A stretch of 64,000 bases of DNA, taken from the NCBI RefSeq assembly GCF_003018235.1, contig NZ_CP027437.1. One strand, 5' to 3'. The notes under the pieces are model-generated. The model worked only from the letters and a program-made list of their open reading frames with translations. It was not told the origin of the DNA and searched no databases. Positions 1 to 64,000 of the stretch are shown piece after piece. The translations under genes and the position numbers were made by a program. How positions within the stretch are numbered: the first letter of the stretch is position 1; every line of letters begins with the position of its first letter. Origin of the DNA: Escherichia coli. Lineage in GTDB: Bacteria; Pseudomonadota; Gammaproteobacteria; Enterobacterales; Enterobacteriaceae.

Positions 1-17
1 GGGGTAAGATTTCCGGC

Positions 18-521
18 TCATGATTCGATGATTTTCAGAAACGGGTTAGTGGCTTTCTTCTGCCCCGCCAGGCCAATCAGACGCTGGCGGCTGCTGGGGT
101 CGAGTCCGAGCATTGCCCCCGTGCTGCTCATCTCGGACTCCTGTTCTTTTTTGGCGGTCAGCTCCGGGTTTTTGACCATACCGCCCATTGCACCGGTGAT
201 GGTGTTGCCCTGGCTGGCAATATTCTTCACGGCACGTCGCCAGAACTCATAGGCCACGCACCACCGCTCAAGTACCGCCAGGTCAGTCACGCACAACAGG
301 CCCTGACCGCAGAGTTCTTTGGTTGTCAGTTGCCACATGATCGTGGCGAGAGGGAGATCTTCTTCAGCGAACCACTCCGGTGGCTCAACACCTTTGATGG
401 GCGTAAAAACAGGTTCATCTTTGTTCAGGGCTCGCTTGCCGGGGTTTCCGGCCAGCGCCTTGCGCGCCGTTGGCTTGGGGCGACGCCCGGAACGCCCCGC
501 CGTTCCAGCCATATGCGGCAC
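18..521 (-). CDS. phage terminase small subunit (P27-type, by recall)
   Basis: 167-aa ORF immediately downstream of an HNH endonuclease gene in the late operon; family assignment from memory of similar proteins. Confidence 0.5.
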   Translation of the reverse strand: MPHMAGTAGRSGRRPKPTARKALAGNPGKRALNKDEPVFTPIKGVEPPEWFAEEDLPLATIMWQLTTKELCGQGLLCVTDLAVLERWCVAYEFWRRAVKNIASQGNTITGAMGGMVKNPELTAKKEQESEMSSTGAMLGLDPSSRQRLIGLAGQKKATNPFLKIIES

Positions 522-637
522 TCCTGGTTAAATTTCATTTTTCGCGGGTATAAAAAAACGATGGGGCGGGCAGTCCGGAAGACATCAGGTCACAGGGATT
601 TGACCCGCCCCTCCCCTCTGGCAGTGGGAACTGGTTC

Positions 638-988
638 TTACTTCAGCCATTCACGGGCCGTCTTCGCCTTGTGGCACGGCCAGCACAGACTCTGCAGATT
701 ACTGTCGGCATCAGTGCCGCCATGTGCTTTAGGGATGATGTGGTCAACGGTTTTCGCCTCACGCACCACACCGGCACGCAGACATAACTGACACAGGCCT
801 TTGTCACGCTTCAGGACACGCACGCGGATAACATCCCACTTCGAACCATAACCGCGCTGATGACGAGATTGTCCTGGCTTGTATTGCTTCCAGCCTTCGC
901 TTTTATGGCTTTCACAATAGCCTGACGGGTCAGTAGTGGTATTGCGGCAACCGCGAACGCGGCAGGCTTTTGGTGTTCGTGGCGGCAT
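638..988 (-). CDS. phage HNH endonuclease
   Basis: 116-aa product with CxxC ... DHIIP ... N ... CxxCH pattern typical of HNH nucleases; usual position next to terminase. Confidence 0.7.
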   Translation of the reverse strand: MPPRTPKACRVRGCRNTTTDPSGYCESHKSEGWKQYKPGQSRHQRGYGSKWDVIRVRVLKRDKGLCQLCLRAGVVREAKTVDHIIPKAHGGTDADSNLQSLCWPCHKAKTAREWLK

Positions 989-1040
989 ATCTACTCCAAT
1001 GAAAAAGCTACCGGTTGATAACCGATGGCTTTGATTGTTC

Positions 1041-1235
1041 TTACCTGTTTTGAAGAATCTCCCGCTTTCTTACAATACATTCCGTCGTTTCTCTATAGCT
1101 GCACACGTGCTCCCGTGAACATTGGTATGTGTGCAATTCGCCGATGGCATCACCGATACCAGTCAGCACATCTTTTTCATGCAGAATGGTCACCTGCAGA
1201 CGGTTGGTTGGGCAGATAATGTTTGAATAGTTCAT
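1041..1235 (-). CDS. hypothetical phage protein (64 aa)
   Basis: ATG at internal Met of track ORF 1041..1412, preceded by AAGGAG about 8 nt upstream; no recognisable family. Confidence 0.3.
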   Translation of the reverse strand: MNYSNIICPTNRLQVTILHEKDVLTGIGDAIGELHTYQCSREHVCSYRETTECIVRKREILQNR

Positions 1236-1605
1236 TTTGGTGTCTCCTTTGCTTTCGAGACACCAAAATCCCATCACGACACGTTTACCGCCACAAACAT
1301 TATTGCAGGCACCCATTGAATACCTGCGGGACTGATAAACACAGCCTCCTCCATACGTAGTGAAACCATTTTCATATCTCCAGTAATGAATTCTTTGAAG
1401 AGTCGCAATCAATACGACTCACTAATGGGGAGGCATGTCCAACGCGTTGGACGAGTTGCCTACTTGATTTAGATGACACTTTAGAAGGACAGAATGCCTT
1501 CCTCACTCAAATAACATCAATTAAGGAGGTTCAACATGCTTCGTTCCAAAAGTCAGTTGACTGTAATTATTACTACGTCACCTTATGCCGAAGACCTTTT
1601 CCGCT

Positions 1606-1881
1606 TCACTTTGAGCCTGATTCACTTCTACCTGACCGGCTCGCCTCTATCCTTCTGATCCCCGCTTTATCCAGATTGCACTGCCCTAGCGCCGACAACA
1701 GACTGACATTCAAATCTAGACTACCCGCATAAGTCAGCGGTTCAGAAATGGCTGGTTGCGGGGTTTCAGCGGTCAGACTCGCCGGTAACGGTATAGCCGG
1801 AACTGGCACGTAAACTGTCCGCGAACTTTCGCAACCGGTCAGCAGCGGCAGCAGGCACAGGGCGTACAGCACAATCATCAT
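1606..1881 (-). CDS. Rz1-like outer-membrane spanin lipoprotein (overlapping Rz in another frame)
   Basis: Internal start MMIVLYALCLLPLLTGC gives signal peptide plus lipobox LTGC, followed by a proline-rich segment; overlaps 3' end of the Rz-like gene out of frame. Confidence 0.55.
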   Translation of the reverse strand: MMIVLYALCLLPLLTGCESSRTVYVPVPAIPLPASLTAETPQPAISEPLTYAGSLDLNVSLLSALGQCNLDKAGIRRIEASRSGRSESGSK

Positions 1882-2158
1882 CCGCAACAGCCACTTTGAT
1901 ATCAGCCTGGGTTCTCTGTGACTCCAGTGCGATCTGCTGTTTTGCATGCTGGTTAGCCTCCAGAACTGTATTGACGATTTGCAGTGATTGCAGGACGTTA
2001 TTGGTAATAGCGGTTGCCGATTCGGCATTTTGTACAGCCTCATCAGCACGTTTCTTTTCGCGCTGGTATTTGCTGTGGTAGTGGTTAGCTGACCAGACGA
2101 GAGAACCGAATAAAGTCAGGAGGAAAGCAGAAATAACCAGCTTATAGCGAAGTTTCAT
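1766..2158 (-). CDS. Rz-like inner-membrane spanin
   Basis: N-terminal TM segment followed by predicted coiled coil, directly downstream of the endolysin; track ORF starts at TTG 2191, ATG at 2158 preferred. Confidence 0.6.
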   Translation of the reverse strand: MKLRYKLVISAFLLTLFGSLVWSANHYHSKYQREKKRADEAVQNAESATAITNNVLQSLQIVNTVLEANQHAKQQIALESQRTQADIKVAVADDDCAVRPVPAAAADRLRKFADSLRASSGYTVTGESDR

Positions 2159-2618
2159 TAACCACCCCGCCAGCTTCTTTGAATTTGGCAATCAGACTAT
2201 CGATCTTGTGTTCATACTGACCGTAGCCAGCACCGGGCAATGAGGCCCAAATATTGCTGCAACGATCAATAGCCTGACGAATATCACCCCGATCAATCAG
2301 CGGCAGCGCGCCGCGTTCTTTAATCTGCTGTAACGCCACCGCATCCTGGCTTTTCGGGGAGAAATCTTTCAGTCCAAGCTGTTTACGGTAGGCGTCCCAC
2401 CATTTCGACAGCAGTTGATAACGCCCGGCGGCGGTGGATTTCAGTTTCGGGTTAAGCGTAACCAGCTTACGTGGATGATCGGAGTAATCAGTAAGCAGTT
2501 CGCCACCAACGATAACGTCATAACCATGATTTCTGGTCTTCTGCCATCCGTTATCAGTTCCTTCTGACCACGCCAGCATATCGAGGAAGGCTTTACGCTG
2601 AGGATTAAGGTTTTGCAT
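2142..2618 (-). CDS. R: endolysin, lambda R-type lytic transglycosylase
   Basis: 158-aa product near-identical over most of its length to recalled lambda R (QRKAFLDMLAWSEGTDNG...GDIRQAIDRCSNIWASLPGAGYGQ). Confidence 0.9.
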   Translation of the reverse strand: MQNLNPQRKAFLDMLAWSEGTDNGWQKTRNHGYDVIVGGELLTDYSDHPRKLVTLNPKLKSTAAGRYQLLSKWWDAYRKQLGLKDFSPKSQDAVALQQIKERGALPLIDRGDIRQAIDRCSNIWASLPGAGYGQYEHKIDSLIAKFKEAGGVVNETSL

Positions 2619-2922
2619 TTTTCACCCCTGTCAGTCGTTCCCAGAAGTAAGTCAGCGCAACTGAACCCATTGCACCGCTGATCCCTGCTGTGGCGAGAAT
2701 CATGTAAATGCTAAATCCGCTTTCGATACTTATCAGGCCACCAATAACACCGGTAAAACCCGATACCACTATCTGAGCCAGAGCATTAATCCAGCTCCAT
2801 GTTGCTTTGCTCTGCTTCACATCAATCAGGTAACGGACAAGCCCGCCCCAGCACGCGAAGATCAGCAGAACGAGCCAGGACATCCCGGCAATGCTCTCTT
2901 TTTCGTGCATATGAATAGCCAT
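2605..2922 (-). CDS. holin (not lambda S family)
   Basis: About 105 aa with hydrophobic TM segments, dual-Met N-terminus MAIHMHEK, immediately upstream of and overlapping the endolysin gene. Confidence 0.55.
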   Translation of the reverse strand: MAIHMHEKESIAGMSWLVLLIFACWGGLVRYLIDVKQSKATWSWINALAQIVVSGFTGVIGGLISIESGFSIYMILATAGISGAMGSVALTYFWERLTGVKNAKP

Positions 2923-2951
2923 GATTTTGCCGCCGACGGATGATCGGGACT

Positions 2952-3449
2952 CTAAATGATAGGGAACAGACTCACGGGGTAATTTAACGACAAAGCACGG
3001 AGTTGAAGATCCCCACAAGCCTGGAATAAAAAAGCCAGCGACAGGCTGGCAATGTGAGGGTAACGCAAAGTGCTTAGAAACAAAAAAAGGCCGCCATCGG
3101 CGACCTTCGAGGTATCTAGCGTGCTGGATACTTTCAGCTTCGCCTTCAATTCAGCGTTGATTTCTTTCAGGCGATCAACATCGTTTTTAAGTTTTTCAAT
3201 GTCTTGCCCTTTATTATCAAGGTCGCGCTGAAGACCTTTAATAATTTCTGTTTGGGCCGCCTGTACTTCTCGTGTCGTCTGGAGAGACTTATCAATATCA
3301 TCAACTTGGTTAATCAAGCGTGTACCGAAAAAGCCTACAACTAACATAGTTATCCCAACCATAAAGTTGAGAACCCAGACTTTTGTTCCGGAAGCAGTGT
3401 TTGGAGTTTCGTCGATAAAGTGCACCTTATGCCAGTTAAAGTTACCCAA
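2952..3449 (-). CDS. hypothetical membrane/coiled-coil protein; 3' part of ORF probably non-coding
   Basis: TTG-initiated track ORF; internal ATG precedes a TM segment and coiled coil; C-terminal about 45 codons overlie two hairpin+T-tract terminators. Confidence 0.25.
   Translation of the reverse strand: MGNFNWHKVHFIDETPNTASGTKVWVLNFMVGITMLVVGFFGTRLINQVDDIDKSLQTTREVQAAQTEIIKGLQRDLDNKGQDIEKLKNDVDRLKEINAELKAKLKVSSTLDTSKVADGGLFLFLSTLRYPHIASLSLAFLFQACGDLQLRALSLNYPVSLFPII
3030..3107 (-). terminator. two tandem rho-independent terminators in the Q-to-holin interval (tR'-like)
   Basis: On minus strand: hairpin GCCAGCCTGTCGCTGGC followed by TTTTTTATT, and hairpin GGTCGCCGATGGCGGCC followed by TTTTTTTGTTT. 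Confidence 0.45.
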
Positions 3450-3908
3450 CGTCTGCGCAGATCGTTAGATTCGGCAACATTGTAACTGGATAAGGAATAG
3501 AAAACCTTGGAATTTTAAGAAGAAACTGATTGATCGATTATTTAACGAGCGAACACATCCATACACCCCAGACGGGTACTACGACAAAGGCCATGAAATA
3601 AGTAACTTTTGCTTGAATGTTTTGCATTTCGCTTCCTTAGCAGTCCGATAAGTACTGTCTGCTCATCCAACCTAACGAATGTAGATCAGAATGACAAGTC
3701 TTTCGCGCTAATTTCAATTTGATATCTGTTCGTAAACATGATGGCGCGAAATATTACGCATGAAGTGCTTCTACATCAACATAAAAGTTACTTTTTTTGT
3801 GTTCACAGCATGTAAAGTAAAAGCCCCGCACGATGGCGAGGCTGTTAATTCTTTGTCGACCAACAAAGCTATGGCGACGATATCAGATTTACATGAAATA
3901 TAAGCGTT

Positions 3909-4598
3909 TCAGTTCGGTTTTGCAAGACTTACGTGCAAACTTGTCGCCTTTTGTTGTGAACGTGATCGCGTTACTGAGATAAGCGCACCGCTATCGAGTC
4001 GCATAAAGCAGCTACGCATTGCCAACCAGTGAGGCAGGTATGTCTCTGTCCAGGTGGATTTCGCCACGCCAACCAGTTCCGCCAGCTTCTGGTATTCGTA
4101 GGCATCTTTCCCGACCAACCCTGCTTTGACATCCTGCGCTGCCAGCCATATCAGCTTCTTCAGGCGCTCCATGGTCTTGCCTGCCACCCTCTTCGCGCCG
4201 AGATACCCCCTGAATTCAGACCACGCCCACTGGGTGATCGCCACCTGGTATTCAAAGCTGATGTTTTCACTGTAACTCCACAGCAACCACGCTTTCTGAT
4301 GTTCTTCGAGAGACAGAACCGCGCGGCGCCATGAAGATGTTGAGAACTCAACCTGGCTGACCAGTGCAATGGATGAACCTTTTGCGTACGACTGCTTACC
4401 GGAAATCGGCGGATTATCCAGCGTAATCATCTTGCCCGTTACCTCATCCAGAATGCGCGGCTTCTTTCGTTTATATGTACCAGTATCAAATTGTGCATGC
4501 TCCAGCCAGGCTTCAAGCTGGCCTTTCGTTGCTCCGCTCAAATCAGCAGTAGCCACAATGAGTTGCTCGCGGACATACTGTAAATATTGGGTATTCAT
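3909..4598 (-). CDS. putative late-gene antiterminator Q-like protein
   Basis: 229-aa ORF occupying the Q position (downstream of rusA-ylcG, upstream of lysis genes); start overlaps ylcG stop (ATGA); family assignment tentative. Confidence 0.45.
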   Translation of the reverse strand: MNTQYLQYVREQLIVATADLSGATKGQLEAWLEHAQFDTGTYKRKKPRILDEVTGKMITLDNPPISGKQSYAKGSSIALVSQVEFSTSSWRRAVLSLEEHQKAWLLWSYSENISFEYQVAITQWAWSEFRGYLGAKRVAGKTMERLKKLIWLAAQDVKAGLVGKDAYEYQKLAELVGVAKSTWTETYLPHWLAMRSCFMRLDSGALISVTRSRSQQKATSLHVSLAKPN

Positions 4599-4735
4599 GC
4601 GGCAGCTCCTTTCAGTGTTTTGGCGTAATTCTTCAGTATCCGGTAATCGGTCAAAACAGAACCGGGGAAACGATATAAGCGCAGGCGCATCCAGCGGTGG
4701 CGAAGACGTTCTGCCATATAAGACTCAAACATCAT
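4595..4735 (-). CDS. ylcG: small DUF3950-type protein YlcG
   Basis: 46-codon ORF ([46 protein letters not shown]) coupled by ATGA overlaps to rusA and Q; matches recalled K-12 YlcG. Confidence 0.6.
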
Positions 4736-5094
4736 TCATTCCCCAGTTCGGTGATGGTCAGCTCCAGCTTCCCACCTTTGGTAACGGGCATCTTCACAAC
4801 ACGGTAATCAACGACCTGAACATCATCCAGCCAGAAACCTGCTTTGGTGAGTGCGTCAAAAGCGGCTTTTTGCAGATTATCCAGGTCACGGCGACGGCGA
4901 TCCGGCATGTGGCACTCAATACGGATTTTCACAGGCATAGCCAGGCCGATATCCAGCATTGCGTTTTTAATGATTTGGGCGACGTTATCGCGGTATGCCT
5001 GCCCCTCTGCGCTGACGTGCGTGCGCCCGCGATTATGGCGGTAATAGCGATTATTGCTCGGAGGCCAGGGTAATGTGATGCTGTAGGTATTCAC
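4732..5094 (-). CDS. rusA: RusA Holliday junction resolvase
   Basis: 120-aa product near-identical to recalled K-12 RusA ([38 protein letters not shown]...). Confidence 0.9.
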
Positions 5095-5381
5095 GCCTTA
5101 ATAACCCCCTCTTTCAGCCAGATAACCTGTGTTCTCGCCATACCTTCCAGCGCGCATTCTTTTGCATATCCAGCGTCAACAAAATGCGTGCGACGGTCGA
5201 TCTCATCGTGACAGGCAGAACATGCAATGGTGGCAATCAGGTCTGGCGGTTTGGTACCGGTGCCACACAATCCAGCCAGCCGGATATGTGCCAGTACAGA
5301 CGTTTCAGGGTTGCCATTACATATGCCAGGGATTCTTACCTGGCATTCCCGACCACGCGCTGCTTTTCTCAAATCAGCCAT
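5091..5381 (-). CDS. ybcO: DUF1364 prophage protein YbcO
   Basis: Internal ATG ([19 protein letters not shown]...) gives 96-aa product matching recalled K-12 YbcO. Confidence 0.8.
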
Positions 5382-5544
5382 GATTCCTCCTTGCTGCCAG
5401 TCGCAACCATTTTTTATCAACCAGGCTGGCGGTATACCCTAGCAGCGTTGGTATTTCGGATGGCTTCAGCTCAGGCTTACGCTTACGACGATTTGGTACT
5501 CTGTAGATGTGTCCGTTCATGACCCGAATAAGCGGTGTAGTCAT
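5374..5544 (-). CDS. ninE: NinE
   Basis: 56-aa product [28 protein letters not shown]... matches recalled K-12 NinE; TAATG overlap with ybcN. Confidence 0.8.
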   Translation of the reverse strand: MTTPLIRVMNGHIYRVPNRRKRKPELKPSEIPTLLGYTASLVDKKWLRLAARRNHG

Positions 5545-5999
5545 TACGCCTCCTGCTTGTCGCGCAGCAGCTGGAACTCGCAGCTCTGTGGAATAGTCAG
5601 GTGGCAACCAATATTCATCGCCCAGGCTTCAACCTTACACAGGAAGACATACATCTCTCCGGTATCAAGATCGGAGGTATGGCGTAACGACTGGATAGTG
5701 GTGATATCACCGGTTACGACATCAACCAGGTCTTTGGTTTCATAACCGAGATATGTGTGTTTGAGAGCATCTTTTACCCAAGCTGGAGTGGCGAACGTTT
5801 TACCCCTGCTGATGAGGTATTCACTGATTTCGCTGTACCACATGTGGCTGAGTGCATTCTGGGAAAGACTGCGTCTCTCGCGCCACGGTTTAAGCACCAT
5901 GCGAAAGCATTTGCCGTCCTCCAGATAAGGCTGGATCTGCCGACCGATAGCGGTGAAGTTACCGCGATGCAATTTGATACCATCTTGTGGGAGGTTCAC
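5544..5999 (-). CDS. ybcN: DUF1367 prophage protein YbcN
   Basis: 151-aa product matches recalled K-12 YbcN over full length. Confidence 0.85.
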
Positions 6000-6191
6000 G
6001 CTTCACCTCCGCAGAGATCAAACGCTGGATGCAAAATATCGCAGGTGCATTTCTGCATCTGTGAATGGAGAAGAGAGGTTGGATTGTATGTGCGCATAAA
6101 CGTCCCCGTTTAGCGCAGAAGTCACCGGAGGAGTTCAAACTCTGGTGACTTAATTATGGCAAGTTGATTGTTGAAAATCAATTTAGTGGAT

Positions 6192-6974
6192 TTAGGCGCA
6201 ATACAAAGGATCATTAGCAGCTCTAATACCGCCCTGAATCGCAAGCCCTGTATGGCAATTTGACATTGAGCATGATTGCCATCTGTGCAAGGGACCTCCA
6301 TTAATCGAAACTTCCAGCAGATCTTTATCTCCTTTCATCCTGACCCCTTCATACAACATATCAAGACGCTCAACAATCAATCCTGTTGGAGGTTCCATTT
6401 TTAGAACGAGGGCAAACTCTCCTGGCCCACGTCGTATTGTTATACGCGGGCCGGTACACTCCACATCCCAATTGTCTGATTTAGCTTTCCATTCATTTTC
6501 ATCTATCAGTAAAGTCTCCTTACCAATAGAATTACAGAAAATTCCTGATAAAAGCATCGGTCCATGTGGTATGGGTGAAGGTTTCACAGAAAGAATGGGT
6601 TGTTCGTTGACTACAATCAAATTTTGACAGTTATGAAACGTCACTCCTGCAAATTTTACTGTTATAGGCTCATTATGAAAATCAAACATTTCATTTGCAA
6701 AACCAGCCTGTAAGCACTTGGGATTTCTGTCAGCTATTTCCACTGTCTGTGCTGAAAGTCTACCACGAGCTCTTTTTTGATTGCATTGGGAGCAAAGAAG
6801 TGTCATTCCATTCGGATCATGTACTTTGGCATCAACGAAGTCAGGTTTAAAATGCTCATAATCATAAAATCCAAATCCACAAATTACACAGCCAAAGCCG
6901 CACCTTTGCCTTATCTGACGTTTTATTGTCTCAGGTATTCTTCTTGAGAGCCCGTGTTTATTAATATTGTCCAT
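6192..6974 (-). CDS. HNH-domain protein with uncharacterised C-terminal domain (prophage cargo)
   Basis: 260 aa; N-terminal CGFGCVICG...YEHFKP...NGMTLLCSQCNQK fits HNH nuclease motif; about 160-aa C-terminal region unrecognised; AT-rich codon usage. Confidence 0.5.
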   Translation of the reverse strand: MDNINKHGLSRRIPETIKRQIRQRCGFGCVICGFGFYDYEHFKPDFVDAKVHDPNGMTLLCSQCNQKRARGRLSAQTVEIADRNPKCLQAGFANEMFDFHNEPITVKFAGVTFHNCQNLIVVNEQPILSVKPSPIPHGPMLLSGIFCNSIGKETLLIDENEWKAKSDNWDVECTGPRITIRRGPGEFALVLKMEPPTGLIVERLDMLYEGVRMKGDKDLLEVSINGGPLHRWQSCSMSNCHTGLAIQGGIRAANDPLYCA

Positions 6975-7148
6975 ATGGTTAGTACGCTATAAGTTTGTTT
7001 CTATAATTTTACCACAATAGATAAGTTTGTATCAGAAATCGCTATATGGAGTGAGCGGAATATTTATATTATTCATGCAATTGCTCTCCCGTACGCAGCC
7101 CGCACTTCCGTCATCGCAGAATGACGGAAGCCTTACTAACTAGCGCCT

Positions 7149-7472
7149 TTATTGAAACAGATTCTGAGGTAAATGCGGCAATACTCGACTCCACTTATCA
7201 TCCTGCCACGGCTGAAGTTTTACATGTGCCGTTTCTCGGACGAGGATTGCTCGCGCTCTGTTGAGTATCTGGGGATATTCTTGCTCGATGGAAGTGAAGT
7301 GACCAGCTTCACCATGCTCCGCATCCTGAAGAAGATGAGTAACGTTCTGGTAGGCAATTAACATCACATTCCCTGCTCGCCATAACCAGGCGAGTGTGCA
7401 AAGTTCGTTATCAGTGAATTGTTTTGTGATTGGGGATTGTTGAACTGCTAGAACGAGAACGCCAGCATCCAT
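7149..7472 (-). CDS. hypothetical protein (uncertain coding status)
   Basis: 107-aa ORF between ybcK and the HNH gene; no recognisable motif; overlapped by a 62-aa plus-strand ORF. Confidence 0.2.
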   Translation of the reverse strand: MDAGVLVLAVQQSPITKQFTDNELCTLAWLWRAGNVMLIAYQNVTHLLQDAEHGEAGHFTSIEQEYPQILNRARAILVRETAHVKLQPWQDDKWSRVLPHLPQNLFQ

Positions 7473-7583
7473 TGGCAGTCCCTATAGTAAAACCATAGCT
7501 CAGGACGCTTCGTTCAGGATAGATAATTTTATTGTACTTACCTAACTTTCTTACTATAGCACGGTTGAAAAAGTGATTATTAC

Positions 7584-9110
7584 TCAAAAATAAACCTCAC
7601 CATCAACCATATATTTGAGAGTACTTATCGCCTGCCGGGCGGATATTGTTTTCATTAAAGGATAGTGTTTAAAAACAATGCCATTCATAAAATAGATATC
7701 ACAGGTTTTATTATCTGTATTGATTATGATTTTTTCGAATGTTTTATAGGCAAGTGTACGACATAGCTCTCGCCCATTTTTACTGGTTAAGTCAATAGCA
7801 TGAAAATCACCAAGTGAGCTCACCGCTTTACTCTTCAAAGTTTTTAATGATACAGAAGCCCTTCGTAATTCCTTATCTAATACTCTGATTTTTTCTGCTA
7901 TAGCGGTAACTTCAGGCGCAACAGATAATGCAGCAATTAAATTATTAATTTTCATATGGAGCTCAATAATTCTCAACTCTAAAGTTTCATTAGCATCTTT
8001 CTTGTTTTCAACTGGTTGGATTTTACTACAATTAAAAAGCAACTCATTAATGATATTATAATCAACCAAATCTCTCTTTATTGATGGCCTGCCACATCGA
8101 TGCAGTCTTCTCATCGGACAAACATAATAGCCATGCAAACTTCCAGATACCGCATGAACAATCATGGTATTACCACAAGCCTCGCACTTCATAACTGTTC
8201 GAAGTAGATTTATCAACATAGGATTTTTGCTACTATTGCTAATACCAAAAGGTGCCAACCGAATTTCCTGCACAGCGTAAAACAAATCATCTGATATGAC
8301 TCTGGGATAATAGCCAGCGATTTCACTTATTCCTTTACCTCTTGCACGATATGAAGGTACGCATATACCTATCAGAGCTTTATTCGCTAATAATTTTTCA
8401 ATTACAGAAGGCCCCCATGCACTTTCTTTTCCTGAGAAATTCTTTACAGCATGATCATTTAAATACTTGGCTATTGCATTCAATGAGCGCCTTTCCATCC
8501 TGAGTTTAAAAATTAGCTCAATAGTTTTCACCCTGTCGGGGTCTGGAACAAAAGCCGTTCTTTTGTCATCTAAGGAGAGCCATCTCGGACAAGACGCCGT
8601 CATAATCGTACCTGATTCCAGTGCATCCTGCCGTTTTTTCTTCCATGATAATTTAACCCGACTTGACTTTATCTCGCTTTCTTCATTTGCCCTTTGTGCT
8701 ATAAGTATGGCTTTTATTAATGAATATGGCTCATTCAAAGAGTCAATATTATAGACTGTATTGTCGCAAAGAGTTATAACATCAATACCGTGATTCAAAA
8801 TCAATTTCAGACGTTCAATCGCTTCACCGACTTTTTCTCTTGAAAGTCTGTCCAGACTTTCAACTAACAATGTAGTTCCTGGCAATATATAACCATGCTC
8901 TATAGCATCTAAAAATTCCGAAAAAGCTCCTGATTGTGCATGCTTTCCTTTGAATGCACTTAATCCTAAATCTTCATATGTTATGGTATCAAGATAATAA
9001 TCACTATTTACCTTTAACCATTCAGCAATAAGTCTTCTCTGTCGGTTTAATGAGTCGCCAGACATCTGACCTGGTGATGAAAATCGCATATATGCTATGG
9101 CTTTTTTCAT
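7584..9110 (-). CDS. ybcK: large serine recombinase YbcK
   Basis: 508 aa; N-terminal resolvase-type catalytic domain (YMRFSSPGQ...SLNRQ), recombinase domain and Cys-rich zinc ribbon; length and position match K-12 DLP12 ybcK. Confidence 0.85.
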   Translation of the reverse strand: MKKAIAYMRFSSPGQMSGDSLNRQRRLIAEWLKVNSDYYLDTITYEDLGLSAFKGKHAQSGAFSEFLDAIEHGYILPGTTLLVESLDRLSREKVGEAIERLKLILNHGIDVITLCDNTVYNIDSLNEPYSLIKAILIAQRANEESEIKSSRVKLSWKKKRQDALESGTIMTASCPRWLSLDDKRTAFVPDPDRVKTIELIFKLRMERRSLNAIAKYLNDHAVKNFSGKESAWGPSVIEKLLANKALIGICVPSYRARGKGISEIAGYYPRVISDDLFYAVQEIRLAPFGISNSSKNPMLINLLRTVMKCEACGNTMIVHAVSGSLHGYYVCPMRRLHRCGRPSIKRDLVDYNIINELLFNCSKIQPVENKKDANETLELRIIELHMKINNLIAALSVAPEVTAIAEKIRVLDKELRRASVSLKTLKSKAVSSLGDFHAIDLTSKNGRELCRTLAYKTFEKIIINTDNKTCDIYFMNGIVFKHYPLMKTISARQAISTLKYMVDGEVYF

Positions 9111-9364
9111 GGTGACACCTGCTAACGTATGCTTTTATAAACCTTAGTGGCGAGATATAATTTTTGTTTAATTTTTATTTAAAAAGACAATTAAGGTCAC
9201 ATTATCTTGAATATACAACAATAATCGTATTGCAATTTTCTTACGCCATAATCTTGAAAGCACAAAAGAATACATAAAAAATAAAGACATTAACAAAAAG
9301 CATAAAACGAGGCTCATATAAATATAAGAGCCTCCATATTTTAGTCGTTTAGAAACAAATTATT

Positions 9365-9697
9365 TTAATGTGGTGTGCTTCGTGACAATAAATTAATAAC
9401 CAACACACCGGCACAAATCAACATCATGCCTATAATGGCTGGCAGGTCCAGCCGTTGGCCGAAAAATCCCCATGACAGTAAGCTAATCAGGACAATACCG
9501 ACTCCTGACCAGATAGCATAAGCAATCCCTGTAGGAATATAAGCCAGCGTCTGAGCTAATAACCAGAATGATGCACAATAACAAATAATTGTACCAACAG
9601 ATGGCCATAACCGTGTAAAACCTTCTGAAAACTTCATTAAGGTTGTACCAATGACCTCTGCAAGTATTGCACCACCAAGATAAATATAAGGATTCAT
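9365..9697 (-). CDS. emrE: small multidrug resistance efflux transporter EmrE
   Basis: 110-aa product from internal ATG (MNPYIYLGGAILAEVIGTTLMKFSEGF...) matches recalled EmrE; four TM segments. Confidence 0.9.
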   Translation of the reverse strand: MNPYIYLGGAILAEVIGTTLMKFSEGFTRLWPSVGTIICYCASFWLLAQTLAYIPTGIAYAIWSGVGIVLISLLSWGFFGQRLDLPAIIGMMLICAGVLVINLLSRSTPH

Positions 9698-9764
9698 AGC
9701 ATATTCTTTCCTGTTCAAACTGGAGAGAATTGTACTACAGTTTGAACTCAACTCACCTGTTTCA

Positions 9765-10067
9765 TCATTGTGTACCCATTGATGTTCTTTTATATACCCT
9801 CAATACCCGTTTCATCGCGGCACTCTGGCGACACTCCTTAAAAATCAGATTCGTGCTCACCTTTCCTTCCCGTTCTTCTCTGGTAGCGAACCGGTAATAC
9901 ACCGTTCGCCAGACCTTACCATCAACGACCAGGATTCCTGCCCGCGCCATTTTAGCCGCAGCCTGATTTATGCTGGTTACGGTTGCGCCTGTTACCGCGG
10001 CAACGTCCTGTGCACAGAAGCTCTTATGCGTCCCCAGGTAATGAATAATTGCCTCTTTGCCCGTCAT
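9765..10067 (-). CDS. ren: Ren (Rex-exclusion relief protein)
   Basis: 100-aa product closely matches recalled lambda Ren (MTGKEAIIHYLGTH...FATREEREGK). Confidence 0.8.
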   Translation of the reverse strand: MTGKEAIIHYLGTHKSFCAQDVAAVTGATVTSINQAAAKMARAGILVVDGKVWRTVYYRFATREEREGKVSTNLIFKECRQSAAMKRVLRVYKRTSMGTQ

Positions 10068-10765
10068 ACACTTGCTCCTTTCAGTCCGAACTTAGCTTTG
10101 ATTTCTGCGATCTTCGCCAGAGCCTGTGCACGATTTAGAGGTCTACCGCCCATGACAGGAAGTTGTTTTACTGGTTCAGGTATCGCCTCACCACGGTTAA
10201 TTCGCGCGGTCATACAGGACAGTTCATCGGCAGCCTTGCGCCGTAATTCCGCGTCAGTCAACGCATTGGCCCGCATGTTCTGATACAGGTTGGTAACCAG
10301 CCAGTAGTGCGCGTTTGATTTCCACGGATAAGACTCTGCATCCGGATACAGACCACGCTTCCGGCAATACTCGTAAACCATATCAACCAGCTCGCTGACG
10401 TTTGGCAGCCCGGCGGTAACGGATGCTTCTTCCCGGCACCATGCAACAAACTGCCCGGGTGATGGCAGAAATGGTCTATTCTGCCGACGGGCAACACGCA
10501 TTCCGGCGCTCACCTGTTCCATCGTGGTGATCCCGTTTTCCCGGAAAGCCAGAACCCACTGGCGGCGGATTTCGTTCAGTTCGTTCTGGTCACGATTAGC
10601 CAGGCTCGCCGGGAAAGTTGCCAGTAACTGGCTGAATACACCGTTGATTATCTGCGCTACCTGCTGTACCTGCGGCTTTTCGTCGTACTGTTCCGGCATG
10701 TTGTTGGCGATCCGACGCATCTGCTCACGGTCAAAGTTAATCATCTGTGCGGCGATGTTTTTCAT
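10064..10765 (-). CDS. P: replication protein P (DnaB loader)
   Basis: 233-aa product near-identical to recalled lambda P. Confidence 0.9.
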   Translation of the reverse strand: MKNIAAQMINFDREQMRRIANNMPEQYDEKPQVQQVAQIINGVFSQLLATFPASLANRDQNELNEIRRQWVLAFRENGITTMEQVSAGMRVARRQNRPFLPSPGQFVAWCREEASVTAGLPNVSELVDMVYEYCRKRGLYPDAESYPWKSNAHYWLVTNLYQNMRANALTDAELRRKAADELSCMTARINRGEAIPEPVKQLPVMGGRPLNRAQALAKIAEIKAKFGLKGASV

Positions 10766-11781
10766 AGATCCACCCCGTAAATCCAGTCTGTGTTTGTCAG
10801 GTCGAGTTTTGGTTTGCTAGCTGTCACGCCTGCCTGTTGCTTGTTACGGTTGATTTCGAGTTGGGTCCACTTGTCGCGGAGTTTGGCCGGACTTAGCACG
10901 TTACCGGACCAGAAGTTGTCCTGGCATGCCCAGCGGAACAGCACGCACATGTCGCGGTGGTTACGTCCGTCACGTTCACGCATCAGGCGGATATCGTTAG
11001 CCCACCCTGCAAAATTCGGTTTTCTGGCTGATGGCGCGATGGTCTTCACCATGTCAAACATCCACTCTGCGGCGGTCAGGTCTTCTGCTGTCCCCCACTT
11101 GCTGCCGCTCTGAATTGCAGCATCCGGTTTCACCACAGGAAGATCGTTTTCTGGTTGGTCAGAGGATTCGCCAGAATTCTCGGACGAAAAAGGTTTTATA
11201 TTGTCTTTTGTTAGTTTGTCTTTTGTGTTTACCTGATTCGGGTAAACGCCTTTACCTGATTTGGGTAAACTTTTTTTACCTGATTCAGGTAAATTTACCT
11301 CTTTCAGGTAAACTTTATTTTTCTTACCTGATTCGGGTAATGTTGACCATTCACTGACCACATTATTAATGCCGGTATTCCGCCCGCTCTGAATAAAAAT
11401 CCCACGCTTTACCAGAACACTTTTTGCAGCAGAACACTTGTGCGGCAATATCCCGGTTAATTCGGAAAGTTGCTCGTTGCTAACCCAATCCAGTTTTTTA
11501 TTAAAGCCATATGTTTTGCGCATGACAGCCAGAAAGACCAGAAGCTGGTGCTGTGTTAATCCGGCCAGCATCACAGCTTCCAGCAACTCATTTGCAATGC
11601 GCGTATAACCATCATCGAGATCTGCCACGCGCGGCTCCTTTTGTGCCGCATCCGGCACTGGAAAATTGAATATCTCAGCAGTGTTTGCCATAATTCCTCC
11701 CGCAATGAGTGTGTTACGATTTGCACCTGAAAGTCGGTTCTGTTCCAGCAGACCGGCTTTCGCCATTTCTGAACCTGTCAT
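10762..11781 (-). CDS. O: replication initiator O-like protein (iteron-binding)
   Basis: 339-aa ORF upstream of P containing an internal array of 17-bp iterons; N-terminal region resembles lambda O (ADLDDGY...); C-terminal acidic linker. Confidence 0.8.
   Translation of the reverse strand: MTGSEMAKAGLLEQNRLSGANRNTLIAGGIMANTAEIFNFPVPDAAQKEPRVADLDDGYTRIANELLEAVMLAGLTQHQLLVFLAVMRKTYGFNKKLDWVSNEQLSELTGILPHKCSAAKSVLVKRGIFIQSGRNTGINNVVSEWSTLPESGKKNKVYLKEVNLPESGKKSLPKSGKGVYPNQVNTKDKLTKDNIKPFSSENSGESSDQPENDLPVVKPDAAIQSGSKWGTAEDLTAAEWMFDMVKTIAPSARKPNFAGWANDIRLMRERDGRNHRDMCVLFRWACQDNFWSGNVLSPAKLRDKWTQLEINRNKQQAGVTASKPKLDLTNTDWIYGVDL
11180..11340. repeat. phage replication origin: five 17-bp iterons (TTACC-N7-GGTAA) plus adjacent AT-rich tract, inside O
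   Basis: Repeats TTACCTGATTCGGGTAA (x2), TTACCTGATTTGGGTAA, TTACCTGATTCAGGTAA, TTACCTCTTTCAGGTAA at roughly 18-29 bp spacing; AT-rich block on the O-downstream side. Confidence 0.75.
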
Positions 11782-12317
11782 ATTGCCCCCAGCATGGTGG
11801 TGACCATTGCCATCAGTGGACCAGCCAGATCCGGGTCCACTCGAAACATCGACACAATGCCTTCACTCATCTCCTTCAGTTTCTGGTGGCGTGGTGCGTT
11901 GAGAATGACCGCCTGCTTTGCCTCACTGAGTTCCTTTTCCATTTCAGCCAGCCGAGCCATGAAGCTATCCTGCTCAACTAGGTAACCGCGATATTCCAGC
12001 GGTAGTACCGCCAGAATTGCCGGGGTCAGTTCACGCACGTTATTTCTGTATTTTTCAGAATCGAATTTGTTATCGAGGAAGCGGAACAGCTTCTGGCGTG
12101 CACGGCTGACATCATCAGGGAAATCGATGGTGCCGCCGCCCTGCTCCCGATACTCATTCACAATGAGTGCGGCAACGACATCCTGATTATCTACAGCCGA
12201 CCAGGCGCGGACGGCATCACGGATTTTTTCGTGGCCTGGAGCTTGTTTTGTTTGAGAACGATTTATCACCGCAGTCGGGCTAAATCCGCTAGTCTGTTGG
12301 TATGTAAGTGGTTGCAT
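11778..12317 (-). CDS. cII-position regulatory protein (possibly YdaT-like)
   Basis: 179-aa ORF between cro-like gene and O, ATGA overlap with O start; family not recognised with confidence. Confidence 0.35.
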   Translation of the reverse strand: MQPLTYQQTSGFSPTAVINRSQTKQAPGHEKIRDAVRAWSAVDNQDVVAALIVNEYREQGGGTIDFPDDVSRARQKLFRFLDNKFDSEKYRNNVRELTPAILAVLPLEYRGYLVEQDSFMARLAEMEKELSEAKQAVILNAPRHQKLKEMSEGIVSMFRVDPDLAGPLMAMVTTMLGAI

Positions 12318-12386
12318 AATTGACTCCTTTAGTTTGAATTGACTGTTAAGTTGATTGCTTATTGTTAAAGAGCGTGAAATGGAAAT

Positions 12387-12617
12387 TTAAGCTGCGTTCT
12401 TTTCAGTGTGTGGAAACAACTTCGGAAGATCCGGGCGAATCTGGTATGCCTTCACTACTCCACCAGTAGCCGTAACAATGCTGCCGACATGTTCAGGGGA
12501 TACCTTTGCTTTGTTGTGAAGCCACTTATAGACGGCCTGCTGTGAAACTTCGCAGGCAGCGCCTAGTTTCTTTTGTGAACCAACGATATTGATCGCTGTT
12601 TTGATGGCTGGGTTCAT
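12387..12617 (-). CDS. cro: Cro-like HTH regulator
   Basis: 76-aa protein with HTH (LGAACEVSQQAVYKWL), divergent from cI, GGAGG 5 nt upstream of ATG. Confidence 0.6.
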   Translation of the reverse strand: MNPAIKTAINIVGSQKKLGAACEVSQQAVYKWLHNKAKVSPEHVGSIVTATGGVVKAYQIRPDLPKLFPHTEKNAA

Positions 12618-12721
12618 AACAACCTCCGTGGTTAATTTGAATCAAGATTAAAACCATGGTTGTTTTTAGTCAACAACCATTTTCGTTTGATGAAATAAAA
12701 CCTTGGTTGTACATTTGGACT
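12618..12721. promoter_or_regulatory. OR-like operator/promoter region between cro and cI
   Basis: Three palindromic sites built on AACCA/TGGTT half-sites (AACCATGGTT; ACAACCATT; AACCTTGGTTGT) in a 100-bp divergent intergenic region. Confidence 0.45.
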
Positions 12722-13411
12722 ATGAAAACAACACTCTCAGAAAGACTTAAAGAAGCCAGATTAGCGCGAGGCCTTACACAAAAGGCGCTTGGGGATTTGG
12801 TCGGGGTTAGCCAAGCAGCTATTCAGAAAATCGAAACAGGGAAAGCTAACCAAACAACTAAAATCGTGGAGATCGCGAACGCTTTGGGTGTGCGCGCAGA
12901 ATGGTTATCTTCTGGCGTTGGAAATATGTCAGACAGTACAGTGCAACCAATACAAACAACTGTCAGCCATTCCAAATACTTTAAGATTGACGTTCTTGAT
13001 ATCGAAGTGAGTGCCGGGCCGGGAGTCATCAACCGTGAGTTTGTAGAAGTTCTACGCTCGGTTGAGTACTCGTTTGACGATGCTCGTCACATGTTCGATG
13101 GTAGGAAGGCAGAAAATATCCGCATCATTAACGTACGCGGTGACAGCATGTCAGGAACGATTGAACCTGGTGATCTTCTATTCGTTGATATCACGGTTAA
13201 ATCTTTCGACGGTGATGGTATCTATGCGTTTCTGTACGACGACACAGCCCATGTAAAGCGCCTGCAAATGATGAAGGATAAGCTGCTGGTTATCTCTGAT
13301 AACAAAAGCTACTCACCGTGGGACCCGATCGAGAAAGATGAGATGAACCGGGTATTTATCTTCGGGAAAGTTATTGGGAGCATGCCGCAGACGTATAGGA
13401 AGCATGGATAG
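12722..13411 (+). CDS. cI: CI-type prophage repressor (HTH plus S24 LexA-like peptidase domain)
   Basis: N-terminal HTH (LTQKALGDLVGVSQAAIQKIE), Ala-Gly cleavage site, GDSM serine motif and downstream Lys; ATG with almost no leader. Confidence 0.8.
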   Translation: MKTTLSERLKEARLARGLTQKALGDLVGVSQAAIQKIETGKANQTTKIVEIANALGVRAEWLSSGVGNMSDSTVQPIQTTVSHSKYFKIDVLDIEVSAGPGVINREFVEVLRSVEYSFDDARHMFDGRKAENIRIINVRGDSMSGTIEPGDLLFVDITVKSFDGDGIYAFLYDDTAHVKRLQMMKDKLLVISDNKSYSPWDPIEKDEMNRVFIFGKVIGSMPQTYRKHG

Positions 13412-13491
13412 TACCAATTAAAAATTATCAACCGGGCATTGTGCTCATTCAGTAAAACAACTTAATTATTCATTTTAGAATGGAGAACTTA

Positions 13492-14553
13492 ATGGATACT
13501 TTAAAATATGAGAAATTCTCTGATTTTGATCACAATGACCCATTTTTTGACTCTTTAAAAAAAGATTATAAAGAGTTTCCTCTTTGGTTAGAAAAAAAAG
13601 CCAGAGAAGGAGAATCAGCTTATGTGCTCTATGATGACAAGCATAAAATCGAAGGTTTTATGTATCTAAAAGAAAATGATGATGCAAATGACATTAATCC
13701 AGCGCTCCCACCAGGACGTCATCTAAAGATAGGAACATTCAAATTTGAATCTAAAGGCACCCTTCGCGGACAACGATTTCTAAAAAAAGCGTTTGACCAT
13801 GCATTTTCATCAAAATCTGATGATATTTATGTTACTGTTTTCGACAAACACGTCCATCTAATAAAACTTTTCCAAACGTACGGATTTTACATTCATGGTG
13901 AAAAAGAAACACATAACGGGAAAGAGTTTGTATATGCGAGGTCTTTGCATGAGCCTTATGGTGATATTTTATTAGATTACCCTCGAATAATGACATCAAG
14001 GGCCAACAAATATTTACTGGCGATTTATCCCGAATATCACACTAGACTATTCCCTGATTCAAAACTTGTAAATGAATCACCAGATATTGTCAAAGATATA
14101 TCCCATGCTAACAGCATTCATAAAATTTACATATGTGGAATGCGTTCTGTGATGGGAATGAAAAGAGGAGATATCATTGTCATCTATAGAACCGGAGACA
14201 AAAAAGGGCCAGCTCGCTATCGTTCTGTAGCCAGTACATTATGTGTAGTTGAGAGCGTAAAAAATATTTCTGAATTTTTAAGCGAAGATAGTTTTGTAGA
14301 CTATTGTATTCGTTTTAGCGTATTTTCTGAAGATGAACTCAGAAAAATCTATAAAGAACGTCGATACCCTTTCATTATAAGATTCACATACAATCTGTCT
14401 TTGCCAAAGAGACCCAATCGTGCTATTTTAATAGATCATGTGGGGCTAAATGGTTCGCGTGCATTCCGATGGAGTCACTTTAAACTCACAAATGAGCAGT
14501 TCTTAAAGATCATCGAGTTAGGCAAGATAAATGAAAGTTTTATTATCCATTAA
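13492..14553 (+). CDS. hypothetical protein, first gene of rexAB-position operon
   Basis: 353 aa from ATG with GGAG 6 nt upstream (track ORF starts 13480); AT-rich; no family recognised; C-terminal half has PUA-like-looking motifs (GDIIVIY). Confidence 0.4.
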   Translation: MDTLKYEKFSDFDHNDPFFDSLKKDYKEFPLWLEKKAREGESAYVLYDDKHKIEGFMYLKENDDANDINPALPPGRHLKIGTFKFESKGTLRGQRFLKKAFDHAFSSKSDDIYVTVFDKHVHLIKLFQTYGFYIHGEKETHNGKEFVYARSLHEPYGDILLDYPRIMTSRANKYLLAIYPEYHTRLFPDSKLVNESPDIVKDISHANSIHKIYICGMRSVMGMKRGDIIVIYRTGDKKGPARYRSVASTLCVVESVKNISEFLSEDSFVDYCIRFSVFSEDELRKIYKERRYPFIIRFTYNLSLPKRPNRAILIDHVGLNGSRAFRWSHFKLTNEQFLKIIELGKINESFIIH

Positions 14554-14908
14554 GCCTGAGTTTGCAGAAAAAATATTGAACGGAACAAAGCGGTTCGAGT
14601 TTCGTAAAGGTATATTCAAAAATCCGCAAATTAGCACCGTTGTTATTTATGCCACGATGCCATTAGGTAAAGTTGTTGGTCAATTCCGTATTGAATCAAT
14701 ACTAAGTGACGAACCGGAATCTCTTTGGAAAAAGACGGAAAAACACGCAGGTATTTCTAAGCAATTTTATGACTCATATTATTCAGGTAGAGAAAAGGCC
14801 TACGCAATAAAAATTGGTGAAGTGGAAAGATATAAAGAACCAATTCCTATCTCTGCTCTAGGTAGTAATATTAAGCCACCACAATCATATCTTTACCTAC
14901 CTGCGTAA
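14531..14908 (+). CDS. ASCH/PUA-like domain protein
   Basis: 125 aa; MKVLLSIKPEFAEKILNGTKRFEFRK N-terminus resembles ASCH-domain consensus; overlaps upstream gene by 23 nt (translational coupling). Confidence 0.5.
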   Translation: MKVLLSIKPEFAEKILNGTKRFEFRKGIFKNPQISTVVIYATMPLGKVVGQFRIESILSDEPESLWKKTEKHAGISKQFYDSYYSGREKAYAIKIGEVERYKEPIPISALGSNIKPPQSYLYLPA

Positions 14909-14912
14909 GAAT

Positions 14913-14939
14913 CCCGGCCACCGTGCCGGGTTTTCTTTT
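14913..14939 (+). terminator. rho-independent terminator ending the cI operon
   Basis: Hairpin CCCGGCCACCGTGCCGGG followed by TTTTCTTTT, 5 nt after the ASCH gene stop. Confidence 0.7.
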
Positions 14940-15049
14940 ATCCCCTCCCCTCATCACATATACCGTTCAAAAAACCACCACAATCTCCCTTCAGTTATCG
15001 CTATGCGATGCAAGTCACAAAATAAACCCATCCTAAATACAACCAGTTA

Positions 15050-15112
15050 CATCTAAAACAACCAATAAAACAACTTTTGTTGTTGACGATAAAACAACTA
15101 TAGTTTTAAATA
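15050..15112 (+). promoter_or_regulatory. pL/OL-like promoter with operator repeats
   Basis: TTGACG-N17-TTAAAT overlapped by ACAACCA and AACAACTTTTGTTGTT palindromes sharing half-sites with the OR region. Confidence 0.45.
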
Positions 15113-15184
15113 AATTCATCGCAACAACACAACGATACGGCAACCACCTGATTCACCGTTGCGATGACCGCTTAGATCCGCAGC

Positions 15185-15595
15185 TTGAATTTCAGCAGGC
15201 TCCGGGGAGTGCGAGGGGTGAAGCGGACGCGTGAACGTCGGTGTGACCAGCTGAAATCAACTCAACACTTCATACCTCAGTCGCTTCAACGAGGCGGCTT
15301 AGTTATGACAACCGGCGGCCATCCACCGCCTGAATACGCGCAGAAGTCTCCATATGTTCAGCAGCCCAGCTTACGGGCAGGAGTTTTTATGGTTCATCAA
15401 CATTATGGAACGCAGACCGTTAATCGAGGTGCGGTCATGCCAGGAATGCTGGTCAAACACAAAGATGGTACCTGGACTGCATCAGCTAATTTACGCGGAC
15501 GGCTTTATCTGCATCGCGGCATCGAGCGCACTTATACCCGTGATTTGCTCGTGGAAGTTTTTCTCGACGGACGCGGTAACGGCCTGAATCACTAA
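15185..15595 (+). CDS. hypothetical early-left protein (Arg-rich N-terminus; true start uncertain)
   Basis: 136-aa ORF between pL-like promoter and gam; Arg-rich N-terminus reminiscent of N-type ARM but no boxA/boxB nut site found. Confidence 0.25.
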
Positions 15596-15670
15596 TCCCC
15601 TTTCCTGTTTTCCTAATCAGCCTGGCATTTCGCGGGCGATATTTTCACAGCCATTTTCAGGAGGTCAGCC

Positions 15671-15967
15671 ATGAACGCTTATTACATTCAGGATCGTCTT
15701 GAGGCTCAGAGCTGGGCGCGTCACTACCAGCAGATCGCCCGTGAAGAGAAAGAGGCAGAACTGGCAGACGACATGGAAAAAGGCCTGCCCCAGCACCTGT
15801 TTGAATCGCTATGCATCGATCATTTGCAACGCCACGGGGCCAGCAAAAAAGCCATTACCCGTGCGTTTGATGACGATGTTGAGTTTCAGGAGCGCATGGC
15901 AGAACACATCCAGTACATGGTTGAAACCATTGCTCACCACCAGGTTGATATTGATTCAGAGGTATAA
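15671..15967 (+). CDS. gam: Gam (RecBCD inhibitor), short form
   Basis: 98-aa product near-identical to recalled lambda GamS ([21 protein letters not shown]...). Confidence 0.85.
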
Positions 15968-15972
15968 AACGG

Positions 15973-16758
15973 ATGAGTACAGCACTCGCAACGCTGGCAG
16001 GGAAGCTGGCTGAACGTGTCGGCATGGATTCTGTCGACCCACAGGAACTGATCACCACTCTTCGCCAGACGGCATTTAAAGGTGATGCCAGCGATGCGCA
16101 GTTCATCGCATTACTGATCGTTGCCAACCAGTACGGCCTTAATCCATGGACGAAAGAAATTTACGCCTTTCCTGATAAGCAGAATGGCATCGTTCCGGTG
16201 GTGGGCGTTGATGGCTGGTCCCGCATCATCAATGAAAACCAGCAGTTTGATGGCATGGACTTTGAGCAGGACAACGAATCCTGTACATGCCGGATTTACC
16301 GCAAGGACCGCAATCATCCGATCTGCGTTACCGAGTGGATGGATGAATGCCGCCGCGAACCATTCAAAACCCGCGAAGGCAGAGAAATTACGGGGCCGTG
16401 GCAGTCGCATCCCAAACGGATGTTACGGCATAAAGCCATGATTCAGTGTGCCCGTCTGGCCTTCGGATTTGCTGGTATCTATGACAAGGATGAAGCCGAG
16501 CGCATTGTCGAAAATACTGCATACACTGCAGAACGTCAGCCGGAACGCGACATCACTCCGGTTAACGATGAAACCATGCAGGAGATTAACACTCTGCTGA
16601 TCGCCCTGGATAAAACATGGGATGACGACTTATTGCCGCTCTGTTCCCAGATATTTCGCCGCGACATTCGTGCATCGTCAGAACTGACACAGGCCGAAGC
16701 AGTGAAAGCTCTTGGATTCCTGAAACAGAAAGCCACTGAGCAGAAGGTGGCAGCATGA
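15973..16758 (+). CDS. bet: Bet (Red-beta single-strand annealing protein)
   Basis: 261-aa product essentially identical to recalled lambda Bet. Confidence 0.95.
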
Positions 16759-17435
16759 CACCGTACATTATCCTGCAGCGTACCGGGATCGACGTGAGAG
16801 CTGTCGAACAGGGGGATGATGCATGGCACAAATTACGGCTCGGCGTCATCACCGCTTCAGAAGTTCACAACGTGATAGCAAAGCCCCGCTCAGGAAAGAA
16901 GTGGCCTGACATGAAAATGTCCTACTTCCACACCCTGCTGGCTGAGGTTTGCACCGGTGTGGCTCCGGAAGTTAATGCTAAGGCGCTGGCCTGGGGAAAA
17001 CAGTACGAGAACGACGCCAGAACCCTGTTTGAATTCACTTCCGGCGTGAATGTTACTGAATCCCCGATCATCTATCGCGACGAAAGTATGCGCACCGCCT
17101 GCTCTCCAGATGGTTTATGCAGTGACGGCAACGGCCTTGAACTGAAATGCCCGTTTACCTCCCGGGATTTCATGAAATTCCGGCTCGGTGGTTTTGAGGC
17201 AATAAAATCGGCTTACATGGCCCAGGTGCAGTACAGCATGTGGGTGACGCGAAAAGATGCCTGGTACTTTGCCAACTATGACCCGCGCATGAAGCGTGAA
17301 GGCCTGCATTATGTCGTGATTGAGCGGGATGAAAAGTACATAGCGAGTTTTGACGAGATGGTGCCGGAGTTCATCGAAAAAATGGACGAGGCACTGGCTG
17401 AAATTGGTTTTGTATTTGGGGAGCAATGGCGATGA
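16755..17435 (+). CDS. exo: Exo (Red-alpha 5'-3' exonuclease)
   Basis: 226-aa product near-identical to recalled lambda Exo. Confidence 0.95.
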
Positions 17436-17614
17436 CGCATCCTCACGATAATATCCGGGTAGGCGCGATCGCTTTCGTCTACTCCGTTACAAAGCGAGGC
17501 TGGGTATTTCCCGGCCTTTCTGTTATCAGAAATCCACTGAAAGCACAGCGGCTGGCTGAGAAGATAAATAATAAACGGGAGGCGGTATGCACAAAGCATC
17601 TCCTGTTGAGTTAA
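17426..17614 (+). CDS. lambda orf60a-like small protein
   Basis: 62-aa ORF directly after exo, position and size as in lambda. Confidence 0.35.
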
Positions 17615-17778
17615 GAACGAGTATTGAGATGGCACATAGCCTTGCTCAAATTGGAGTCAGGTTTGTGCCAATACCAGTAGAAACAGACGAAGAATTTCAT
17701 ACGTTAGCCACATCCCTTTCACAAAAGCTGGAAATGATGGTGGCGAAAGCAGAAGCAGATGAGAGAGACCAGGTATGA
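17587..17778 (+). CDS. lambda orf63-like protein
   Basis: 63-aa product [23 protein letters not shown]... matches recalled lambda Orf63. Confidence 0.5.
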   Translation: MHKASPVELRTSIEMAHSLAQIGVRFVPIPVETDEEFHTLATSLSQKLEMMVAKAEADERDQV

Positions 17779-17858
17779 CAACCACTGAATGCATTTTTCT
17801 GGCAGCGGGCTTCATATTCTGTGTGCTTATGCTTGCCGACATGGGGCTTGTTCAATGA
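17775..17858 (+). CDS. 27-aa hydrophobic micro-ORF (MTTTECIFLAAGFIFCVLMLADMGLVQ)
   Basis: ATGA-coupled to orf63 stop and to the following ORF start; single TM-like segment. Confidence 0.3.
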   Translation: MTTTECIFLAAGFIFCVLMLADMGLVQ

Positions 17859-18070
17859 CACCTCAGCAAGAAAACGCCCTTCGCAGCATTGCCCGTCAGG
17901 CTAATTCTGAAATCAAAAAAGCCAGACAGCATTTTCCGGATAAAAACGTCGATGACATTTGCCGTAGCGTACTAAAGAAGCACCGCGAAACGGTAACGCT
18001 GATGGGATTCACACCGACTCATTTAAGCCTGGCGATCGGCATGTTGAACGGCGTCTTTAAGGAACGGTGA
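17855..18070 (+). CDS. lambda orf61-like protein
   Basis: 71-aa product from ATG coupled to upstream micro-ORF (track ORF starts 17789). Confidence 0.35.
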   Translation: MTPQQENALRSIARQANSEIKKARQHFPDKNVDDICRSVLKKHRETVTLMGFTPTHLSLAIGMLNGVFKER

Positions 18071-18168
18071 ACATGAAAAGCAAAATCATCAGGGAGCTAC
18101 AGGCTCCTTTTTTATTATTCGCATTTACCCTCAAGCGTATTAACCAACAATTCAGGGATTAATGAAAG

Positions 18169-18387
18169 ATGGCAGACATCATTGATTCAGCATCAGAAAT
18201 CGAAGAATTACAGCGCAATACAGCAATAAAAATGCGTCGTCTGAACTACCAGACTGTATCCGCAACTCATTGTTGTGAGTGTGGCGATCCGATAGATGAG
18301 CGAAGACGCCTGGCTGTTCAGGGTTGTCGGACTTGTGCTAGTTGCCAGGAGGAGATCGAACTTAAGAACAAACAATGGGGACTGTGA
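18169..18387 (+). CDS. TraR/DksA-family C4 zinc-finger protein (lambda Orf73-like)
   Basis: 72 aa with CCECGDPIDERRRLAVQGCRTCASCQ (C4 finger typical of TraR/DksA family). Confidence 0.7.
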   Translation: MADIIDSASEIEELQRNTAIKMRRLNYQTVSATHCCECGDPIDERRRLAVQGCRTCASCQEEIELKNKQWGL

Positions 18388-18434
18388 TGGCCTCAAAGCA
18401 GCAAATTTCAACATCGTCCAACTGAGGTGTAAAA

Positions 18435-18713
18435 ATGTTCAGAATCATTTTTCCTAACACCTGGTACGTCGACCACCACGGCACTCCCTGCAAAATCCTG
18501 CGTTCTACCCACAACAAAGTTCACTACATCCGAAAAGGCAGAACATGTATCGCCAGCATGTTCCGCTTTAATCATGACTTTGAACCTGTGAATAAAGCTG
18601 ATGCAGATCGGATAGCAGAAGAGATCGAAACGGCAGAACACATTAAGAAGTTACGTGACATGCGTTCAAAAAGCAGAGGTAACCATGGAATCATACAGCC
18701 TCACACTCGATGA
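18435..18713 (+). CDS. hypothetical protein (Ea8.5 position)
   Basis: 92-aa ORF between orf73-like gene and xis; no motif recognised. Confidence 0.3.
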   Translation: MFRIIFPNTWYVDHHGTPCKILRSTHNKVHYIRKGRTCIASMFRFNHDFEPVNKADADRIAEEIETAEHIKKLRDMRSKSRGNHGIIQPHTR

Positions 18714-19056
18714 GGCCTGTCAGTTTCTTAAGATATCCAGACCAACCGCCACCAACTGGATACGAACAGGCCGCCTACAGGCAACACGTAAAGATCCAAC
18801 CAAGTCAAAATCTCCTTACCTCACAACACGGCAAGCCTGCATTGCGGCGCTTCAGTCTCCGCTGCATACTGTCCAGGTGAGCGCGGGTGATGGCATAACA
18901 GAGGAAAGAAAATGTCACTCTTCCGCAGAAATGAAATATGGTATGCCTCGTATTCGCTCCCGGGCGGGAAACGAATTAAGGAATCTCTTGGCACAAAGGA
19001 CAAGCGGCAAGCTCAGGAGTTGCACGACAAGCGAAAAGCAGAACTCTGGCGAGTAG
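18685..19056 (+). CDS. xis: putative excisionase
   Basis: ATG with GAGGT RBS within GTG-initiated track ORF 18655..19056; winged-helix-like N-terminus ([26 protein letters not shown]); 3' end overlaps int in another frame. Confidence 0.4.
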
Positions 19057-20075
19057 AAAAGCTAGGGGATTTACCTGATGTCACTTTTGAAGAGGCCTGC
19101 CTAAGATGGCTTGAGGAAAAAGCTGATAAAAAATCTCTCGATTCAGATAAAAGCCGGATTGAGTTCTGGCTTGAACATTTTGAGGGTATAAGGCTTAAAG
19201 ATATCTCGGAGGCAAAGATTTACTCTGCTGTAAGCAGAATGCATAACAGAAAGACGAAAGAAATATGGAAACAGAAAGTTCAGGCCGCCATCAGGAAAGG
19301 TAAAGAACCGCCTGTTTATGAACCAAAGCCAGTATCAACTCAGACAAAGGCAAAGCATCTTGCCATGATAAAGGCCATTCTCCGTGCTGCAGAACGCGAC
19401 TGGAAGTGGCTGGAAAAAGCGCCTGTCATCAAGATACCAGCGGTCAGAAACAAGCGAGTCAGATGGCTGGAAAAGGAGGAAGCAAAACGCCTTATTGATG
19501 AGTGCCCCGAACCACTGAAATCTGTCGTCAAGTTTGCGCTGGCAACTGGTCTGAGAAAGTCGAACATCATAAATCTGGAATGGCAACAAATCGACATGCA
19601 GCGACGAGTTGCCTGGGTGAATCCAGAAGAGAGCAAATCAAACCGCGCCATTGGTGTGGCGCTGAACGATACCGCCTGTAAAGTGTTGCGTGATCAAATA
19701 GGCAAGCATCACAAATGGGTGTTTGTACATACCAAGGCGGCTAAGCGAGCAGATGGAACATCAACGCCTGCGGTCAGGAAGATGCGCATCGACAGCAAGA
19801 CATCATGGCTATCAGCTTGTCGTCGTGCAGGAATTGAAGATTTCCGTTTCCATGACCTCAGACACACCTGGGCAAGCTGGCTGATTCAGTCAGGCGTCCC
19901 ATTATCAGTGCTTCAGGAAATGGGCGGATGGGAGTCCATAGAAATGGTTCGTAGGTATGCTCACCTTGCGCCTAATCATTTGACAGAGCATGCGAGGAAA
20001 ATAGACGACATTTTTGGTGATAATGTCCCAAATATGTCCCACTCTGGAATTATGGAGGATATAAAGAAGGCGTAA
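18912..20075 (+). CDS. intD: tyrosine integrase IntD
   Basis: 387-aa product with C-terminal catalytic R...HDLRHT...Y motifs; matches K-12 DLP12 IntD length and position next to argU. Confidence 0.9.
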
Positions 20076-20090
20076 CTGATTGAATTGTAA

Positions 20091-20167
20091 TGGCGCGCCC
20101 TGCAGGATTCGAACCTGCGGCCCACGACTTAGAAGGTCGTTGCTCTATCCAACTGAGCTAAGGGCGC
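20091..20167 (-). tRNA. argU: tRNA-Arg (anticodon UCU), argU; prophage attachment site
   Basis: Reverse complement reads GCGCCCTTAGCTCAGTTGGATAGAGCAACGACCTTCTAAGTCGTGGGCCGCAGGTTCGAATCCTGCAGGGCGCGCCA, a cloverleaf with UCU anticodon. Confidence 0.9.
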
Positions 20168-20198
20168 GTTGATACCGCAATGCGGTGTAATCGCGTGA

Positions 20199-20226
20199 AT
20201 TATACGGTCAACCCTTGCTGAGTCAA
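20199..20226 (-). promoter_or_regulatory. argU promoter
   Basis: On minus strand TTGACT-N16-TATAAT about 30 nt upstream of the tRNA 5' end. Confidence 0.55.
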
Positions 20227-20409
20227 TGGCTTTTGATCTGGTTGCTGAACAAGTGAACGACCGCGTCTGATTTTCTGATTTATTTCGCTATAGCGGCAAA
20301 CAAACGTACACCGCTGCGCGTCTGAATCAAGAAAACCCGTATTTTCATGTATCAAAGTACAATTTCCCGCCCTAACGGAAAATTGTCCGATCCTATGAGA
20401 CTGGTAACT

Positions 20410-21042
20410 ATGAAACCAACGTCGGTGATCATTATGGATACTCATCCTATCATCAGAATGTCTATTGAAGTTCTGTTGCAAAAAAACAGTGAATTGCAAA
20501 TTGTCCTGAAAACGGATGATTATCGCATAACCATCGATTATCTCCGAACCCGTCCTGTTGATTTAATCATTATGGATATAGACTTGCCCGGAACAGACGG
20601 TTTTACCTTCCTGAAAAGGATCAAACAAATCCAGAGCACAGTGAAAGTATTATTTTTATCATCGAAATCAGAATGCTTTTATGCTGGCAGAGCGATACAA
20701 GCTGGTGCTAACGGTTTTGTCAGTAAATGCAATGATCAGAATGATATTTTTCATGCCGTTCAGATGATCCTCTCCGGATACACTTTTTTTCCCAGCGAAA
20801 CGCTCAACTATATAAAAAGCAATAAATGTAGCACGAATAGTTCAACGATCACTGTGCTATCTAATCGTGAAGTGACCATATTACGTTATCTGGTCAGCGG
20901 ATTATCTAATAAAGAAATTGCCGATAAGTTATTACTTAGCAATAAAACAGTTAGTGCGCATAAATCTAATATTTATGGCAAGCTAGGATTGCATTCAATT
21001 GTAGAGCTTATCGACTACGCCAAATTATATGAATTAATATAA
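20410..21042 (+). CDS. fimZ: FimZ response-regulator (LuxR-type) fimbrial regulator
   Basis: 210 aa from internal ATG (MKPTSVIIMDTHPIIRM...); receiver domain plus LuxR HTH; matches recalled FimZ. Confidence 0.9.
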   Translation: MKPTSVIIMDTHPIIRMSIEVLLQKNSELQIVLKTDDYRITIDYLRTRPVDLIIMDIDLPGTDGFTFLKRIKQIQSTVKVLFLSSKSECFYAGRAIQAGANGFVSKCNDQNDIFHAVQMILSGYTFFPSETLNYIKSNKCSTNSSTITVLSNREVTILRYLVSGLSNKEIADKLLLSNKTVSAHKSNIYGKLGLHSIVELIDYAKLYELI

Positions 21043-21044
21043 TA

Positions 21045-21560
21045 TTAATTATAATTGATCATAAATATCGCATCCGCTTTCGCCACACCTGGCTGAACAC
21101 CGCTGGCTAACGCTCGATAATTGGCAAAAAAGTTTAGTGTGACATTGCCATTTGCATCTACTTCCTCAGTCGGGCTCGCCTCCCCCAGTGCGAGCCGGGA
21201 GCGATCGCTATTACGTAATTCGATGGCGACGGTTTGTGCCATTGCGGGATCATCCAGAGCCAGCAGGTTGGCATCAGATGCCGGCGTTCCCGTAAATAAA
21301 ATCGCAACTGAACCCGGAGGACATCCCTCCAGCCGCAGGCTAAAAGGGACGAGTGCCGTGGTATCGCCAGCGCTCAGTAATTGTGTCGTAGGCCATCTGC
21401 CTAAATCTACCGTCTTATCCTTATCCGCTGTGTTTACGGTACAGGAGAAATCAACAACGTTACCGTGCAAATTGATATTAATCGTTCCTAAAGGGTCAAC
21501 TGCCCATCCACTGGAACTCCACAGTAGCCCGCAGAAACAGCTAAAGAGTACTCTTCTCAT
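21045..21560 (-). CDS. sfmF: fimbrial minor subunit SfmF
   Basis: 171 aa from internal ATG (MRRVLFSCFCGLLWSSSGWA...), signal peptide plus fimbrial pilin domain. Confidence 0.8.
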   Translation of the reverse strand: MRRVLFSCFCGLLWSSSGWAVDPLGTININLHGNVVDFSCTVNTADKDKTVDLGRWPTTQLLSAGDTTALVPFSLRLEGCPPGSVAILFTGTPASDANLLALDDPAMAQTVAIELRNSDRSRLALGEASPTEEVDANGNVTLNFFANYRALASGVQPGVAKADAIFMINYN

Positions 21561-21570
21561 TCTCCGTACC

Positions 21571-22578
21571 TCATTGATAATCGACGCGTAAATACCCCAG
21601 CGCGCTAAACGGCCCTTCGGTCGGTTTTTGACCGGTAATACTGATAGGCCAGGCGCGAAGTGTGACATTGGCTGCCGCAGCTGCATCCAGACGGAAAGGA
21701 ATAACGCTATTGAGATCGTTAGGCGTGATCGGCGTATCGTTCTGATCGGCCACAATAAAACCTAAATCCTGATTGTCCGACACCATCGCCTGACCAGAAA
21801 CGGCACTGGCTTCCAGACGCATTGTTAAATAAGCCTGCGCAGCAACATTCGTACATTTGATCGCAATGCTCTTGGTTTGCGGCATGACACCAGCTGGTCG
21901 ATTCCCCGGCCCTGCCGCACTAAATAACGATGCGCCGATATCACCAAAATCAAATTCAACAATTTGCCCGGCATTTAATTCGCAGTTTTGCGGTACTTCA
22001 ACCCGGCCACCAAAACTAATGGTATAAACAGGTGTAACCAACGGATCGTTAGGCGTTGATGTCACATACACGGTAAACATCACCTGTCTGGGGATCTCCA
22101 CCATGTTAATAAAGGGACGAATAACCTTTAAACGAAATATCAAACGAGAATCCATCACCCCGAACGGAAGGTTTTGCGAAACGTTAGGATCTGTTCCCAT
22201 ACGGATATAATTTTGCGGGGGAAACTGAATATCCATCACGCTATCAACCAGACTCATCGCACCTAATAGATAATCATTTAATTTCATATATTTATAATTA
22301 TCGATAGTTTCCTGAACAATAAAGTTGGTGACATAACTACGGTATGTATAATTCACCAGCGTGCCGGGTGGACAAATTGCTGACACACCTACCCAGCCGG
22401 ATTTTTCCGGTAAAACAACAATCTGGCCTGGCTGGTTATTGGTGCTATTAAAGACATTTGAGAGATCATAGTGTTCATCTTCTGCTACGCCAGTACTATT
22501 TGCACAAACAGTAGCCCAGGATATGTTTGCCAGACACAAACATGCCATTGCCAATAATAATCTGCAGATTATCTTCAT
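21571..22578 (-). CDS. sfmH: fimbrial adhesin-like protein SfmH (start uncertain)
   Basis: About 330 aa, signal peptide, FimH-like position in the operon. Confidence 0.8.
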   Translation of the reverse strand: MKIICRLLLAMACLCLANISWATVCANSTGVAEDEHYDLSNVFNSTNNQPGQIVVLPEKSGWVGVSAICPPGTLVNYTYRSYVTNFIVQETIDNYKYMKLNDYLLGAMSLVDSVMDIQFPPQNYIRMGTDPNVSQNLPFGVMDSRLIFRLKVIRPFINMVEIPRQVMFTVYVTSTPNDPLVTPVYTISFGGRVEVPQNCELNAGQIVEFDFGDIGASLFSAAGPGNRPAGVMPQTKSIAIKCTNVAAQAYLTMRLEASAVSGQAMVSDNQDLGFIVADQNDTPITPNDLNSVIPFRLDAAAAANVTLRAWPISITGQKPTEGPFSALGYLRVDYQ

Positions 22579-22590
22579 TGATAATTTCCT

Positions 22591-25200
22591 TTATGAGCCA
22601 GAATGTGTGCAAACTGCCGAAATAACAGTGACGGCTTGCTGTAAGCTTTGCTTCGGCAATACATAGTGCGCAATGCAGCGTGAGTTCGCGCCGTCTCCCC
22701 ACTGAACCAGTAATTCACCAGACAATGGCGCACCACTTAAATAAACTTGCCCGTCATCACCCACCATACTGGTTATTCCGGTACTGTTTTCCCGTACCAG
22801 TGATCCAAACGGCACCGGTTTTCCGCCCTGGGTAACGGTAATGAGCGCCCGCACGCCTATGCGGGTATCAAAATTGGCACGAACCAACGCGCCTTGCGTC
22901 GGCACAACGCTGCTAATATTTTTTTCAACATCGATGGAATTCCCCATCGTATTGGTATCAAGCGCGATACGGTTATACCGATAAACCGTGGCATACGGCA
23001 TCACCGCATAGCCGCGCCAGTCGGTTAAAATTCCAGTTTGATTTTCAATGCGTACACCGCCTGCGCCTGGCGCTTTAATCAAAACATTGGTATCCCCTAA
23101 AGGCTGGCTCAGCGTTATACCATTTTCATGCCCGACCACACCGCCAGACAGCTGCCAGTTAACGTCATGTTGATCGCGGTCGTAGTTATACCCGACCCCC
23201 AGCGTACCGTAAGCGGCCTGCCAGTTTGCCGTGGCGCTGCCCGTATACCCATTATTCGAGGTATCGCCCTGGCTTACGTGATAACTCAGGTTGTGGCCTT
23301 CCAGTAAGGTCCCACCAACGCCTGCCAGCCAGCTATTTTGCCCGTTGCTGTTACGGTTGGCGTTAAAGGAGGCATAAGCGCGGTCGAGCGCATTTTCCCG
23401 GGTGTAGCGACGTTTGGTCAGAACATTGAAAGGCACTGAAACATTAAGTCCGACAATACGTTCGTTATCGGGGATCCCTACAGATTCATTCCACGAAAAT
23501 GAGAGTGAATAACTGATGCCAACCCAGCTGCTGGTATACCCCACCTGATACCAGGTATCTGAATCCGAAGTATTCCAGTATTTTTGATGGGTACCAGAGA
23601 TATAAAGCGAGCCAAAGTCATTAAGTGATTGTGAAATATTTAACTGCAAACGGTCTTTACGGCTAAAGCGTAAATTGTGGTAATTCACGATTATCGGTTC
23701 ATCGCGATGCTCACCGTCATAATCGTAATCATATTCGTACCCCTCCATTCGACGATACGCAACATCATCAAGGGTATAAAAACCTTGTGTCGAATAGCGG
23801 TAACCCATTAACTGAAAATTGGTGCCGAAAGTGTTCATTGATTTCGCATAGAGGAAGCGAATGGAATCCCCCTCATGACGACTGTCGTCGGCTAACTGAC
23901 TGCGCGCATGCGTTACATCCAGCGACACTGCGCCCCAGTTCCCGAGGTTGCGCCCCAGCCCTAACAAAAAGGCGGTGTAATTGGCAGATAATTGCGTCCC
24001 GCCGTAGGCAGTAAATTCCTGTGGTAAACCGCCGAGTGCCGTACCCTGAAAAAAGAAAGGCGATGATTGCTGACTATTACCGCTACGAAAATCGCCCGCC
24101 GTCAGGTCAAATTTGAAACGCCCTTCGCGTTGTAAAATTGGCACTGTTGAATACGGAATCGTGTAATTCTGCTGATTACCATCGCGCTCGTCGATGGTGA
24201 CGTCCAGATCGCCATTTGAAGATGTCGGGTGCAAATCTGTAATTTCAAAAGCGCCGGGGGAAACATAGCTTTGATAGATAATAAAACCATTTTGCCGAAT
24301 CGTTAGCTGGGCCGCCGTACGGGCAATCCCACGTACCGTTGGGGCAAACCCTTGCTGGCTATCAGGATACATATTATCGGAAGAGTAAAGCCGTACACCA
24401 CGAAATCCAACGCCATCGAAAATATCACTTCCTGTATTGCCGTCTCCCATTACCAGTTCACTTTTCAGCGGAATAATGGCGCGCTGTACCCAGGTGCCAA
24501 TATTATTCCACTGTTCTGAATGATATCCATTTCCGCGAAAATAGTTCCAGGAACCATTGTTGCGTAAACGCCACGGGCCAATATTAATCCCGCTGAGCTC
24601 ACTAAAAAAATAGCTATCGTTACCATTACCTCTGTTACCGGTGAAATTATAATTCAGGAGTAAAGCAGGAATACCTTCATCCCACTCTTCAGGCGGAATG
24701 TAACCGTGAGCGCTACTCAACAACGCTATCTGAGGAATAGTGATGTTCAGGCGCATCGCTGCAAAATCAAAGTTAATTGTGGCATCAGGTACAGCTTTCA
24801 GTAAATTAATGCATTTATTATTTTGCTGCTGGGCTAACTCGGGGAATGCACTGCTATTAAGGCCAATTCGTTCAAGGAGTGCCTGATTAAAACAAGGCAT
24901 TAACCCACCTGATTTATCACCTGTATTTACTGTCGTCGATTCAAATACGATATCCTGTGAACCAATGAACTCATCATTACGCCAGAGATCCACCCGATAC
25001 ACGCCTGCAGGTTGATGATTACCTCTCTCAAAGCGCGATAAATCAGCAACGGATGTGCCATTCTCTAATAAAAATGCCGGGTTGAAATAACTTTCCGCAT
25101 AGCTTAAAAAGGAGGGTAAAATGGCAAGAGATGAATAACAAATTCCGGCCAGACACCAGGTATACCTCTGCGGAATATCCGTAGTAGTGGGTATTTTCAT
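22591..25200 (-). CDS. sfmD: fimbrial outer-membrane usher SfmD
   Basis: 869 aa usher-family protein between chaperone and adhesin genes. Confidence 0.9.
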
Positions 25201-25230
25201 AATTAGCTCTGATATTGTCAGATGATTCGG

Positions 25231-25923
25231 TTAGTTTAAGTTCACTTCTCTGACCGGGGTTACTGAACCATAATCATTAACGGTCTGAAATTTCAGCTTT
25301 CCCTGCACTCCTGAGGGTAAGGGAATTTGTGAATTAACTCTGGGTGCAGCCATAGCATTCCCCAGTTTTTGGCTGCCCACTTGCAAGTTAACCAGGGTGA
25401 CATAAAAAGGTGATGGATTATGAACATTGATATAGTTACCGGATCGCGAAAACTTGAGTGTGTCCGGCGCTTCTGCGGGTAATTCTTGTAATTGAATTGG
25501 ACGGAGAAATAATTTCATGCGCGATAAAATCGCCAGTTGCAAAACATTCCTGCCGTTCAATGCATTTTTATCTACCGAAGGGATCGTCTTAACATTCATC
25601 CAGAACAGAGACTCACGATCTGCCGCCAGCGGTGGACCGGTGTAAATAATACGCAAAGTATTTTCGCTTTTGGGTTCACTAACAAACAGTGGCGGTGTAA
25701 TGATGAATGACTTTTCTTTTACACCGCTGCTGTTTTCAATCCACGAATTGACCAGAAAGCGCTCATTGGTATGGCTATTTCTAATCCATACTGCAGTCTG
25801 TTTAGCATCAGCGGGATAAATAATACGCGTGGCACCTAATGCGATCCCTCCGGCAGCATGGGCGCTGGCCGAAATGATTAAATAAAATATAATGAGCATC
25901 AATAACTTTATTTTAGTCATCAT
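25231..25923 (-). CDS. sfmC: periplasmic fimbrial chaperone SfmC
   Basis: 230 aa, signal peptide, PapD-like chaperone motifs. Confidence 0.9.
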
Positions 25924-26142
25924 AGTTAATACGCCTTGTGTATTCCTGACGGCAAAAATAAGAATTATAAAGAAATGATTGCTTTGGTTTCTTACAACAC
26001 ATCATTCCCTTTTCATTTAATAAAGCGGCATGATACAAAGTGAACATGATTTCGATTTACATTGCCACCATACCGCTTCTGACAACCGGTACATTACTTT
26101 GTTATAAGACGTGATATATAATTCAAAACAACGTGGTTTTGA

Positions 26143-26685
26143 TTATTCGTATCTCATAATAAAAGTCGCGTCAGCATTTGCTTGCCCTGCTGATGCACTT
26201 GTACCGGTGCCTTTATAACGTGCAGAAAAATGAAGAACGTTGGTCCCGGGGATCAAGTTCTGGTTGGTTGAGAAGCTATTCCCATCAGGTTTGAGAATTG
26301 CGGATGTATTATCAAGTATTTCAATACCGACACCCGTTGCTGTTGTTGTATTAGTACTGGATGCAATGGCCAATAAATTATCATTGATTGCATCCGCCTG
26401 ACCAGAAAATGCAACGGCAGCATTAGCGGCAACGACAGGATCGCAGTCGTTCAACTGTATAGTGAATGGAATTAATGCAGAGGTATTACCAACAGCATTG
26501 AAAATATCGGTACGATATTGACCGAGTGTGACAACCTGGTCTGCCGAGTCAGTATTCACTGAACAGGCAGCATTCACCAGTTCGCCCTCAAAGTGAATTG
26601 TACCGCCATCTACAACGGCAGCATAACTACCCGTAGCGGCGAATAGTGCGGCGGCCAGCGCAGACGAAATAAATCTTAATTTCAT
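26143..26685 (-). CDS. sfmA: type 1-like fimbrial major subunit SfmA
   Basis: 180 aa from internal ATG ([22 protein letters not shown]...), pilin fold with conserved C-terminal strand. Confidence 0.85.
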
Positions 26686-27155
26686 ATATATTCCTTCAAT
26701 CTCATTTATCGACTCCACATCCGTATATAACCGATTACTTTATTTAAGACACTGATAGTAGTAAATTCCTTTTTATCCTCTAAGAATGTCTTAATTGAAA
26801 ATATGCACTCTATTCTAAAAAATAGAGAGCCCCGTTAGATGAATACTTCCGCGCAAAATATATTCAACACAAATATAGACCTGAAGCGGTAAATTACCAG
26901 GCTGAAAATTCTTTTTATATTGTCAGGTATTTCTTAAATTATCTTAATCCTTTGACAAGGAAATAAGTCAGTTCCAGATTTACAACGCCATCATGGACGA
27001 AAAATGAAGCTTTCAATCTCAGCGACAGTACGCCTCACCTTCGCACGAGGTCGCTTCACGCGATAAATCTGAAACGAAACCTGACAGCGCGTCCCGCTTC
27101 TGACAAAATAGGCGCATCCCCTTCGACCTACGTAACAGATGGAATCCTCTCTCTG

Positions 27156-28022
27156 ATGGCAGCAAAGATTATTGACGGTAAAACGATTGCGCAGCAGGTG
27201 CGCTCTGAAGTTGCTCAAAAAGTTCAGGCGCGTATTGAAGCCGGACTGCGGGCACCAGGACTGGCCGTTGTGCTGGTGGGTAGTAACCCTGCATCGCAAA
27301 TTTATGTCGCAAGCAAACGCAAGGCTTGTGAAGAAGTCGGGTTCGTCTCCCGCTCTTACGACCTCCCGGAAACCACCAGCGAAGCGGAGCTGCTGGAGCT
27401 TATCGATACGCTGAATGCCGACAACACCATCGATGGCATTCTGGTTCAACTGCCGTTACCGGCGGGTATTGATAACGTCAAAGTGCTGGAACGTATACAC
27501 CCGGACAAAGACGTAGACGGTTTCCATCCTTATAACGTCGGTCGCCTGTGCCAGCGCGCGCCGCGTCTGCGTCCCTGCACCCCGCGCGGTATTGTCACGC
27601 TGCTTGAGCGTTACAACATTGATACCTTCGGCCTCAACGCCGTGGTGATTGGCGCATCGAATATCGTTGGCCGCCCGATGAGCATGGAACTGCTACTGGC
27701 AGGTTGCACCACCACCGTGACTCACCGTTTCACTAAAAATCTGCGTCACCACGTAGAAAATGCCGATCTATTGATCGTTGCCGTCGGTAAGCCAAGCTTT
27801 ATTCCCGGTGACTGGATCAAAGAAGGCGCAATTGTGATTGATGTCGGCATCAACCGTCTGGAAAATGGCAAAGTTGTGGGCGACGTCGTGTTTGAAGACG
27901 CGGCTAAACGCGCCTCATACATTACGCCTGTTCCCGGCGGCGTTGGCCCGATGACGGTTGCCACGCTGATTGAAAACACGCTACAGGCGTGCGTTGAATA
28001 TCATGATCCACAGGGTGAGTAA
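27156..28022 (+). CDS. folD: bifunctional methylenetetrahydrofolate dehydrogenase/cyclohydrolase FolD
   Basis: 288 aa, matches recalled FolD. Confidence 0.95.
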
Positions 28023-28023
28023 C

Positions 28024-28236
28024 ATGGCGACATTTTCTTTAGGTAAACATCCGCACGTTGAGCTGTGCGACTTGCTGAAACTGGAAGGCTGGAGCGAAAG
28101 CGGCGCGCAGGCGAAAATCGCGATTGCCGAAGGCCAGGTGAAAGTCGACGGTGCGGTTGAAACGCGCAAACGCTGCAAAATCGTTGCCGGGCAGACAGTG
28201 AGTTTTGCAGGTCACAGCGTACAGGTTGTTGCCTGA
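28024..28236 (+). CDS. ybcJ: S4-domain RNA-binding protein YbcJ
   Basis: 70 aa from ATG one nt after folD stop (MATFSLGKHPHVELCDLLK...). Confidence 0.85.
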   Translation: MATFSLGKHPHVELCDLLKLEGWSESGAQAKIAIAEGQVKVDGAVETRKRCKIVAGQTVSFAGHSVQVVA

Positions 28237-28343
28237 TCCCTTTCCCGGCCTGTAACAACAGGCCGGTTCTCTTTTCAGACTTTTGCCCTCTACGCCCCGT
28301 TCATCCATGCTGATAGCATCGACATTTTGCCGAAGTGACCATC

Positions 28344-28865
28344 ATGCCAACCGTTATTACGCACGCCGCCGTTCCCCTTTGCATTGGTTTAGGGTTGGGT
28401 TCGAAAGTCATCCCTCCGCGCCTGTTATTTGCCGGAATCATCCTGGCGATGCTGCCCGATGCCGACGTCTTGTCGTTTAAATTTGGCGTTGCTTACGGCA
28501 ATGTTTTTGGTCATCGCGGGTTTACCCATTCGCTGGTGTTTGCGTTTGTTGTCCCGCTGTTATGTGTGCTGATTGGGCGTCGATGGTTCAGGGCTGGGCT
28601 GATTCGCTGCTGGCTGTTTTTAACCGTCTCGTTGCTATCGCACAGCTTGCTGGATTCGGTAACCACTGGCGGTAAAGGGGTTGGCTGGCTGTGGCCGTGG
28701 TCAGATGAACGCTTTTTCGCTCCCTGGCAGGTGATTAAAGTCGCGCCGTTTGCATTGTCTCGTTACACCACGCCGTACGGGCATCAGGTGATTATTTCTG
28801 AATTGATGTGGGTGTGGTTGCCGGGGATGCTACTGATGGGAATGTTGTGGTGGCGCAGACGATAA
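28344..28865 (+). CDS. ybcI: inner-membrane DUF457 metal-dependent hydrolase-like protein YbcI
   Basis: 173 aa polytopic membrane protein (MPTVITHAAVPLCIGLGL...). Confidence 0.8.
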   Translation: MPTVITHAAVPLCIGLGLGSKVIPPRLLFAGIILAMLPDADVLSFKFGVAYGNVFGHRGFTHSLVFAFVVPLLCVLIGRRWFRAGLIRCWLFLTVSLLSHSLLDSVTTGGKGVGWLWPWSDERFFAPWQVIKVAPFALSRYTTPYGHQVIISELMWVWLPGMLLMGMLWWRRR

Positions 28866-28900
28866 CCGGATGCGAAAACTCGCATCCGGTAATAGCGCAA

Positions 28901-30286
28901 TTACTTACGACGCCAGGTGGTCCCTTGCGGGCCATCTTCCAGCACGATCCCCATCTCGTTAAGACGGTCACGCGCCGCATCTGCCGCCGCCCAGTCTTTC
29001 GCTTTACGGGCATCCAGACGCTGTTGAATTAACGCTTCAATCTCAGCCACTTCACTGTCGTCTGCCTGCGCACCGCTTTGCAGGAACGCTTCCGGTTCTT
29101 GCTCCAGCAGGCCCAATACAGCGGAAAGTTTACGCAGATGAGACGCCATTGCATTCGCCGCTGCCATATCTTCTGCTTTCAGACGGTTCACTTCACGGGC
29201 CATATCAAACAGCACGGAATAGGCTTCCGGGGTGTTGAAATCGTCATCCATCGCTTCAATAAAGCGCGCTTCAAACGCTTCGCCACCGGCAGGCGCAACG
29301 GTTTTATCTGTGCCGCGCAGCGCAGTGTAGAGGCGCTCCAGCGCCGCACGCGCCTGCTTCAGGTTCTCTTCGCTGTAGTTCAACTGGCTGCGATAGTGGC
29401 CCGACATCAGGAAGTAACGCACGGTTTCAGCATCGTAGTATTTCAGCACATCGCGCACGGTAAAGAAGTTACCCAGCGATTTGGACATCTTCTCGCGGTC
29501 AACCATTACCATCCCGGAGTGCATCCAGTAGTTCACATACTGACCATCATGTGCACAGGTGGACTGCGCGATTTCGTTTTCGTGGTGTGGGAACATCAGG
29601 TCTGAACCACCGCCGTGGATATCAAAGTGGTTACCCAACTGCTTGCAGTTCATTGCCGAACATTCAATGTGCCAGCCTGGACGGCCCGCGCCCCACGGAG
29701 ACGGCCAGCTCGGTTCGCCCTCTTTCGACATCTTCCACAGAACGAAGTCCATCGGGTTGCGTTTGTCGTCGACCACGTCAACGCGCGCGCCTGCCTGCAG
29801 CTGGTCGAGATCCTGACGCGACAGCACGCCATAAGTCGGATCGGTCGGGACGTCGAACATCACGTCGCCGTTGTCCGCCACATAAGCGTGACCTTTGGCG
29901 ATCAGTTGTTCAGTGAGTTCAATAATTTCTGCGATATGGTGCGTCGCGCGCGGCTCCATATCCGGGCGCAGAATGTTCAACGCATCAAAATCTTTGTGCA
30001 TTTCGGCGATCATGCGATCCACCAGCGCCACAAAGCTTTCGCCATTTTCATTGGCGCGTTTGATGATTTTGTCGTCGATATCGGTAATGTTGCGCACATA
30101 CTTCAGCTTATAGCCGAGGAAACGCAGATAGCGCGCAACCACGTCAAAGGCAACAAAGGTACGCCCGTGACCGATATGACAGAGATCGTAAACGGTGATT
30201 CCACACACGTACATGCCGACTTCCCCGGCGTGAATAGGCTTAAATTCCTCTTTTTGGCGTGTCAGAGTATTGAAGATTTTTAGCAT
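28901..30286 (-). CDS. cysS: cysteinyl-tRNA synthetase
   Basis: 461 aa with HIGH (CHIGHGRT) and KMSKS motifs. Confidence 0.95.
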
Positions 30287-30459
30287 CGAAGATTCCGTTT
30301 AGACATGTGTGGGTAATTGAGTTGCGTATAATACCCATATTTCCCGCGCGAATCAGCATACATTGCGTGATGATCCGATCGTGCGGTTATGCTATAACAC
30401 CACCCTATATATGACCCGAACCGGGTTGAAGCACCAATCAAACGGAACAGGATGCAAAA

Positions 30460-30954
30460 ATGGTTACTTTCCACACCAATCACGGCGATATTGTCATCAA
30501 AACTTTTGACGATAAAGCACCTGAAACAGTTAAAAACTTCCTGGACTACTGCCGCGAAGGTTTTTACAACAACACCATTTTCCACCGTGTTATCAACGGC
30601 TTTATGATTCAGGGCGGCGGTTTTGAACCGGGCATGAAGCAAAAAGCCACCAAAGAACCGATCAAAAACGAAGCCAACAACGGTCTGAAAAATACCCGTG
30701 GTACGCTGGCAATGGCCCGTACTCAGGCACCGCACTCTGCAACTGCACAGTTCTTCATCAACGTGGTTGATAACGACTTCCTGAACTTCTCTGGCGAAAG
30801 CCTGCAAGGTTGGGGCTACTGCGTGTTTGCTGAAGTGGTTGAAGGCATGGACGTGGTAGACAAAATCAAAGGTGTGGCAACCGGTCGTAGCGGTATGCAC
30901 CAGGACGTGCCAAAAGAAGACGTTATCATTGAAAGCGTGACCGTTAGCGAGTAA
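30460..30954 (+). CDS. ppiB: peptidyl-prolyl cis-trans isomerase B (cyclophilin)
   Basis: 164 aa cyclophilin, matches recalled PpiB. Confidence 0.95.
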
Positions 30955-30956
30955 TC

Positions 30957-31679
30957 GTGGCGACACTCTTTATTGCAGATCTTCATCTCTGCGCGGAAGA
31001 ACCGGCGATCACCGCCGGTTTTCTGCGTTTTTTAGCGGGGGAAGCCCGCAAGGCCGACGCGCTGTATATTCTTGGCGATCTGTTTGAAGCATGGATTGGC
31101 GACGACGATCCCAACCCACTCCATCGCCAGATGGCGGCAGCGATCAAAGCGGTGTCCGATTCCGGCGTTCCCTGTTATTTCATTCATGGCAACCGTGATT
31201 TTCTGCTCGGCAAACGCTTTGCCCGTGAAAGCGGCATGACGTTATTGCCGGAAGAAAAGGTGCTCGAACTGTATGGTCGTCGGGTGTTGATTATGCATGG
31301 CGACACGCTGTGCACCGATGACGCGGGTTATCAGGCTTTTCGCGCCAAAGTCCACAAGCCGTGGCTGCAGACGCTATTCCTCGCCCTGCCGTTGTTTGTG
31401 CGCAAACGCATTGCCGCGCGAATGCGAGCGAACAGCAAAGAAGCCAACAGCAGTAAATCGCTGGCGATCATGGACGTTAACCAAAACGCGGTGGTCAGTG
31501 CGATGGAAAAACATCAGGTGCAATGGCTGATTCACGGGCATACCCATCGCCCGGCAGTACATGAACTTATCGCCAATCAGCAACCTGCTTTCCGCGTCGT
31601 GCTGGGTGCCTGGCATACGGAAGGTTCAATGGTGAAAGTCACGGCGGATGACGTTGAGCTAATTCATTTCCCGTTTTAA
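30957..31679 (+). CDS. lpxH: UDP-2,3-diacylglucosamine hydrolase LpxH
   Basis: 240 aa calcineurin-like phosphoesterase ([11 protein letters not shown]...), directly after ppiB. Confidence 0.9.
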
Positions 31680-31709
31680 AAAACCCGCAACTTTGCTGAT
31701 TTCACAGCC

Positions 31710-31725
31710 ACGCAACCGTTTTCCT
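31710..31725. promoter_or_regulatory. PurR operator upstream of purEK
   Basis: ACGCAACCGTTTTCCT resembles the PurR box consensus (ACGCAAACGTTTTCNT). Confidence 0.55.
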
Positions 31726-31796
31726 TGCTCTCTTTCCGTGCTATTCTCTGTGCCCTCTAAAGCCGAGAGTTGTGCACCACAGGAGTTTTAAGACGC

Positions 31797-32306
31797 ATGT
31801 CTTCCCGCAATAATCCGGCGCGTGTCGCCATCGTGATGGGGTCCAAAAGCGACTGGGCTACCATGCAGTTCGCCGCCGAAATCTTCGAAATCCTGAATGT
31901 CCCACACCACGTTGAAGTGGTTTCTGCTCACCGCACCCCCGATAAACTGTTCAGCTTCGCCGAAAGTGCCGAAGAGAACGGTTATCAGGTGATTATTGCG
32001 GGCGCAGGCGGCGCAGCGCACCTGCCTGGCATGATTGCCGCCAAAACGCTGGTGCCAGTGCTGGGCGTGCCAGTACAGAGCGCCGCACTGAGCGGTGTCG
32101 ATAGTCTCTACTCCATCGTACAAATGCCGCGCGGCATTCCGGTGGGTACACTGGCGATTGGTAAAGCTGGCGCGGCAAACGCGGCATTACTGGCAGCACA
32201 AATTCTCGCGACTCACGATAAAGAGCTACACCAGCGTCTGAATGACTGGCGCAAAGCCCAGACTGACGAAGTGCTGGAAAACCCGGACCCGCGAGGTGCG
32301 GCATGA
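31797..32306 (+). CDS. purE: N5-carboxyaminoimidazole ribonucleotide mutase PurE
   Basis: 169 aa from ATG with AGGAG RBS ([20 protein letters not shown]...). Confidence 0.9.
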
Positions 32307-33370
32307 AACAGGTTTGCGTCCTCGGTAACGGGCAGTTAGGCCGTATGCTGCGTCAGGCAGGCGAACCGTTAGGCATTGCTGTCTGGCCGGTCGGGCTGGA
32401 CGCTGAACCGGCGGCAGTGCCTTTTCAACAAAGCGTGATTACCGCTGAGATCGAACGCTGGCCGGAAACCGCATTAACCCGCGAGCTGGCGCGCCATCCG
32501 GCATTTGTGAACCGCGATGTGTTCCCGATTATTGCCGACCGTCTGACTCAGAAGCAGCTTTTCGACAAGCTTCACCTGCCGACCGCACCGTGGCAGTTAC
32601 TTGCCGATCGCAGCGAGTGGCCTGCGGTGTTTGATCGTTTAGGTGAGCTGGCGATTGTTAAGCGTCGCACTGGTGGCTATGACGGACGCGGTCAATGGCG
32701 TTTACGCGCCGATGAAACCGAACAGTTACCGGCTGAATGCTACGGCGAATGTATTGTCGAGCAGGGCATAAACTTCTCTGGCGAAGTGTCGCTGGTTGGC
32801 GCGCGCGGCTTTGATGGTAGCACCGTGTTTTATCCGCTGACGCATAACCTGCATCAGGACGGTATTTTGCGTACCAGCGTCGCTTTCCCGCAGGCCAATG
32901 CGCAGCAGCAAGCGCAAGCCGAAGAGATGCTGTCGGCGATTATGCAGGAGCTGGGCTATGTGGGCGTGATGGCGATGGAGTGTTTTGTCACCCCGCAAGG
33001 TCTGCTGATCAACGAACTGGCTCCGCGTGTGCATAACAGTGGTCACTGGACGCAAAACGGTGCCAGCATCAGCCAGTTTGAGCTGCATCTGCGGGCGATT
33101 ACCGATCTGCCGTTACCGCAACCGGTAGTGAATAGTCCGTCGGTGATGATCAACCTGATTGGTAGCGATGTGAATTATGACTGGCTGAAACTGCCGCTGG
33201 TACATCTGCACTGGTACGACAAAGAAGTCCGTCCGGGGCGTAAAGTGGGGCATCTGAATTTAACCGACAGCGACACATCGCGTCTGACCGCGACGCTGGA
33301 AGCCTTAATCCCGCTGCTGCCGCCGGAGTATGCCAGCGGCGTGATGTGGGCGCAGAGTAAGTTCAATTAA
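32303..33370 (+). CDS. purK: N5-carboxyaminoimidazole ribonucleotide synthetase PurK
   Basis: 355 aa ATP-grasp enzyme overlapping purE stop. Confidence 0.9.
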
Positions 33371-33384
33371 CCTGGTGCTCATAT

Positions 33385-33500
33385 TCTTGCCGGATTCGGC
33401 GTGAACGCCTTATCCGGCTTACCACTCCGGTACCCATTGTAGACCTGATAAGACGCGTCAAGCGTCGCATCAGGCATGGTGCGCCGATTGCCGGATGCTC
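33385..33500. repeat. REP/BIME element cluster
   Basis: GCCGGATTCGGCGTGAACGCCTTATCCGGC and TGATAAGACGCGTCAAGCGTCGCATCAGGC palindromic units after purK. Confidence 0.55.
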
Positions 33501-33506
33501 TCATCA

Positions 33507-34400
33507 CTACAGCGAAATACAGGTCCCCGCTTCGCCCGCCAGCGTCTCTTCAATCCGCGATAACGCCCCAATCCACGCAGGTTTGCCACGGCTTCTGACA
33601 TAGCCACTCACCGCCATTACCTTCGGCCCCATCGAACCATCGGCTTTGGCAAATGGCGCTAACTCATCCGGTGTGGCATGGCGAATGGCACGTTGCTGCG
33701 GGGTTCCCCAGTTTTCATATACCGCATCAGCATCGGTGAGGATCACCAGTCCATCGGCATTAATCTGCTCGGCGAGCAACGCAGCGGCGAGATCTTTATC
33801 AATCACCGCTTCACTCCCTGCCCCATCATCCGTCACAGGCACACCGCCGCCGCCGCTGCAAATCACCACATGCCCTTCTTTGAGCAACAACTCAATAGCT
33901 TCGCTGTCGAGAATTTTACGCGGTTGCGGAGACGCCACCACCCGGCGCAAGTATTTACCATCACGTTTCATCTGCCAGCCGTAAGCTGCTTCTAGTGCCT
34001 CTTGTTCTTCTGGCTGATAAACCGGACCAATAAACTTCTCTGGCTGCAAAAACGCCGGATCATCAGGCGAAACCTCAATGCGCGTCAGCACCGTCGTCAC
34101 GGGCGGCATCTGCGGCTGTGCGCTCAAGCTCTGCGCCAGCATATAGCCAATCATCCCCTAGCTTTCCGCCACCAGCACATCCAGCGGATACGGTTCTACC
34201 TCTTTCCACGCCAGATTCTGTAACGCCAGCAGCCCCACCTGCGGCCCGTTGCCGTGAACAATCGCCAGCCGATAAGAACGGGCCAGGCGCGCCAGCGCAG
34301 GTACAGCGCTGGCGATATTGCGATATTGATTTTCTGCCGTCAGCGCCTCACCGCGCTGAAGCAAGGCATTGCCCCCAAGAGCTACAACCAGTGTTTTCAT
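33507..34400 (-). pseudogene. ybcF: carbamate kinase-like YbcF interrupted by an in-frame amber (TAG) codon
   Basis: 80-aa ORF (34158..34400) and 215-aa ORF (33507..34154) are in the same frame, separated by TAG-GGG; read together they reconstitute the roughly 297-aa carbamate kinase (...VLVAES*GMIGYML...). Confidence 0.7.
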
Positions 34401-35212
34401 GGTTTTCCTTGTAATAATTGTTGACCAAGCCAGAACCCCAGCAGCGTATCTGCCCCTGACGTATGCCCCAGCGCCAGCAGCGAATCAATCGCAACAGCGG
34501 TACGTTTCGGGCAACTCAGAGCATGAACAAAGTGCAGGAGTGGCGAGGCGAAATATCCTTGCGCGGCATAACGTAAATAACTGACGCTCACCGCTGTGGT
34601 AACGAGTTGAAGATGGTCGGAACAGGCAAAAAACGGGCGACCGGAGCGCGCATCTAAAGCGCCATAATACCAGGCTGCCAGCAGCATTCCCGTCAGCGTG
34701 TCATCATGACTCGGCGTTAATCCCGGCCCTTTACCCAGCCAGTGCCGCCAGTCGGTCTTAACGCCATTGAGCGCGGCCTGAAAACAGTGACGAAACTGGC
34801 GTAATTCAGCAGGCAGCGGATCGCTTGTCGCCATCGCCAGTGGCCCGAAAAGCCCGGTTTCCTCCGCGCGTTGCATCCATGCAGCTGCAAGCGGTTGAGG
34901 ATGCGCAGGCGGCGTAATACGCAGCAAACAATAACGCTGTGGCTGTTTAACCGTGAAACGCCCGAGGCGAATCCCTTGTGCCACAACCTGCGGTCGTTCA
35001 TTGCCGCATAATCCACCACATAACGCATCGAATTGCGCGCGGCGAAGCACCCATCCTCCGGGGCCGAAACCACTACCCTGACGATGCAGCGTTAACAGTT
35101 CGCCGCTTTCCGTCATCAGGTTAATCGCCCGTCGCCACACTCCCGCTAACCGCCAGGACTGGCAATAATTCGGTGCGCTACGGCTGGCAAGCAGAGGATG
35201 GATGATCGTCAT
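34397..35212 (-). CDS. ylbF: YlbF (DUF2877 family, allantoin-associated)
   Basis: 271 aa from internal ATG ([18 protein letters not shown]...). Confidence 0.8.
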
Positions 35213-35222
35213 TGCGCGATCC

Positions 35223-36482
35223 TCAACCAATCCCCATGCTTTCAGCCAGTGCTTCCAGCGCCTGTTCAAAGCACGCCAGCGGTGCCCGCACAGTGCCTGC
35301 GCCAATCTGCCCGATCCCCGCCTCTTTATGGGCGATACCGGTATTGATGAGTGGCGTAATGCCGGTTTCTACCACGCGACGAATGTCCAGTCCCAGGCAC
35401 GCGCCCTGAAAATCCCAGCTTGGGATCTGCAACTGCATATTGCGTTCAAGGAAGATTTCCGCCATCTCTTCAGATACAGCTCTGGCCGCTTCCATGCCAC
35501 CCGCACCGACAAAGCGCGTTACGCCAGGCGCTGCGATCATTGCCGCTCCGCCAATACCAAAGGTTTCGGTAATTGCGCTATCGCCCATATCCGGGTTCGC
35601 CTGCTCCTGCGAGAAGCCGGTGAAAAACAGACCTTGCGGAGTGTTTACAGGCGCAGTAAACCAGCGTTCACCCAGCCCGCTTACCCGAATCCCGAACATA
35701 TTGCCGTTGCGGGTCATAGCCGTAACGATGCTGCCTGCGCGGATCATCGCGCCAGCATCCATCGCCGCCTTGCAGTAGGCCATCGCGAGGTTGAGGAAGA
35801 ACTGATCGGTCACGTTGAGGAAATCCATCACTTCCGCAATGTGCTGTTTATCATGATCGAGGCGAGCAATTTGTGGGGCCAGCGCACGCATTAACAGTGC
35901 AGAGGAAGCAATGTTGCGTTGATGGAACTCATCGCCCATGGTAATGCCCTGCGCCATCATCGCCGTGAGATCGATACCGCGCTCCATGCGCCCCAGCGCC
36001 GCGCTTAATACTGGCATTAACACATCGCGCATCCAGCGATGGCGAGTCAGGACATCTTCGCCGTAAGCGCCAAAACGCATCACTTTGCCGATACCTTCGT
36101 TGAGGTTGCAGTACGCCCGGTTGCCGTCGGTCACGTTCTCGACCACCAGCATCGGCATACTGGCAGAAGTAATGCCGCCCATTGGCCCGACGGCATTCAC
36201 ATGGTGACAAGGAATGAAGTTCACTTCCCCCTGATCCAGCATTGCCAGCGCCTGCGCTTCATCTTTCGCCCAGCCTTCAAACAGACATGCGCCCACACAT
36301 GCCCCTTTCATGGGTCCGGTCATCTCCTGCCAGCGCATTGGCGGCCCGGCGTGAAGCAGTGTTTTGCCCTCGTTTAGTTCGCTGATAAGTGAAGAAGCCG
36401 GTTGCACATCCAGCCAGTGTGGACGAGCACGACGAATTTGTTCGATAACCGCAGCATTGGCTTGCGCCACTGATGTAAACAT
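35223..36482 (-). CDS. ylbE: YlbE (DUF1116 family), intact
   Basis: 419-aa uninterrupted ORF. Confidence 0.85.
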
Positions 36483-36491
36483 GGGAACCCC

Positions 36492-38159
36492 TTATTGCAA
36501 ACGTTCTAATAAACGAGCCAGTTTTTTATTGCCGCCGGCGACTGGCGACCATTGGTAATGCACAACCGGTTTGCTGGCGCTTTGTAGCGCCAGCGCAAAG
36601 CTGCGTAATCCGATGTTAATCACGGCGACGTTTTCCAGTAATGACGGTGTGTGTTGCTGTGTGGCAGGCGAGAGCGGATGAATTAACGCTGCCGCCAGCA
36701 AGGTGGCTTCCGGCAGCGAACTCACGACCGCGATCCCCGCATCTTCCAGCGTGGCGATTTGTTGCGAGCGGCATTGCGGGTCACGTTCGGTGCCTGTCAC
36801 CGTGGCAATGGCATACAGTGGTTGATTGTCTGGACGCGCGGCACAGGCTTTTTGCCAGGCGCTCACCAGCGAGGCGGCAGGATCGGCAGTCGCACCGAAG
36901 CCAATCACGACATCAAGCAGCAACACGCGCACTTGCGGTTTAGCGCCGAGATCGGCAATTAACAGGTTGCGTAAGGTCGGGTCGATCATCGGATGGGGAC
37001 GCCCGACGGTGTAAAAATCATCGCCCAGGTCGAGGATCTGATGTCCGTCGGCGTCGAGCATCATGCCATGTTGATGGGTATCGTCGGCTTCCACGCCAAG
37101 GTGTCCGGCAAGTAATCCCGCCGCTTCAGCAGCCAGCGTACCGCCGGTATACAAACCGCAAATAAATCCGCTGCTGACAGGTGCTATTGCGTTACGTCGC
37201 GCCGTGACGCGTGAAAGCAGGCAAGCCAGGCGTGCGGCCTCATCAAGCGAGGAGGCAAACCAGACATTCTCGTCGCGGGCCACCGCCGGGGTATAACCTA
37301 AAAACAGCGCCACCGTCGGTTTGCCAGTTGCTTTCATGGCATTAACAATTTTCAGACGCACAGCTTCGGCAGGTGGTTTTGAAACAAATGCCAGCACTTC
37401 GCTTTTCTCGTCGGCGCTTAACATTTCCAGCGCCGTTAGCGCACTGATGCCGCCCACTTCAAGGCTGAGGTCGCGCCCGCCAAGACCAATCGCGTGGGTA
37501 ATTCCCTCACCTGCCAGCGCAATCTGTGAGCACAGCTCCTGAATCCCGGTACCGGAAGCGCCAATGACGCCAATGTTGCCTTCCGGCATCACGTTAGCAA
37601 AAGCCAGCGGCGTGCCGGCAATCATCGACGTACCGCAGTCCGGCCCCATCACCAGCAAGCCTTTTTCCCGCGCGCGGGTTTTAAGTTGGATTTCATCTTC
37701 CAGCGTGACGTTATCGGAGAACATCATCACGTTGAGGTTGCGATCCAGCGCCTGATTCGCCAGCTCCGCCGCATACTCGCCAGCCACTGAAATCAGCGCC
37801 AGACTGGCGTCGGGTAATTTCTGACAGGCACTGTCCCAGCGACGCACCTGCGTCAACGCCTGGCTGCTGCCTGACCCCTGCGCCAGTTGTTTTAGCGCCT
37901 CTTCAAGCTGCTGCATAATCGCCTGCGCGATCCCCGCATCCGCCGCTTCGCTACGAATTGCCACGCAAATATCGTTCGGCGTGGCGTTATTAAAATCGTC
38001 ATGCCAGAAACCTGTGGTATCTAATAACGCTTTATTGGCGGGCGTACCCATCATTACGGAAACATCATCAACATTTTCTGATTCGCTGAGTTTTCGTGAA
38101 ATAATCATTAAACTGACCGAATCCTGAAAACACCCTTTTTTAATAAAGGCGTGGATCAT
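36492..38159 (-). CDS. fdrA: FdrA (acyl-CoA synthetase/succinyl-CoA ligase alpha-like)
   Basis: 555 aa CoA-binding/ligase-like protein. Confidence 0.85.
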   Translation of the reverse strand: MIHAFIKKGCFQDSVSLMIISRKLSESENVDDVSVMMGTPANKALLDTTGFWHDDFNNATPNDICVAIRSEAADAGIAQAIMQQLEEALKQLAQGSGSSQALTQVRRWDSACQKLPDASLALISVAGEYAAELANQALDRNLNVMMFSDNVTLEDEIQLKTRAREKGLLVMGPDCGTSMIAGTPLAFANVMPEGNIGVIGASGTGIQELCSQIALAGEGITHAIGLGGRDLSLEVGGISALTALEMLSADEKSEVLAFVSKPPAEAVRLKIVNAMKATGKPTVALFLGYTPAVARDENVWFASSLDEAARLACLLSRVTARRNAIAPVSSGFICGLYTGGTLAAEAAGLLAGHLGVEADDTHQHGMMLDADGHQILDLGDDFYTVGRPHPMIDPTLRNLLIADLGAKPQVRVLLLDVVIGFGATADPAASLVSAWQKACAARPDNQPLYAIATVTGTERDPQCRSQQIATLEDAGIAVVSSLPEATLLAAALIHPLSPATQQHTPSLLENVAVINIGLRSFALALQSASKPVVHYQWSPVAGGNKKLARLLERLQ

Positions 38160-38475
38160 AACAACTCCTTAAAAATTGCACCCATGGCAATTGCACGAGC
38201 AGTGTTAATGTGGCGATTACGGTATCGATGACAACGAGTAAATAAGGTGATGAATATCACACAGGGATTATTAACAAAAGAATTCAAATAACCGCCAGGC
38301 TATTACGTGTTATTTTTTAATAAGCGTGGTTGTTTTAAAAACCAGGTTAAAAGCGAGCGGATTATCAAATAAATTCTAACTATATTTTTTTGCCTGTCTG
38401 GATCACATAATCCAGATATTTTCCCTGTATGTTAATTGCAGTCATGCTTCACACCGTCGTTAAAAAGGAAGACAG

Positions 38476-39525
38476 ATGAAAATCAGTCGGGAAACACTCC
38501 ACCAGCTAATCGAGAATAAACTCTGCCAGGCTGGGTTAAAACGTGAGCACGCTGCAACCGTGGCTGAAGTATTGGTTTACGCCGATGCCAGAGGGATCCA
38601 CTCTCATGGCGCGGTGCGCGTGGAATACTACGCGGAACGCATTTCAAAAGGCGGCACCAACCGCGAACCGGAGTTTCGTCTTGAGGAAACCGGGCCGTGT
38701 TCGGCAATTTTACATGCCGACAATGCTGCCGGACAGGTCGCGGCGAAAATGGGTATGGAACATGCCATCAAAACCGCCCAGCAAAAAGGCGTTGCGGTGG
38801 TCGGTATCAGCCGGATGGGTCACAGCGGCGCAATCTCTTATTTTGTACAGCAGGCAGCTCGCGCCGGGTTAATTGGCATTTCGATGTGCCAGTCCGATCC
38901 AATGGTGGTGCCGTTTGGCGGCGCGGAAATTTACTACGGTACTAACCCACTGGCCTTTGCCGCGCCGGGAGAGGGCGACGAGATCCTTACCTTTGATATG
39001 GCGACTACCGTACAGGCATGGGGAAAAGTGCTCGACGCCCGCTCGCGTAATATGTCTATCCCGGATACCTGGGCGGTCGATAAAAACGGTGCACCAACAA
39101 CCGATCCATTTGCAGTTAACGCCCTGCTCCCTGCCGCCGGACCGAAAGGGTATGGCCTGATGATGATGATTGACGTCCTCTCAGGCGTCTTACTCGGCTT
39201 ACCGTTCGGGCGACAGGTTAGTTCGATGTATGACGATTTACACGCCGGGCGTAATTTGGGGCAATTACATATCGTTATTAACCCGAACTTTTTCTCCTCC
39301 AGCGAATTATTCCGTCAACATCTTAGCCAGACCATGCGCGAATTAAATGCCATTACCCCCGCGCCCGGTTTTAATCAGGTTTATTATCCCGGACAGGATC
39401 AGGATATTAAACAACGCAAAGCCGCCGTCGAAGGCATCGAAATTGTTGATGATATTTACCAGTATTTAATTTCCGACGCGCTTTATAACACGTCATACGA
39501 AACGAAAAATCCCTTTGCGCAATAA
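38476..39525 (+). CDS. allD: ureidoglycolate dehydrogenase AllD
   Basis: 349 aa Ldh_2-family oxidoreductase at head of allDCE. Confidence 0.9.
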   Translation: MKISRETLHQLIENKLCQAGLKREHAATVAEVLVYADARGIHSHGAVRVEYYAERISKGGTNREPEFRLEETGPCSAILHADNAAGQVAAKMGMEHAIKTAQQKGVAVVGISRMGHSGAISYFVQQAARAGLIGISMCQSDPMVVPFGGAEIYYGTNPLAFAAPGEGDEILTFDMATTVQAWGKVLDARSRNMSIPDTWAVDKNGAPTTDPFAVNALLPAAGPKGYGLMMMIDVLSGVLLGLPFGRQVSSMYDDLHAGRNLGQLHIVINPNFFSSSELFRQHLSQTMRELNAITPAPGFNQVYYPGQDQDIKQRKAAVEGIEIVDDIYQYLISDALYNTSYETKNPFAQ

Positions 39526-39546
39526 TTATTGAGACAGGACTTTCTT

Positions 39547-40782
39547 ATGATTACACATTTCCGTCAAGCCATAGAAGAAACGCTGCCCTGGCTTTCCTCT
39601 TTTGGCGCTGACCCAACGGGTGGGATGACCCGTTTACTTTATTCGCCGGAATGGCTGGAAACCCAGCAGCAATTTAAAAAAAGAATGGCAGCAAGCGGGC
39701 TGGAAACACGTTTCGATGAAGTGGGGAATTTATACGGTCGCCTGAGTGGCACCGAATATCCACAGGAAGTGGTTCTGAGCGGTTCGCATATCGATACCGT
39801 GGTTAACGGCGGTAACCTCGACGGGCAATTCGGCGCGCTGGCGGCGTGGCTGGCAATTGACTGGTTGAAAACGCAATACGGCGCGCCGTTACGTACGGTC
39901 GAAGTGGTGGCGATGGCAGAAGAAGAAGGCAGCCGCTTCCCGTATGTCTTCTGGGGCAGTAAAAATATCTTTGGGCTGGCGAATCCTGACGACGTGCGGA
40001 ATATCTGTGATGCCAAAGGAAATAGTTTTGTCGATGCGATGAAGGCTTGCGGATTTACTCTGCCGAACGCCCCACTAACTCCGCGTCAGGATATTAAAGC
40101 CTTTGTCGAACTGCATATCGAACAGGGCTGTGTGCTGGAAAGTAATGGGCAGTCAATTGGCGTGGTGAATGCAATTGTCGGGCAGCGTCGTTATACGGTG
40201 ACGCTGAATGGCGAATCAAACCATGCAGGCACCACGCCGATGGGTTATCGTCGTGATACGGTTTACGCTTTCAGTCGCATATGCCATCAGTCGATCGAAA
40301 AAGCGAAAAAGATGGGCGACCCGCTGGTGCTGACCTTTGGCAAGGTGGAGCCGCGCCCGAATACGGTGAATGTGGTGCCGGGTAAAACCACGTTCACCAT
40401 TGATTGTCGCCATACCGATGCTGCCGTGCTGCGCGATTTCACCCAACAGTTAGAAAACGACATGCGGGCGATTTGCGATGAAATGGACATTGGTATTGAT
40501 ATCGATTTATGGATGGACGAAGAACCCGTGCCGATGAATAAGGAGCTGGTCGCCACCCTGACAGAATTGTGTGAAAGTGAAAAACTGAATTACCGGGTGA
40601 TGCACAGTGGTGCCGGGCACGACGCACAAATTTTCGCGCCGCGCGTGCCGACCTGCATGATTTTTATCCCCAGCATCAACGGGATCAGCCATAACCCGGC
40701 AGAACGCACCAATATTACCGACCTTGCCGAAGGGGTCAAAACGTTGGCACTCATGCTTTATCAACTTGCCTGGCAGAAATAA
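39547..40782 (+). CDS. allC: allantoate amidohydrolase AllC
   Basis: 411 aa M20-family amidohydrolase from ATG MITHFRQAIEETLPW. Confidence 0.9.
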   Translation: MITHFRQAIEETLPWLSSFGADPTGGMTRLLYSPEWLETQQQFKKRMAASGLETRFDEVGNLYGRLSGTEYPQEVVLSGSHIDTVVNGGNLDGQFGALAAWLAIDWLKTQYGAPLRTVEVVAMAEEEGSRFPYVFWGSKNIFGLANPDDVRNICDAKGNSFVDAMKACGFTLPNAPLTPRQDIKAFVELHIEQGCVLESNGQSIGVVNAIVGQRRYTVTLNGESNHAGTTPMGYRRDTVYAFSRICHQSIEKAKKMGDPLVLTFGKVEPRPNTVNVVPGKTTFTIDCRHTDAAVLRDFTQQLENDMRAICDEMDIGIDIDLWMDEEPVPMNKELVATLTELCESEKLNYRVMHSGAGHDAQIFAPRVPTCMIFIPSINGISHNPAERTNITDLAEGVKTLALMLYQLAWQK

Positions 40783-40792
40783 GGAGTCATAA

Positions 40793-41578
40793 ATGGGATA
40801 TTTAAATAACGTCACCGGTTACCGCGATGATTTACTGGCTAACCGTGCAATTGTTAAACACGGTAATTTCGCGCTGTTAACCCCGGATGGTCTGGTAAAA
40901 AATATTATTCCTGGCTTTGAAAATTGTGACGCGACAATCCTCTCCACGCCAAAGCTGGGTGCCTCTTTTGTTGATTATCTGGTCACACTGCATCAAAACG
41001 GTGGCAACCAACAGGGCTTCGGGGGTGAAGGAATTGAAACGTTCCTGTATGTGATCTCTGGAAATATCACTGCCAAAGCCGAAGGGAAAACATTTGCCTT
41101 AAGCGAAGGTGGCTATCTTTATTGCCCACCAGGCTCCTTAATGACGTTTGTTAACGCCCAGGCCGAAGACAGCCAAATCTTTTTATATAAGCGCCGCTAT
41201 GTTCCGGTAGAAGGCCATGCACCGTGGCTGGTTTCTGGCAATGCCAGCGAACTGGAACGCATTCATTATGAAGGCATGGACGATGTTATTCTGCTGGATT
41301 TTCTGCCCAAAGAGTTAGGTTTTGATATGAACATGCATATCCTCTCTTTTGCGCCAGGTGCCAGCCACGGTTATATCGAAACACATGTTCAGGAACACGG
41401 TGCCTATATTCTTTCCGGTCAGGGGGTTTATAACCTCGACAATAACTGGATCCCGGTGAAAAAAGGCGATTACATCTTTATGGGCGCTTATTCCTTACAG
41501 GCCGGTTATGGCGTAGGGCGTGGTGAAGCGTTCAGCTATATTTACTCGAAAGATTGCAACCGCGACGTAGAGATTTAA
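40793..41578 (+). CDS. allE: (S)-ureidoglycine aminohydrolase AllE (YlbA)
   Basis: 261 aa bicupin protein. Confidence 0.85.
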   Translation: MGYLNNVTGYRDDLLANRAIVKHGNFALLTPDGLVKNIIPGFENCDATILSTPKLGASFVDYLVTLHQNGGNQQGFGGEGIETFLYVISGNITAKAEGKTFALSEGGYLYCPPGSLMTFVNAQAEDSQIFLYKRRYVPVEGHAPWLVSGNASELERIHYEGMDDVILLDFLPKELGFDMNMHILSFAPGASHGYIETHVQEHGAYILSGQGVYNLDNNWIPVKKGDYIFMGAYSLQAGYGVGRGEAFSYIYSKDCNRDVEI

Positions 41579-41620
41579 GTCATACCACTCGCCTGATTAT
41601 TTTTAGCTATGTTGGATTTT

Positions 41621-41689
41621 GCCACGGTTTATACCGTGGCTTTTTTTGTAGTCAATTCAGGTAAAAAAAGATGCGATATAAATCGCATC
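41621..41689. terminator. convergent terminator pair between allE and glxK
   Basis: GCCACGGTTTATACCGTGGC+TTTTTTT (plus) and GATGCGATTTATATCGCATC+TTTTTTT (minus). Confidence 0.6.
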
Positions 41690-41706
41690 CGCTTTAAAGG
41701 TAATAG

Positions 41707-42852
41707 TCAATTTTTAATTCCCTGACCTATTTTAATGGCGCAGGCAATATTTCGTGCGCTGTTGAAGAGATTGGTTTCACCGCTGGCGAGCACTTCGGCT
41801 AAAGGTGCCAGACGTGGCAAAATGCTGAACACCGCGTCAATGCCGTACTGGTGCACCACTTCCACGCCATCACCCAATACGCCAGCAATCCCAATCACCG
41901 GGACATTAAACTGCTTCGCCACCGACGCCACGCCCAGCGGCGCTTTACCACCTGCCGTTTGCGAATCGATGCGCCCTTCCCCGGTGATCACCAGCGCTGC
42001 GCCCTGCACCGCCTGCTCCAGGTTGACCGCCCGCAGTACAATCTCAATACCCGGTTTAATATCCGCATTGAGGAATACCGCCGCCGCAATACCCATCCCG
42101 CCCGCCGCGCCGCCGCCCGCCATCTGGCAGACATTAATTTCAGTTTGCTGTTGTAAAACACGGGCGTAATTTTGCAGCCCCTGCTCCAGCTCTTCGACCA
42201 TTTCCGGCGTTGCCCCTTTTTGCGGGCCAAACACCGCCGCCGCGCCGCGTGCCCCTACCAGCGGGTTATCAACGTCACATGCGACTTCAATATGGCAGTT
42301 CGCCAGACGCGGATCGCATTCCTCCATCTCAATGCTTGCCACGCGCGCTAAATTGCCGCCGTTAGCCGCCAGCACCTGACCGTCGGCATCAAAGAAACGC
42401 ACACCGAGCGCCTGCGCCATGCCCATACCGCCGTCGACCGTCGCGCTACCACCAATGCCGAGAATAATATGGCGAATGCCGTTATCCAGCGCATGGCGAA
42501 TTAACTCCCCCGTACCAAAACTGGAGGCCAGCAACGGATTACGCTTTTCAGGCGCGACCAGCATCAGACCACTTGCTGCCGCCATCTCAATCACCGCTGT
42601 TTTCCCGTCGCCGGTAAGGCCATAAAAAGCATTCACTTTTTCGCCCATCGGCCCGCAGACTTCAAGCGTCACGATGTTGCCGCCCGTCGCGGCGACCATC
42701 GCATCCACCGTCCCTTCGCCGCCATCCGCTATCGGCAAACAGATATAGTTCGCATCGGGAAAGAGGGTCGAAAACCCGGCTTTAATTGCCTGACAACATT
42801 TTTCTGCACTTAAGCTCTCTTTAAAAGAGTCTGGCGCAATGACAATCTTCAT
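41707..42852 (-). CDS. glxK: glycerate 2-kinase GlxK
   Basis: 381 aa glycerate kinase ([20 protein letters not shown]...). Confidence 0.9.
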
Positions 42853-42873
42853 TATCAATCCTTTTTCAACAAA

Positions 42874-44175
42874 TTATTCGATGCGTTCCCACGGAATAAG
42901 ATTATCCATAAGAACAGCCAGTAAAATTCCGACCAGTAAGCCGTTACTGAGCAGAGGACGAAGCGTTAATGGAAGGTCTTGCAGATACACAGGCGGTAAT
43001 GCCATTAAAAATATGCCGACAAATAACGGCAATGCGAGTCGATAAATATTGCGAGCGGTAAACGTGATTTGCTGGCTAAACACCAGCGCGGAAAAGAGTA
43101 AAGGCAGATAAGAAACCAGCATGACCGCGCTACTCACTGGTAAGGGGATACTGCAAAACAGACGCGTGAGTGCCGGAACCAGCGCCACCAGCAGGCAAAT
43201 AACGCTGCCATAAATAAACGAACGCCGCGTGTAATCGCCAGTCTGGGTTAATAAACCAATGGATGAAACAAACGGTGAAAATGGAATTACCGCCAGCGGC
43301 ACGGTTATCAGCGTCATAAATCCGGTCGCCACAAAGCTGCGACGATAACGCGTATTCCCCGCGCCCTGTTGCGGATAAAAAACATCCGTGCCACGAATCG
43401 CACCGTAGGTATTGCTGATATTTACCAGACCTGTAATCACCGCCGTCAGAATAATCCCCGGCGACAAAGCACCGCCACTGCCGAGCGGGAACCACTGCCA
43501 GTGCAACTCACCGGAGAGCGAATGCGAAGAAGGAAAGCAAAAGTACCACAACAACCAGCCGGTTATCGTACCGACCAGCAGGCCATAACGGGCAAAACGT
43601 TGCGGCAGAAAGATAATCATCGCCAGTACCAGGCACATCACCGCCACCGAGAGCGCGAACGGTGGTAACTGAATTTTAAAATTTGGGTCGGCTATGCCAA
43701 ACGGCAGCCCGAGCATACCTTTGAAAAAGATAGTGGTCAGCTGCGCGCCCAGCATCAACATAAACAAGACCATCACCGACGGCGTAAATAACCGCGCCAG
43801 ACGATGACCTAATCCGCTAAAACCAATCAACATCGTCAACACGCCAGAGAGCGCAATCCCCACCGCCAGGCTGGTAGCGATATCGTTGATCGGTGTCCCG
43901 CGCGATGCTTCGCCAAGGGTGATAGTAAGGATGGTTCCCCACCACAGGCCACCCGGCCCTTCCATAATAGCGCGACGATGACCGCAGAACGCCTGAGCGA
44001 AGCAGGCCAGTGCGGTAGCAAGAAAAGCATATTGCGTGAGCGTAAGCAGGCTGCTTTGCGGCAACTGAAAAGCAGAAAGTAGCGTAGGAGGAACCACAAC
44101 AGTGTTGCAAAAAATAAAGAAAAACCACTGAAATCCTGATAACAGGCTTTCGCGGCTGACTGCAAAATTGAACAT
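42874..44175 (-). CDS. ybbY: putative purine/uracil permease YbbY
   Basis: 433 aa polytopic NCS2-family membrane protein. Confidence 0.8.
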   Translation of the reverse strand: MFNFAVSRESLLSGFQWFFFIFCNTVVVPPTLLSAFQLPQSSLLTLTQYAFLATALACFAQAFCGHRRAIMEGPGGLWWGTILTITLGEASRGTPINDIATSLAVGIALSGVLTMLIGFSGLGHRLARLFTPSVMVLFMLMLGAQLTTIFFKGMLGLPFGIADPNFKIQLPPFALSVAVMCLVLAMIIFLPQRFARYGLLVGTITGWLLWYFCFPSSHSLSGELHWQWFPLGSGGALSPGIILTAVITGLVNISNTYGAIRGTDVFYPQQGAGNTRYRRSFVATGFMTLITVPLAVIPFSPFVSSIGLLTQTGDYTRRSFIYGSVICLLVALVPALTRLFCSIPLPVSSAVMLVSYLPLLFSALVFSQQITFTARNIYRLALPLFVGIFLMALPPVYLQDLPLTLRPLLSNGLLVGILLAVLMDNLIPWERIE

Positions 44176-44231
44176 AAACACACCTTAACCGGAGAATGCC
44201 CGCCGCAAGGACGGGCATTGCAGGGGCCAGA

Positions 44232-45593
44232 TTACTGCTGATGTTTAAGGATAAATTGACCTTTCGGCGCAACAGGGAAGCCCTGTTCAATGTCGTAAAT
44301 CACATCACCACGTAAGATGGTTTTCGTGATACGCGCGCCAATGGTACGGCCAACATACGGGCTGACTTTGTGGCGATATTCCAGATCGTCATTGGTAAGA
44401 ACATAGCTGCTATTCGGCTGAATGAAGACGAAGTCGGCATCTTTTCCTGGGGCGATACGGCCTTTTTGCTGCAGACCGAAAATATCTGCTGCGTTAGTCG
44501 CCATTAATTTGCCGAACATTGGCAGAGACATTCCGCGTTTCTGTACCGCTTCATCGAACATCACGTCCATACAGTTTTGCAGACCGGCAATACCGCCCCA
44601 TGCTTCCATGATGTTGCCGGCTTTCATTTCCGGAGGGCATGGTGAGTGGTCGGAAACCAGGCAGTCGATTTCACCGTTAAATAGTTTTTCCCACATGCCT
44701 TTCTGGTTTTCCAGATCGCGGATCGGCGGAGAACACTTCGCCAGAGTACCGATTTCTTCGAACTGATCGGTATCCAGTACAAAGTAATGCGGGCAGGATT
44801 CACAGGTAACATCCTGACCTTCCTGACGTGCACGAGTCACTTCCTCAACGCCTTCCGGGCTGCTGATATGGCAAACGTGCAGACGGCAACCAGCAACTTT
44901 CGCCAGATACAGCACGCGGCGAATCGCTTCCACTTCGGTAAATACCGGACGCGAAGCCACATAGTCATGTGCGGTTACGCGACCTTCACGTTTCGCTTCT
45001 TCGCCAAGTTCGTCACAGATCAGCGCGTTTTCGCAGTGCACCAGCACCGGCTGTCCCAGTTCGCCCAGCTTCTGCGCACCTTTGAAGAACTGCCAGTCAT
45101 TGACGTCACGGAAGTCGTTGTCGATACCGCGATCGCCACAGGTCGCAACGAAGCATTTGAAGCCGACAACGCCCACTTCATCCAGCTCATGCAGACGGTC
45201 GATGTTGTAAGACACCAGGCCACCGAGTTGTGCCGCATCGATAGTCAGCTTGCCTTTAGCGGCATCGAACTTCAGTTCAATCGATGCGCGGTCAACCGTT
45301 GCAGGCAGCTGGTTGAGCGGCATTTCGATCATGGTGGTGATACCACCTTTTGCCGCTGCGCGAGTACCGGTTTCATAACCTTCCCAGTGGCTACGACCCG
45401 GCTCAGAAATATGGGTGTGCGCATCAACCATGCCTGGAGAAACCACCAGACCAGACGCATCCATAACTTCTTTTGCATCGCCCAGATCCTGACCGATAGC
45501 AGCAATTTTTCCGCCTTTAACGGCGATATCTACAACGCGAGCTTCGTTTTCTAAAATAACGGTGCCGTTTTTAATGATTAAATCAAAAGACAT
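44232..45593 (-). CDS. allB: allantoinase AllB
   Basis: 453 aa amidohydrolase from [15 protein letters not shown]; metal-binding HxH. Confidence 0.9.
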
Positions 45594-45653
45594 AACAAAC
45601 TCCTTGTAAAATACAGATTGGTTTTTTAACTCAATGTTCAATATCGGGATTAA

Positions 45654-47108
45654 TTAACCTGTGACTTTTTGTTCTCCTGTTTTTTCTGCTGTAGTACGTT
45701 TCTTTAATAAGGCGTAGGCCGCAAAGGCGACGATGACGCCGACAAACCATGAAACACGAGATAACGGTTCCATAAAGGGAATAAACTTACCGCCAAGAGA
45801 TAAAATAACGGCCACCAGAGTTACTGAAAACGCAGTGAGGTTAAAACCGTTATCGTAATATTTATAATCGCCAGGTGCGGTGTACAGTTCATCAAGATTA
45901 ATTTGCCCACGCATCACTACAAAATAATGCGCCATCATGACACCAATTACCGGGCCAAGCATTCCGCCGATAATATCGAGGAACAGATAAATACTGTCCT
46001 GATTTTCCATTAATTTCCACGGGCAGATCAGCAGGCTGATAATACTGGCAATCAGTACGCCGTTTTTATAGGTCAGTTTCGTCGGTGCAATAGCGGCAAT
46101 CTGATAACCGGCCGGAATAATATTACCGGTGGCGTTAGTGGAGATAGTTGTCATCAGAATAACCAGTACCGCAAAGAACGAGGCGAACAGGCTGTCCCAA
46201 CGCTGAACAATATCCAGCACGTTCCAGGTATCAGCGCCGTAGTGAATACTGGCTCCGGCAATAATACATACCCCGGCGACCGCAAACAGAATATAGGCCA
46301 CAACTAAACCCAGCGTTTGCCCCAGCGCTTGCTCACGAAACGAGTGGGCGTTTTGCGTAAAGTCGGATGCGCTCACCGCCGGTGCCGCCCAGACCGCAAC
46401 TACCGCGTTAATCACCACCAGGAACAGGAAGCCACTGTTTTCTGCTTTCTGAATACCGCTCGGAATGTAGTCAAAGATTGGACCGAGCCCGACCAGCGAA
46501 ATCGCCCAAATCGCCATACCGCCGAAAACGATATAGATGCACGGGTTAAGAATGGCAGTGAATTTATTTAAAACTTTGCCACCGCCAAAACCTATACCAA
46601 CGTTGACCAGCCAGAAGAGTAAGAAAGTAATTAAGCCCGGTAGAGAAAGGCCTAACAGAGTGAAATCATCACCGAGAGTTAAAAATCCCGGCCAGATTTT
46701 GCCAATCAGGATCAAGCAGGCCAGCGATCCAGCGTAACATTGCAGGCCAAACCACATAATGGCAGCAATCCCGCCTCTTAATAATCCGGGAAACAGTGCA
46801 CCACGTACGCCGTAAGAAGCACGCAGGATCATGGCAAAAGGCACACCGTATTTACTGCCCGCAGCACCGTTTAATACCATTACCGCGGCAATGAAAAAGG
46901 CGCTGAGGATAATTGCCAGCATAATACTAAAGGTAGACAAGCCGAGAATAAAAAAGCCGCCGACCATCACATAATTGGGAACGTTATGAACCGAACCCAT
47001 CCATAAGGTAAAATAGTTAAATGTTTTCCAGGTCCGCTGGCTTTGCGTTTTCGGCAATAGATCTTCGCTATAGCCGCGTTGCTGGAATAGTTTTCTCTGA
47101 TGTTCCAT
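45654..47108 (-). CDS. ybbW: allantoin permease YbbW
   Basis: 484 aa NCS1-family transporter. Confidence 0.85.
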   Translation of the reverse strand: MEHQRKLFQQRGYSEDLLPKTQSQRTWKTFNYFTLWMGSVHNVPNYVMVGGFFILGLSTFSIMLAIILSAFFIAAVMVLNGAAGSKYGVPFAMILRASYGVRGALFPGLLRGGIAAIMWFGLQCYAGSLACLILIGKIWPGFLTLGDDFTLLGLSLPGLITFLLFWLVNVGIGFGGGKVLNKFTAILNPCIYIVFGGMAIWAISLVGLGPIFDYIPSGIQKAENSGFLFLVVINAVVAVWAAPAVSASDFTQNAHSFREQALGQTLGLVVAYILFAVAGVCIIAGASIHYGADTWNVLDIVQRWDSLFASFFAVLVILMTTISTNATGNIIPAGYQIAAIAPTKLTYKNGVLIASIISLLICPWKLMENQDSIYLFLDIIGGMLGPVIGVMMAHYFVVMRGQINLDELYTAPGDYKYYDNGFNLTAFSVTLVAVILSLGGKFIPFMEPLSRVSWFVGVIVAFAAYALLKKRTTAEKTGEQKVTG

Positions 47109-47277
47109 AAATCCCTCTTAATTTCACGTATCGAATAACGTCTTTTTAATCTAGCTATGAGGAACAAATAAAATAAAAATATTATTTTTAATACTGAAGC
47201 AACATCTTTGGCTGCTTTCTTTTTTTAATATTGCTGGCCGATTCATTTTCTGATATCGGCCATTTTTATTGCGGGTA

Positions 47278-48156
47278 TCAGGCCAGTTTATGGTTAGCCA
47301 TTAATTCCAGCGCCTGCACTAACGCAGAGTGATCCAACTGGCTGCCACCGTTTGCCGCACAGGTATTAAACAATTCCTGGCAGGTCGCGGTGTTTGGCAG
47401 GTTCAGCGCCAGTGCTTTCGCACTTTGCAGTGCCAGGTTGAGATCTTTCTGGTGCAGCGCAATTTTAAAACCTGGATTAAAGGTGCGTTTAATCATGCGC
47501 TCACCGTGAACTTCCAGAATACGTGAGGAAGCAAAGCCGCCCATCAGCGCCTGGCGCACACGTACCGGATCTGCACCGGCTTTTGAAGCAAACAGCAGGG
47601 CTTCAGAAACCGCTTCAATATTGAGCGCCACGATAATCTGATTTGCCACTTTGCAGGTTTGACCGTCGCCGTTACCGCCCACGAGGGTGATATTTTTACC
47701 GAGCAGTTCAAACAGCGGTTTAACACGTTCAAATACCGCTTCGTCACCGCCAACCATAATCGACAACGTCCCTTCACGCGCGCCGATTTCACCGCCGGAG
47801 ACTGGCGCATCGAGATAATCGCCGCCCAGTTCATTCACCTGACGAGCGAAACGCTTAGTTTCAATCGGGGAAATGGAGCTCATATCAACAATGGTTTTGC
47901 CCTTCAGCGAGGCTTTGGTACAACCATTTTCACCGAACAGAACTTCTTCAACCTGTGGCGTATCCGGCACCATAATAAAAATGATGTCCGATGCTTCCGT
48001 TACCTGGCGCGCAGTTTCAACACTGACGGCACCCAGTGACAGTAATTCATCAGCAACCGGACCAATGGTTGTGACATGCAGTTGATGACCGGCACGCGAC
48101 AGATTAATGGCCATCGGTGTACCCATAATGCCTAAGCCAATAAATCCCAGTTTCAT
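47278..48156 (-). CDS. glxR: tartronate semialdehyde reductase GlxR
   Basis: 292 aa, NAD-binding GLGIMG motif at N-terminus. Confidence 0.9.
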   Translation of the reverse strand: MKLGFIGLGIMGTPMAINLSRAGHQLHVTTIGPVADELLSLGAVSVETARQVTEASDIIFIMVPDTPQVEEVLFGENGCTKASLKGKTIVDMSSISPIETKRFARQVNELGGDYLDAPVSGGEIGAREGTLSIMVGGDEAVFERVKPLFELLGKNITLVGGNGDGQTCKVANQIIVALNIEAVSEALLFASKAGADPVRVRQALMGGFASSRILEVHGERMIKRTFNPGFKIALHQKDLNLALQSAKALALNLPNTATCQELFNTCAANGGSQLDHSALVQALELMANHKLA

Positions 48157-48255
48157 AATTAACCTCTTTTAAATTTCGCTTTTCCTGAATTCAGACAACA
48201 CGATCCCCTGCCAACTTAGCGGCCTAAAAAAGCATTGTCTGAATAGCGTTACGTT

Positions 48256-49032
48256 TTAACGGTACGGATCCATCCAGCGTAAACCGGCTTCCGTGGTGGT
48301 TTGGGGTTTATATTCACACCCAACCCAACCGTTGTAGTCAGAATTTTCGATTACCTTAAAGAGATAATCATAATTAATTTCTCCGGTTCCCGGTTCGCCG
48401 CGATGCGGATTATCAGCAATTTGCAGGTGACCAATTTTATCGGCCCACTGAGTCATGGTATTAGTTAATTCACCTTCCATCCGCTGCATGTGATAAATGT
48501 CATACTGAATTTTCAAATTGCAGCAACCAACATCGTCAATCAGTTTCAGTGCCTGCCGAGTTCCGGTGAGATGGAAACCAGGAATATCAAAATGGTTAAT
48601 AGGTTCAATCAGTAATAAAATATCTTCTTTCATCAGCATATTCGCGGCATAACGCAGGTTTTCTACAAGCGTTGTGTGAATCTGTTCACTGCTGAAACCA
48701 GCCGGCGTTTTACCGACCAGACAGTTAATTTTTTTATTACCCAGCGCACGAGCATAACGAATCGCTGCTGCTACGCCATCCCGAAACTCTTCTTCACGAC
48801 CAGGAATACAAGCAATACCCCGCTCGCCCGCCGCCCAGTCACCTGCCGGTAAATTGTGCAACGTATGTTCGAGTTTATTACTCGCCAGCACCTGTTTTAA
48901 TTCTTCAATGTCATAGTCATAAGGGAACATAAATTCAACGCCGCGAAAACCACACTGCGCAGCTTTCTCAAAACGGGCGAGAAAATCATATTCACCAAAT
49001 AACATCGATAAATTAGCAGAGAAACGTAACAT
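48256..49032 (-). CDS. hyi: hydroxypyruvate isomerase Hyi
   Basis: 258 aa TIM-barrel isomerase. Confidence 0.9.
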   Translation of the reverse strand: MLRFSANLSMLFGEYDFLARFEKAAQCGFRGVEFMFPYDYDIEELKQVLASNKLEHTLHNLPAGDWAAGERGIACIPGREEEFRDGVAAAIRYARALGNKKINCLVGKTPAGFSSEQIHTTLVENLRYAANMLMKEDILLLIEPINHFDIPGFHLTGTRQALKLIDDVGCCNLKIQYDIYHMQRMEGELTNTMTQWADKIGHLQIADNPHRGEPGTGEINYDYLFKVIENSDYNGWVGCEYKPQTTTEAGLRWMDPYR

Positions 49033-49044
49033 TATTTATCTCCC

Positions 49045-50826
49045 TTATTCATAGTGCATGAAGCAGGTTTCAGTCGGTGCATCCACTGCGTTATCGGCGA
49101 TATCTTCAAATTCCATGACATTATCCAGTTCGCTGCCCATCGAAATATTGGTCACACGCTCGAGAATAACTTCCACGACTACCGGTACCCGATATTGCGC
49201 CATTAAGGCTTTCGCCTGTTCAAAGGCTGGTGCTATATCTTCCGGTTTGAAAACGCGAATCGCTTTACAACCTAAACCTTCCGCTACTTTTACGTGGTCG
49301 ACGCCGTAACCGTTCACTTCGCTGGAGTTAATATTTTCGAACGCGAGCTGTACGCAGTAATCCATATCAAACGCGCGCTGCGACTGGCGAATCAGACCCA
49401 GATAGGCGTTATTGACCAGTACATGGATGTACGGAATGTTGAACTGTGCGCCAACGGCTAATTCTTCAATCAGGAACTGGAAGTCGAAGTCACCGGAAAT
49501 CGCCACCACATTGCGCTCTGGATCAGCGGCACACACGCCCAGCGCCGCCGGAATGGTCCAGCCCAACGGGCCTGCCTGCCCACAGTTGATCCAGTGGCGG
49601 TCTTTAAAGACATGCAGCATTTGTGCCGCAGCGATTTGTGACAGACCAATGGTGGTGACATAACAAACATCGCGACCAAAGGCTTTGTTCATCTCTTCAT
49701 ACACGCGCTGCGGTTTCACCGGCACGTTGTCGAAGTGGGTTTTGCGCAGCAAAGTGCGTTTGCGCTGCTGGCAGTCGGCGACCCATTCTTTACGACACGG
49801 CAGACGACCCGCTTTTTGCATCTCCTGCGCCACTTCAACCAGCAGTGTCAGCGCCGCTTTAGCATCAGAGACAATGCCGAGATCCGGACACAGCACGCGG
49901 CCAATTTGCGTCGGCTCAATATCGATATGAACGATTTTGCGCCCTTCGGTGTATTTCTCTACCGAACCGGTATGACGGTTAGCAAAACGGTTACCGATAC
50001 CAAACACCATGTCGGACGCCAGCAACGTTGCGTTACCGTAACGATGCGCGGTTTGCAGACCCACCATCCCGGCCATCAGTTCATGATCGTCCGGGATACA
50101 GCCCCAGCCCATCAGCGTTGGGATCACCGGAACGCTGGTAAGTTCAGCAAACTGTTGTAACAGTGCAGCTGCGTCAGCATTAATTACCCCGCCCCCGGCA
50201 ACAATCACCGGACGTTCGGCCTGGATTAACATTTCTACCGCTTTTTCGATCTGCATACGGCTGGCAGCAGGTTTGTAGACCGGCAGCGGTTCGTACATGT
50301 CAGGATCAAACTCGATTTCCGCAACCTGAACGTCGAACGGTAAATCCACCAGTACCGGCCCCGGACGACCAGAACGCATCAGGTGAAATGCCTGTTGCAG
50401 CACGCGAGGCACCAGCGCCGCTTCACGAACTGTAACCGCCATTTTGCTGACCGGTTTAGCAATTGCTTCAATATCAACGGCCTGGAAATCTTCTTTATGC
50501 AGACGGGCGCGCGGAGCCTGGCCGGTAATACACAGAATAGGAATGGAATCAGCAGAAGCGGAATAGAGCGCGGTGATCATGTCCGTGCCTGCAGGACCGG
50601 AAGTCCCCAGACATACGCCGATATTCCCTGCCGTTGCGCGGGTATAACCTTCCGCCATGTGCGAAGCACCTTCCACATGACGCGCCAGAATGTGACGAAT
50701 ACCGCCGTGCTTACGCATCGCTGAGTAGAACGGATTGATTGCAGCTCCCGGAACGCCGAAGGCGGTGGTGATACCTTCTTTCTCCAGCACATACATTGCC
50801 GCGTCAACGGCTCTCATTTTTGCCAT
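49045..50826 (-). CDS. gcl: glyoxylate carboligase Gcl
   Basis: 593 aa ThDP enzyme from [21 protein letters not shown] (track ORF extends upstream). Confidence 0.95.
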
Positions 50827-50847
50827 TTTATTCCTACCTCTATTAAT

Positions 50848-50864
50848 TGGAAAAATTTTCCAAC
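50848..50864. promoter_or_regulatory. AllR operator in gcl promoter
   Basis: Perfect palindrome TTGGAAAAATTTTCCAA about 25 nt upstream of gcl start. Confidence 0.6.
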
Positions 50865-50878
50865 TTTCAAATTTTGTC

Positions 50879-50905
50879 AAAAAAACCCGCTCCGCAGAGC
50901 GGGAT
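50879..50905 (-). terminator. rho-independent terminator after allR
   Basis: Minus strand hairpin CCCGCTCTGCGGAGCGGG followed by TTTTTTT. Confidence 0.6.
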
Positions 50906-50915
50906 GCGACAGACA

Positions 50916-51731
50916 CTATGGATGTGCTTTCAGTCCCAACGCCGTGCTGATATCGCGGGCGGTGTCTCTGACCAGCTCACCCTGACTGACAAAACGATCT
51001 TCTGTCAGTCTTGATGAAGGCCCGGAGATGGAGATAGCGGCAACAACACTACCTACATCATCGTAAATTGCTGAAGCTATACAATTCAGGCCTACAACAT
51101 GCTCTTCTTTATCTACGGTATAGCCCAGTTCACGCGCTTGTTCCAGGTCCTTCAGCAAGGTGGGCATATCCACAAGCGTCGTTGGCGTAAACTGCTGCAA
51201 ACCGGTTTGCAGAATGATGCTCATCAACTCCTCTTCCGCCAGCGGATAAAGCAGCGCCTTGCCCGCACCAGAAGCATGCAGCGGCAGACGACTGCCCAGC
51301 GGCGCACACATCCTGACCATCGATTTACACTCTAACTGACCAATTAATACTGCTTCATTGCCGTTACGAATCGCGACATTGACCGTTTCGCCGGAAAGTA
51401 ACATCAGGCGGCGCATAAACGGCCCGGCTACGGAGAGGACATCGCGGTTATGGATGTACGCCGCACCGACGTTAAAGACACCTAATCCTATATGCCACCA
51501 GCCTAACTGACTGTCCTGATAGACAAAATCCGCTGCCTGTAAAACCTTCAGCAAGCGAAAGGTCGTGGAGAGCGGCAAATCCAGATTGAGAGAAATATCG
51601 CTAACCGATGAACTTCCCCCACTTTTTTCCAGATATTGCAGAATCGCAATTCCCCGCTCTAACGCCTGTGCGCCCTTCTGTGCCACAGGCTCCGCCTGTC
51701 CTGGCCTGCCGCGCCGTCTAACTTCCGTCAT
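50916..51731 (-). CDS. allR: allantoin regulon repressor AllR (IclR family)
   Basis: 271 aa IclR-family regulator. Confidence 0.9.
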
Positions 51732-51808
51732 ACCTACGTTAACTCCGACCTACAAGTGAGCATAAACAATGAACAATTAGTTTATCTTATGCAAGTCGGT
51801 TGCAGGCG

Positions 51809-52291
51809 TCACGCAAAACAGAGTTCCTGTTCAGGAATACTTTCAACATCACAGTTGTCACTGCCGCCGCGATCGATGGTCAGAAAATCGGTGACGCGCT
51901 GCCAGGCGAAAAGTGGGTGATGCCAGACGTTACGATGGTAATTCACCCCCTGTTCACCGTTGGTGATAAACGCCCGCAGCGTTGACAGGTCTGGTTTGTC
52001 GTCACCTAACGCCACGACCACCACAAACACTTCACCTTTCATCGGGATAAAGGCCTGAGTGCCCAGCGGATGACGTTCGAGTTCGTGAATGGTCAGCGGC
52101 AGATTCGCCGGTTGCGCGCGGTTAATGCTGATGAGCGTACGGTCTTGCTCAAGAATCTCAACCAGCGCCAAATCGTGGTAACGCTCTACCAGACCATTGT
52201 TAATATGGAAAAAATCCCGTTGCTGCGTTTCGATTACATCGCCATAAGCACTAAAGGCTTCCTGACTTAACGGTAATACCTGAAGTTTCAT
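51809..52291 (-). CDS. allA: ureidoglycolate lyase AllA
   Basis: 160 aa cupin. Confidence 0.9.
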
Positions 52292-52397
52292 CTTTTTGTC
52301 CTTGTAACATAATTCCGTTCAACCACCGCCGACCGGTCAGCTTGGTTTCAATAACAGGCAATCTAAAACCTTAAGAGAACAACATCAACACAAAAGT

Positions 52398-52414
52398 TGG
52401 AATATTTTTCCAAA
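52398..52414. promoter_or_regulatory. AllR operator in allA-allS intergenic region
   Basis: Inverted repeat TTGGAATATTTTTCCAA. Confidence 0.55.
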
Positions 52415-52520
52415 ACTAGATTTAGTCCACAAATTGAACAGGGTTATCATGTAAAAATACTGATAAATCAGAGGATAAGAAAATCACGCAACTTGCGGAT
52501 TTAAAAGGGGATACCTGAAG

Positions 52521-53447
52521 ATGTTCGATCCAGAAACCTTGCGGACTTTCATTGCGGTTGCTGAAACAGGAAGTTTTTCAAAAGCGGCAGAACGATTATG
52601 TAAAACCACGGCGACAATCAGTTATCGCATTAAACTTCTGGAAGAGAATACCGGAGTAGCGCTGTTTTTCCGCACGACTCGCAGCGTGACATTGACAGCG
52701 GCTGGCGAGCATCTACTTTCCCAGGCCAGAGACTGGCTGAGCTGGCTGGAAAGTATGCCCAGCGAGCTGCAACAGGTGAATGATGGCGTGGAACGCCAGG
52801 TGAATATTGTCATCAACAACCTGCTCTACAACCCCCAGGCCGTCGCCCAGTTGCTGGCGTGGCTGAATGAACGTTACCCCTTTACCCAGTTTCACATCTC
52901 CCGACAAATCTATATGGGCGTCTGGGATTCGCTATTATACGAAGGTTTTTCACTGGCTATCGGCGTCACGGGAACCGAGGCGCTGGCAAATACCTTTAGT
53001 CTTGATCCCTTAGGATCGGTGCAATGGCGCTTTGTCATGGCGGCGGATCATCCGCTGGCGAACGTTGAAGAGCCGCTAACAGAAGCGCAGTTGCGGCGCT
53101 TTCCGGCGGTCAATATTGAAGACAGCGCCCGCACACTAACCAAACGCGTCGCCTGGCGATTGCCGGGGCAAAAAGAGATTATTGTTCCCGATATGGAAAC
53201 GAAAATCGCCGCCCATCTGGCGGGCGTTGGCATTGGTTTTTTGCCAAAATCACTTTGCCAGTCAATGATCGATAATCAACAACTGGTCAGCCGGGTAATC
53301 CCAACGATGCGCCCTCCTTCGCCATTGAGTCTGGCATGGCGCAAATTTGGCAGCGGCAAAGCGGTAGAAGATATTGTGACCTTGTTTACCCAGCGCAGGC
53401 CAGAAATCAGCGGATTTTTAGAAATTTTCGGCAACCCACGCAGTTAA
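52521..53447 (+). CDS. allS: LysR-type activator AllS
   Basis: 308 aa LysR family regulator. Confidence 0.9.
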
Positions 53448-53500
53448 AAATCAAGTTTCCTTGCGCGTTGGCGCGTAAAATAGCGCGCAAGCTGATTTGA

Positions 53501-54610
<1,110 letters not shown>

Positions 54611-54677
54611 TGGGCGGTATTCTGAAACGGCGATTGTCGTGAGAACAGAATGGTTGCACCAGAATACAGATATAAAA

Positions 54678-54710
54678 AAACCGACATGACAGTCGGTTTT
54701 TTTATTTTTT
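54678..54710 (+). terminator. selU terminator
   Basis: AAAAAAACCGACATGACAGTCGG followed by TTTTTTTATTTTTT. Confidence 0.55.
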
Positions 54711-55021
54711 CCGCCCAAGACTTGGTGGTTCCGGGCAGAAATGAAACAGTCCTCATCTAGCAAGTGAATTATAAGTCAGGATGCCTACATATTCAAACAG
54801 CTATGTTGGCGATACAATCCCGACGCTAGTAGTGATACTGCCTCAAGGGATTACCGCAGTGCGGAAAAGTACTTTTAAGTCCTGGTCAGGATACAGGTGG
54901 TGCTGATTCTGGTGCTCTAATTTGGAGAGAGGCAGTCCTCATCTAGCACATGAAGAAAATCATAGTTACAGGCAACGTAAGGGTAAGCTGTGATTGTCTT
55001 TCTCCCTTAAGGGAGCAACGG

Positions 55022-55105
55022 ATGAAAACTTTTCTCGATAAAGTTCTCATCGTTCTTAAGGCGCTAATCGCGCTGCTGGAACTGATTCGTCAGTTTATTG
55101 AATAA
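55022..55105 (+). CDS. DinQ/TisB-like small hydrophobic peptide (candidate type I toxin), 27 aa
   Basis: MKTFLDKVLIVLKALIALLELIRQFIE; single amphipathic TM helix; start codon preceded by hairpin CTCCCTTAAGGGAG; resembles recalled DinQ (ALIALLELIR core). Confidence 0.35.
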   Translation: MKTFLDKVLIVLKALIALLELIRQFIE

Positions 55106-55203
55106 CTGAGGAAACGTAGCTAAGGCCGAAGGTTTACCACCTTCGGCCTTTAAAAAAACCGACATGACAGTTGGTTTCATATTTATTGCCAAAATGCATA
55201 CTG

Positions 55204-55240
55204 TTCATGCCAGATGCGGCGTAAACGCCTTATCCGGCCT
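55204..55240. repeat. REP element
   Basis: GATGCGGCGTAAACGCCTTATCCGGCCTAC palindromic unit. Confidence 0.55.
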
Positions 55241-55277
55241 ACACAATCTTGCAAAATCAATATATTGCACGCTCTTC

Positions 55278-56571
<1,294 letters not shown>

Positions 56572-56602
56572 CGTAGCGCATCAGGCAATCTAACACCTGT
56601 CA

Positions 56603-59017
56603 TCATCCCGCAAACTGCCTGAACAGCGCCTTACCCTTAACCAGTCGCGCACCCAGCCAGCCGCCGAAAAGCGACAGCAGCAGCGCACCGCTGCACGGCA
56701 GAACAATCCACAATCGCCAGTCTGGCTCCCACGGGAAATCAAACACTTTCGCCTGCAACACTGCCAGCGCCGTTTCCGCACCAATTGCGGCCACCAGGCC
56801 AGAAACAAACCCGAGCATGGCGAATTCACACCACAACGTGGTGTGCAGCAGTTTTTTCCCCGCACCGAGTGTGCGCCACACCACCAGCTCCTGATGACGC
56901 TGACGCATTCCCACCTGCACCTGTGCCAGCAACAGCAACATACCGCAGGCAGTGACCAGCACCACCATCACCTCCAGCGCCCGACTTACCTGCTCCAGCA
57001 CCTGACCGACCTGTTTTAAAATCGCGCCAATGTCTAACAGGCTAATGGTCGGGAACTGGCGGTTGAGTTGCGTCAACATGCCATTGCCATTCTCCCAGCG
57101 GAAACTGGTAAGCCAGCTCTGCGGTTGCCCGTCTAATGCCCCTTCCGGGAAAATAAAATAGAAATTAGGCCGCAGACTTTCCCAGTCCACTTTGCGCAGG
57201 CTGGTCACTTTAGCGCGGAACTCCTGGGTATCGCCCATAAAGGTGACTGTATCGCCGAGGCCAACGTTTAAGCGTTTCGCCAGCCCCTCTTCCATCGACA
57301 CTTCATCGGCTTTTGGCGGCCAGTTACCGGCGACAATCGGATTATGATCGGGCCGCGTATTTTGCCAGGTAAGATTAAGTTCGCGATTGAGCGCCTCATC
57401 TTCATTGCCTTCTGTCGGCTTGCCGTTAATCGCCGTCAGTCTCGCCCGCACCACCGGATAAAATGATTCCGGGACTATCTGATGTTCCGCGAGGAACGCT
57501 TTTAGCGGTGCTACCTGTTCTGTGGCGATGTTGATTAAAAAGTAGTTCGGGCTTTCTGGCGGTAGCTGCTGTTGCCAGCGGTCGAGCAGATCGCCACGCA
57601 ATACCAGCAACAGCGCCAGCAGCATAAAGGAGAGCGAAAATGCCGAAAGCTGGCTTAACGTTGACCACGGCTGACGTAACAGGCGGCTAACCGCCAGGCG
57701 CAGAGGCAGCGATTTCAGCGTCATGCGGCGAAGTACATTCAGCAGCATCCAGCCCAGCACACCGCACAGCAAAGCCAGTACTACCGCGCCCGCCAGCACC
57801 GCCCAAAGCAGCATGCTGCCACCCATTAATCCGGCGAGCAGCACCACAACCACCACACTGACAATCGGCAGATAAAACTTCAGCGGCCAGACGTTCGCTA
57901 CCACATCATTACGTAATACGCGTAAAGGCTGCGTTGCCAGCAACAAGCGGTATGGTCGTAGCCCCACCAGCAGCGAGATAACCGTCATGGTGCCCAGCGC
58001 CCATAGCCACGGCCAGAGGCTGGCTGGCGGTAGTGCAGCAGGCAGAACGGGCTTGAGCAGCACCATCAACACGTTTTCGAACAACAGGCCTATCGCCCCG
58101 CCGGTAACGGCTGAAAGCGCCAGCACCATCAACCACTGACCGACGATTAGCTTACGCAGTTGCGCTCGCCCTGCCCCCAGCGTTTTGAGGATCGCCACCA
58201 GATCGTAGCGACTGCGACAGTAATGATTCATCGCCACCGCCACCGCTGCCACTGCCAGCAGCAAGGTCAGAAGCGCCGAAAGCAGCAGGAACTGTTGCGA
58301 GCGTTCCATCGAGCGCCCCAGCGCGCCTTCGTCCTGTTCCAGACCGTACCAGCGTTGTTCGGGTTTAAGCTGGGGTAACAACCATTTCTCATAGCCGTCG
58401 AGCTGGTTCTCGTTGCCGCCGAATTTATAGCGCCAGGTGACCCGACTTCCCGGCTGCACGGCTCCGGTTTTATCGACATCCGCCAGATTCATCATCAGAC
58501 GCGGAGCCATCTGGAAGGGGTTAAAACCGGAATCCGGTTCCTGAATCACTTCTCCGGCAATCCGCAAGGTGGCATCACCCACGTCGATGGTGTCGCCTGT
58601 TTTCAGGTTAAGCAGTGCCATCAGGCGTGGGGCCAGCAATACGCTGCCCGCCTGCGGTTTCAGGCCAGGGGGATTAGTTTGCAGATCGCCATACATCGGG
58701 TAGATATCATCCACCGCTTTGACGTTCGCCAGCTGCGGTGTGTCGCCTGCAAATGTCATGGTGGCGAAAGTCAGCTGCTTGCCGACTTTCAGGCCGCGCT
58801 TTTGCGCTTCCTCCAGCCACGCTTGCGGCACTTCGCGCGAACTGCGCAACGCCCGATCGCCCGCCATAAACTCCCGGCTTTGCTGGCTTAAGCCCTTCTC
58901 CATGCGATCGCTGATATTGCCCAGCGCCAGCACGCAGGCCACCGCCAGGCTTAGCGCCAGCCAGACAATTAATAGCGACGGCGAGCGCCATTCGCGCCAG
59001 AACCAACGTGCAATCAT
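56603..59017 (-). CDS. ybbP: ABC transporter permease YbbP (FtsX-like)
   Basis: 804 aa with two FtsX-type permease modules. Confidence 0.9.
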   Translation of the reverse strand: MIARWFWREWRSPSLLIVWLALSLAVACVLALGNISDRMEKGLSQQSREFMAGDRALRSSREVPQAWLEEAQKRGLKVGKQLTFATMTFAGDTPQLANVKAVDDIYPMYGDLQTNPPGLKPQAGSVLLAPRLMALLNLKTGDTIDVGDATLRIAGEVIQEPDSGFNPFQMAPRLMMNLADVDKTGAVQPGSRVTWRYKFGGNENQLDGYEKWLLPQLKPEQRWYGLEQDEGALGRSMERSQQFLLLSALLTLLLAVAAVAVAMNHYCRSRYDLVAILKTLGAGRAQLRKLIVGQWLMVLALSAVTGGAIGLLFENVLMVLLKPVLPAALPPASLWPWLWALGTMTVISLLVGLRPYRLLLATQPLRVLRNDVVANVWPLKFYLPIVSVVVVVLLAGLMGGSMLLWAVLAGAVVLALLCGVLGWMLLNVLRRMTLKSLPLRLAVSRLLRQPWSTLSQLSAFSLSFMLLALLLVLRGDLLDRWQQQLPPESPNYFLINIATEQVAPLKAFLAEHQIVPESFYPVVRARLTAINGKPTEGNEDEALNRELNLTWQNTRPDHNPIVAGNWPPKADEVSMEEGLAKRLNVGLGDTVTFMGDTQEFRAKVTSLRKVDWESLRPNFYFIFPEGALDGQPQSWLTSFRWENGNGMLTQLNRQFPTISLLDIGAILKQVGQVLEQVSRALEVMVVLVTACGMLLLLAQVQVGMRQRHQELVVWRTLGAGKKLLHTTLWCEFAMLGFVSGLVAAIGAETALAVLQAKVFDFPWEPDWRLWIVLPCSGALLLSLFGGWLGARLVKGKALFRQFAG

Positions 59018-59700
59018 GCTTCCTCCTGCAACTGCCCGTTCATCAGCCGTAAGCAGCGGTCGCAGCGTGCCGCCAGTTGCAGGTCGTGGGTCACCATAAT
59101 CAACGTGGTGCCATGTTCACGGTTGAGGGAAAACAGCAGGTCGGCAATTTTATCGCCCGTCTGGCGGTCAAGGTTGCCGGTGGGTTCGTCGGCAAACAGC
59201 ACATCAGGCCGACCATTAAAGGCTCGCGCCAGCGCCACTCGTTGCTGTTCGCCGCCGGAAAGCTGTGCCGGAAGATGATCAAGACGTTTACCCAGCCCTA
59301 ACTGTTCGAGCAACGCTTTCGCTCCGTTACGACTTTCCGCGCTACTCTCACCGCGCAGCAGCGCCGGAAGCTCGACGTTTTCCAGCGCGTTAAGGGTAGG
59401 AATTAACATAAATGACTGAAAAACAAAGCCGACGTGCTTCGCGCGCAACTTTGCCCGCGCTTCTTCGTCCATATTATGTAGCGGTTGTCCCACCAGACTC
59501 ACTTCGCCACTGCTGCCGTCATCCAGCCCGGCGAGGATCGCCAGCAAGGTTGACTTACCCGATCCCGACTCGCCCACCAGTGCGATGGTCTCGCCACGTT
59601 TGACAACCAGCTCAACTCCGGTGAGGATGGAGAGTTCATGCTCCCCCTGACCGACGGACTTCTTAAGATGATGAACTTCAACAATGTTTTCCGCTGGCAT
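59014..59700 (-). CDS. ybbA: ABC transporter ATP-binding protein YbbA
   Basis: 228 aa, Walker A GESGSGKST, signature LSGGEQQR. Confidence 0.9.
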   Translation of the reverse strand: MPAENIVEVHHLKKSVGQGEHELSILTGVELVVKRGETIALVGESGSGKSTLLAILAGLDDGSSGEVSLVGQPLHNMDEEARAKLRAKHVGFVFQSFMLIPTLNALENVELPALLRGESSAESRNGAKALLEQLGLGKRLDHLPAQLSGGEQQRVALARAFNGRPDVLFADEPTGNLDRQTGDKIADLLFSLNREHGTTLIMVTHDLQLAARCDRCLRLMNGQLQEEA

Positions 59701-60294
59701 TTGCCCTTCCTGTTCCTGGTCCTGTTAACCTTCCGTGCCGCCGCAGCGGACACGTTATTGATTCTGGGTGATAGCCTGAGCGCCGGGTATCGAATGTCTG
59801 CCAGCGCGGCCTGGCCTGCCTTGTTGAATGATAAGTGGCAGAGTAAAACGTCGGTAGTCAATGCCAGCATCAGCGGCGACACCTCGCAACAAGGGCTGGC
59901 GCGCCTTCCGGCTCTGCTGAAACAGCATCAGCCGCGTTGGGTGCTGGTTGAACTGGGCGGCAATGACGGTTTGCGTGGTTTTCAGCCACAGCAAACCGAG
60001 CAAACGCTGCGCCAGATTTTGCAGGATGTCAAAGCCGCCAACGCTGAACCATTGTTAATGCAAATACGTCTGCCTGCAAACTATGGTCGCCGTTATAATG
60101 AAGCCTTTAGCGCCATTTACCCCAAACTCGCCAAAGAGTTTGATGTTCCGCTGCTGCCCTTTTTTATGGAAGAGGTCTACCTCAAGCCACAATGGATGCA
60201 GGATGACGGTATTCATCCCAACCGCGACGCCCAGCCGTTTATTGCCGACTGGATGGCGAAGCAGTTGCAGCCTTTAGTAAATCATGACTCATAA
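59668..60294 (+). CDS. tesA: acyl-CoA thioesterase I / lysophospholipase L1 TesA
   Basis: 208 aa SGNH hydrolase with GDSLSAG motif; start MMNFNNVFRWHL. Confidence 0.9.
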   Translation: MMNFNNVFRWHLPFLFLVLLTFRAAAADTLLILGDSLSAGYRMSASAAWPALLNDKWQSKTSVVNASISGDTSQQGLARLPALLKQHQPRWVLVELGGNDGLRGFQPQQTEQTLRQILQDVKAANAEPLLMQIRLPANYGRRYNEAFSAIYPKLAKEFDVPLLPFFMEEVYLKPQWMQDDGIHPNRDAQPFIADWMAKQLQPLVNHDS

Positions 60295-61093
60295 AGCAAC
60301 GGAGATCCTGACAGGTAAAGTTATGCAAAAATCGGTCTTAATTACCGGATGTTCCAGTGGAATTGGCCTGGAAAGCGCGCTCGAATTAAAACGCCAGGGT
60401 TTTCATGTGCTGGCAGGTTGCCGGAAACAGGATGATGTTGAGCGCATGAACAGCATGGGATTTACCGGCGTGTTGATCGATCTGGATTCACCAGAAAGTG
60501 TTGATCGCGCAGCCGACGAAGTGATCGCCCTGACCGATAATTGTCTGTATGGGATCTTTAACAATGCCGGATTCGGCATGTATGGCCCCCTTTCCACCAT
60601 CAGCCGTGCGCAGATGGAACAGCAGTTTTCCGCCAACTTTTTCGGCGCACACCAGCTCACCATGCGCCTGTTACCCGCGATGTTACCGCACGGTGAAGGA
60701 CGTATTGTGATGACCTCATCGGTGATGGGATTAATCTCCACGCCGGGTCGTGGCGCTTACGCGGCCAGTAAATATGCGCTGGAGGCGTGGTCAGACGCGC
60801 TGCGCATGGAGCTGCGCCACAGCGGAATAAAAGTCAGCCTGATCGAACCCGGTCCCATTCGTACTCGCTTCACCGACAACGTCAACCAGACGCAAAGTGA
60901 TAAACCAGTCGAAAATCCCGGCATCGCCGCTCGCTTTACGTTGGGGCCGGAAGCGGTGGTGGACAAAGTACGCCATGCTTTTATTAGCGAGAAGCCGAAG
61001 ATGCGCTATCCGGTAACGCTGGTGACCTGGGCAGTAATGGTGCTTAAGCGCCTGCTGCCGGGGCGCGTGATGGACAAAATATTGCAGGGGTGA
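60284..61093 (+). CDS. ybbO: short-chain dehydrogenase/reductase YbbO
   Basis: 269 aa SDR (TGCSSGIG ... YxxxK). Confidence 0.85.
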   Translation: MTHKATEILTGKVMQKSVLITGCSSGIGLESALELKRQGFHVLAGCRKQDDVERMNSMGFTGVLIDLDSPESVDRAADEVIALTDNCLYGIFNNAGFGMYGPLSTISRAQMEQQFSANFFGAHQLTMRLLPAMLPHGEGRIVMTSSVMGLISTPGRGAYAASKYALEAWSDALRMELRHSGIKVSLIEPGPIRTRFTDNVNQTQSDKPVENPGIAARFTLGPEAVVDKVRHAFISEKPKMRYPVTLVTWAVMVLKRLLPGRVMDKILQG

Positions 61094-61111
61094 GTTGAAG
61101 CGCGCGCTTAA

Positions 61112-62008
<897 letters not shown>

Positions 62009-62070
62009 TTTTCCGTTGATCGGCACATGAACCACAACGCCGGATGCGATGCTGCGCATCCGGCATCGCA

Positions 62071-62850
62071 TCATTTCTTCTTCAATTGCGTCACCACCAA
62101 CTGGTGGCGCGAATTATAAAACTTACGATAGGTTAAATAGCAGGCAATAATGGTCGACAAGCTGGCGGTTGAGAGCAGCATAAAGGTCACCATAATCTGA
62201 TATTTAATCGCCTTCACCGGATCAATCCCGGCAAATATCAGCCCGGACATCATTCCTGGTAAACTCACTAAGCCAACCGTTTTTGCTGAATCGACCGTCG
62301 GAATTAAAGCCGCGCGAATACTGTCGCGAATCAATATCGCTGAAGCCTGTTTCGGCGTCGCGCCAAGACTCAGTTTCTCCTGAATCTGTTGCTGTTCGCT
62401 AATCACCCGTTGCCCTAAATTGTTGTAACACAACCCCACCGCTACCATGGCGTTACCGGCTATCATCCCGGCGATAGGGATCACCTGCATCGGGATAAAT
62501 TCAATCGACCCTGAGAGAATCAGCACCGCCAGGGTAATTCCCGCCCCGACCGTAATGGCAATAAACGATGAGATAAAAGCTTTAGCAATATATTTACTGC
62601 GTTTTTGCGCGTTCCACGCCGCATTAAAGCAGATAAATAACACCATCAATAATGTCAGGCTGGCATCATCCACGCTGAAAATATACTTCAGCACATAGCC
62701 GACAATAATCAGCTGAATTATCGCGCGCCCGACGCTCCAGAGAATATCTTTCTCCAGCGCCAGTTTTTCTTTATGGCTAATTAAGATTGCCACCACCACC
62801 AGCATTAATGCCAGTGCCAATGATTCGTTAGTAATATTATGCGAGTTCAT
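62071..62850 (-). CDS. fetB: iron export ABC permease FetB (YbbM)
   Basis: 259 aa polytopic membrane protein overlapping fetA stop. Confidence 0.85.
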   Translation of the reverse strand: MNSHNITNESLALALMLVVVAILISHKEKLALEKDILWSVGRAIIQLIIVGYVLKYIFSVDDASLTLLMVLFICFNAAWNAQKRSKYIAKAFISSFIAITVGAGITLAVLILSGSIEFIPMQVIPIAGMIAGNAMVAVGLCYNNLGQRVISEQQQIQEKLSLGATPKQASAILIRDSIRAALIPTVDSAKTVGLVSLPGMMSGLIFAGIDPVKAIKYQIMVTFMLLSTASLSTIIACYLTYRKFYNSRHQLVVTQLKKK

Positions 62851-63514
62851 AGCGTGCTTCCTGCATTTCTCCGGCATGCGGTTGCAGTGTAATCACTTTA
62901 TCCGCATGATTAATTTCGTCTTTATCGTGTGTCACCCACAGCACGGCAATATTTTGCTCGCGCACATAGCGATGGATCATCTCATTAACGTTATGTTTAT
63001 TACTTTCATCCAGCGCACTGGTGATTTCATCCAGCAATAAAACCTTCGGCATAAATTGCAGGTTACGAATCAATGAGATGCGTTGTTTTTCACCACCAGA
63101 TAGCTCGGCGATATTCTTCGTCAAAATGGTGTCCGGTAAGGCGAAGCGTTCGAGAAAATCGAGAAAAATGGCTGGGTCAGGCTGCTGGTTACGGATCTGC
63201 CAGGGAAAAATCAGGTTATCGTATACCGTATCGCCAAACAGCGTCGGCGTCTGGGCGCAGTAAGAAACTTGCTGGCGGTAGATTTCTGGCTTTAGTGTGC
63301 TGACATCCTCACCTTCAAACAGTAACGTTCCGCTGGTTGGGCTGATCAATGAAGCAACTATTTTTAGCAGCGTACTTTTGCCACAACCAGAAGGACCAGT
63401 AATTAACTTAAATTCGCCAGCACGCAGCGAAAAATTGATGTTATTAAGAATCTTCGCATCACCCACCAGATATCCTACGTTTTGTAGCTGAACCAAAGGA
63501 CTATTTTCCTGCAT
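62837..63514 (-). CDS. fetA: iron export ABC ATPase FetA (YbbL)
   Basis: 225 aa, Walker A GPSGCGKST, signature LSGGEKQR. Confidence 0.85.
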   Translation of the reverse strand: MQENSPLVQLQNVGYLVGDAKILNNINFSLRAGEFKLITGPSGCGKSTLLKIVASLISPTSGTLLFEGEDVSTLKPEIYRQQVSYCAQTPTLFGDTVYDNLIFPWQIRNQQPDPAIFLDFLERFALPDTILTKNIAELSGGEKQRISLIRNLQFMPKVLLLDEITSALDESNKHNVNEMIHRYVREQNIAVLWVTHDKDEINHADKVITLQPHAGEMQEARYELA

Positions 63515-63659
63515 CGCTGTTCCCTTTTTCTGATTTTTACTAAAAACAGTTTATCCTTCGCAGGAATAAGGGGGAACTCTCTTTCAGTAATCAGGTATAA
63601 TTTGTTTAATCAAGCAGCAATTTTGCTGATTATGGACGGTACAACAGGAGGTTTTTCCG

Positions 63660-64000
63660 ATGCTTATCTTTATCCCGATTCTCATTTTTGTCGCGCTGGT
63701 CATTGTTGGCGCGGGCGTCAAAATCGTGCCGCAGGGCTACCAGTGGACAGTAGAACGTTTTGGTCGCTATACCAAAACGTTACAGCCAGGTCTAAGCCTG
63801 GTGGTGCCGTTTATGGATCGCATTGGTCGCAAGATCAATATGATGGAGCAAGTGCTCGACATCCCTTCCCAGGAAGTTATCTCGAAAGATAACGCCAACG
63901 TTACTATCGACGCCGTGTGCTTTATTCAGGTGATTGACGCGCCGCGCGCGGCTTATGAAGTCAGCAATCTGGAGCTGGCGATCATCAACCTGACCATGAC
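63660..64000 (+). CDS. qmcA: SPFH/band-7 protein QmcA (YbbK), 5' part; continues beyond window
   Basis: ATG at about 63660 opens [37 protein letters not shown]..., no stop before the window end; not in ORF track because it is truncated. Confidence 0.8.

Follow-up and report, generated by a model that had tools for sequence, protein, structure and literature searches.

Junction of an IntD-type integrase gene with argU in Escherichia coli: the very probable attL of a DLP12-related prophage

The integrase gene and the adjoining argU

In the stretch of Escherichia coli DNA analysed here (64,000 nt in all, hereafter the window), ARAGORN finds a single tRNA gene, argU, a minus-strand tRNA-Arg with the anticodon tct at 20091-20167. 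Its 3′ end faces a phage integrase gene across a short spacer, while its 5′ side is followed by its predicted promoter and by bacterial fimbrial genes. The features around this junction are as follows.

18685-19056, plus strand: xis, an intact excisionase ORF of 123 aa (PHROG 2907; Pfam HTH_17)
18912-20075, plus strand: int, a tyrosine integrase of IntD type, 387 aa (Pfam, PHROG, identity with K-12 IntD)
19896-19901, plus strand: third copy of GTCCCA, candidate arm-type site
20007-20038, minus strand: weak hairpin followed by GUCUAUUUU, candidate argU terminator (RNA fold)
20025-20030 and 20036-20041, plus strand: two GTCCCA direct repeats, candidate arm-type Int-binding sites
20076-20088: phage-derived part of the int-tRNA spacer, the same as in attP and different from attB
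20089-20135: att identity block (core), 47 bp, exact in attL, attP, attB and attR
20091-20167, minus strand: argU, tRNA-Arg(UCU) (ARAGORN; Rfam RF00005; 100% identity to K-12 argU)
20124-20128 and 20136-20140: anticodon-stem arms flanking the anticodon loop
20129-20135: anticodon loop CTTCTAA, probable 7-bp overlap region as judged from the start of the block
20131-20133, minus strand: argU anticodon
20136-20167, minus strand: 5′ 32 nt of argU, bacterial DNA only
20168-20192, minus strand: predicted argU 5′ leader of 24-25 nt (from the sequence, with a putative start site)
directly after the -10 hexamer, minus strand: G+C-rich stretch TCACGCG (from the sequence)
20199-20204, minus strand: -10 hexamer TATAAT of the predicted argU promoter (promoter scan)
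20221-20226, minus strand: -35 hexamer TTGACT of the same promoter (promoter scan; identical in M217, a strain with the empty site, and in K-12)
20410-21042, plus strand: fimZ, bacterial flank (RefSeq annotation under the match; sequence)

The identity of the tRNA gene is clear. ARAGORN gives a cloverleaf with the anticodon tct at position 35, the Rfam tRNA model RF00005 is matched with 72.1 bits (E 5e-15; gathering score 29), and the gene agrees with the argU of E. coli K-12 MG1655 at 77 of 77 nucleotides, K-12 being the strain in which argU (dnaY) was first defined as a functional gene. The gene is flanked by fimZ and the sfm genes, the same position as in K-12, and every base of 20048-20306 is shared with that strain, relative to which the orientation of the window is reversed. 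fimZ is divergent from argU, with 183 bp between its start and the -35 hexamer. Rightward from argU, the genes include fimZ, the sfm fimbrial genes, folD, cysS and purEK, colinear with Yu5 at 98.5%, and the stretch 18800-21100 matches many complete genomes at 99.9%, in places where intD, tRNA-Arg, fimZ and sfmF are found.

The product of int matches the Phage_integrase family of Pfam (PF00589) with an E value of 5.5e-47 over profile positions 1-171 of 172, and matches PHROG integrase families as well. Its motif residues are R215, H314-x-x-R317, W340 and Y349, with R215, H314, R317 and Y349 seen in the strings ATGLR, HDLRH and RRYAH. The protein differs from K-12 IntD at 2 of its 387 residues, the DNA is 99.9-100% identical to int of the phages 2G7b, ev243, Turner and PhiR68_2, and the closest solved relative by sequence is the HP1 integrase; the N-terminus gives a weak match to DUF6538, under the Pfam cut-off. 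Judged by these matches, int is a lambda/P22-type tyrosine recombinase, IntD. The gene ends with the stop codon TAA at 20073-20075 and is convergent with argU. The original prediction had int reading toward the tRNA and ending 16 nt from it; the orientation stands, but 16 is the difference between the coordinates, and the gap itself is 15 nt (20076-20090).

The start of int is overlapped by 145 nt, in a different frame, by xis, the product of which matches Pfam HTH_17 as well as the excisionase family PHROG 2907, the latter with an E value of 2e-45 over profile positions 2-117 of 117. Unlike the xis of K-12, which is truncated at the N-terminus, this ORF is intact; in near-identical prophages, RefSeq marks no more than a fragment in the xis region. 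A 56-aa ORF at 18710-18880 was rejected as a candidate for Xis, being without a family match in Pfam and PHROG, with Xis proper lying in another frame. It is this 56-aa ORF (18710-18880 in window terms), in a different frame from xis, that the record of phage Turner annotates.

The identity block and the probable site of strand exchange

It had been proposed that the att core lies within the 3′ portion of the tRNA gene, and this is where we found it, as an exact 47-bp block at 20089-20135 that is common to attP, attB and the attR of relatives. On the tRNA strand the block reads CTTCTAAGTCGTGGGCCGCAGGTTCGAATCCTGCAGGGCGCGCCATT and comprises nt 33-77 of argU, so that the 3′ 45 nt of the gene fall within it, plus TT, which are 2 nt of the spacer. 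It is exact in the attL of the window, in the attP of 2G7b and Turner, in the attB of M217 and in the attR of K-12, Yu5 and the draft genome L020. Downstream of int, both 2G7b and Turner have the 15-nt spacer seen in the window and, after it, 45 nt that match the 3′ part of argU exactly; past the block, the sequence diverges into an arm toward ompT. At attR, the arm TTCCTAGAACGACATTTTAAGTC... would be expected just before the 47-bp copy.

When attB (M217), attL (window), attP (2G7b) and attR (K-12 and Yu5) were placed in a five-way alignment, the flanks exchanged partners as the reaction of attB and attP to give attL and attR demands. The other flank of the far-end copy in K-12 is identical to the ompT-side arm of attP, and the RefSeq annotation of K-12 has DLP12 extending from within argU to just before envY. 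Neither the empty-site strain M217 nor K-12 differs from the window in the sequence of argU, which indicates that the integrated copy restores the gene. The segment 20076-20226 is, in our reading, almost certainly the attL of a DLP12/IntD-family lambdoid prophage integrated in E. coli argU, which places the prophage boundary in the window at 20089-20135.

The argU/DLP12 junction seen here is a classical one and already known. The attL of DLP12 in K-12 was described as the argU-intD junction by Lindsey, Mullin and Walker in 1989 (as cited in PMC6379469 and PMC2629481), and a 47-bp repeat of argU at the other end of DLP12 is likewise on record (PMC6379469). That attL shares its 47-bp block and its promoter with the window, besides the identity over 20048-20306 and an Int only two residues apart. 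The free phages 2G7b (Nesevirus), ev243, Turner, Kati and those of the PhiR series have an int with 99.4-100% DNA identity, and their attP is identical to the window in the int-side arm, the spacer and the 47-bp block, but these are unintegrated genomes where the block is followed by the ompT-side arm, and their late genes are unlike those at the left edge of the window. A more distant case is the Salmonella phage epsilon34, which has 43 bp of argU after int and an integrase whose closest relative is the DLP12 Int (PMC2629481). It resembles the window in having a P22/DLP12-type integrase, directly after which comes a block with exactly the sequence of the 3′ part of argU (PMC2629481), and differs in the length of the block (43 bp), in its integrase (about 80% identical at the protein level), in its host and in its virion type. 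SEN22, a relative of epsilon34 with an argU-type att site, has an int that matches the int of the window at 78% DNA identity.

Integration very probably proceeded as follows. The attP, situated directly after int, contains argU nt 33-77 plus TT as an exact 47-bp copy, and Int would recombine it with the chromosomal 47 bp, strand exchange taking place most probably in the 7-bp anticodon-loop segment between the anticodon-stem arms. The bacterial promoter, leader and 5′ 32 nt of the tRNA are thereby joined to the identical 3′ 45 nt supplied by the phage, which carries this gene-restoring part of argU beside int. The mature tRNA sequence is unchanged after integration, the only novelty being the 3′ trailer from 3 nt past the CCA. 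The displaced bacterial 3′ fragment would end up in attR at the far end of the prophage, which in relatives lies between the phage moron ompT and the chromosomal envY.

HP1 and P22 are the classical cases of anticodon-centred tRNA integration. The position of the exchange inside the 47 bp is beyond what sequence identity can tell, and we place it as probable at the anticodon loop (20129-20135, about 55-60 bp from the stop codon of int) because the block begins at linear tRNA nt 33, the first base of that loop, which is the signature of the anticodon-centred class. Such att sites are a class recognised by Islander (PMC4383910), and the window resembles its class 'A' in that the block extends from the anticodon loop as far as the 3′ end, that int lies beside the tRNA gene and converges on it, and that, in relatives, the 3′ fragment of the gene is displaced to the other end (PMC4383910). 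From where its block begins, we infer that the att site of the window belongs to this class. In attB the loop CTTCTAA lies between the perfect anticodon-stem arms ACGAC and GTCGT, and the other 40 bp of the block probably serve to rebuild argU.

The same junction would be produced by an exchange at the T loop TTCGAAT (20107-20113), which is flanked by perfect T-stem arms. This T stem-loop (20102-20118) is as symmetric a crossover candidate as the anticodon site, since GCAGG-TTCGAAT-CCTGC is a perfect inverted repeat entirely within the block in both attP and attB, whereas the anticodon site has an imperfect arm in attP (AGGAA versus ACGAC), and crossovers in the T loop or T stem are also a recognised class (PMC4383910). 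However, with an exchange at the T loop the phage would have no need of the 22 nt between the anticodon loop and the T stem, and a block whose first base is also that of the anticodon loop is the signature expected of anticodon-centred exchange (PMC4383910). We regard the T loop as an unlikely though credible place for the crossover, and retain the anticodon loop as the probable one.

Possible binding sites for Int can be proposed on both sides of the core. GTCCCA occurs four times on the plus strand of the 6.2-kb locus at the attP of 2G7b, and none of the four copies is more than about 200 bp from the core; three belong to the int side and the fourth to the ompT side. These repeats, present on both arms of attP, are candidate arm-type Int sites.

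The prophage body and its far end

On the phage side of the block, the lambdoid prophage body occupies 1-20088 and continues past the left edge of the window, as delimited from ORFs, Pfam, PADLOC and colinearity with the annotated prophage of Yu5. Its main genes are listed below.

18-521, minus strand: terS, small terminase
638-988, minus strand: HNH endonuclease
about 1766-3449, minus strand: lysis genes
3909-4598, minus strand: Q
4732-5094, minus strand: rusA
7584-9110, minus strand: ybcK, large serine recombinase
10064-10765, minus strand: repP, colinear with the lambda-type P of Yu5
10762-11781, minus strand: repO, colinear with the lambda-type O of Yu5
12656-13411, plus strand: cI-like repressor
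13480-14908, plus strand: PDC-M11 pair, candidate defence system (PADLOC)
15671-17435, plus strand: gam, bet and exo

The prophage appears to be a mosaic, in which a DLP12-like early region is combined with a different late module. DLP12 in K-12 is a remnant of 21.3 kb in which xis and exo are truncated, ren carries an IS3 and nmpC an IS5, and structural genes are almost absent, whereas in the element of the window xis is intact and the lambda-type ORFs of O and P are uninterrupted, and there are a late module of another type (HNH and small terminase) and the PDC-M11 pair. It is a relative that has the int/att module of DLP12, and not DLP12 itself. The Yu5 prophage, with late genes of lambda type, also differs from it in the late module, and in the position of the ren annotated in Yu5, next to the replication gene P, the window has an uninterrupted 100-aa ORF (9765-10067). 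Among complete E. coli genomes, none contains 80% or more of window 1-21000 at a single location, and none of the phage records reaches 80% coverage of window 1-20142. The best overall match is strain LR-71-1. Exact-protein look-ups with the small terminase and Q returned related mosaics only, the closest being L020, which shares 10.3 kb of the prophage at 99.4% and is a deleted, tandem derivative. The element is best described as a mosaic lambdoid prophage with an IntD/argU integration module.

Several smaller observations concern the body of the prophage. The PDC-M11 pair, consisting of candidate parts A and B (a 357-aa protein and a 125-aa ASCH-domain protein, with PADLOC E values of 2e-133 and 7e-52), is situated between the cI-like repressor and kil/gam and is missing from the otherwise colinear Yu5 prophage. 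A 260-aa ORF at 6192-6974 on the minus strand, near ybcK, belongs to PHROG 6544, a family of unknown function, and has a weak HNH similarity; in K-12, Yu5 and LR-71-1, emrE is found just upstream of ybcK. Elsewhere (loci L007-L012), HNH and a Terminase_4-type small terminase accompany genes for an HK97-type head and a contractile tail.

The far end of the prophage lies beyond the window. No second copy of the tRNA 3′ segment was found within the window with a 40-mer allowing up to 3 mismatches, and blastn-short with a 180-nt query gave only chance matches of 10-15 nt to the window and no second core copy; such a copy is not expected there because the prophage runs off the left edge, in agreement with the original prediction, which placed the copy upstream of the window. 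Among relatives, a second copy was found in the predicted place, 21.3 kb away in K-12, 48.2 kb away in Yu5, where a full lambda-like prophage ends with it and ompT and envY lie on either side, and 19.6 kb away in L020. In this last genome (GCA_902708725.2, 19700-20570), ompT is followed by the 47-bp core and then by the 3′ end of a second int, 92% identical, an order of genes that, as read here, indicates tandem elements at argU. At 1-420 of the same accession, the argU promoter lies about 250 bp from folD, and fimZ and the sfm genes are absent.

Counts over complete E. coli genomes give a current picture of occupancy at this classical argU hotspot. The empty site (envY-argU-fimZ, reconstructed; read directly in M217) is contiguous in 2,518 of 5,426 genomes, the attL as in the window is present in 1,518 of the 5,426, and the matching attR in 1,616 of them. 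The window's own genome would be expected to carry an attR.

It could still be asked whether the prophage is grounded, its far end having been deleted or rearranged so that it has no attR direct repeat and cannot excise. Relatives at the argU site are often decayed: DLP12 of K-12 is cryptic, the L020 prophage has large deletions, and that of LR-71-1 is broken by IS26, with no second core copy in the 49.5 kb read. In the window, however, int and xis are both intact, the ORFs of the lambda-type replication genes O and P are uninterrupted, Q, the lysis genes, HNH and terS are present as well, and the numbers of genomes with attL (1,518) and attR (1,616) are similar, so a grounded prophage seems to us distinctly unlikely. 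We identify the element as a more complete DLP12 relative that may be able to excise, and not as the remnant known from K-12.

Predicted expression of argU beside the prophage

The importance of the junction is chiefly one of annotation, in that argU is intact and its promoter untouched by the insertion. On the minus strand, the promoter scan finds TTGACT-N16-TATAAT (20226-20199), which the original prediction had called a consensus promoter. The site is present and agrees with the sigma-70 consensus at 11/12 positions, although its -35 hexamer matches TTGACA at 5/6 and its spacer is 1 nt under the 17-nt optimum. It is the sole site of at least 11/12 on both strands of the whole window, and the match has no significance by itself because about 0.87 such sites are expected by chance in a random window of matched composition. 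What leads us to predict that this is the argU promoter is its placement, its strand and its identity with K-12, rather than the hexamers: its -10 hexamer ends 31 nt from the 5′ end of the tRNA, both being on the minus strand, and the scan finds no other promoter-like site within 19900-20500.

A coincidental match, with argU transcribed from elsewhere, would accord with the number of sites being close to the chance level, one per 64 kb. This reading is very improbable, however, for a match that has the correct strand, that ends so close before the tRNA as the only promoter-like site of the region, and of which both hexamers are preserved in the more divergent L020 genome although the leader up to the tRNA has changed there. 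Taking the site as the argU promoter, its retention despite the insertion, as had been suggested, is borne out. Integration leaves it untouched because it lies 64-91 bp past the block on the bacterial side; its sequence is the same in M217 and K-12, and the promoter and 5′ half of the tRNA are the same in lysogens and at the empty site. Directly after the -10 hexamer, the G+C-rich TCACGCG may, from knowledge of stable-RNA promoters, have the role of a stringent-control discriminator. Judged from the spacing to the -10 hexamer, transcription would start at G20192 or A20191, and the leader holds the dyad ACCGCA-T-TGCGGT, which forms a small hairpin in the RNA fold.

That the tRNA is phage-borne, carried by the prophage, and not the chromosomal argU can be dismissed: some lambdoid phages carry tRNA-Arg genes and the record of phage Turner annotates a 'tRNA' at this position, but the idea is refuted by the empty-site genomes, about 46% of E. 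coli genomes having an identical tRNA and promoter beside fimZ without a prophage, and by the attP of the free phages, which has only the 3′ 45 nt of argU and in which ARAGORN finds no tRNA. The Turner record (PP925837.1; L004 3680-3763) has an 84-nt 'tRNA-Pro' annotated over attP, where ARAGORN finds none, and this looks like an annotation artefact from the 45-nt argU fragment in attP.

Downstream of argU, the phage-derived part of the spacer (20076-20088) forms the new 3′ trailer, starting 3 nt after the CCA. The terminator scan called none downstream of argU, and the RNA fold gave only the weak hairpin with its adjoining GUCUAUUUU, 53-95 nt downstream of the 3′ end of the tRNA, in the coding region of int and overlapping the two neighbouring GTCCCA repeats. 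Because nothing but this weak hairpin (20007-20038) separates the argU promoter from antisense int, read-through from argU could damp int in the integrated state and, combined with a dependence of int and fimZ on the argU tRNA through their rare codons, could make up a position-dependent regulatory loop between tRNA and integrase, a speculation that we consider improbable. Genes near argU have many of the rare codons that its tRNA reads: AGA and AGG together make up 13 of the 33 Arg codons of int, 6 of the 17 of fimZ and 19 of the 33 of ybcK, compared with 3 of the 48 of the sfmD-like usher gene.

Follow-up and report, generated by a model that had tools for sequence, protein, structure and literature searches.

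[quoted passage not shown] The three preceding genes are now named allFGH and, according to PMC11326118, encode oxamic transcarbamylase. At the level of mutation, the closest described cases are found at Dcm sites, which are known hotspots of C-to-T change repaired by Vsr, the T:G mismatch in CTWGG/CCWGG being the substrate of Vsr very-short-patch repair (PMC13250602, PMC2715241, PMC3527292, PMC5306230). By the account given in PMC5306230, the classic amber mutations of lacI that arise by 5-methylcytosine deamination are changes of CCAGG to CTAGG (Coulondre, Miller, Farabaugh and Gilbert 1978, cited therein).

The DNA analysed here, a stretch of 64,000 nt of E. coli (contig NZ_CP027437.1 of assembly GCF_003018235.1; the whole stretch is referred to as the window), carries ybcF/allK on its minus strand (33507..34400) in an amber-inactivated form. 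With the TAG read as Gln, the window gene resembles K-12 YbcF/AllK in exhibiting 99% identity across 297 residues, in being the last gene of its operon and in adjoining the convergent purK; unlike K-12 YbcF/AllK, the window copy contains one in-frame stop and ends after residue 80, and the enzyme is predicted to be absent. The amber codon in turn resembles the lacI hotspots, as a CAG within CCAGG has become an amber CTAGG by a C-to-T change at the inner C, i.e. the base methylated by Dcm, and as the change recurs at the same base. Unlike the lacI hotspots, the allK case derives from natural isolates and public assemblies rather than from laboratory selection and concerns a different gene, and in this comparison methylation of the allK site is presumed and recurrence is counted in assemblies, not as a mutation rate. 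On balance, the window is considered likely to carry a real, heritable C-to-T substitution at nt 241 of ybcF, most plausibly the product of 5-methylcytosine deamination at a Dcm site, which resulted in a lineage-specific and tolerated loss of function.

The split reading frame and its operon

On the minus strand, an ORF of 80 aa (34400..34158), which contains the GGNA and HGNGPQVG motifs and includes a TAG stop (34160..34158), is followed by GGG (34157..34155) and by an ATG (34154..34152) that represents the native Met83, lies 3 nt past the stop and opens a second ORF of 215 aa extending to 33507 (33507..34154), such that positions 34152-34160 consist of exactly TAG-GGG-ATG. The two start codons are 246 nt, or 82 codons, apart and both ORFs therefore share one frame, in agreement with an earlier note on this DNA, which had described them, with matching coordinates, as co-framed minus-strand ORFs separated by TAG-GGG. 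The proposal in that note that the ORFs jointly reconstitute a full-length carbamate kinase-like protein was likewise borne out. When the TAG was read as Gln, the resulting 297-aa product matched the NCBIfam equivalog model NF006926 for carbamate kinase end to end (residues 1-296 of the 297-position profile) at 620.3 bits against a cutoff of 416, and K-12 YbcF was also matched over its full length, while solved carbamate kinases matched this product at E = 1e-89 or weaker. An uninterrupted frame for the whole enzyme is absent from the window ybcF, owing to the in-frame TAG at codon 81, and the gene is, as judged from its sequence, a pseudogene of the carbamate kinase family NF006926 rather than a functional member.

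The amber codon (34158..34160) replaces an ancestral CAG encoding Gln81, the mutated base being gene nt 241 (window 34160). The ancestral context of this codon is AGC-CAG-GGG (AAG-CCAGG-GGA; AAGCCAGGGGA), which contains the Dcm site CCAGG, with the change falling on its inner C. The motif is CCAGG in K-12, in strain C4 and in 3,656 complete genomes of E. coli; in the window it reads CTAGG, i.e. a putatively deaminated Dcm site (34157..34161, minus strand). The earlier note had given CAG for K-12 and had allowed for K-12 itself having the stop; MG1655 was found to carry CAG at codon 81. What escaped that note is that the mutation falls on the Dcm-methylated cytosine of the motif, a circumstance that would account for both the mutation and its recurrence.

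The remainder of the operon is intact. The genes ylbF/allH (34397..35212; 271 aa, PF11392 AllH), the stop of which overlaps the ybcF start, ylbE/allG (35223..36482; 419 aa, PF06545 AllG) and the first operon gene fdrA/allF (36492..38159; 555 aa) are all encoded on the minus strand. The order allF-allG-allH-allK downstream of allDCE is conserved and collinear with K-12, with intact neighbours, as is the window from argU to ybbA, minus the rhsD-ybbC-ylbG segment. Furthermore, the other 34 protein genes common to K-12 and the window, including the whole all/gcl/glx cluster, are full length and stop-free; the ybcF lesion is isolated and not part of a decaying genome. Since purK is convergent downstream and ybcF is the last gene of its operon, the stop is without polar effect.

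Recurrence of the amber codon and the Dcm motif

The CAG allele nearest to the window gene, from strain C4 (isolated from a cow), differs from it at 2 of 894 nt, one of which is the C-to-T at nt 241, and the ybcF of GCA_902841295.1 equals the C4 allele plus T241. The substitution is thus recent on a C4-type allele, which supports the option of a recent inactivating mutation given in the earlier note; the comparison with other E. coli ybcF alleles that had also been proposed there returned CAG for K-12 as well as for C4. Over 3,709 nt that include the TAG, contigs L016 and L017 from separate runs match the window at 100% identity, while L018 (2 mismatches in 3.7 kb) and GCA_902841295.1 (3-4 mismatches per 3.7-3.9 kb) also contain the TAG. 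Its presence in these four sequences indicates that the TAG marks a small clone rather than a single read pile-up.

TAG at codon 81 was observed in no complete RefSeq E. coli genome of the approximately 5,400 that could be assessed, based on 35-mer queries that required the T inside every 28-mer word and that were accompanied by positive controls; neither TAG 35-mer matched the GTDB species representative genomes scanned or the JGI metagenomes. A 61-mer identity-band search for the TAG in complete genomes was dropped, as flanking SNPs made its results ambiguous. In public assemblies, the exact 80-aa product was indexed in 229 blocks and the exact 215-aa C-terminal product in 38 blocks.

Within the 24 longest contigs per look-up, the Q81 amber was observed on nine ybcF haplotype clusters that are 7-59 nt apart, these being small numbers of clusters that are perhaps not all independent. 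Three TAG haplotypes have a CAG sibling that differs at nt 241 only, namely L011 (sibling strain C4), L004 (TUM1886) and L007 (CFSAN061763). A further amber carrier, L009 (GCA_002965825.1, locus 3001-3900), exhibits at most 95.1% identity to any complete E. coli; its normal ybcF stop is changed to TCG, which lengthens the ORF by two residues. The split ybcF of Shigella flexneri 6603-63 (EJL17468.1, EJL17469.1) and of CP026792.1 resembles that of the window in having the same Gln81 amber on a CCAGG-type allele and the same 80-aa product, while its haplotype differs from that of the window by 26 nt. In the corresponding Shigella-like loci L006 and L008 (GCA_000281795.1 and CP026792.1), a deletion beside an IS1 has removed allF, allG and the 5' part of allH, whereas the window operon is otherwise intact.

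Other nonsense changes of ybcF served for comparison. Hypothetical fragments for eight other nonsense positions were all present in the collection, and four of these positions were examined at the DNA level. Q81* was represented by nine clusters (seven in the first look-up) and 229 blocks, 117 of them with contigs above 5 kb. The corresponding values were three clusters, 243 blocks and 134 blocks with contigs above 5 kb for Q54*, which is mostly one clone; seven clusters, 96 and 20 blocks for Q90*; four clusters, 81 and 11 blocks for Q95*; and three clusters, 66 and 14 blocks for Q119*. At roughly one third to one half of the listed occurrences, the 94-aa and 118-aa fragments represented genes that ran off the end of a contig (about half for Q95*, about a third for Q119*). 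Raw contig or block counts of truncated products were rejected as a measure of a hotspot, since they are confounded by clonal expansion (Q54*) and by contig-end truncations. The other CAG-to-TAG changes of ybcF also occur on several backgrounds (three to seven clusters each among the longest contigs), and recurrence alone is therefore no proof of a hotspot.

A synonymous dimorphism next to codon 81 provides a natural control. Among complete genomes, 3,656 read GCG GAA AGC CAG, which forms the Dcm site, versus 1,744 that read GCA GAA AGT CAG, in which the changes upstream of codon 81 abolish the Dcm site (TCAGG). The AGT type, to which O157:H7 strain PV15-279 belongs (sequences L058-L065), accounts for about a third of complete E. 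coli and results from linked synonymous changes at window 34161 and 34167 (gene nt 240 and 234). Within the 24 longest contigs per look-up, all nine Q81-amber clusters were located on the CCAGG allele and none on TCAGG, whereas the control nonsense alleles Q54*, Q90*, Q95* and Q119* were distributed over six AGC (CCAGG) and 11 AGT (TCAGG) clusters. This difference in the AGC/AGT split between amber and controls corresponds, for a small sample, to a one-sided Fisher p = 0.0016 (0.005 on the first look-up only), and the protein look-up from which it derives is blind to the synonymous AGC/AGT difference. AGT-TAG alleles were also sought via 215-aa fragments on TCAGG-background haplotypes, including the O157:H7 type, and in these the fragments were found to result from frameshifts upstream or from 1-nt indels, with no amber. 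The AGC/AGT split represents the main evidence, at the level of alleles, that the event would depend on the Dcm motif.

Two Dcm sites are present in ybcF, offering four methylated-C positions on both strands, and deamination creates a stop only at nt 241. At the second site (nt 115/117, synonymous either way), no C115T or G117A was found in 57 sequences, which included one G117C. Between K-12 and the window, hotspot-type transitions were observed at 2 of 178 methylated-C positions, against a baseline of 1.5% for all C/G sites; from this comparison and from the second ybcF site, no general excess at Dcm sites is visible. In the approximately 39 kb shared with K-12 (L037), 14 K-12 Dcm sites are altered in the window, of which three are CCTGG-to-CCAGG swaps that retain the motif and two are inner-C transitions. 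Long-read-type deletions at the codon-81 motif in other strains provide an indirect hint of methylation.

The proposed course of events would begin with Dcm methylating the inner C of CCAGG at codon 81, presumably also in this strain. The 5-methylcytosine at nt 241 would then have spontaneously deaminated to thymine, and the ensuing T:G mismatch would have escaped Vsr very-short-patch repair. CAG (Gln81) would thereby have become an amber TAG that cuts the carbamate kinase after 80 of 297 residues. The allele would be tolerated for two reasons: allK closes its operon, so that polarity does not arise, and its deletion hardly affects anaerobic allantoin metabolism.

Competing explanations

One rival is a consensus or sequencing error; if, for example, 5-methylcytosine in the Dcm motif had been misread in nanopore data, recurrence confined to CCAGG backgrounds would likewise be mimicked. 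Nanopore consensus errors do cluster in CCAGG/CCTGG, motifs that hold about 70% of all errors for some basecallers (Wick et al. 2019, PMC6591954). In many database copies with a split ybcF, a single nucleotide has indeed been lost at this motif (CCAGGGG to CCAGGG or CCGGGG). Of 11 such copies (L069, L071, L072, L075-L081 and L083; codons 80-82), nine derive from single-contig assemblies of 4-5 Mb; these eleven copies have the appearance of consensus errors in long-read data, arising at a methylated motif or homopolymer, rather than of real pseudogenes. The window change involves the same 5-nt motif as the errors reported by Wick et al. (2019, PMC6591954), which the deletion copies of ybcF resemble, but it is a substitution rather than an indel, it recurs in other contigs and the remaining Dcm motifs of the window are intact: 75 of the 89 K-12 motifs are unchanged, with only two inner-C transitions and no systematic erosion. 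Moreover, the TAG occurs with no mismatches over 3.7 kb in the 21.8-kb k-mer contigs L016 and L017 from other runs, and TAG alleles are also present in the draft assemblies AGRC01 (Shigella flexneri 6603-63, EJL17468.1) and JZQL01, which by their accessions we take to be early drafts; the k-mer contigs and early drafts probably represent short-read data. A sequencing error, which the earlier note had listed as an option, is thus disfavoured by the 100% identical contigs from other runs and by the uneroded motifs, and is regarded as highly improbable. A real mutation in a Dcm context that is merely coincidental, caused by a replication error or by deamination of an unmethylated cytosine, would be compatible with the repeated mutation of non-Dcm CAG codons of ybcF to TAG and with the comparison of K-12 and the window, in which inner-C transitions at Dcm sites showed no overall excess. 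Against such coincidence, nine of nine amber clusters among the longest contigs are on the Dcm-motif allele while the controls are mostly non-Dcm (p about 0.002), Q81* has the most clusters (seven in one look-up versus three to seven for the controls) and its 117 blocks above 5 kb compare with 11-20 for Q90*, Q95* and Q119*, the 134 of Q54* being mostly one clone; coincidence is accordingly considered rather unlikely. The distribution of the TAG might alternatively reflect a single old allele spread by homologous recombination instead of repeated mutation, given that recombination occurs in E. coli and that site 241, paired with many other sites, fails the four-gamete test. This failure, however, is expected equally from recombination and from recurrence, and spread by recombination would require, on every background, an exchanged tract short enough to end before the nearest polymorphism on either side, three TAG haplotypes having CAG siblings identical at the other 893 positions. 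As one carrier (L009) reaches no more than 95.1% identity with any complete E. coli, and as the TAG is never on the common AGT background within the 24 longest contigs per look-up, a recombinational origin appears very unlikely, and repeated mutation, most plausibly by deamination at the Dcm site, remains the preferred reading.

Two further possibilities concern the product rather than the origin of the allele. If a supE-type suppressor tRNA encoded elsewhere in the genome were to read the amber, full-length AllK would be made; suppressor tRNAs are uncommon in natural isolates, and the 64 kb of the genome in view provide no direct support, the 64-kb window containing no suppressor tRNA and tRNA-Arg(UCU) argU as its only tRNA. 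TAG81 is, moreover, not conserved, CAG being present in about 5,400 complete genomes, and nothing suggests programmed decoding, rendering suppression extremely unlikely. A split enzyme, in which termination at UAG is followed by restart at AUG83 and the 80-aa and 215-aa pieces assemble, would draw on the distance of only 3 nt between the stop and the native Met83 ATG, a geometry that can permit termination-reinitiation, and on retention of the allele in the clone for long enough to accumulate 3-4 SNPs per 3.7-3.9 kb. Conversely, no good Shine-Dalgarno sequence precedes this ATG, the break lies inside the conserved core of the amino-acid-kinase fold, and the Shigella-type loci L006 and L008 carry the amber in an operon destroyed by IS1, which fits decay; assembly of a functional enzyme from two pieces is therefore exceedingly improbable.

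Consequences for the enzyme and for annotation

The split point is located within the core sequence AE(S/T)(Q/E)GMIGYM, with the N-terminal glycine-rich motifs on the 80-aa fragment and the remainder on the 215-aa remnant, and active AllK would not be expected to be produced from the amber allele. The window allele is a genuine instance of a long-known type of event, i.e. a recent, lineage-specific amber knockout of a dispensable gene, which most probably originated by 5-methylcytosine deamination at a Dcm site. In annotations of this genome, ybcF/allK should be marked as a pseudogene. In anaerobic allantoin breakdown, the final, ATP-yielding step of the oxamate branch is probably missing from the strain, and little phenotype is expected.

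The locus offers a view of a textbook mechanism in nature, with an amber that recurs only on Dcm-motif alleles and a synonymous AGC/AGT dimorphism that acts as a built-in control. It also calls for caution in the use of databases, where a substitution at a Dcm site should not be judged in the same way as an indel, as many split ybcF copies with 1-nt deletions at this motif resemble long-read artefacts. A more far-reaching notion, according to which the codon-81 Dcm site would be a natural mutational switch at which 5-methylcytosine deamination repeatedly knocks out allK in E. coli, in Shigella and in an Escherichia lineage other than E. coli, some knockouts perhaps being favoured by selection in certain niches instead of simply tolerated, is quite doubtful; if true, the codon-81 site could report Dcm/Vsr activity in wild populations.

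Several observations relate to the surroundings of the gene. The 22-kb stretch 24000-46000 exhibits at most 98.4% identity to any of 5,426 complete E. coli genomes, in contrast to the window ybcF allele, which is 99.8% identical to that of C4; in this region, the window lineage is poorly represented among complete genomes, or mosaic. In L018 (SRR18885539), which belongs to the same clone as the window, allG (ylbE) is split into ORFs of 237 aa and 179 aa (locus 673-1932), possibly a second lesion of this operon. The K-12 rhsD-ybbC-ylbG segment is missing at window 54610-56600, and an IS110-family transposase ORF (55387-56367, minus strand) is located between selU and ybbP. At the other end of the window, a lambdoid prophage lies within positions 1-20167, adjoining tRNA-Arg(UCU) argU (20091-20167), with an integrase (18912-20075) that is 99.5% identical to K-12 IntD, as well as a replication protein O homologue, a CI-like S24 repressor, RecT and a large serine recombinase.

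Follow-up and report, generated by a model that had tools for sequence, protein, structure and literature searches.

Predicted AllR operators at gcl and allS-allA in an Escherichia coli chromosome segment occupy the K-12 positions and are kept from Escherichia to Providencia

The closest described counterparts of the sites considered here are the AllR operators of E. coli K-12 (Rintoul 2002 and Hasegawa 2008, as relayed in PMC12535856, PMC8222616, and PMC13300388), which have the same genes, the same positions, and the same 8+1+8 palindrome. According to the account in PMC12535856, the gcl promoter and the allS-allA control region are both bound by AllR, for which glyoxylate serves as inducer and allantoin as corepressor. 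In that account AllS activates allD and allF, and allF is described as having no AllR site of its own. The AllR motif given in Table 1 of PMC8222616, where it is credited to Rintoul 2002, is KTTGGAAWAWTWTTCCAAC. The description of AllR in PMC12059191, which draws on ChIP-Seq, Library-ChIP, and BLI, is that of a highly specific factor with one or few strong sites in vivo.

Two further operator types of the same repressor family are relevant. The IclR box of the aceBAK and iclR promoters (TGGAAATNATTTCCA) shares the 7-1-7 A/T-rich palindrome with TGGAA/TTCCA outer arms, and IclR is a paralogous IclR-family repressor that also responds to glyoxylate (PMC5934670, PMC8222616). However, the IclR box serves another regulator and another regulon, the glyoxylate bypass, and its inner arms read AAAT/ATTT, whereas those of the sites described below read AAAA/TTTT. 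The TtgV-type operators, which consist of tandem palindromes bound by tetramers (PMC8222616), belong to the same family and are likewise palindromic, with repression by promoter overlap. Unlike these, neither of our sites was found to have a conserved second palindrome 18-22 nt away.

The stretch of DNA analyzed here, referred to as the window, is 64 kb of E. coli chromosome that is reverse-complemented relative to K-12 MG1655. Of 5,426 complete E. coli genomes, 5,401 contain a match to at least 80% of the 1.9-kb stretch around the two sites, with the genes annotated as gcl, allR, allA, and allS. The features needed for what follows are listed by position.

49045-50826, minus strand: gcl (glyoxylate carboligase), the first gene of the AllR-repressed gcl operon, identified from genome matches and annotation.
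50847-50863: predicted AllR operator of the gcl operon promoter, an 8+1+8 palindrome that reads TTGGAAAAATTTTCCAA on the plus strand.
50875-50880, minus strand: candidate gcl -35 element TTGACA, 11 nt upstream of the operator, proposed from the sequence.
50879-50903, minus strand: intrinsic terminator of allR and of the AllZ sRNA (stem 50886-50903, T-tract to 50879), which is the upstream boundary of the gcl promoter.
50916-51731, minus strand: allR, an IclR-family repressor (Pfam HTH_IclR and IclR_C).
51809-52291, minus strand: allA (ureidoglycolate lyase), AllR-repressed.
52360-52388, minus strand: candidate allA promoter TTGATG-17-TAGATT, 8 nt after the operator and below the scan threshold.
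52397-52413: predicted AllR operator of the divergent allS-allA control region, TTGGAATATTTTTCCAA on the plus strand.
52521-53447, plus strand: allS, a LysR-type activator of allD and allF, described in PMC12535856 as AllR-repressed via the shared operator.

The window AllR is 100% identical to K-12 AllR, and it matches the AllR effector domain structure (PDB 1tf1) with an E value of 2e-110. The true start of gcl is the ATG at 50826; the upstream GTG of the mechanically called open reading frame is not the start. BLAST mapping to an annotated genome placed the remaining genes of the ALL cluster, complete and in the usual order (hyi, glxR, allW, allB, ybbY, glxK, allE, allC, allD, fdrA, ylbE, ylbF, ybcF). 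The first-pass annotation had stated that the architecture of the allantoin regulon is conserved here, and this was borne out by the identities and positions of gcl, allR, allA, and allS and by the order of the whole cluster.

Several features of the wider window were noted along the way. A lambdoid prophage contributes positions 1-20090, which hold its integrase-proximal early region (integrase, Bet, cI, O, and P); 61-70% of this region aligns with the Escherichia phages PhiR47_2 and PhiR34_1 at 96-98% identity. It adjoins a tRNA-Arg(tct) gene (20091-20167, minus strand), like DLP12 at argU in K-12, and strain 4621 carries envY, ybcH, and nfrA in its place. Identity between the window and strain 4621 is 99.9% over the 1.9 kb around the sites and 98.5% over a 34.5-kb collinear block. 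Downstream of selU (mnmH), about 2 kb of the window (54612-56597) replaces the ∼6-kb ylbG/YbbD/RHS-core region of strain 4621; this 2-kb stretch of the window contains an IS110-family transposase reading frame (55387-56367, minus strand; Pfam DEDD_Tnp_IS110 and Transposase_20).

Both palindromes named in the first-pass annotation are present in the gcl and allS-allA control regions, at 50847-50863 and 52397-52413 on the plus strand. In K-12 they correspond to 533879-533895 and 532329-532345, respectively. The coordinates in the first-pass annotation, 50848 and 52414, were each off by one base. The span between those coordinates is not a single feature; it consists of two 17-bp sites, separated by 1.55 kb that includes allR and allA. 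The description of the palindromes as the expected AllR sites agrees with their fit to the published 19-mer KTTGGAAWAWTWTTCCAAC, which is matched with one mismatch at gcl (50846-50864) and with none at allS-allA (52396-52414, minus strand). The one gcl mismatch is a flank base at which K-12 mismatches too.

The gcl site occupies the middle 17 bp of a gap of about 52 bp between the T-tract of the allR terminator and the gcl ATG, which lies 20 nt downstream of the end of the site. On the plus strand of the window, which is the antisense strand of gcl, the site is composed of TTGGAAAA-A-TTTTCCAA; in gcl orientation it is TTGGAAAA-T-TTTTCCAA, that is, TTGGAAAATTTTTCCAA. The K-12 gcl site read in gcl orientation is TTGGAAAAATTTTCCAA, so the window differs from K-12 at the central base (T versus A). 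Both 8-bp arms are untouched by this change, a transversion at the dyad-axis base (window position 50855) that is permitted by the published consensus (W). The string of the first-pass annotation had matched K-12 at gcl because it was taken from the opposite strand, which illustrates that string identity with a published palindromic site may mask a real difference if the window is inverted. A second SNP lies two bases past the operator, where in gene orientation the window has T and K-12 has A (window 50845).

The second site, which reads TTGGAAAAATATTCCAA in allA orientation, is central in the 229-bp allS-allA divergent region, with its center at 52405; the allA ATG is 114 nt away on one side and the allS ATG 116 nt away on the other. 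It is identical to the K-12 sequence and to the K-12 AllR recognition site as quoted in PMC13300388, with one flank SNP nearby. Comparison with the characterized sites, proposed in the first-pass annotation as a check, succeeds fully at allS-allA, whereas at gcl it exposes the dyad-center T in place of the K-12 A. The terminator and all other intergenic positions agree with K-12; the differences are that base, position 50845, and the flank SNP mentioned above. The AllR operators of this window are thus already known and ordinary, and they are in the expected K-12 place.

Searches across the window indicate how distinctive the two sites are. With up to three mismatches, the shuffled expectation for KTTGGAAWAWTWTTCCAAC is 0.30. 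An operator search at the same tolerance returned four strand-matches with 0.45 expected, and none of 100 window shuffles reached four. The pattern TTGGAAWWWWWTTCCAA with up to two mismatches occurs at only two places in the 64 kb (0.24 expected). When the whole window was scored against TTGGAAAANTTTTCCAA, the two sites reached 16/16 and 15/16, followed by a single 13/16 match and then by 11/16. Degenerate-pattern searches of the 64-kb window returned no AllR site beyond the two, a result that agrees with the few-strong-sites profile of PMC12059191. The third-best match (13859-13875, TAATAAAACTTTTCCAA) lies in the prophage and is probably a chance occurrence; it has one perfect half-site, and the other half lacks the GG.

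Conservation was assessed by a gene-blind search for exact matches to TTGGAAAANTTTTCCAA in bacterial genomes, one for each species, in which at least 120 loci matched. The window Gcl, AllR, AllA, and AllS proteins were then compared by tblastn with 120 loci among the matches listed, five of which encode the cluster: Citrobacter werkmanii, Citrobacter sp. FP75, Citrobacter sp. R56, Serratia marcescens, and a Providencia species. These five species are a sample and not a census. The order of gcl, allR, allA, and allS is the same in all five, and each has the palindrome in the allR-gcl spacer, 14-22 nt ahead of the gcl ATG. Each also has a second copy or near-copy in the allS-allA spacer. In FP75 and in Providencia this copy is exact; the other two Citrobacter loci have TTGGAAAAATATTCCAA and Serratia has GTGGAAAAATTTTCCAA. 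Among the matches listed, therefore, the palindrome co-occurs with allR in every species that bears the cluster. In the other 115 of these 120 loci, the exact palindrome stands in unrelated contexts and is mostly attributable to chance in AT-rich DNA.

An ungapped comparison anchored on the operators was carried out for the six species, E. coli included. At gcl, 16 of 17 operator columns are invariant, the dyad center being the sole variable one, as compared to 13 of 80 flank columns (10/40 on one side and 3/40 on the other). At allS-allA the corresponding numbers are 14 of 17 operator columns and 7 of 80 flank columns (6/40 and 1/40). The invariant arms are paralleled in the protein, where the region of the AllR recognition helix is invariant among orthologues of 66-68% overall identity. 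Separately, a TGTG motif at about 52427-52430 (plus strand), 14-17 nt from the second site on the allS side, is invariant in the six species amid diverged DNA; it could belong to the allS promoter or be bound by another factor.

The geometry of the gcl region constrains where its promoter can lie. With only about 52 bp between the terminator and the ATG and the operator in the middle of that gap, any gcl promoter there would have to overlap the operator. Each of the six species has a -35-like hexamer 10-11 nt upstream of the gcl operator: TTGACA in E. coli, TTGACC in Serratia, TTAGAC in Providencia, and either TTCACA or TTGGAT in the Citrobacter loci. With this spacing the -10 element would fall within the A/T-rich center of the operator and the start site at its downstream edge; the -10 so implied is a weak match. 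A -10 element downstream of the operator is ruled out in Providencia, where the Shine-Dalgarno sequence starts 3 nt past the operator. A scan of the gcl region with the sigma-70 consensus gave one weak candidate, TTTCCA-17-TAAAAT, with 9 of 12 matches and its start inside the operator. No convincing promoter was obtained at the threshold of the sigma-70 scan, and the candidate elements were placed by their position across species; the candidate allA promoter is conserved in three Citrobacter loci. We infer the exact register of operator and promoter at both sites from this geometry.

The DNA immediately upstream of the gcl promoter also encodes an sRNA. The 3′ end of allR together with the terminator constitutes AllZ (window 50879-51113, minus strand; K-12 b4831, 533629-533863), which was predicted from RIL-seq and verified by northern blotting and may have its own promoter inside allR (PMC8175672). 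The 3′ end of AllZ is 15 nt from the gcl operator, and the terminator T-tract consequently forms part of the candidate gcl -35. Some weak AllR-like matches (10-11/16) also lie upstream of the gcl operator (window 50864-50882, minus strand), with their centers 17-19 nt away, and are confined to E. coli and Citrobacter. We considered these as an auxiliary tandem site for a tetramer and rejected the idea; they overlap the T-tract and the candidate -35, and they are absent in Serratia, in Providencia, and at allS-allA.

On the sequence evidence, we are highly confident that the two palindromes are the AllR operators of the E. coli allantoin/glyoxylate regulon. A competing reading is that they are primarily IclR operators, or are shared with IclR in a form of cross-talk. 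The two repressors are close paralogues (AllR matches the IclR effector domain 1td5 with an E value of 1.2e-44), and their consensus operators share both the 7-1-7 layout and the outer arms (PMC8222616 Table 1). However, the IclR box is matched with two and three mismatches at the window sites, and these fall at the inner-arm positions that separate the two motifs, whereas the AllR consensus is fitted with one and none. At that stringency the IclR box yields five matches in comparison with 4.04 expected by chance. The co-occurrence of the sites with allR in every species found among the matches listed also speaks against IclR as their owner, and we judge its involvement to be very improbable.

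Two other explanations would deprive the palindromes of a role as protein operators. That they are functionless A/T-rich palindromes is suggested by the AT-rich pattern itself and by the 115 of 120 loci in unrelated contexts noted above. Such an origin would have to account for a match count that no window shuffle attained, for two copies placed in exactly the two known control regions, and for positions kept in five other species whose flanks have diverged, and we consider it hardly credible. RNA hairpins, acting as leaders or attenuators in the gcl, allA, or allS transcripts, were weighed as well. A short A/U-rich hairpin could form at each palindrome; in contexts of about 50 nt, the minimum free energies are -6.1 to -7.1 kcal/mol. 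The folding z-scores are only -1.08, -0.65, and -1.51, however, and 17-50 of 200 shuffles fold equally well or better. Since the arms are invariant, there are no compensatory changes to back the pairing. Moreover, about 105 nt separate the allS-allA copy from the start codon on either side, it is probably untranscribed in its place between the divergent promoters, and the sequence matches a protein operator consensus exactly. We consider an RNA function hardly credible as well.

Under the AllR operator reading, the helix-turn-helix domains of AllR would recognize TTGGAAAA and TTTTCCAA, the symmetric arms of each 17-bp palindrome. At gcl, where the operator would overlap the core promoter, probably in the -10/start-site region, bound AllR would be expected to exclude RNA polymerase. 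At allS-allA, a single operator midway between divergent promoters would allow one AllR oligomer to obstruct both. Repression of allS by AllR would also extend to the oxamate branch, since AllS activates allD and allF, and AllR may thus control that branch indirectly. Glyoxylate would free AllR from the DNA, and allantoin is reported in the literature to strengthen repression.

The gcl operator alleles were also compared within E. coli. Both alleles are common: among the 5,426 complete E. coli genomes, 1,396 carry the exact 89-bp allR-gcl spacer of the window and 1,983 carry that of K-12. In a sample of divergent E. coli alleles the operator arms are invariant except in WEM25, and the sampled operator variation is otherwise confined to the dyad axis. 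The WEM25 allele (NZ_CP061530.1 1044619-1044767), the only one sampled with an arm change, reads TTGGAAAGTTTTTCCAA, and gcl is annotated as frameshifted in that strain; the two changes may indicate decay of the pathway. We also considered whether lineages might differ in AllR affinity or in the basal strength of the gcl promoter through the polymorphisms at 50855 and 50845, the second of which falls where a -10 element or start site may lie. We regard this as improbable. If it were true, repression of glyoxylate/allantoin catabolism would be tighter or looser in strains with the window allele than in K-12; a large quantitative effect on AllR affinity or on the gcl promoter is unlikely, and the question is of minor interest.

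Beyond correct annotation the importance of these sites is small, as they are textbook elements of a characterized regulon. What the comparison contributes is a phylogenetic footprint obtained blind to genes, in which the AllR operator and its placement are kept from Escherichia to Providencia.
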